Part shown: positions 1 to 22,369 of the stretch, piece after piece
Layout: every line of letters begins with the position of its first letter
How positions within the stretch are numbered: the stretch's first letter is position 1
Origin: an archaeon
GTDB taxonomy: Archaea > Iainarchaeota > Iainarchaeia > Iainarchaeales > Iainarchaeaceae
DNA length: 22,369 nucleotides
Direction: 5' to 3'
NCBI GenBank assembly: GCA_038046625.1
Contig: JBBSVV010000001.1
Coordinates: forward strand, 1 to 22,369
Made by a program: the position numbers and the translations under genes
The notes under the pieces: generated by a model
Told to the model about the DNA's origin: nothing
Databases searched by the model: none
The model's input: the letters and a program-made list of their open reading frames with translations, nothing else

Positions 1-55
1 TTAAACAATTATTAGGCAATCCATACAAGCCAATTTATTTGGCTGAGGTGGAAAT

Positions 56-166
56 TTGGTGGAAATAAATTTCGTAGCGGTAATCGTTGCCGCCGTGGTT
101 TCGTTCGTAATCGGCTTCATTTGGTACAGCATGCCGGTTTTCGGGAAAAAATGCGCGCCTACCTAA
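56..166 (+). pseudogene. Truncated DUF1761-like membrane protein fragment (36 aa)
   Basis: Read by hand: GAGGTG SD at 45-50, TTG at 56, MVEINFVAVIVAAVVSFVIGFIWYSMPVFGKKCAPT*. Resembles the N-terminal IN..AV.VAA...F..G..WYS...FGK pattern of DUF1761 proteins (from memory) but stops after the first helix. Confidence 0.55.
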
Positions 167-231
167 GCAGCCATTGATAAATGAATGCATTTTTGCCAAC
201 TTTTAAATATTTTGGGGCTGTTGAATATATT

Positions 232-513
232 ATGAAGATGAGGTTTTGCCCGCAGTGCGCTTCGCTGAGTTTGTCTCAAATCGGAAACGGCGAAATCGAG
301 TGCACGGTCTGCCACTATAAGGGCGTTGCTGCCGAGGGCAGCATGGATGAAATGAATGCGCTCAAAAAAAGCTTTGACAGGATAAAGCTCAAGACGGTTG
401 ACTTCGCGCCCAAAAAAATCAGCGGCAACGAACTCCTGAAAAAAGAGAACGAGCTTGGTGAAAAGCTCAAGTCCATGAAGGGAAGAAAGAGCGACGATTT
501 TGAGATACTTTGA
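232..513 (+). CDS. Small zinc-ribbon protein (CPQC...CTVC) with charged C-terminus
   Basis: Two CxxC pairs. Start moved from 181 to ATG 232 because a TTTAAATA TATA box at 202-209 lies about 23 nt upstream. Confidence 0.75.
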   Translation: MKMRFCPQCASLSLSQIGNGEIECTVCHYKGVAAEGSMDEMNALKKSFDRIKLKTVDFAPKKISGNELLKKENELGEKLKSMKGRKSDDFEIL

Positions 514-532
514 CGTATAATTGATTATTCCT

Positions 533-564
533 GCTTTTTGCCGATTCCTTTGAATCCAAAAAGC
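533..564. terminator. Intergenic hairpin, possible terminator or processing signal
   Basis: GCTTTTTG-CC-GATTC-CTTT-GAATC-CAAAAAGC: a 13-bp stem with a 2-nt bulge, between the zinc-ribbon gene and the tRNA. Confidence 0.35.
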
Positions 565-615
565 CCTTACGAAAACTAATAAAAGTCTTTCCAGAGCGAT
601 ACTATTCATTCAGAG

Positions 616-689
616 GGGGGCGTAGTGTAGCTTGGTTATCACACGAGGCTGGGGGTCTCGTAACCCCAGTTCAAATCTGGGCGCTCCCA
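616..689 (+). tRNA. tRNA-Pro (anticodon GGG), intronless, CCA not encoded
   Basis: Acceptor stem GGGGGCG/CGCTCCC. Anticodon stem CGAGG/TCTCG with loop CT-GGG-GG (GGG at 651-653). T arm CCCAG-TTCAAAT-CTGGG. Discriminator A689. Confidence 0.97.
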
Positions 690-693
690 CACC

Positions 694-793
694 TTTTTTC
701 TTTCTTTGTCAAGAAAGAAAAAGCTGTGCCAAAAAAGAAAGAAAGTTAACCTATGCACCAAAAGAAAGAGTGTGAAGCTTTGCCAAAAAGAAA
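694..793. repeat. Oligo-T tract plus 12-bp perfect hairpin, followed by three imperfect CCA(4-6)GAAA repeats
   Basis: TTTTTCTTTCTT-TGTC-AAGAAAGAAAAA (695-722); AAGCTGTGCCAAAAAAGAAA (721-740); CCAAAAGAAAG (758-768); AAGCTTTGCCAAAAAGAAA (775-793). Confidence 0.6.
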
Positions 794-824
794 CCATTAA
801 ATTTCCCTAATCCGATATAATTTC

Positions 825-1133
825 ATGGGTTTGCTATCTCGTCGTAGAAAAACGTCAGCGACTGAACGGCCTGGCAAAAGGCTTCCTCCAATGATTACTC
901 TAGAGCCTAACGGTAAGTTCATGGCTCGCGCCGATGTTCCGGGAAGGGAAAGTGTGGCTATGCACGGGCACATCAAAGGTGGTGTGTTCCATGTTGAAAC
1001 AATGAATGGGAAACCCGCTTCCCAAGAGCTTGTGGGAACGGCGCCCGGAGTTTTACGGGAATTGCATGAAGCGCTGACTAAAAAATATGCGGGGCATGTT
1101 TCAGGTTTTGTGTTTCCACGAGCCGCAAAATAA
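825..1133 (+). CDS. Hypothetical small basic protein (102 aa)
   Basis: The only ORF filling the gap between the tRNA and proS. ATTAAAT TATA-like element near 796-802. Arg/Lys-rich N-terminus. No family recognised. Confidence 0.6.
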   Translation: MGLLSRRRKTSATERPGKRLPPMITLEPNGKFMARADVPGRESVAMHGHIKGGVFHVETMNGKPASQELVGTAPGVLRELHEALTKKYAGHVSGFVFPRAAK

Positions 1134-1188
1134 CCGCTTTTACGCCTTAACCAAAGCGTTTTAATAATTCTCTCGGATTGTTGTTTAC

Positions 1189-2622
1189 ATGTCTGAAAAG
1201 GAACAAACTCTGGGCCTGACGGTAAAGAAGGGCGCGGATTTCAGCGAGTGGTACAATCAAGTGGTTCTGAAGGCCGAGCTCGCGGATTACGCTCCGACGC
1301 GCGGCTTCATGGTGATTAGGCCCAACGGTTACGCAATTTGGGAGTCAATTCAAAGCTACTTCAACGCAGTTATGGAGAAGCACAAAGTCAGGAACGCCTA
1401 TTTCCCGCTTTTGATTCCAAAGAGTTTTTTTGAGAAAGAGGCGGAGCATGCCGCGGGATTCGCGCCGGAACTTGCGTGGGTCGAGGCCGAGGAAGGCGAG
1501 GAGAAGGTTGCGATACGCCCTACATCTGAAACCATAATGTATGATTTTTATGGGAAGTGGATTCGCTCGTGGCGCGATTTGCCTTTGAGGATTAACCAGT
1601 GGTGCAATGTTCTGCGCTGGGAAGTGAAGCAGACCAAATTGTTTTTGCGCACGCGCGAATTCCTTTGGCAGGAAGGGCATTGTGTTTACGCAACGAAAGA
1701 GGATTGTGATAAAGAAGTTCGTTTGTTCCTCGATGAGTACAAGAAATTGGTTGAGGCAATGCTCGCGATTCCGGTTGTTGCGGGCGTGAAAACGGAAAAG
1801 GAGAAATTTGCGGGCGCATTTTACACCACCACTATAGAGGCTTTGATGCCGGATGGAAGGGCATTGCAGATGGGCACCTCGCACAATTTGGGTCAGGGCT
1901 TTGCAAAGGCATTCGGAATAAAGTTCACGGACGAGAATGCGAAAGAGCAACTTCCGTGGCAGTCAAGCTGGGGCTTTTCAACGCGTTTGATCGGCGCGAT
2001 TGTTATGGTTCACGGCGATGACAAGGGTTTGGTGCTGCCGCCTAATATCGCGAGGAACAAGGCGGTCATTGTTCCGATTGTTTTCGAGAAATCCAAGGAG
2101 CAGGTGCTGAAAAAGGCGCGCGAAATCGCTTCAGGCCTTGATGAATTCGGCGTTTTTGTGGATGACCGCGACAATTACAGTGCGGGCTGGAAGTTCAACG
2201 AGTGGGAGCTCAAGGGGATTCCGCTGCGCATTGAATTGGGCCCTAAGGACATGGAGAAGAAGCACGTGGTTGTGGTGCGCAGGGACACCTCGAAAAAGGA
2301 ATTCGTGAAATTTTCCGAGCTGAAGAAAAGGCTCCCAAAAATTTTGGGTGAAATGCAGGCGGAAATGTTTGCAAAGGCGAAAAAGTTCCTTGATTCGAAC
2401 ATTGTTGAAGTGAAAAATTACGAGGAGTTTAAGCGCGCAATTGCCGGGAAGAAGATGGCCTTGGCTTGCTTCTGCATGGATCCGGAGCCGGAGGAAAAAA
2501 TCAAGGAAGAAACAGGCGCAACCTCGCGCTGCATCCCATTTGACCAGAAGGAAGCGAATGCAAAATGCTTTTTTTCCGGAAAGCCCTCCCAGAAAAAAGT
2601 TTTGTTTGCGAAGTCCTACTAA
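1189..2622 (+). CDS. proS: Proline--tRNA ligase, archaeal/eukaryote-like type
   Basis: RPTSET, QWCNVLRWE, FLRTREFLWQEGH, QMGTSHNLGQ.F, SWGFSTR, anticodon-binding domain (G.KFNEWELKGIPLRIELGP) and C-terminal AKSY. Confidence 0.98.
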   Translation: MSEKEQTLGLTVKKGADFSEWYNQVVLKAELADYAPTRGFMVIRPNGYAIWESIQSYFNAVMEKHKVRNAYFPLLIPKSFFEKEAEHAAGFAPELAWVEAEEGEEKVAIRPTSETIMYDFYGKWIRSWRDLPLRINQWCNVLRWEVKQTKLFLRTREFLWQEGHCVYATKEDCDKEVRLFLDEYKKLVEAMLAIPVVAGVKTEKEKFAGAFYTTTIEALMPDGRALQMGTSHNLGQGFAKAFGIKFTDENAKEQLPWQSSWGFSTRLIGAIVMVHGDDKGLVLPPNIARNKAVIVPIVFEKSKEQVLKKAREIASGLDEFGVFVDDRDNYSAGWKFNEWELKGIPLRIELGPKDMEKKHVVVVRRDTSKKEFVKFSELKKRLPKILGEMQAEMFAKAKKFLDSNIVEVKNYEEFKRAIAGKKMALACFCMDPEPEEKIKEETGATSRCIPFDQKEANAKCFFSGKPSQKKVLFAKSY

Positions 2623-3059
2623 TTGAGGTATGCCTCGTTTTTTCTGGGAAATTCCCTTTCCCAAACCTCGACTATTGAATCGTCTATTTTTTTGTCGTGG
2701 AACCTGAGAAAAAAGAAACCCTGCGAGGAGTAAAGCCTTTTTGCGGCCTCGTTGTCCCTTTTCACGAGCAATGATGCCTTTTTCGCGCCGTTGCTTTTCA
2801 GGAACTCAACCGCAAACTCGACCAGCTCCTTGCCAATGCCTTTTTTCCGGAGATTTTTTTTGACGCTCACGCCGTTTATGAAGCCAGTGTTTTTCCTGAT
2901 TTCGAGGTCCACGAATCCCGCAATGCTTTTGCCGAGGCTTTTCTTGAATATGAATGTCCCGTCTTTTTTGAGCCTTTCGGATATTTTTTCCTCCGAGAGT
3001 CTCGTGTACGGGAACTCCGTGTCAATCATTTTTGCGAGCCGCTTCGCGTCCTTCTCCAT
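2619..3059 (-). CDS. GNAT family N-acetyltransferase
   Basis: Acetyl-CoA motif V...LRKKGIGKEL and N.AA..LY...GF. Stop overlaps the proS stop convergently. Confidence 0.9.
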   Translation of the reverse strand: MEKDAKRLAKMIDTEFPYTRLSEEKISERLKKDGTFIFKKSLGKSIAGFVDLEIRKNTGFINGVSVKKNLRKKGIGKELVEFAVEFLKSNGAKKASLLVKRDNEAAKRLYSSQGFFFLRFHDKKIDDSIVEVWEREFPRKNEAYLN

Positions 3060-3073
3060 GGCCTTTGTGATGC

Positions 3074-3757
3074 TCAGTTTCTCACCATTTTTAGGTAATC
3101 ATTTATCTCGTCGAATGAAACGCTTGCGCCCGCAAATTTTGCCGCGTACAAAGCCGCCTCGAGGGATTGCTTGGATTTGTGCATTTCCTTTGCGAACGAG
3201 CCGTTCTCGTATGCAAGCGCAATCAGTTCTATTGACCTGAAGACAGGTATGTCGCCGAAGCTTTGCCTGAATTCCGCGAGGCTGTTTCTGTCCAGTTCAA
3301 CGCGTTTTTGGTGGCGCCTCTCGAGATAGCTGCGGAGCTGTTCCGGCTCCTCAATGAGCATCCTGGTTGTGCGCTCGTCAATGACCAGGGCGTCGCAGTT
3401 CATCTGTTTTATCAGTGCGAGGGTTTCGGATTCGCCCTCGTCAATGAGCCTTATGTTGTGGCATTCCTTTGTGCCGCATATTTTCGCGCTTATTGCCTGG
3501 AGCTCGTTCATTTTCTTTTTCACCAGCGGCGTTGTTTTAACGACCTTCAAATATCCTTCTTCTACCGCGTCGCGTATCCTTATTGCGTTGAGTTCGAATT
3601 TTTTTATTTTCACGGGCGTCGCAACGGATTCGCGGTAAACGGACTCCGGGATTATGAATGCGATTCCCTCCATTTCCGCGAGGTGCTTGAAGAGCCTTAT
3701 CATGCAGTTTCCGGAAATTGTTATCAGGGTGCTCGAGTCAACGACAAACTGTTTCAA
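3074..3757 (-). CDS. PIN-domain (VapC/COG2405-like) nuclease-fold protein
   Basis: VVDSSTLI, IPESVYRE, IDEGESETLAL and LVIDERTTR give the PIN acidic tetrad pattern. TTG start overlaps the upstream TGA. Confidence 0.8.
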   Translation of the reverse strand: MKQFVVDSSTLITISGNCMIRLFKHLAEMEGIAFIIPESVYRESVATPVKIKKFELNAIRIRDAVEEGYLKVVKTTPLVKKKMNELQAISAKICGTKECHNIRLIDEGESETLALIKQMNCDALVIDERTTRMLIEEPEQLRSYLERRHQKRVELDRNSLAEFRQSFGDIPVFRSIELIALAYENGSFAKEMHKSKQSLEAALYAAKFAGASVSFDEINDYLKMVRN

Positions 3758-4308
3758 GTGTTAAGCAACTCCCTCAACCTTTCAACCCTTTCGTGTATGG
3801 GCTTGGTGGCGTGCTGTTCATCATGTATCCTTGTTGTTCCTATGTACATCTGGAGCTCTTTCCTGTCCGCGCCGGTCAATGAGGCGGCCTGGCTCAGGCT
3901 CAGGCCGAGGGCGTATGCGGTTGAGGCCTGCTTTACTTTTGCCTTTTCGTAAATGTTTTTCGCGAAATGGCCCAGCTCATCGTCGATTTCCCTTATTTCA
4001 CTTATTACGTTGTTCAGGTTTTTCGTGTACATTGCCTCATTCTGTTTAAGCGCTGCTTCGAGGCATTTTTTGAGGGAATTTCCAATGCCTTGTGAAAGGC
4101 GCGGCCACACCCTGCTTTTCAGGAAATGGTCTTTCGTGAGTATCTTGTACAATGAGTAGGCTATTACAGAAAGGCTTGCGAGTTCGGAATCATTTTCGAC
4201 TGCCGCTTCCTCTATGCTGTCGTTTCCAAGCCTTTTCAGGTCCTGTGCCTGCCTGGCCTGAAAGGCCCTGAGAATGGCGTCTGTCCTGTTCCGGAGCCTG
4301 TGTTGCAT
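3754..4308 (-). CDS. Helical protein with C-terminal UPF0175-like HTH motif
   Basis: AYALGLSLSQAASLTG resembles the Y..G.ISL..AA.L.G helix-turn-helix. 4-bp overlap with the PIN gene. ATTAAATA TATA box at 4338-4331. Confidence 0.7.
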   Translation of the reverse strand: MQHRLRNRTDAILRAFQARQAQDLKRLGNDSIEEAAVENDSELASLSVIAYSLYKILTKDHFLKSRVWPRLSQGIGNSLKKCLEAALKQNEAMYTKNLNNVISEIREIDDELGHFAKNIYEKAKVKQASTAYALGLSLSQAASLTGADRKELQMYIGTTRIHDEQHATKPIHERVERLRELLNT

Positions 4309-4421
4309 ATATTATGAATGGGCTTTCACATATTTAATTTTTGTCCGAAAAGGCGTTTCACATGCCTGGGCTTTTTCGCCGTGTAAATAAGTTTTTATTG
4401 TGCCAAACCATTATTTAATGC

Positions 4422-5723
4422 ATGAAAAAGGCGTTATTCTGCCTGTTTGTGCTTGTTGCGCTGCCGATGGCTTCCGCTGTTTCCGGCAATGAGGCGGTTA
4501 ACCTTGTTGCGAATGCGGGGCATTACCTTTACGACAGCGAAACCTACACTCCGCCGAATGTTTCGGTTGAATTCGGCGGAAGTTCCTACTGGGTTATTCC
4601 TGTGACTTCCGGAAACAATATCACCACTTACTTTGCCGTTGCTGTTGATTCCGGCGGGCTTTCAACCTTGCGTTCGGTCAACAGGGGCCTCTTTGGGGTT
4701 GCCGAGGAACTGCGCGAGCTGCAATTGCTCAAGGAATCAATTTCCGCCAATTCGGGCGTTGAGTGGGTTTTCACGCAGAAGTACGAAACAATTTTTTCGG
4801 AGATTGCTGTTCAGATGGACAACGAGGTTTTTCAGCTCAACACGGTTGAAACAACCCTCGATTCCGAGGGCCTGAACCTGAATCTCTCTCCATTGAGAAA
4901 CGAGCTGTCATCCCTCTCTGCCAATGCTTCCGGAATATCATCGAAACTGGCATCGGCTTCTTCGCTTGAAAACGAATTTTCAACGAAGCCGTCGCAGGAA
5001 AACTTCGGCAAAATGAAGGGCGCCTTTAATTCTGTGTTCGACTCGATTTCAGGGCTCAATTCGGATTCAGTTTCATACCGGAGCAACGTTGACAAGCTCA
5101 AGCAGCAGATTTCACTTGCGGAGATTGACGTGCAGACAAAATCACAGTTGTTCGGGATTCTGGAGCTTCCGCAGGGCATGCAGGCAATTGGCTCGTATAA
5201 TCTCGATGCCACGCAGATTAGGGAATCATTTGAATCGAGGCTCGAGGCGAGTTCACTGCGCATGGATTCAATACTCAATGAAATGGAAAACAGGCTGCTG
5301 AAAAACGAGGTTTATGGCCTGCTTTATTCCGAGAACGGCAGGCTCAAAAAAGGCTCTTCGCAGTTCGAGATTTTGAGCGAGGCGCAGGCAACGATACTTT
5401 CAAAGGAGAACCGCCCGATATGGGTTAACCAGTCAGGAGTGAGGGACCTGGAGAAGGATTACGCGAGGGCAACAAAGCTCTATGGTGAAAGGAATTTTGC
5501 GGACGCAAAGGATTCTGCGGAAAAGGCGATTGATGACGTCATTGCAATTGAAAAAAAAGGCAGGGTTTCGACCGAGAATCCGCCGTTGTTTTCGCAGGAC
5601 CTTTTGTTCCAGGTTGCGGCCGTGCTCGCGGCGCTCCTGGTTGCACTTTACATTTTCAACAATCGCGGAAAGATAAGGGGTTTTATTTCGCCCTCGGCAG
5701 AGGAAGTTGATGCCGATGAATAA
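4422..5723 (+). CDS. Secreted, C-terminally membrane-anchored coiled-coil protein
   Basis: Signal peptide MKKALFCLFVLVALPMASA, long helical Ser/Glu-rich body, several N-x-S/T sequons, TM segment LLFQVAAVLAALLVALYIF followed by basic residues. Confidence 0.8.
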   Translation: MKKALFCLFVLVALPMASAVSGNEAVNLVANAGHYLYDSETYTPPNVSVEFGGSSYWVIPVTSGNNITTYFAVAVDSGGLSTLRSVNRGLFGVAEELRELQLLKESISANSGVEWVFTQKYETIFSEIAVQMDNEVFQLNTVETTLDSEGLNLNLSPLRNELSSLSANASGISSKLASASSLENEFSTKPSQENFGKMKGAFNSVFDSISGLNSDSVSYRSNVDKLKQQISLAEIDVQTKSQLFGILELPQGMQAIGSYNLDATQIRESFESRLEASSLRMDSILNEMENRLLKNEVYGLLYSENGRLKKGSSQFEILSEAQATILSKENRPIWVNQSGVRDLEKDYARATKLYGERNFADAKDSAEKAIDDVIAIEKKGRVSTENPPLFSQDLLFQVAAVLAALLVALYIFNNRGKIRGFISPSAEEVDADE

Positions 5724-6579
5724 GCACGCGCTTGCATTGTTTTTTTCTGTTCTGGCCGCCTCTATCTGCTTTGCGCAGGTTGCCGTGGTGATTGAGCCTT
5801 CGGGTGGCACGGCAAATCCTGTTTACCCTTTTGAGGCCAAGGAATACAGGCTCACTGTTGTGAACCTTTCAGGGGCCGAGGCGCGCAATGTTGATGTGCT
5901 GCTTTTCGCCCCAAAAGAGGCTGCCCTCGTTGTGAACGGTTCCGATGAAATTGAAAGGCTCTTCACTTTTGTTTCGCTTGGCGCTGGGCAGCAGCAGGAA
6001 AGAATTTTTCAGGTAAGGCCACTCGCGTTTTCGGAAGCCCCGCTTGAAATAAAGGCGGTTTACGGTGACGAGAATGCGCCGAATTCGGCTTCCGCGTTTT
6101 TGCAGGTTTTGAAGCCTGTTGTTTCCTTCAATGCTTCCCTGAGCAAGGATTCTTTCTCGCCGAATGAGCAGGGAAAAATAATGTTCAGTGTTTCGAATGA
6201 TTCAGGGCAGGAAACGCTTTTCGGAGTGAAGGCTGAGGCGTTTGCCACGGGTTCTATAACAAACATAAGCCCGCCGCTTGTTGTGGGTTTGCTTGAGCCC
6301 GGAAAAGGCATTCCAGAGTCTTCGTTTTCTTTCACAACCGGAAAGCGCCCTGAAAGGGATTTTTTGGCTCTCCGCCTGAGTTATTCGGATTCTTTGGGGA
6401 GCCATGCCCTGGAAAAGTCCTTCAGGGTCGAGTCGCGCGACAGGGATTATTCCGCGGCGCTTTTTGTGGGCGCAATCATTGTGCTTGTGCTTGTTTCGTT
6501 TTACTTCAGCAGGAAGCGCATGGCCGATGAAAAAAAGGGCGCGGCAAAAGATGCTGCTCTGCATCCGGACTCAAAATAA
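5707..6579 (+). CDS. Secreted membrane-anchored protein with two predicted Ig-like (CARDB/S-layer-type) beta domains
   Basis: Signal peptide, two beta-rich repeats (LTVVN.SG...NV.V and FSVSNDSG...GV.A, each followed by L..G), C-terminal TM plus RKR. True start is probably ATG 5716. Confidence 0.75.
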   Translation: MMPMNKHALALFFSVLAASICFAQVAVVIEPSGGTANPVYPFEAKEYRLTVVNLSGAEARNVDVLLFAPKEAALVVNGSDEIERLFTFVSLGAGQQQERIFQVRPLAFSEAPLEIKAVYGDENAPNSASAFLQVLKPVVSFNASLSKDSFSPNEQGKIMFSVSNDSGQETLFGVKAEAFATGSITNISPPLVVGLLEPGKGIPESSFSFTTGKRPERDFLALRLSYSDSLGSHALEKSFRVESRDRDYSAALFVGAIIVLVLVSFYFSRKRMADEKKGAAKDAALHPDSK

Positions 6580-6600
6580 CTTTTTTGGGGCATTTTGCAT

Positions 6601-7662
6601 TCAAGAAATTTCTATTATGTCCCCGTCCTTAAGCTCGTAGTCCTTTGAAACCCTTTGGCCCTCAAACTTTGTCGAGCCCCAGATGCGCGCGTACTTCATG
6701 TTTTTGGCCATGTCCTTGTGCAAATGCTGGGGAACGTCCTCGACCAGGGTGCCTTTTTTCATTACCATGGGGGAATCGAAATCAGGTTTTCCGCCGGGTT
6801 TTTTGGTGTACACCAGAATTTTATTCAATAATCCGAATATTTGTGTCCGCAATTCCGGCTCTTTAACTGTAAATGGGCATTTTAGAAAGAGGCAGTTTTT
6901 GTAATCAAGGTTCGTGTCCAGCACTTCCAGAATTTTTTCCATTGTGGTTTCTTCTTCCAGCAGGATGCTTGCTTTGTGTATTCCAAAGCCCTTGAGTGCG
7001 TCTTCCAGTTCCTTTTCGCTCATTTTCAAATGTTGCTTTCCCCCTATGGTAATTCCTTTGGATTCTGCCTGCTTAATGGTTATGCGGGGTTTTTCCCTTC
7101 CGACTATTATTCCTGATTTTTTGAGTTCGTTTATTACAATACTTTTTTCCTCATCGCTTGTATAAGTGATAATTAGTGCATCCGCGTTTCGCGCAAGCCC
7201 GAGAAGCTGCGTGCCGTTTGATTTGCCTTCGCTGCTTCCTTCAACAATTGCAGGAACTTCCACCAGCTGCACTTTTGCCCCCTTGTACTCCATTGCCCCG
7301 ACTTCGGGCTGTGTTGTTGTGAATGGATAGGGCGCAACCTCTACTTCGGCATTGGTCAGCATTTTGAGCAAATAGCTCTTTCCTGTATTTGGATAGCCAA
7401 GAATTGCTATTTGCCCGTCGCCATCTTTTTTTATGTTGATGGAGTGGCCCGTGGATTTTTTGGACTGTTCTCTTTCTTTTTCCATTTCCTTGCGAAGCTG
7501 TGCTATTTTCCAGGTGAGTTCTGCCAAAAGCTTTTCACTGGCTTTGTGTTTTGGCGCGAACTTGTGCATTTCCTGCAAATAGAGCAGCTTTTCATGTGCT
7601 GTTTTTGCCTGTTCGTATTTTTCCTTTGCTTTAAAATACTCGGGGCCCGCGTTGGTTGTCAT
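6601..7662 (-). CDS. OBG/DRG-family GTP-binding protein with TGS domain (degenerate G3-G5)
   Basis: N-terminal helical PKHKASE region, G1 GYPNTGKS, G2 YPFTT, TGS domain (VYTKKPG...ARIWGS.KF.GQRV..DY.L.DGDIIEI). Confidence 0.9.
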   Translation of the reverse strand: MTTNAGPEYFKAKEKYEQAKTAHEKLLYLQEMHKFAPKHKASEKLLAELTWKIAQLRKEMEKEREQSKKSTGHSINIKKDGDGQIAILGYPNTGKSYLLKMLTNAEVEVAPYPFTTTQPEVGAMEYKGAKVQLVEVPAIVEGSSEGKSNGTQLLGLARNADALIITYTSDEEKSIVINELKKSGIIVGREKPRITIKQAESKGITIGGKQHLKMSEKELEDALKGFGIHKASILLEEETTMEKILEVLDTNLDYKNCLFLKCPFTVKEPELRTQIFGLLNKILVYTKKPGGKPDFDSPMVMKKGTLVEDVPQHLHKDMAKNMKYARIWGSTKFEGQRVSKDYELKDGDIIEIS

Positions 7663-7784
7663 AAGTATACGGAAAAAATAAGTTGTTTTAAACCCGATAA
7701 TTTATGGCATTCCGGTCAATTGAGCAGTCAGTTAGAACCTGAAAATCATTGTAACCAATTCCATGCATAATTTTTATCGCTCAG

Positions 7785-8987
7785 TCAGCCTGAAAACAGT
7801 TCCTCTGCGTTCCTGTGCGCAAACCCTTCCTGCACCTCCGGGTCGAGCCTTGCGATGAATGCCCTTCCGAATTCTTCCATCAGCATACTCATTTCCTCGC
7901 CGTAATGCCATTTGACTCCCTTGTCCGTTCCCCACATGAATCTGTCCGGGTGCTTTTTAATCAGGCCCTTCCATTTGCTGACCTTTTCCTTCAGCCGAGA
8001 GTCAAAAGTCTGCCTGAACATTGAGGTAAATTTGCTTTCCGGCCCCATCATGAACAGGCCCTCCATTGCGTAAAGTGTGGCCGAATCAAGGGAAAAATAA
8101 ACGTTTGGGTACTTGTCCATCAGGCCGCCGACATCGTTCTCTATTTCAAATCCGTGCAGCAGGAATTTTACTCCCGGGTTTTTTTTCAATGCGTTTTCAA
8201 CGCTGCTCTTCTGGGTTTTGTCCGGATGCATCATCACTATCGCCCCATTACCTGCGGCTATCCTGTATATTTCGGAAAACCGCGAGTCATCAGGGGAGGA
8301 GCCCGCAAGGTACGGGGTGTAGAACGCTATTTCGCCGTAACCCTTGAAAAGGCCTGGCGCCGTTTCGTCTATTTTCCGCAATGTGTCGGCATCAAGGTTG
8401 GTTGGCATCAGGAAAAGCCTGACGTTTCTGCCGGATTTTTGTACAATTTCATGGGCTTTTTCCAGTGCGCCCTCAATGTCCCGGCTGTCGGCAATGAAAA
8501 AGGCTATCGCGCCTGAAACGCCTTCCTCATCAAAAGTGCAGAGTATCTGTTCGAGCCCGACATCCTTGTCCAAAATTGGGTCTGTCATGCCGGGGTACAT
8601 CATGGAAACCACGGGCATGTGGAAGTGTGCGTCAAACAAGGGCCCGCGGTAATAAGGTTCCGCCCCAAATTCTGGTGCAAATTCCCTGCTGCATTTCTCC
8701 CTCGCGCTTGAATCCGCATCGTTCCCGGAAATCGCATTATCTGATGTTCTGTCGGGAGGCTTGGCATCCGAATCCTGCTGTTCGCCGATAGGCCCTGTAG
8801 TGTTATTTTCAATCTCAGCTCCGTTTCCTGCGCTGGGCGCTTCAATCGGCCCGGCAGTTTCTGGTGTTTCCGCCGCATAGTTATTGGCGCTTTTCTCCCC
8901 CGAATCAGGAGCCTGTTGCGGCGCGCCCGTTTGCGTGCATCCCGCAAGTAAAAATGCAACGAGAATTAAGGCAAAGGCAGTTTTCAT
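7785..8987 (-). CDS. Lipoprotein, amidohydrolase superfamily (TIM-barrel metallo-dependent hydrolase)
   Basis: Lipobox LLAGC, low-complexity linker, DAHFH (HxH), GYGE, MMH, LLHG and WGTD metal-ligand motifs. Confidence 0.85.
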   Translation of the reverse strand: MKTAFALILVAFLLAGCTQTGAPQQAPDSGEKSANNYAAETPETAGPIEAPSAGNGAEIENNTTGPIGEQQDSDAKPPDRTSDNAISGNDADSSAREKCSREFAPEFGAEPYYRGPLFDAHFHMPVVSMMYPGMTDPILDKDVGLEQILCTFDEEGVSGAIAFFIADSRDIEGALEKAHEIVQKSGRNVRLFLMPTNLDADTLRKIDETAPGLFKGYGEIAFYTPYLAGSSPDDSRFSEIYRIAAGNGAIVMMHPDKTQKSSVENALKKNPGVKFLLHGFEIENDVGGLMDKYPNVYFSLDSATLYAMEGLFMMGPESKFTSMFRQTFDSRLKEKVSKWKGLIKKHPDRFMWGTDKGVKWHYGEEMSMLMEEFGRAFIARLDPEVQEGFAHRNAEELFSG

Positions 8988-9033
8988 ATGCCTTTATTAA
9001 GATTTTTTTATATAAAAGCTTACACTTCCCAGT

Positions 9034-9170
9034 TATAGCAGACCGTGAAAGTTTTTCGGCATATGACGCGGTTCCTTCTACCCGTAGGGTACGAGGCCTA
9101 ATGCCCTTGGGCATAAGGTGCTAGATAGCAGACCATGAAATATTGCCGAAATATTTGTTGGCCTGCCATA
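9034..9170 (+). repeat. Array 1 of modular palindromic (MITE/REP-like) units: TA-[88 nt]-GA-[43 nt]-TA
   Basis: Units 9036-9123 (TAGCAGACC...TGCTA) and 9126-9168 (TAGCAGACCA...TGGCCTGCCA). 9035-9138 is the reverse complement of 13767-13870 with one mismatch. Confidence 0.92.
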
Positions 9171-9224
9171 AAACACGTTTTTCAGGCGCAAAGGTTTTAT
9201 TTCAGCAACGGGCAAATACTATGC

Positions 9225-9923
9225 ATGCCCACGCAGGAAACCCTGAACTTCGGAAAACCGGAAAAAAAGAGGCTCAACGAAATACTGGCTTTGTTCGAGG
9301 ATGCGCCAGTGACAAACTACTTCGAGGAGAAGCGCGCAAAAAAAGGCGGGTGCACAATAACCCTTTACAATTCCGGAAAACTTTCAATACAAGGAGCAGA
9401 TGCAGCAAAAGTAAAGGAAGAAATAATCTCAATGATGGGCCTCAAGGAAGAGCTCGTGATAGGCATTGATGAAACAGGGCGCGGGGAAAGAATCGGGCCA
9501 ATGGTGATAACAGGGGTTCTGGCGGACACGAATTCTGTGCGCGAGGTAAGGGACAGCAAGAAAACAACCGACATTGCAAAAAAAGAAAAAATAGTTTCCG
9601 AAAAAATGTTCGGCTCGGTTTCTGTTGTGCTGAACGCAAAGCTCATTGATTTGTGCCGCAACAAGGGAAAAAACCTGAATGAACTCGAAGCCGGAACAAT
9701 TGAAAAGATCGCGGAAATACTTTCATTCTTCGAGGAAGCCGAAGTAATAGTGGATGGCGCACCGCTTAAGGTTCAGGGCAAAAAAATAAAGTTCCTTCCC
9801 AAAGGCGATGACCTGGAGCCCGTGATAGGAGCGGCAAGCATAGTGGCGAAACATTTGCGCAACAATTCTAGCGACAAGGGCGAAAGAAAGACTTGGAAAA
9901 CAAACGAGAAAAATGAAAAATAA
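9225..9923 (+). CDS. Type 2 ribonuclease H with N-terminal TBP-like (RNase HIII/DUF3378-type) domain
   Basis: ITLYNSGKLSIQG (HIII N-domain pattern), GIDETGRG..IGP, VRDSKK, IVDG, KGDD, AASIVAK. ATG 9135 lies inside the repeat, so the start is moved to ATG 9225 (TTTTATTT box about 22 nt upstream). Confidence 0.88.
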   Translation: MPTQETLNFGKPEKKRLNEILALFEDAPVTNYFEEKRAKKGGCTITLYNSGKLSIQGADAAKVKEEIISMMGLKEELVIGIDETGRGERIGPMVITGVLADTNSVREVRDSKKTTDIAKKEKIVSEKMFGSVSVVLNAKLIDLCRNKGKNLNELEAGTIEKIAEILSFFEEAEVIVDGAPLKVQGKKIKFLPKGDDLEPVIGAASIVAKHLRNNSSDKGERKTWKTNEKNEK

Positions 9924-9930
9924 AATCAGC

Positions 9931-10380
9931 CTATTTCGAGGAATTGAAAATCATTGCGTGAAGTTTCTTCGGGGAAAGGTTCTTTTCCCTCTTCGAGTTC
10001 CTGAAGGAGCGCGCCCTGACAGTCACATTTTTGTCCTGAAGCTCCTTGAGTATGTCCTTCATCGCAATTATCTCGGCTTCGGCAGTTGAACGGAAATGGT
10101 CAAGCTTTTCAACCTTCTTCCTCAGCTTTAAGTTGTCCGCGCCTTTTGAGTCAGCAACCAGCTTTTCGAGCTCCTGGATGCGTTTATGGGCAAGCTCGAT
10201 TTTTTTCTCCAAAGGGGCGATGCTCGGCCTTTCCTGCTGCGTCGCGTAAACCAGCGGTTCGTTGCCTGTTTGCGCGGGCTGCTGCGATTCCTCCTCTTTT
10301 GGCCTGAAAAGGAAAAGCAGGCCATTGCCTATCAAAAGAGCCAGTATCAGGACACCGAGAAAAAGAGTTAAGGGCGCCAT
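9931..10380 (-). CDS. Hypothetical N-terminally membrane-anchored coiled-coil protein
   Basis: Hydrophobic N-terminal helix followed by heptad-like charged helices. ATG 10380 preferred to TTG 10398 (TTTAAAATA box and GGAGG upstream). Confidence 0.75.
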   Translation of the reverse strand: MAPLTLFLGVLILALLIGNGLLFLFRPKEEESQQPAQTGNEPLVYATQQERPSIAPLEKKIELAHKRIQELEKLVADSKGADNLKLRKKVEKLDHFRSTAEAEIIAMKDILKELQDKNVTVRARSFRNSKREKNLSPKKLHAMIFNSSK

Positions 10381-10466
10381 AAGATAAAGTGCCTCCAAGA
10401 GTTATTTTAAAGGTTGTTGCGGCAAATGGCACAACAAATAAAAACAGCTCTCGCATTTGTTAGTTT

Positions 10467-11108
10467 ATGGAAAAGCCGTCACGCCCTTTTATTACGCCAA
10501 ATTCTAAAAAGCATACAACAGTAATTTCGGCAATGTTCCACCACGGCAGTCATTTCAACCCCCGCAACGAATCTGCGATACACCAGCTGCGTGCTTTTAC
10601 AAATATGCTCGCAGAAAGGCACGCAGAGTTAAGGGATATAAAAATAACAGGATGCTGGGTAAAGGAGGACAAGCTCAAGGGCTCTAATGGAGGGCAGGCT
10701 ATATTCACAGGCACAACACCACAAAGCCAGTCCATTGCAATTGAAATTACAAAAGACCACGAAAGTTTTGAATACAGGATACGGCTTGGAAAAGGAGAAA
10801 GGAAAAATATTGAAAGAAAAGTTGAAACTATTTCCCGAATAGAGGATAAGGAATGGCTTAGGCTTGTAGAGGAGGGCGAGGACAAATTCCTGCAAGTCGA
10901 AATACCCGGAAAAACCTTCCTGCTGCGCAGCGGCAGAATAGAAGTCCGCCACCGCGGAAACCGGAGGCCTGTGACAAGCGAAGAAAAAAGAACTATTTAC
11001 GCAACGACAATGAACCTTTTCAAACAAAGAAAGGAACGCGGTGCAGAAAAGTCAACGGAGTACATGAGGCTAATAACCAAAGCGTTCGGCAACGCGCCAA
11101 GTAAATAA
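10467..11108 (+). CDS. Hypothetical basic protein (213 aa)
   Basis: Longest ORF filling the gap, protein-like composition, no recognised motif. Confidence 0.65.
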   Translation: MEKPSRPFITPNSKKHTTVISAMFHHGSHFNPRNESAIHQLRAFTNMLAERHAELRDIKITGCWVKEDKLKGSNGGQAIFTGTTPQSQSIAIEITKDHESFEYRIRLGKGERKNIERKVETISRIEDKEWLRLVEEGEDKFLQVEIPGKTFLLRSGRIEVRHRGNRRPVTSEEKRTIYATTMNLFKQRKERGAEKSTEYMRLITKAFGNAPSK

Positions 11109-11122
11109 TGGCACTGCCAAAA

Positions 11123-11866
11123 TTATTCTTTGAAATACAATTTAGTGAAATTCTTCCCTGTCTTGGATTCGGCAACGCTATTTTCCACTCCATGCAGCTG
11201 CGCAACCTTTGCGCAAACCTCCGGAATCCAGGATGGCTCGGACTGCTTTCCTTTAAAGAAAACGGGCGCATCGGTTTCAAGCAAAAGGCTTTCAAGGGGG
11301 ATTCCCTTCACGACTTCGGCAGAAGCAGGATCGCTAAAAATAATCGGGCCGCAGGAAATGAAATAACCAAGCTCAACAGCCTTTTGCGCGTTTTCGTGAA
11401 AATTCGTGAACCAATGCAAGTGGACCTTTTTCGCGCCAAGCTCCTCAAGAATATCGAGGCATTCGGGTTCCGCGAAGCGCGCGTGCACGACAACCGGCTT
11501 TTTGGCTCCAATGGCGATTGCAACAAATCCCCTGAAAACGCGCTCCTGCAGCTTTTTTTGCGCCGCATTTGCGTGCTTGAAGTCCATTCCTATTTCCCCC
11601 ACCGCGGCAGCTTCATGCACGCGTGACTCAACTAGCTTAACAGCCGCCATAATTTGCGCCTCGCCGAGCGAAAGCAGGTCCACCGGATGCAGGCCTATCG
11701 CACAGCCCACTTCCTTAAACTTCTTTGAAAGTTCAAGATTTGGCCCAATGTTTTCCGGTGAAGTGGAATTTGACAGAATGGCCGAAACGCCCGATTTTAC
11801 CGCCCTTTGCACAACGGATTCCGGTTCCCTGAACCAATCCAAATGGCAGTGGGAGTCCGCTAACAA
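11123..11866 (-). CDS. tatD: TatD family DNase
   Basis: DSHCHLD, AIGLHP, VGEIGMD, VVHAR, HLHWF, LETDAP. Start placed at TTG 11866 (MLADSHCH), preceded by a GGTGAT SD. Confidence 0.95.
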   Translation of the reverse strand: MLADSHCHLDWFREPESVVQRAVKSGVSAILSNSTSPENIGPNLELSKKFKEVGCAIGLHPVDLLSLGEAQIMAAVKLVESRVHEAAAVGEIGMDFKHANAAQKKLQERVFRGFVAIAIGAKKPVVVHARFAEPECLDILEELGAKKVHLHWFTNFHENAQKAVELGYFISCGPIIFSDPASAEVVKGIPLESLLLETDAPVFFKGKQSEPSWIPEVCAKVAQLHGVENSVAESKTGKNFTKLYFKE

Positions 11867-11936
11867 AAAATCACCATTTAAAAAATTTTGCCTTGGTAGG
11901 ATTATATTAGCCATAGAAACAATTTTAAGTGGTCAC

Positions 11937-13076
11937 ATGGAAGATAAGCAAAAAACAGCGGAAAAGCCCGCAAAGGGCGAAAAAAAGCCCGGATCCAAGG
12001 GCATTAATATCCCGCCATACCTGGCAGTAATGCTCCTCATACTTGGAATACTCGGGGGCTACGCCATAAGCCTGATTATTAACCCTGCCCCGGAAACAAC
12101 CCCAATAAGCGATGCCAATTCCATAACCGACGTCGCTTACAGGACAATTCCGGTTACAATGGTTTACACCAATGACTGCAGGTCATGCAGGCAAACCAAT
12201 ATGGTTGAGGAACTTTTCAAAGTCAGGCAGATTCCATACACAATCAAAAAAGTCGAGGCAAGCAGCGAAGAAGGAAAACAGATTCTCGCGAGGTTCCCGG
12301 ACATCACTATGCTCCCCACAGCGCTTGTTGATTCCGCAAAAATGCAGTTTTACCCCTCCACAAAAAAGAATTTCGATGCCGTCTTCAGGGAAAGCAACGG
12401 CGCATATGTTGTGCCGGAGCTCAACCTTGACCCGAACAATTATTACCCGGTTTATTATCTTGACATGGCCCCGGGTTTCTGCAGCGGCGACAAGCCAAGC
12501 GCAGTGCTGTTCGATGATTACTACAACGAAGCCTACACGAAACAAAGGAGAACATTTTACGACTTCGCCCGGGATTTCAACGAGTCCGCAGACATCCGGT
12601 TCAGCTTTGCACAGTCTTCCTCTAAGGACACGAACTCCGTTCTTGGCAACCTTTTCCTCATGTGCGCGAGTTCGCAGGGCAAGTTTGCGGACCTTGAAAG
12701 AACAATCACCGGAATCTACTGCAACAATCCCTTCAAGGGCGACCCCACAATATTAACTGGCCCGGAAATAGACGGGTGCTGGACCATCAGTGACCACTAC
12801 GGAAAGCCGCTGACGCAGATAGAACTGGACGTCGCGCTCGGACGCGCCACAATAGACCAGAACGAGTTCAGGGCATGCTACGAAAACAAGGAAGCAATGT
12901 ACAACAACGCCAAAAAAACCGCGCAGGAACTAGGCATCACGAGGAGCGGGACATTCCTCATTGACTGCAGGGAAACCGCGAGCCTGAGCGAACTCCGGGA
13001 TTCGTTCTGCGCAAGGCACCCGGAACTGCAGGCCTGCAACAAAACCAGTGTTCCTGATGCAAGCGCACCCGCCTGA
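11937..13076 (+). CDS. Membrane-anchored tandem thioredoxin-fold protein (CxxC domain plus DsbA-like domain)
   Basis: Start ATG 11937 (MEDKQK), since the upstream part of ORF 11406 is antisense to tatD. TM helix, CRSC with ITMLPT cis-Pro loop, then DsbA-like CA..QGKF and F..C...A.ELGI...TF.I motifs. Confidence 0.8.
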   Translation: MEDKQKTAEKPAKGEKKPGSKGINIPPYLAVMLLILGILGGYAISLIINPAPETTPISDANSITDVAYRTIPVTMVYTNDCRSCRQTNMVEELFKVRQIPYTIKKVEASSEEGKQILARFPDITMLPTALVDSAKMQFYPSTKKNFDAVFRESNGAYVVPELNLDPNNYYPVYYLDMAPGFCSGDKPSAVLFDDYYNEAYTKQRRTFYDFARDFNESADIRFSFAQSSSKDTNSVLGNLFLMCASSQGKFADLERTITGIYCNNPFKGDPTILTGPEIDGCWTISDHYGKPLTQIELDVALGRATIDQNEFRACYENKEAMYNNAKKTAQELGITRSGTFLIDCRETASLSELRDSFCARHPELQACNKTSVPDASAPA

Positions 13077-13653
13077 ATTTTTTTTAAACGGCGCGCATTT
13101 TGGGGCACCGAAAGAAACCTATTTCCCCAGCGAGGATTCTTATTTTCTCGCGGAAAACGTTTCAATCCCGAAAAACGCTTCAGTGATTGATGTGGGATGC
13201 GGCTCAGGAATACAATCACTAAACGCTTTCATGCAGGGCGCAGCGAAAGTAATTGCGCTTGACGTGAACGAAATTGCCCTGGAGGCAACCAGAAAAAACT
13301 GCGAAAAGGCCGGATTCAAAAGCATTGAGGCAAGGAAATCCGACCTGCTTGAAAACTGCGTGGAAAAGGCCGATATCATAATCTTTAACCCGCCGTACCT
13401 TGAAAGCGACGATTATAAGCACGCTGATCTGAACGGCGGAAAAAAAGGCCGCGAAATCCTCGACAGGTTTCTGGAGCAAATGCCACTGTACCTCAAAAAA
13501 AACGGGAAATGCTTTTTCCTGCAGACAGATTTGAACGGCCACGCGGAAACTGAAAAGCTTTTGAAAGCAAAAGGCATGAAATTCAAGATAATCGCGCGCA
13601 AAAAAGGGTTTTTTGAAGAGCTTTGCATTTACGAAGCAGCTCGGCAAAAATAA
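13057..13653 (+). CDS. HemK2/Mtq2-family SAM-dependent methyltransferase (release factor glutamine methyltransferase-like)
   Basis: YFPSEDSYFLA, DVGCGSG, FNPPY, GGKKGREI..RFL. Overlaps the upstream gene. Exact start uncertain. Confidence 0.92.
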   Translation: MQAHPPEFFLNGAHFGAPKETYFPSEDSYFLAENVSIPKNASVIDVGCGSGIQSLNAFMQGAAKVIALDVNEIALEATRKNCEKAGFKSIEARKSDLLENCVEKADIIIFNPPYLESDDYKHADLNGGKKGREILDRFLEQMPLYLKKNGKCFFLQTDLNGHAETEKLLKAKGMKFKIIARKKGFFEELCIYEAARQK

Positions 13654-13733
13654 AAATTAGCATTTCTGGTTCGAATTGACGGCACTTGGATAGGGCGCTG
13701 TTCAATTGTCCATAAAAGCAGAAAATGGCATTC

Positions 13734-13916
13734 TATAGCAAACCAATAAAGTAATTCGGTGAAGTCTCATGGTCTGCTATCTAGCACCTTATGCCCAAGG
13801 GCATTAGGCCTCGTACCCTACGGGTAGAAGGAACCGCGTCATATGCCGAAAAACTTTCACGGTTTGCTATCTAGCAGGTCACCATAAATGCCTAAAAACT
13901 TTCGTGGTCTGCTATA
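13734..13916 (-). repeat. Array 2 of modular palindromic units; read on the minus strand, TA-[43 nt]-GA-[88 nt]-GA-[44 nt]-TA
   Basis: Units 13872-13914, 13782-13869 and 13736-13779, each bounded by TAGCA...TGCTA. Outer ends CTATAGCAAACCA and TGGTCTGCTATAG form a 12/13 inverted repeat. Confidence 0.92.
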
Positions 13917-13919
13917 GTT

Positions 13920-14144
13920 ATGGAACTGAAGGAGATTGGCCTGGCAATAACCGTTTTCGGCGTTTTCCTCTTTGCTTATGAATGGTTTTTTTCATACTGT
14001 TCCAGAATTGTTGAGGGACTCTGTTTTTTCAGTTTTTCCCCCTCACAGCCGGGAATAAGCATTCCATTGTATTCGCTTGCGGTCATTGTTTTCGGGCTGC
14101 TGGTTTTTTTCGGCTCCGGCGGGAAAGAAAAGGAATCCTCCTGA
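13920..14144 (+). CDS. Small two-TM membrane protein (74 aa)
   Basis: Two hydrophobic helices flanking a loop with two Cys, charged tail. Confidence 0.65.
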   Translation: MELKEIGLAITVFGVFLFAYEWFFSYCSRIVEGLCFFSFSPSQPGISIPLYSLAVIVFGLLVFFGSGGKEKESS

Positions 14145-14210
14145 ACAACCCAATCCCCTGTTTTGGGGATTCCGTTGACGGGAAACCCCGCGCCTTTATT
14201 TTCTGGTGAT

Positions 14211-15398
14211 TCACGGGACTATTTTCCTCTGCCTTCCTGGTACATTGCTTTGCGGCGCGGTTGTCTTGTCCCCATAAACCAATTGCATGTGCGGGTAGGC
14301 AATTTCTATGTCCTTTTCCTTCTGCGCCATTTCGAAAAAATACCTTATTATCTCGTGCTTTGTGCTCCTCACTGAGTAAAGGTCCGTCTGGTATGTGGCG
14401 CTGATGTTTATGCTTGAGTCCCCCAGGGACATCTGTATGTCAGGCTTCGGCACTTCAATAGGGGTAGAGTTTTCAGCGGACTTCATCTGGTCTATCTGTT
14501 CCTTGACCGAGTCCTTTATGGGGCTCCTCCTGAGTTTTTTCGATGCCTCGGTGAGAAGCTTGAGCGCTTCCTGCCACGCGCGCTTTTCAGCGAAAGTTGC
14601 GGGCAACGGCTTTTTCGTGTGCTTGGCGATGGCTTCAATCACGGCTTTTTCCAGGAGTTCAATTGCCTTTTTCCAGTTGCTCTCGTAGGTTATCGGGATT
14701 ACTATTTCATCGATAAAGGTGTTGCCCCTTTTGGAATAATTTATCACTGCATTCGTGAGAATGAGCTCATTAGGGATTGTTATGGTTGTGTCGTTTTTTT
14801 CATGCGTGTTCAGCCTCGTTCCGATGACGCTCGTGTACATGGTGTGTATGTTCACCACGTCTCCGCGGATTCCCATTACCTCTATCCTGTCGCCTATGTT
14901 GAACGGCTTCGTGACTACGATTGTGAGCCAGGCCACGAAATTTATGAGTGGCTTTTGCAGCGCAAAGGTTATTCCGAATCCAATGAGGCCGATTGAGGTT
15001 AATAGTGCGCCGACATCCTTGAAGAACGTGGTTGCCAGGAATATGCCGACAAAGCCCCATATCATGTAGGTGTATAGCGTGAGTATGAGCTTGATTTCCT
15101 TTTTCTTGCCGCGGTTTTCAAGGTATTTTGAGATTACGTAGCGCGTAATGATGAGGAATATCTTGGTTCCGACCAGGAGGCTGAGCGCGTTCAAAAGCAC
15201 GGGTATGAATGTCTGGAAAGAGCCCTCCTTGCTGAAGAATGTTTCAAGGGTGATGTCTGCAAGGAGGCTGCCGTAGAAATAAAGGAACGCGATTATTGCC
15301 GCGGCTATGAGGATATTCGCCGCTGTAAGCTGTACGCCTTTGCTTTTGCCTTCCTCTATCATATGTGCATCGGGGAGAAAAAGAATTTGGCTTTTCAT
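14211..15398 (-). CDS. mscS: Small-conductance mechanosensitive channel (MscS family)
   Basis: GLIGFGITFALQ..L.NF, KPFNIGDRIEV.GIRGDV..I, IPNE.I....VINYS, IPITYES, IAYPH. Alternative start at ATG 15362. Confidence 0.93.
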   Translation of the reverse strand: MKSQILFLPDAHMIEEGKSKGVQLTAANILIAAAIIAFLYFYGSLLADITLETFFSKEGSFQTFIPVLLNALSLLVGTKIFLIITRYVISKYLENRGKKKEIKLILTLYTYMIWGFVGIFLATTFFKDVGALLTSIGLIGFGITFALQKPLINFVAWLTIVVTKPFNIGDRIEVMGIRGDVVNIHTMYTSVIGTRLNTHEKNDTTITIPNELILTNAVINYSKRGNTFIDEIVIPITYESNWKKAIELLEKAVIEAIAKHTKKPLPATFAEKRAWQEALKLLTEASKKLRRSPIKDSVKEQIDQMKSAENSTPIEVPKPDIQMSLGDSSINISATYQTDLYSVRSTKHEIIRYFFEMAQKEKDIEIAYPHMQLVYGDKTTAPQSNVPGRQRKIVP

Positions 15399-15447
15399 TA
15401 TAGTGTCAAAGATATATTTAAATATGGCCTGTAAGGAAAGTGCTATT

Positions 15448-15506
15448 GGTGGTGGGGGCCTGGTACAGTACGCTTCCTTGAAGCAGACCTATCGGGAACA
15501 ACCATC
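15448..15506 (+). ncRNA. Candidate ~59-nt structured small RNA
   Basis: GC-rich island with closing stem GGTGGT/ACCATC and inner GCTTC-CTT-GAAGC hairpin. TTTAAATA at 15417-15424 upstream and oligo-T from 15507 downstream. Confidence 0.3.
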
Positions 15507-15554
15507 TTTTTTCTATTTTTTGTTTCTAATGCCAAATAAGGCTTGTTTTTGGGG

Positions 15555-16802
15555 TTATTTCCAGTCCCTTGCCTGTGCTGACTTTTTGTGTCCTTCTAGG
15601 CCTTCAACTTTAGCTAGTTGCGAAGCTATTGGAATCAATTTTTTTGCCCCGTTTTTGGTTATCCTCTGATACGTGAGTATTTTCACAAAGTCTTTAACCG
15701 AAAGGCCGCCTGTATAGCGTGCTGCTCCGTTAGTCGGCAATGTGTGGTTTGTTCCGCTGCAGTAATCCCCGAATACTTCGGCTGAATATTCTCCAATGAA
15801 CAATGAACCGTAGTTTGTAAGCTTGGAAATCAAGCGTTTCGGATTCTTTACCTGCAATTCTAAGTGCTCTGGGGCTTTCTTGTTGGAGACTTGAATGGCC
15901 TCATTTAAGCTGGGCGCTATTATTATTGCTCCGTTTAGAAGTGCAAGTTCTGCTGTTTCTTTTGTGCCGAGGCTATCCAATTGAACTGATATCTCATTAT
16001 TCACTTTTTCTGCAAGTTCCCTTGAAGTTGTAACCAAATATGGCTTGGCATTTGTATCGTGCTCTGCCTGTGCGAGAAGGTCAGCTGCAATCATCTTGGC
16101 ATTCCCAGATCCGTCAGCAATTATGAGGATTTCGCTCGGGCCCGCAAGAAAATCTATTCCTACTGCTCCGTATACTTCCTTTTTTGCTGCAGTAACAAAC
16201 CTGTTGCCAGGTCCCACTATTTTGTCAACCTTTGGGATTGTTTTTGTTCCGTAAGCCATTGCTGCAATTGCCTGCGCTCCGCCCACGCTGAAAATCCTGC
16301 CCGCGCCAGCAATGTCTGCAGCAACTATTGTTGCGGGCTTTATTTTCGGGGAGCAAACGATAATTTCCTTCACACGAGCCACTTTTGCAGGAATTACACA
16401 CATGAGTGCCGTCGATGGGAGGGGATATCTTCCTCCAGGGGCGTAGCAGCCGATTTTTTCTATTGGAACTATTTTCTGGCCGAGTATAACCCCATTCCTG
16501 TTTACTGTAAAGTTTTTCATTCCCTTGAACTGTTCCTTGGTAAAGTACTTGATATTTTTTGCGGCTTTCCTGAGCGCGGCAATTGTTTTTTCGTCTACTT
16601 GCTTGTAGGCTGCACGGATTTCTTTTTTGCTTATTTCAAATGATTTAGGAACCACTGCATCAAATTTCTTTGTGTATTTCCTGACGGCTGAATCCCCGTT
16701 TTTTCTGACGTCGCGAATTATTTCTCTGACTGTATCTATTTCCTTTATTTGTTCGTATGCCGTGTTGGCCAGGCGCAGCTCTGATGCTTTGATGATTTTC
16801 AT
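15555..16802 (-). CDS. hisD: Histidinol dehydrogenase
   Basis: [55 protein letters not shown]. Confidence 0.98.
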
Positions 16803-18022
16803 TTTCTTCTCCCCTCTAACTCGTTCTTGACCTCGTTTATTGTTACTCCGTTTTTTGCCATCAGCACCATCACGAAATATGTGAGGTCCGCCACTTCCCG
16901 GATTAGGTTTCTCCGGTCCTTGTAATAGGCAACTTCCAGTGCTTCCTCGTTGATTTTGTATTTCAACATTTTTTCATCTGATGAAAGTTTTGCCGTATAG
17001 GAGCCGGCCTTCGGGTTCTGTATTCTTTCCATGATGACATCGTATAGCTCGCTGAACCTGAATTCCTTTTCCCCGAAGCATGAGTATTCTCCTGTATGGC
17101 ATGCTTTGCCATTTTGCTTGACTGTAAATAGGAGTGTGTCCCTGTCGCAGTCGTATCTTGCCCTGAGGAGTTCCTGGAAGTTTCCGGATGTTTCGCCTTT
17201 CTGCCAGAGTTTTTTCCTTGACCTGCTGTAATAATTTGCTTTTCCGGATTCGAATGCCTTTGAGAGCGATTCCCTGCTGGAAAATGCCATCATAAGCACT
17301 TGCCCTCTCTCATCCTGCACTACCGTTGGCACAAGGCCGTTGTTTTTTTCGAAATCAAGAAGCGAAACGAATGCATCTTGCAGCTTTATTTTACCTGTGT
17401 AGAGTGCCATGCCTATTTGTGAATTGAATCCTTCTTCTTCGAGCCTCTTTATTTCCTCTATTGTCGTTATTCCGCCTGCAAAAGTGACTTTGTTTTTCGT
17501 GGCTTCCTTGAGTTGCTTTACAAGTTCCCTGTCCACTCCTGCAAGCATTCCTTCCTTGTCTACGTTCGTAAAGAGAAATTCGCCGCAGTAAGGCTCAAGC
17601 TCTTTCATTTGCTCAAACGGATTTTTGCCGGTGGATTTAATCCAGCCTTCAGTCATAATGGAATTGTTTTTCGTGTCAACCGCAACAATCACTTTCTCTT
17701 TTGGCAAGTTTTTGAGGAACCCGGGAGTTGCCTTTGTCCCGATAATTATTTTTTTTGCTCCTGCTTTGAGAATTTCCTCGGCCTTCTCAACGCTTCTGAT
17801 GCCGCCTCCTACTCTGCAATCGGCCAGTTTGCATATATTTTTCACAAGCTCATAGTTGTCTCCTTTGCCTAACGCCGCATCAAGGTCTATTACGGCTATT
17901 TCTCCATATTTCCTGAATTCTCTTGCAAGGCTGATCACATCCTCTACTTCGAGTACTTTTTCTTTTCCTTGCCTAAGCTGCACCGCTTTTCCGTTCATCA
18001 GGTCAATGCTTGGGATTATCAT
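16799..18022 (-). CDS. hisAIE: Trifunctional HisA-HisI-HisE fusion (ProFAR isomerase / PR-AMP cyclohydrolase / PR-ATP pyrophosphatase)
   Basis: aa ~1-220 HisA (IPSIDL..GKAVQL.QG, IDLDAA, GGGIRS, AGGI). aa ~221-320 HisI (YSRSR..LW.KGETSG, DCDRD, ACHTG..SCF). aa ~322-407 HisE (GSYT.KL, KI.EEA.E, EVADL.Y). Confidence 0.95.
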
Positions 18023-18774
18023 AATCTCACTTCTACTCCGTTTGCCTTGAGGAATCGCTTTGTTTCCCTGATTGTAAACTTGTTGTAATGATAGATTGAT
18101 GCGGCAAGTGCGGCATCTGCTTTTCCTTCTTTAAAGACGTTTAGAATATCTTTTAAGTTTCCGGCGCCGCCAGAAGCTATCACCGGTATCCCGACTTCCT
18201 CTGAAACCTTTCTTGTAAGCTCAATGTCATATCCTTTCTTTGTGCCATCTGCATCAATTGAGGTTAGCAGTATTTCCCCCGCTCCGAGACTTTCAGCCTT
18301 TTTCGACCATTCAATGGCATCAAGTTCCGTTGGCTTCTTTCCCGCTTGAATGAATACCATCCATTTGTCATTAATTTTTTTGGCATCTATTGCTACCACT
18401 ATGCACTGCCTCCCGAATCTTTTCGAAGCCTTCTTTACCAGTTCAGGATTATTCACTGCGGCTGTATTGATTGAAACCTTGTCCGCCCCAGACCTGAGCA
18501 GATTTCGTATGTCTTCAATGTCGCTTATGCCTCCGCCAACGGTAAAGGGAATGAAAATTTCCCGGCTTATTTTTTCCACCAGTTCCTTGGCTGTCTTCCT
18601 TTTCTCGCTTGATGCGCTGATGTCCAGAAAAACAAGTTCGTCAGCTCCGTCTTCATAATATTTCTTCGCGAGCTCTATGGCATCGCCTGCGAACTGAAGC
18701 CCTTTGAAGTTTTTCCCTTTCACCACTTTTGAGTCTTTCACGTCAAGGCATGGGATTATCCTTTTTGTCAGCAT
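18019..18774 (-). CDS. hisF: Imidazole glycerol phosphate synthase, cyclase subunit
   Basis: [67 protein letters not shown]. Start placed at ATG 18774. Confidence 0.98.
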
Positions 18775-19358
18775 TCCAGCCACCTCCTGAGCAACTCAAG
18801 CCCGTATTTGCCGCTTCTTTCGGGGTGGAACTGCACCGCGAAAACATTTTCTTTCCGGACTGCACAGGCAAATGTTCCAAAGTAATTGCTTTCTCCGGCA
18901 ATGTAGCTTGCGTTCTCCGGCCTGCAGTAATAAGAGTTCGTGAAGTATGCGTATCCGTCATTGAGAACGTTATCTTTTTTCGGGGCAACATAGTTCCACC
19001 CTACTTGCGGCACTTTTCCTTTTCCGAATTTCACTGCTTTTCCCTTGAAAACCCCCAAGCCTGTGTTTCCGGGGCTTTCTTCGCTTTCCTCAAAGAGTAT
19101 CTGCATTCCGAGGCAGATTCCAAGGTAAGGTTTTTTTTTCGAAATTGCCTGCTTTAATGGTTTCTCAAGGTTATTTGCCCTTAGTTGCTCCATGAAGTAT
19201 CCGAAAGAGCCTACTCCTGGCAGAACAATTTTGTCTGCATTTCCAATTTCCCTTGCGGTTGAAACTATTTTTGCCTCCGCTCCGAGCTTGCGGAATGCGT
19301 TGCTTACGCTGGCCAGATTCCCTGTTCCGCAGTCAACTATCGCTATTTTTTCGCGCAT
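18768..19358 (-). CDS. hisH: Imidazole glycerol phosphate synthase, glutamine amidotransferase subunit
   Basis: [19 protein letters not shown] (catalytic Cys), VPQVGWN, QFHPE. Confidence 0.97.
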
Positions 19359-19946
19359 TCATATCACCCCTTTCGTGCTTGGTATTTCACAAATCATTCT
19401 CTTGTCAACGGAGCACCCCATTTTCATTGCCTTGCCGAACGCCTTGAAAATGGCCTCGACCTTGTGGTGGTCGCTTCTGCCATAAGGCATTTTCACGGCT
19501 ATGTTTGCTCCAAGCCCGACACAGAACCCATAGAAGAAATCCTCCAGCGCGTCTAGGTCTAGCTTTCCGCAGAAGCGCCTCCTGAATTTCGCATCAAATC
19601 TGCAAAATGGCCTTCCCCCGATGTCTACCGCAACCACTGCAAGTGCCTCGTCCATTGGGTAGACGAAAAAGCCGGCCCTGTTTATTCCTTTCTTCTCTCC
19701 AAGGGCCTCCTTGAATGCCTGCCCGAGCACAAGGCCTGTGTCTTCAATGGTGTGGTGCTGGTCCACCTTCAAATCACCTTTAACACTGGCCTCAATGTCA
19801 AATGCCCCTGTTTTTCCAAAAGTTTCGAGCATGTGGCTCAAGAAACCTATAGGTATTTTGATCCTGCTCTTTCCAGTTCCGTCAATGTTCAGTTTCACTG
19901 CTATTTCGGTTTCTTTTGTCCTGCGTTTTACGTTTGCTTTTCTCAT
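19359..19946 (-). CDS. hisB: Imidazoleglycerol-phosphate dehydratase (monofunctional)
   Basis: R.TKET.I, GFL.HML, GDL.VD.HHT.ED, PMDEAL, DHH.VEA.FKAFG, IPSTKG. Confidence 0.98.
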   Translation of the reverse strand: MRKANVKRRTKETEIAVKLNIDGTGKSRIKIPIGFLSHMLETFGKTGAFDIEASVKGDLKVDQHHTIEDTGLVLGQAFKEALGEKKGINRAGFFVYPMDEALAVVAVDIGGRPFCRFDAKFRRRFCGKLDLDALEDFFYGFCVGLGANIAVKMPYGRSDHHKVEAIFKAFGKAMKMGCSVDKRMICEIPSTKGVI

Positions 19947-22240
19947 GTGACCAGCTCCGCTGCCTCATTTACGTCCGAAGTAACCATGGTTGCGCCCTTT
20001 TTCATGAGCAGTTGCTTTAGTTTCGTGGCATTGGCCGACGGCGGAAGCACTCCTATAGGTTTGACATTTGCCCTTATTGCGGCTTCAATGTCGTCAACTG
20101 CATCCCCGAAGTAATATGCCTTCTTTGCCCCTAATTTTTCGAGCGCCAATTCAATTCCGTAAGGATCGGGCTTTCCTTTTCCAATGGGAATGTCATCATT
20201 TGTTACGATGGCATCGAAATATTCTCTCAGCCCGAATTTCTCAAGGGTGTCAATGGCTTCTTTTCTTGGCCTTCCGGTGACTATTCCGAGCTTGAAGCTG
20301 CTCCATAGCTTTGACAGTGTCTCTTTTTTTACCAACAGTTTCTCATTGGCTGCCAAATTTTCTTTTTCATAAATTTCCTGGAATTTGTCAACTATTTTAT
20401 TTTTTGTGGCGTTTGATTTTCTTTCCCGAATTATTGCTTCCGTCAGGTCCCAATCATTGTTGCACCCTCCGAGCTCCTTGAATTTCCGGATTTCTGCCGG
20501 CGCAACGCTTTTTCCCGTGAAATATTCGGCAGTTTTTTGTATTGCTTTCGTGTAAGAGCCGCTGACGTCAATCAAAACTCCGTCCATGTCGAAAATTAGC
20601 GCCTCTTCACGGAGCACGGATTTTAAGTTTGCAAGCAGCGTTTTACATTGCTCCGTTGTTCCGATGGTTATTCTCAGGCATCCTTCTAGCAGCGGGTATT
20701 TTCCAACATCCCTTATGAGCACTCCGTTTTCCCGTAGCCTTGTGCAGGCCATTTCGGCTTTTTCTCCAAACTTTGCGAGGACAAAATTTGCTTGCGAGGG
20801 GAAAGTCTCAATGCCTAACTCATTGAGTTCCTTTACTGCAATTTCTCTGTTGGTCTTGACTTCCTTAACGTATTCTTCTACAAATTTAGTGTCCTCAATT
20901 GCGGCTTCTGCTGCTTTCATTGCAACTGCATTCACGCTGTAGGGCGATGCCGCCTTTTTCATGAGAGAGATTGTTTTGGAATTTGCAATGATGTATCCCA
21001 TTCTCAGGCCCGCAAGCCCGAATGCCTTTGAGAAGGTTTGAAGAATTATTAGATTAGGGTATTGCCTTATTTTTTCCTTTGCGCTTTTGCCGTAGTATTG
21101 GAAATATGCCTCGTCAAGCAGCACAACAGAGCCCTTTGCTGCTTCAAGTATCTCCTGCAGGTCGTCTTCATTGATTGCGGTCCCTGTAGGGTTATTCGGG
21201 TTCACGAGCACGAGCATTTTTGGCTTGCTGCGCAGCATTTCAATTATTTCACGAGTAGGAAAACTCAAGTCTTTGTTGTACATTACTTTCGTGATTTTTG
21301 CCCCAGCTATCCGCGCATAGATTTCAAAAAGCCGGAATGTTGGTTCCGGTATCAGCACTTCTTCTCCTTTCTCCATGAAAACGTCCATTGCAAGCTTGAT
21401 TGCCTCATCAGAACCGTTCGTCAACAGAATTTCATTTTCATTTACTTTCAAGTACTTTGCAAGCTTTGAAGTGAATTTGCCGTATTCTGGGTACGCTGAT
21501 ATTTCATCAGTCGTTATTTCCTTCAGAGCCTGTATTACTTTTTCGGAGCAGCCTTTTGTGTTTTCGTTGAAATCAAGCCTTAGCATTCCTCTCCTGCCCT
21601 CAGTTGGGGGCGAATATTTTTCAATGCCTTCAATGCTTTGCCTTGGTTTGGGTTTATTTTTTGCGGTAATTATTACAAAGTCGCTTTCCTTTATTTTTTC
21701 GTAAACTCTCAGCCCGTTTCTCTCCATGGTTGCGCCGCTGTACACTATGTCTATTGCGAGGTCGGCTATTCCTTCTGAGTAACCTGTTTCAACGCATCCA
21801 GAAACGTATATCTTCCTGAAACAAAAGCCGGATTCTTCGAGGGTTTTGAGGTATTTCTCCGCTATGTTCCTATACTTGGCTGAAATGCAAATTGAGAGGT
21901 ATTTAGCAAGCTCGTTCAACTGCTTATCTTTGGGCCCGAGCAGGCAAAGAGCTGGCTTGCCATAAAGAGTATTAGGGTCGCTCCATTCAATCCTTTCCAA
22001 TATTTCAAGATTATTTGAGTTTTCAGTTACGCAATATTCATTGAAGAGATCTTCCCCTGTAAGGCCGATTGTATTTTTCCCCTTTCTGGAATATTCTTCC
22101 ACCATGAAAGGTATGTCCTCGCCACGCAACTCTATTACTTTGGCTTTGTCGAGGTTCTTGAGCAGTGAAAATGCTTTTTCCCTGTATCTCTCAAGACCTG
22201 AGTTTTTCGGTGCCAGGATGAAGGCAACCGCCTGCGTCAA
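19943..22240 (-). CDS. hisGC: Trifunctional fusion: short-form ATP phosphoribosyltransferase (HisG) / histidinol-phosphate aminotransferase (HisC) / HAD phosphatase (probable histidinol phosphatase)
   Basis: aa ~1-193 HisG (R.EDIP..V, G.TG.DL, KY.NIA..Y, GCVE....G.AD..IDIV.SG.T...NGL). aa ~200-545 HisC (LDFNEN, NGSDEAI, NPNNPTG, DEAY, TFSKAFGLAGLRMGY). aa ~548-765 HAD (FDMDGVLID, VTGR, KPDP, GD..DD). TTG start. Confidence 0.93.
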   Translation of the reverse strand: MTQAVAFILAPKNSGLERYREKAFSLLKNLDKAKVIELRGEDIPFMVEEYSRKGKNTIGLTGEDLFNEYCVTENSNNLEILERIEWSDPNTLYGKPALCLLGPKDKQLNELAKYLSICISAKYRNIAEKYLKTLEESGFCFRKIYVSGCVETGYSEGIADLAIDIVYSGATMERNGLRVYEKIKESDFVIITAKNKPKPRQSIEGIEKYSPPTEGRRGMLRLDFNENTKGCSEKVIQALKEITTDEISAYPEYGKFTSKLAKYLKVNENEILLTNGSDEAIKLAMDVFMEKGEEVLIPEPTFRLFEIYARIAGAKITKVMYNKDLSFPTREIIEMLRSKPKMLVLVNPNNPTGTAINEDDLQEILEAAKGSVVLLDEAYFQYYGKSAKEKIRQYPNLIILQTFSKAFGLAGLRMGYIIANSKTISLMKKAASPYSVNAVAMKAAEAAIEDTKFVEEYVKEVKTNREIAVKELNELGIETFPSQANFVLAKFGEKAEMACTRLRENGVLIRDVGKYPLLEGCLRITIGTTEQCKTLLANLKSVLREEALIFDMDGVLIDVSGSYTKAIQKTAEYFTGKSVAPAEIRKFKELGGCNNDWDLTEAIIRERKSNATKNKIVDKFQEIYEKENLAANEKLLVKKETLSKLWSSFKLGIVTGRPRKEAIDTLEKFGLREYFDAIVTNDDIPIGKGKPDPYGIELALEKLGAKKAYYFGDAVDDIEAAIRANVKPIGVLPPSANATKLKQLLMKKGATMVTSDVNEAAELVT

Positions 22241-22348
22241 TTAGCTGCCCTTCTGCCCACTGGCGTTTATCAGAATCAGTTATGAAGTAAATCACTTTGT
22301 TTCAGTGGGAAAAAAGTGGGATTCATTACAATGTATGTGTGCCTAATG

Positions 22349-22356
22349 TTTATAAA
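22349..22356 (-). promoter_or_regulatory. TATA box of the his operon
   Basis: TTTATAAA preceded on the minus strand by an A-rich BRE-like AAAAAG. Predicted transcription start near 22326. Confidence 0.6.
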
Positions 22357-22369
22357 TGTTACTTTTTGA

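Follow-up and report, generated by a model that had tools for sequence, protein, structure and literature searches.

The window, by which we mean the whole stretch analysed here (22,369 nt of contig JBBSVV010000001.1, assembly GCA_038046625.1, from an archaeon of the Iainarchaeaceae), carries genes for an archaeal-type prolyl-tRNA synthetase and a DRG GTPase as well as a his operon. A tRNA-Pro(GGG) gene at 616-689 precedes the prolyl-tRNA synthetase gene (1189-2622) by about 500 nt, and the region that follows the tRNA gene (690-790) contains short AAAGAAAG-rich direct repeats (721-774). The his operon (16799-18022 and 19943-22240) holds fused genes: one product of 407 aa combines His_biosynth, PRA-CH and PRA-PH domains, and another of 765 aa joins HisG to an aminotransferase and a HAD phosphatase. 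Between these landmarks, an amidohydrolase gene (7785-8987, minus strand) with its flanks (7694-9030) adjoins an array of short palindromic units, which we call site A. A second array, site B, lies at the far end of a 4.6-kb segment (9170-13734) that runs from the RNase HII gene to a methyltransferase gene and is thus bracketed by inverted arrays. Within this segment, a well-supported TatD gene (11123-11914, minus strand) overlaps the 5' third of a plus-strand open reading frame (11406-13076) with no Pfam match, and the plus-strand gene probably begins downstream of the start of this frame.

Site A is read on the plus strand and consists of unit A1 (9036-9123) followed by unit A2 (9125-9169). 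A1 is a type-I hairpin with a stem made of helices P1 and P2, a 19-nt loop, and a 45-nt module in the 3' arm of the stem; A2 is a 45-nt type-II hairpin that completes a dimer with A1. Site B is read on the minus strand in the order B1, B2, B3. B1 (13872-13915) is a type-I hairpin of about 45 nt without the module, B2 (13782-13869) is a second 88-nt copy, and B3 (13735-13780) is a type-II hairpin of 46 nt. In addition, a degenerate solitary unit lies on the minus strand at approximately 786-837, with a recognisable 5' arm and loop start and a decayed 3' arm. The units of both arrays start with ATAGCARACC and finish with its complement. This terminal motif of 10 nt is found 8 times in the window, where 0.74 occurrences would be expected. 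If positions 9074-9118 are taken out of A1, an ordinary 43-nt type-I unit is left, and the 88-nt unit is therefore a 43-nt hairpin whose 3' arm has received 45 nt between GGTT and TGCTA.

The earlier note had described this unit as conserved in two copies and had suggested that it was selected as a structure or else recently copied or gene-converted. The second copy exists and is identical at 87 of 88 positions (98.9%), with the qualification that B2 is on the minus strand and inverted with respect to A1. The single difference, G9041 to A, turns a G.T pair into an A-T pair as had been noted. A1 and B2 are embedded in a 122-nt inverted repeat (9035-9156/13749-13870), while the neighbouring units A2 and B3 have only their first 14 nt in common and are about 76% identical overall. 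Among the dimers of Ca. Iainarchaeum andersonii, the mean identity is 84% and the highest value 97.8%, so that the A1/B2 pair is an outlier within the family, which argues for a recent copy or conversion. This reading is also backed by the location of A1 and B2: they form inverted repeats at either end of a segment whose orientation is opposite in the sister genome.

The MFE structure calculated by RNAfold for the plus strand of the 88-nt unit is a four-way junction of -30.1 kcal/mol. The sequence confirms the claimed pairings of P1 (9036-9040/9119-9123) and P2 (9041-9047/9067-9073), the latter with two wobbles, G9041.T9073 and T9046.G9068, and the four helices abut with zero unpaired junction bases. 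To call the junction perfect was an overstatement, since P3 (9074-9083/9087-9096) contains a C9078.C9092 mismatch as well as one T.G wobble, and P4 (9097-9106/9109-9118) contains an A9100.A9115 mismatch and a 2-nt loop that is unable to close, for which reason RNAfold opens the top pair of P4. The energy of the junction is unremarkable for its composition (z = -1.61; 11 of 200 dinucleotide shuffles were equally stable). Folding of both strands had been proposed as a check, and here the reverse strand gave a mirror junction that is nearly as stable (-28.0 kcal/mol, z = -1.96); with DNA parameters, the two strands reached -13.5 and -12.6 kcal/mol. The junction is therefore not specific to one strand. 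Of the three G-U wobbles noted earlier, two are in P2 and one is in P3. P3 and P4, which had been taken for duplicates, are related in a sharper form, P4 being approximately the reverse complement of P3.

To place these units in a wider context, we scanned 596 Gb of genome contigs with a DNA pattern and obtained 50 loci, against about 20 chance matches expected by our own estimate. Most of them (38 of 50) come from nine DPANN archaeal assemblies, namely Ca. Iainarchaeum andersonii SCGC AAA011-E11, a Ca. Iainarchaeum MAG (UBA10205), two MAGs labelled Micrarchaeota, and five whose only label is 'archaeon' or 'uncultured archaeon'. The remaining 12 loci, 11 of them bacterial and one from a Methanosarcinales MAG, are singletons without conserved loops or dimer form. 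Loci fetched for comparison carry L-numbers in the following; L011 is the Ca. I. andersonii contig AQRS01000036. Searching the archaeal loci (about 0.65 Mb) with nhmmer returned 50 non-redundant rows, 40 of which are full dimers, some of them with inserts. All but 3 rows are intergenic, and these 3 belong to the two assemblies labelled Micrarchaeota, for which the gene caller is unreliable; this caller was home-made, and the gene starts behind all context statistics are approximate.

The canonical element is a head-to-tail dimer of about 90 nt, composed of a type-I and a type-II hairpin of about 44 nt each. The units have stems of 9-12 bp, of which the outer 9 nt read TAGCARACC/GGTYTGCTA, and conserved loops of about 20 nt that include CGAAAGTTTTTCGG in type I and CCGAATTACTTT in type II. 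The two stems of one dimer are nearly always unlike, one of them G-type and the other A-type, in either order, and the outer 9-11 nt of the dimer form inverted repeats. Full-length elements are flanked by T at position -1 in 38 of 39 parsed sites and by A at position +1 in all 39. A site comprises 1-4 abutting units, without spacers apart from a 23-nt gap between the two dimers of L011. Loops are as conserved as stems across genomes that range from 37 to 57% G+C. Dimers have a mean identity of 84% within I. andersonii and of 77% within the CAYJWI assembly; when dimers of one are compared with those of the other, it is 79.5%. As the between-genome value is close to the within-genome values, the family would be old and constrained and not the product of a recent burst. 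This pattern suggests long-term constraint, unlike that of a purely selfish, decaying MITE, and leaves room for a host function at the level of RNA or protein binding.

The earlier note had put forward homologue collection and a covariation analysis as a way to examine the fold, and by this measure the stems covary strongly. Among 26 distinct dimers, 87.5% of the cells are paired, and 13 of 24 pairs are altered on both sides (45 cells), a score that was attained in 0 of 500 shuffles. In slid controls, at most 4 pairs and 6 cells changed in this way. The hairpins are maintained. The proposal of a selected RNA or ssDNA structure is thus supported for the individual hairpins only, the stems of which covary over the 26 dimers.

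The 45-nt module of A1 (9074-9118, plus strand) consists of two similar hairpins, P3 and P4. Because the second is nearly the reverse complement of the first, the module is a palindrome of palindromes that reads similarly on both strands. Related 45-nt modules are found in L013, L004, L017, L010, and in two copies in L001; L011 has P4 alone, and in L039 there is a partial 3'-end match. In four cases (the window, L013, L004 and L017) the module is embedded in a hairpin unit, always at the same point of a stem arm, TAGCA^AACC. The arm differs, however: L013 has the module in the 3' arm of a type-I unit, whereas L004 and L017 have it in the 5' arm of a type-II unit. The embedded copies of L013, L004 and L017 show compensatory changes. 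A four-way junction is predicted for A1/B2 of the window and for L013, and for L017 with a shortened closing stem, while in L004 the closing stem is absent from the predicted RNA fold. At the loci with nested modules, the energies of the two strands are alike, also with DNA parameters. The left flanks of the module copies have a single T in common and no conserved target tetranucleotide. A palindrome inside the arm of another palindrome must fold as abutting helices, with every junction base paired, on either strand, and the junction is therefore a by-product of nesting. As an entity of its own, the four-way junction is not conserved; nested palindromes give rise to it. More generally, abutting helices without junction bases are the expected signature of such nesting and are by themselves no evidence of a junction-forming RNA.

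In L001 the module is enclosed by other closing stems, within a repeat of about 120 nt that lies among ribosomal-protein genes, at the L22|S3 (5857-5976) and L14|L24 (8578-8697) junctions. A partial copy (4901-4936) is located at the L2|S19 junction. About 40 nt are duplicated at the L22|S3 junction (5801-5840/5967-6006), and because of this duplication both genes are intact.

A closer view of turnover comes from the comparison with Ca. I. andersonii, to which the window is 87-97% identical along L011. Relative to L011, positions 9093-13502 of the window are inverted with respect to both flanks, and the breakpoints coincide with the arrays. Next to one breakpoint, the 3' end of the methyltransferase gene (13402-13632) is only 72% identical, against about 92% elsewhere. 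Window positions 7694-9030, the amidohydrolase gene with its flanks, lack a counterpart in L011 and in all the other loci fetched. The units of L011 are gathered in a single array, and its methyltransferase|DRG junction carries none. As L032 displays the same methyltransferase|DRG adjacency as L011, the arrangement in the window is the derived one. Neither one flip between existing sites nor one replicative inversion starting from an L011-like state yields the unit order B1-B2-B3 ... A2-A1, and we rejected both.

The units themselves also differ between the two genomes. B1 is the orthologue of L011 10001-10044; in the window B2 stands between B1 and B3, whereas in L011 B1' and B3' abut and the 88-nt copy is missing between them. 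This gain of B2 has the appearance of a recombination event within the repeated termini and not of cut-and-paste. The A1 orthologue in L011 keeps P1, P2, P4 and the base of P3, but in place of the top of P3, or as an expansion of it, there are about 107 nt of other sequence. This insertion (10160-10283) comprises several further hairpins and has a closing stem of its own, although the flanking genes are 92-97% identical. Two further pairs of loci contain filled and empty sites: between its methyltransferase and DRG genes L032 carries a dimer that is missing from L011, and L049 has a unit together with other hairpins where L046 has a 12-nt intergenic region. The genomes within these pairs are too divergent for an insertion junction to be read. 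As far as the compared loci indicate, element positions are not orthologous between species. In L049 the hairpins (7772-7870) comprise a solitary type-II unit and small hairpins, one of which has a CCT...AGG base as in P3 and P4.

We inspected the genes around the elements for enzymes that might move them. Apart from one Xer-like tyrosine recombinase gene, the 82 element-flanking genes are of an ordinary housekeeping kind, and no transposase gene abuts an element among these 82 and 128 further I. andersonii genes (about 18% of the genome). Two transposase genes are present elsewhere among the I. andersonii loci: an IS200/IS605 TnpA gene at the start of contig L005 (3-416) and an IS5 transposase gene in L020. 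A hairpin downstream of the TnpA gene (L005, about 425-450) is repeated with a compensatory stem change in four other loci (L015 5736-5826, L016 about 640-750, L024 about 13774-13875, and L020 3624-3654). The copies in L016 and L024 are two-hairpin, PATE-like elements of about 110 nt, common to two species. With a resident TnpA and two-hairpin derivatives, hairpin-based transposition of single strands exists in this lineage. The end hairpin of the TnpA element is nonetheless unlike the units and P3/P4 in sequence, and the ends of the IS5 element are unrelated to the hairpin units, so that we rejected the first as the source and the second as the parent of the family. No longer element bounded by the terminal motif was detected in the fetched loci, where only chance 9-mers occur, and phage and plasmid collections gave no match to positions 9030-9172.

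Among the closest known systems are the REP, BIME and REPIN elements of bacteria. Like the hairpin units, they are short extragenic imperfect palindromes in tens of copies that occur as singletons, dimers and clusters, their stems are maintained, and similar divergence within and between genomes implies long persistence. High copy number, small size, extragenic position and imperfect palindromy, by which REP/REPIN-RAYT repeats are recognised, are all found in the units. The foot of the REP hairpin carries a conserved GT[AG]G tetranucleotide (PMC6006769, PMC3733652); the units described here read ATAG at the 5' end and CTAT or CTAG at the 3' end instead. Bacterial REP dimers can lie inside longer palindromes (PMC3733652), and 'double-foot' REPs have the foot motif and its complement at both ends (PMC6006769). 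In the excerpt of Table 1 of PMC6006769, which lacks most of the REP-associated rows, IS200/IS605 subclass 1.1 alone lists Archaea. The elements differ from REPs in that the dimers are head-to-tail, consist of two unlike hairpins with sequence-conserved loops of about 20 nt, and reside in an archaeal host. RAYT (TnpA_REP) is a single-copy Y1 HUH transposase gene flanked by REPs; no RAYT-like gene flanked by the repeats was found in the same gene sample as above (82 plus 128 genes, about 18% of the I. andersonii genome).

MITEs that target TA, such as the Correia/NEMIS-type and IS630-derived elements, are non-coding sequences of about 90-150 nt with terminal inverted repeats and T...A flanks that lie between genes in either orientation. 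The dimers have terminal inverted repeats too, and their T/A flanks fit either a TA target duplication or a longer terminal inverted repeat. Unlike MITEs, they have no parent IS with the same ends among the fetched loci, their internal sequence is highly conserved across species, and each half is a hairpin with covarying arms. PATEs derived from IS200/IS605 are comparable insofar as TnpA and two-hairpin derivatives of about 110 nt occur in the same genomes, but the resident IS200/IS605 hairpins do not match the units or P3/P4. Cyanobacterial SDR elements and Rickettsia palindromic elements are tiny palindromes of compact genomes that insert into other repeats or between and within genes and form nested composites; there is no sequence relationship. 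The elements are not a CRISPR array, as TRF detected no tandem array in the window and the 1-4 units of a site abut without spacers save for the one gap in L011. In sum, the elements behave like REP/BIME/REPIN or MITE-type repeats yet fail some of the tests that define each kind. A MITE census reports a high MITE density in some DPANN genomes, and the portion available to us does not mention the hairpin dimers (PMC11602168). Likewise, the parts of the literature on Iainarchaeum/Diapherotrites repeats, DPANN MITEs and archaeal REPIN/RAYT systems that were accessible hold no published account of them. The hairpin dimers, a family found across an archaeal order in which stems covary and loops are conserved, thus appear to be undescribed.

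Taken together, these data make it rather likely that the 88-nt unit represents two nested small palindromic repeats, from REP/BIME-, REPIN- or MITE-like families specific to Iainarchaeum-like DPANN archaea, and not a gene for a four-way-junction RNA. The outer layer is the T...A-flanked element of about 90 nt with a type-I and a type-II hairpin head-to-tail, and the inner layer is the 45-nt palindrome of palindromes, set into a stem arm at TAGCA^AACC. The feature that is recognised and maintained may be the formation of hairpins in single-stranded DNA or in read-through RNA. Copies could spread via insertion at TA-like sites as well as by recombination or gene conversion between copies. A1 and B2 would then stem from a recent inverted duplication or conversion, and their 122-nt inverted repeats could have served as the recombination substrate on which the 4.6-kb segment was flipped.

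A bolder version of this idea, which we regard as possible but unlikely, sees the dimers as the equivalent of REPINs in archaea: hairpin replicators that persist for long and are inherited vertically, or hairpin sites recruited by the host. A single-copy enzyme, either a domesticated Y1 HUH transposase or a tyrosine recombinase, would serve them, with the covarying stems and conserved loops as its recognition code. If this is true, nested modules together with inverted copies would be what rearranges the otherwise streamlined DPANN genomes, for example through the 4.6-kb inversion.

It is also conceivable that the dimers are structured non-coding RNA genes or modules, for instance processing, stability or regulatory elements that are transcribed along with neighbouring genes, or small RNAs with two conserved loops, of which the 88-nt form is an expanded variant with P3 and P4 as expansion helices. 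The strong covariation of the stems and the conservation of the loops over nine assemblies of 37-57% G+C agree with this explanation. The unlike stems of a dimer disfavour mispairing between its units, and in L011 P3 retains its base and has an expanded distal part, which recalls RNA expansion segments. Many copies are situated a few bases past stop codons or between co-directional genes and would hence be co-transcribed. An RNA that acts from one strand should, however, leave further traces. When 70 units (910 stem cells) were oriented by their loops, we counted 761 Watson-Crick pairs, 22 G.T, 30 A.C and 97 other combinations, i.e., no excess of G.U over A.C. Element orientation is not biased with respect to neighbouring genes, the downstream gene being on the same strand in 27 cases and on the opposite strand in 21, and the upstream gene in 23 and 24 cases, respectively. 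Neither a conserved promoter nor a conserved terminator was found in the element flanks, which are not conserved. With the gathering threshold, Rfam recognised only the tRNA-Pro in the whole window, and at E<=10 it gave 0 matches to positions 8980-9230; ARAGORN likewise reported only the tRNA-Pro in the window and no tRNA-like gene at the 88-nt site. We therefore rejected curated Rfam RNAs, including tRNA-like RNAs and four-way-junction ribozymes, none of which had a covariance-model match. K-turn, C/D box and hammerhead motifs were not found by eye in the element sequences. Considering also that both strands fold about equally and that element positions are not shared between species, a strand-specific structured RNA is not supported despite the covariation, and the broader RNA explanation seems improbable to us. 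A role solely as terminator or promoter was rejected as well, since there is no orientation bias and divergent promoter regions are not avoided: the four possible arrangements of flanking genes occur 14, 12, 10 and 9 times.

Another proposal is that a protein binds the units as double-stranded DNA sites. The protein could be a site-specific (tyrosine) recombinase, an organiser of the nucleoid or condensin type, or a global regulator, and the 4.6-kb inversion would be a programmed, site-specific flip between inverted sites. Palindromic arms at a fixed spacing around sequence-conserved centres are in line with it, as is the coincidence of the inversion breakpoints with the arrays. The Xer-like recombinase gene mentioned above (L005 8016-9104) abuts a dimer (9093-9182), and a second, inverted dimer (12395-12484) follows 3.2 kb away, which echoes the inverted arrays of the window. 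Several neighbours of elements function in replication and repair (PolD, PCNA, RadA, RNase HII, and Orc1/Cdc6 near the dimer of L024). Compensatory changes in both arms, on the other hand, are unexpected for half-sites that are read by one protein. Since an array is missing at the second breakpoint in L011, a simple flip of the window's arrangement does not produce that of L011. The recombinase gene occurs once in the fetched loci, beside only 1 of about 50 sites, with no further homologue next to other elements, and intergenic regions of the convergent, divergent and co-directional kinds contain elements equally often. This makes sites of this kind quite improbable as an explanation. The last possibility, that a local sequence duplication folds in this way by coincidence and neither belongs to a family nor has a maintained structure, could appeal to the MFE z of only -1.6 but is refuted beyond reasonable doubt by the 38 archaeal loci, the excess of the terminal motif in the window, and the covariation that no shuffle matched.

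If the 88-nt unit is indeed a nest of small palindromic repeats, it extends to Iainarchaeota a type of element that is well studied in bacteria and for which the literature accessible to us holds nothing on this lineage. The reduced DPANN genome considered here bears at least four families of hairpin repeats, namely the dimers, the 45-nt module, the element of about 120 nt in the ribosomal-protein operon, and the two-hairpin elements derived from IS200. With their conservation at 37-57% G+C and their compensatory changes, the dimers offer a clean system in which to ask what maintains DNA hairpins in archaea. They are also a practical lineage marker and a likely source of rearrangements and assembly breaks.

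Some of the genes that adjoin elements have features of their own. Three contain inteins (L026 10809-13967, L030 8098-11142, and L039 1012-3603); they comprise an SRP54 gene with a LAGLIDADG intein, an intein-containing gene for the RNA polymerase B subunit, and one more open reading frame with an intein. In L024 (5077-13770), a dimer is located directly 3' of the PolD large-subunit gene and 2.5 kb from the Orc1/Cdc6 gene, and it is therefore possibly close to a replication origin.
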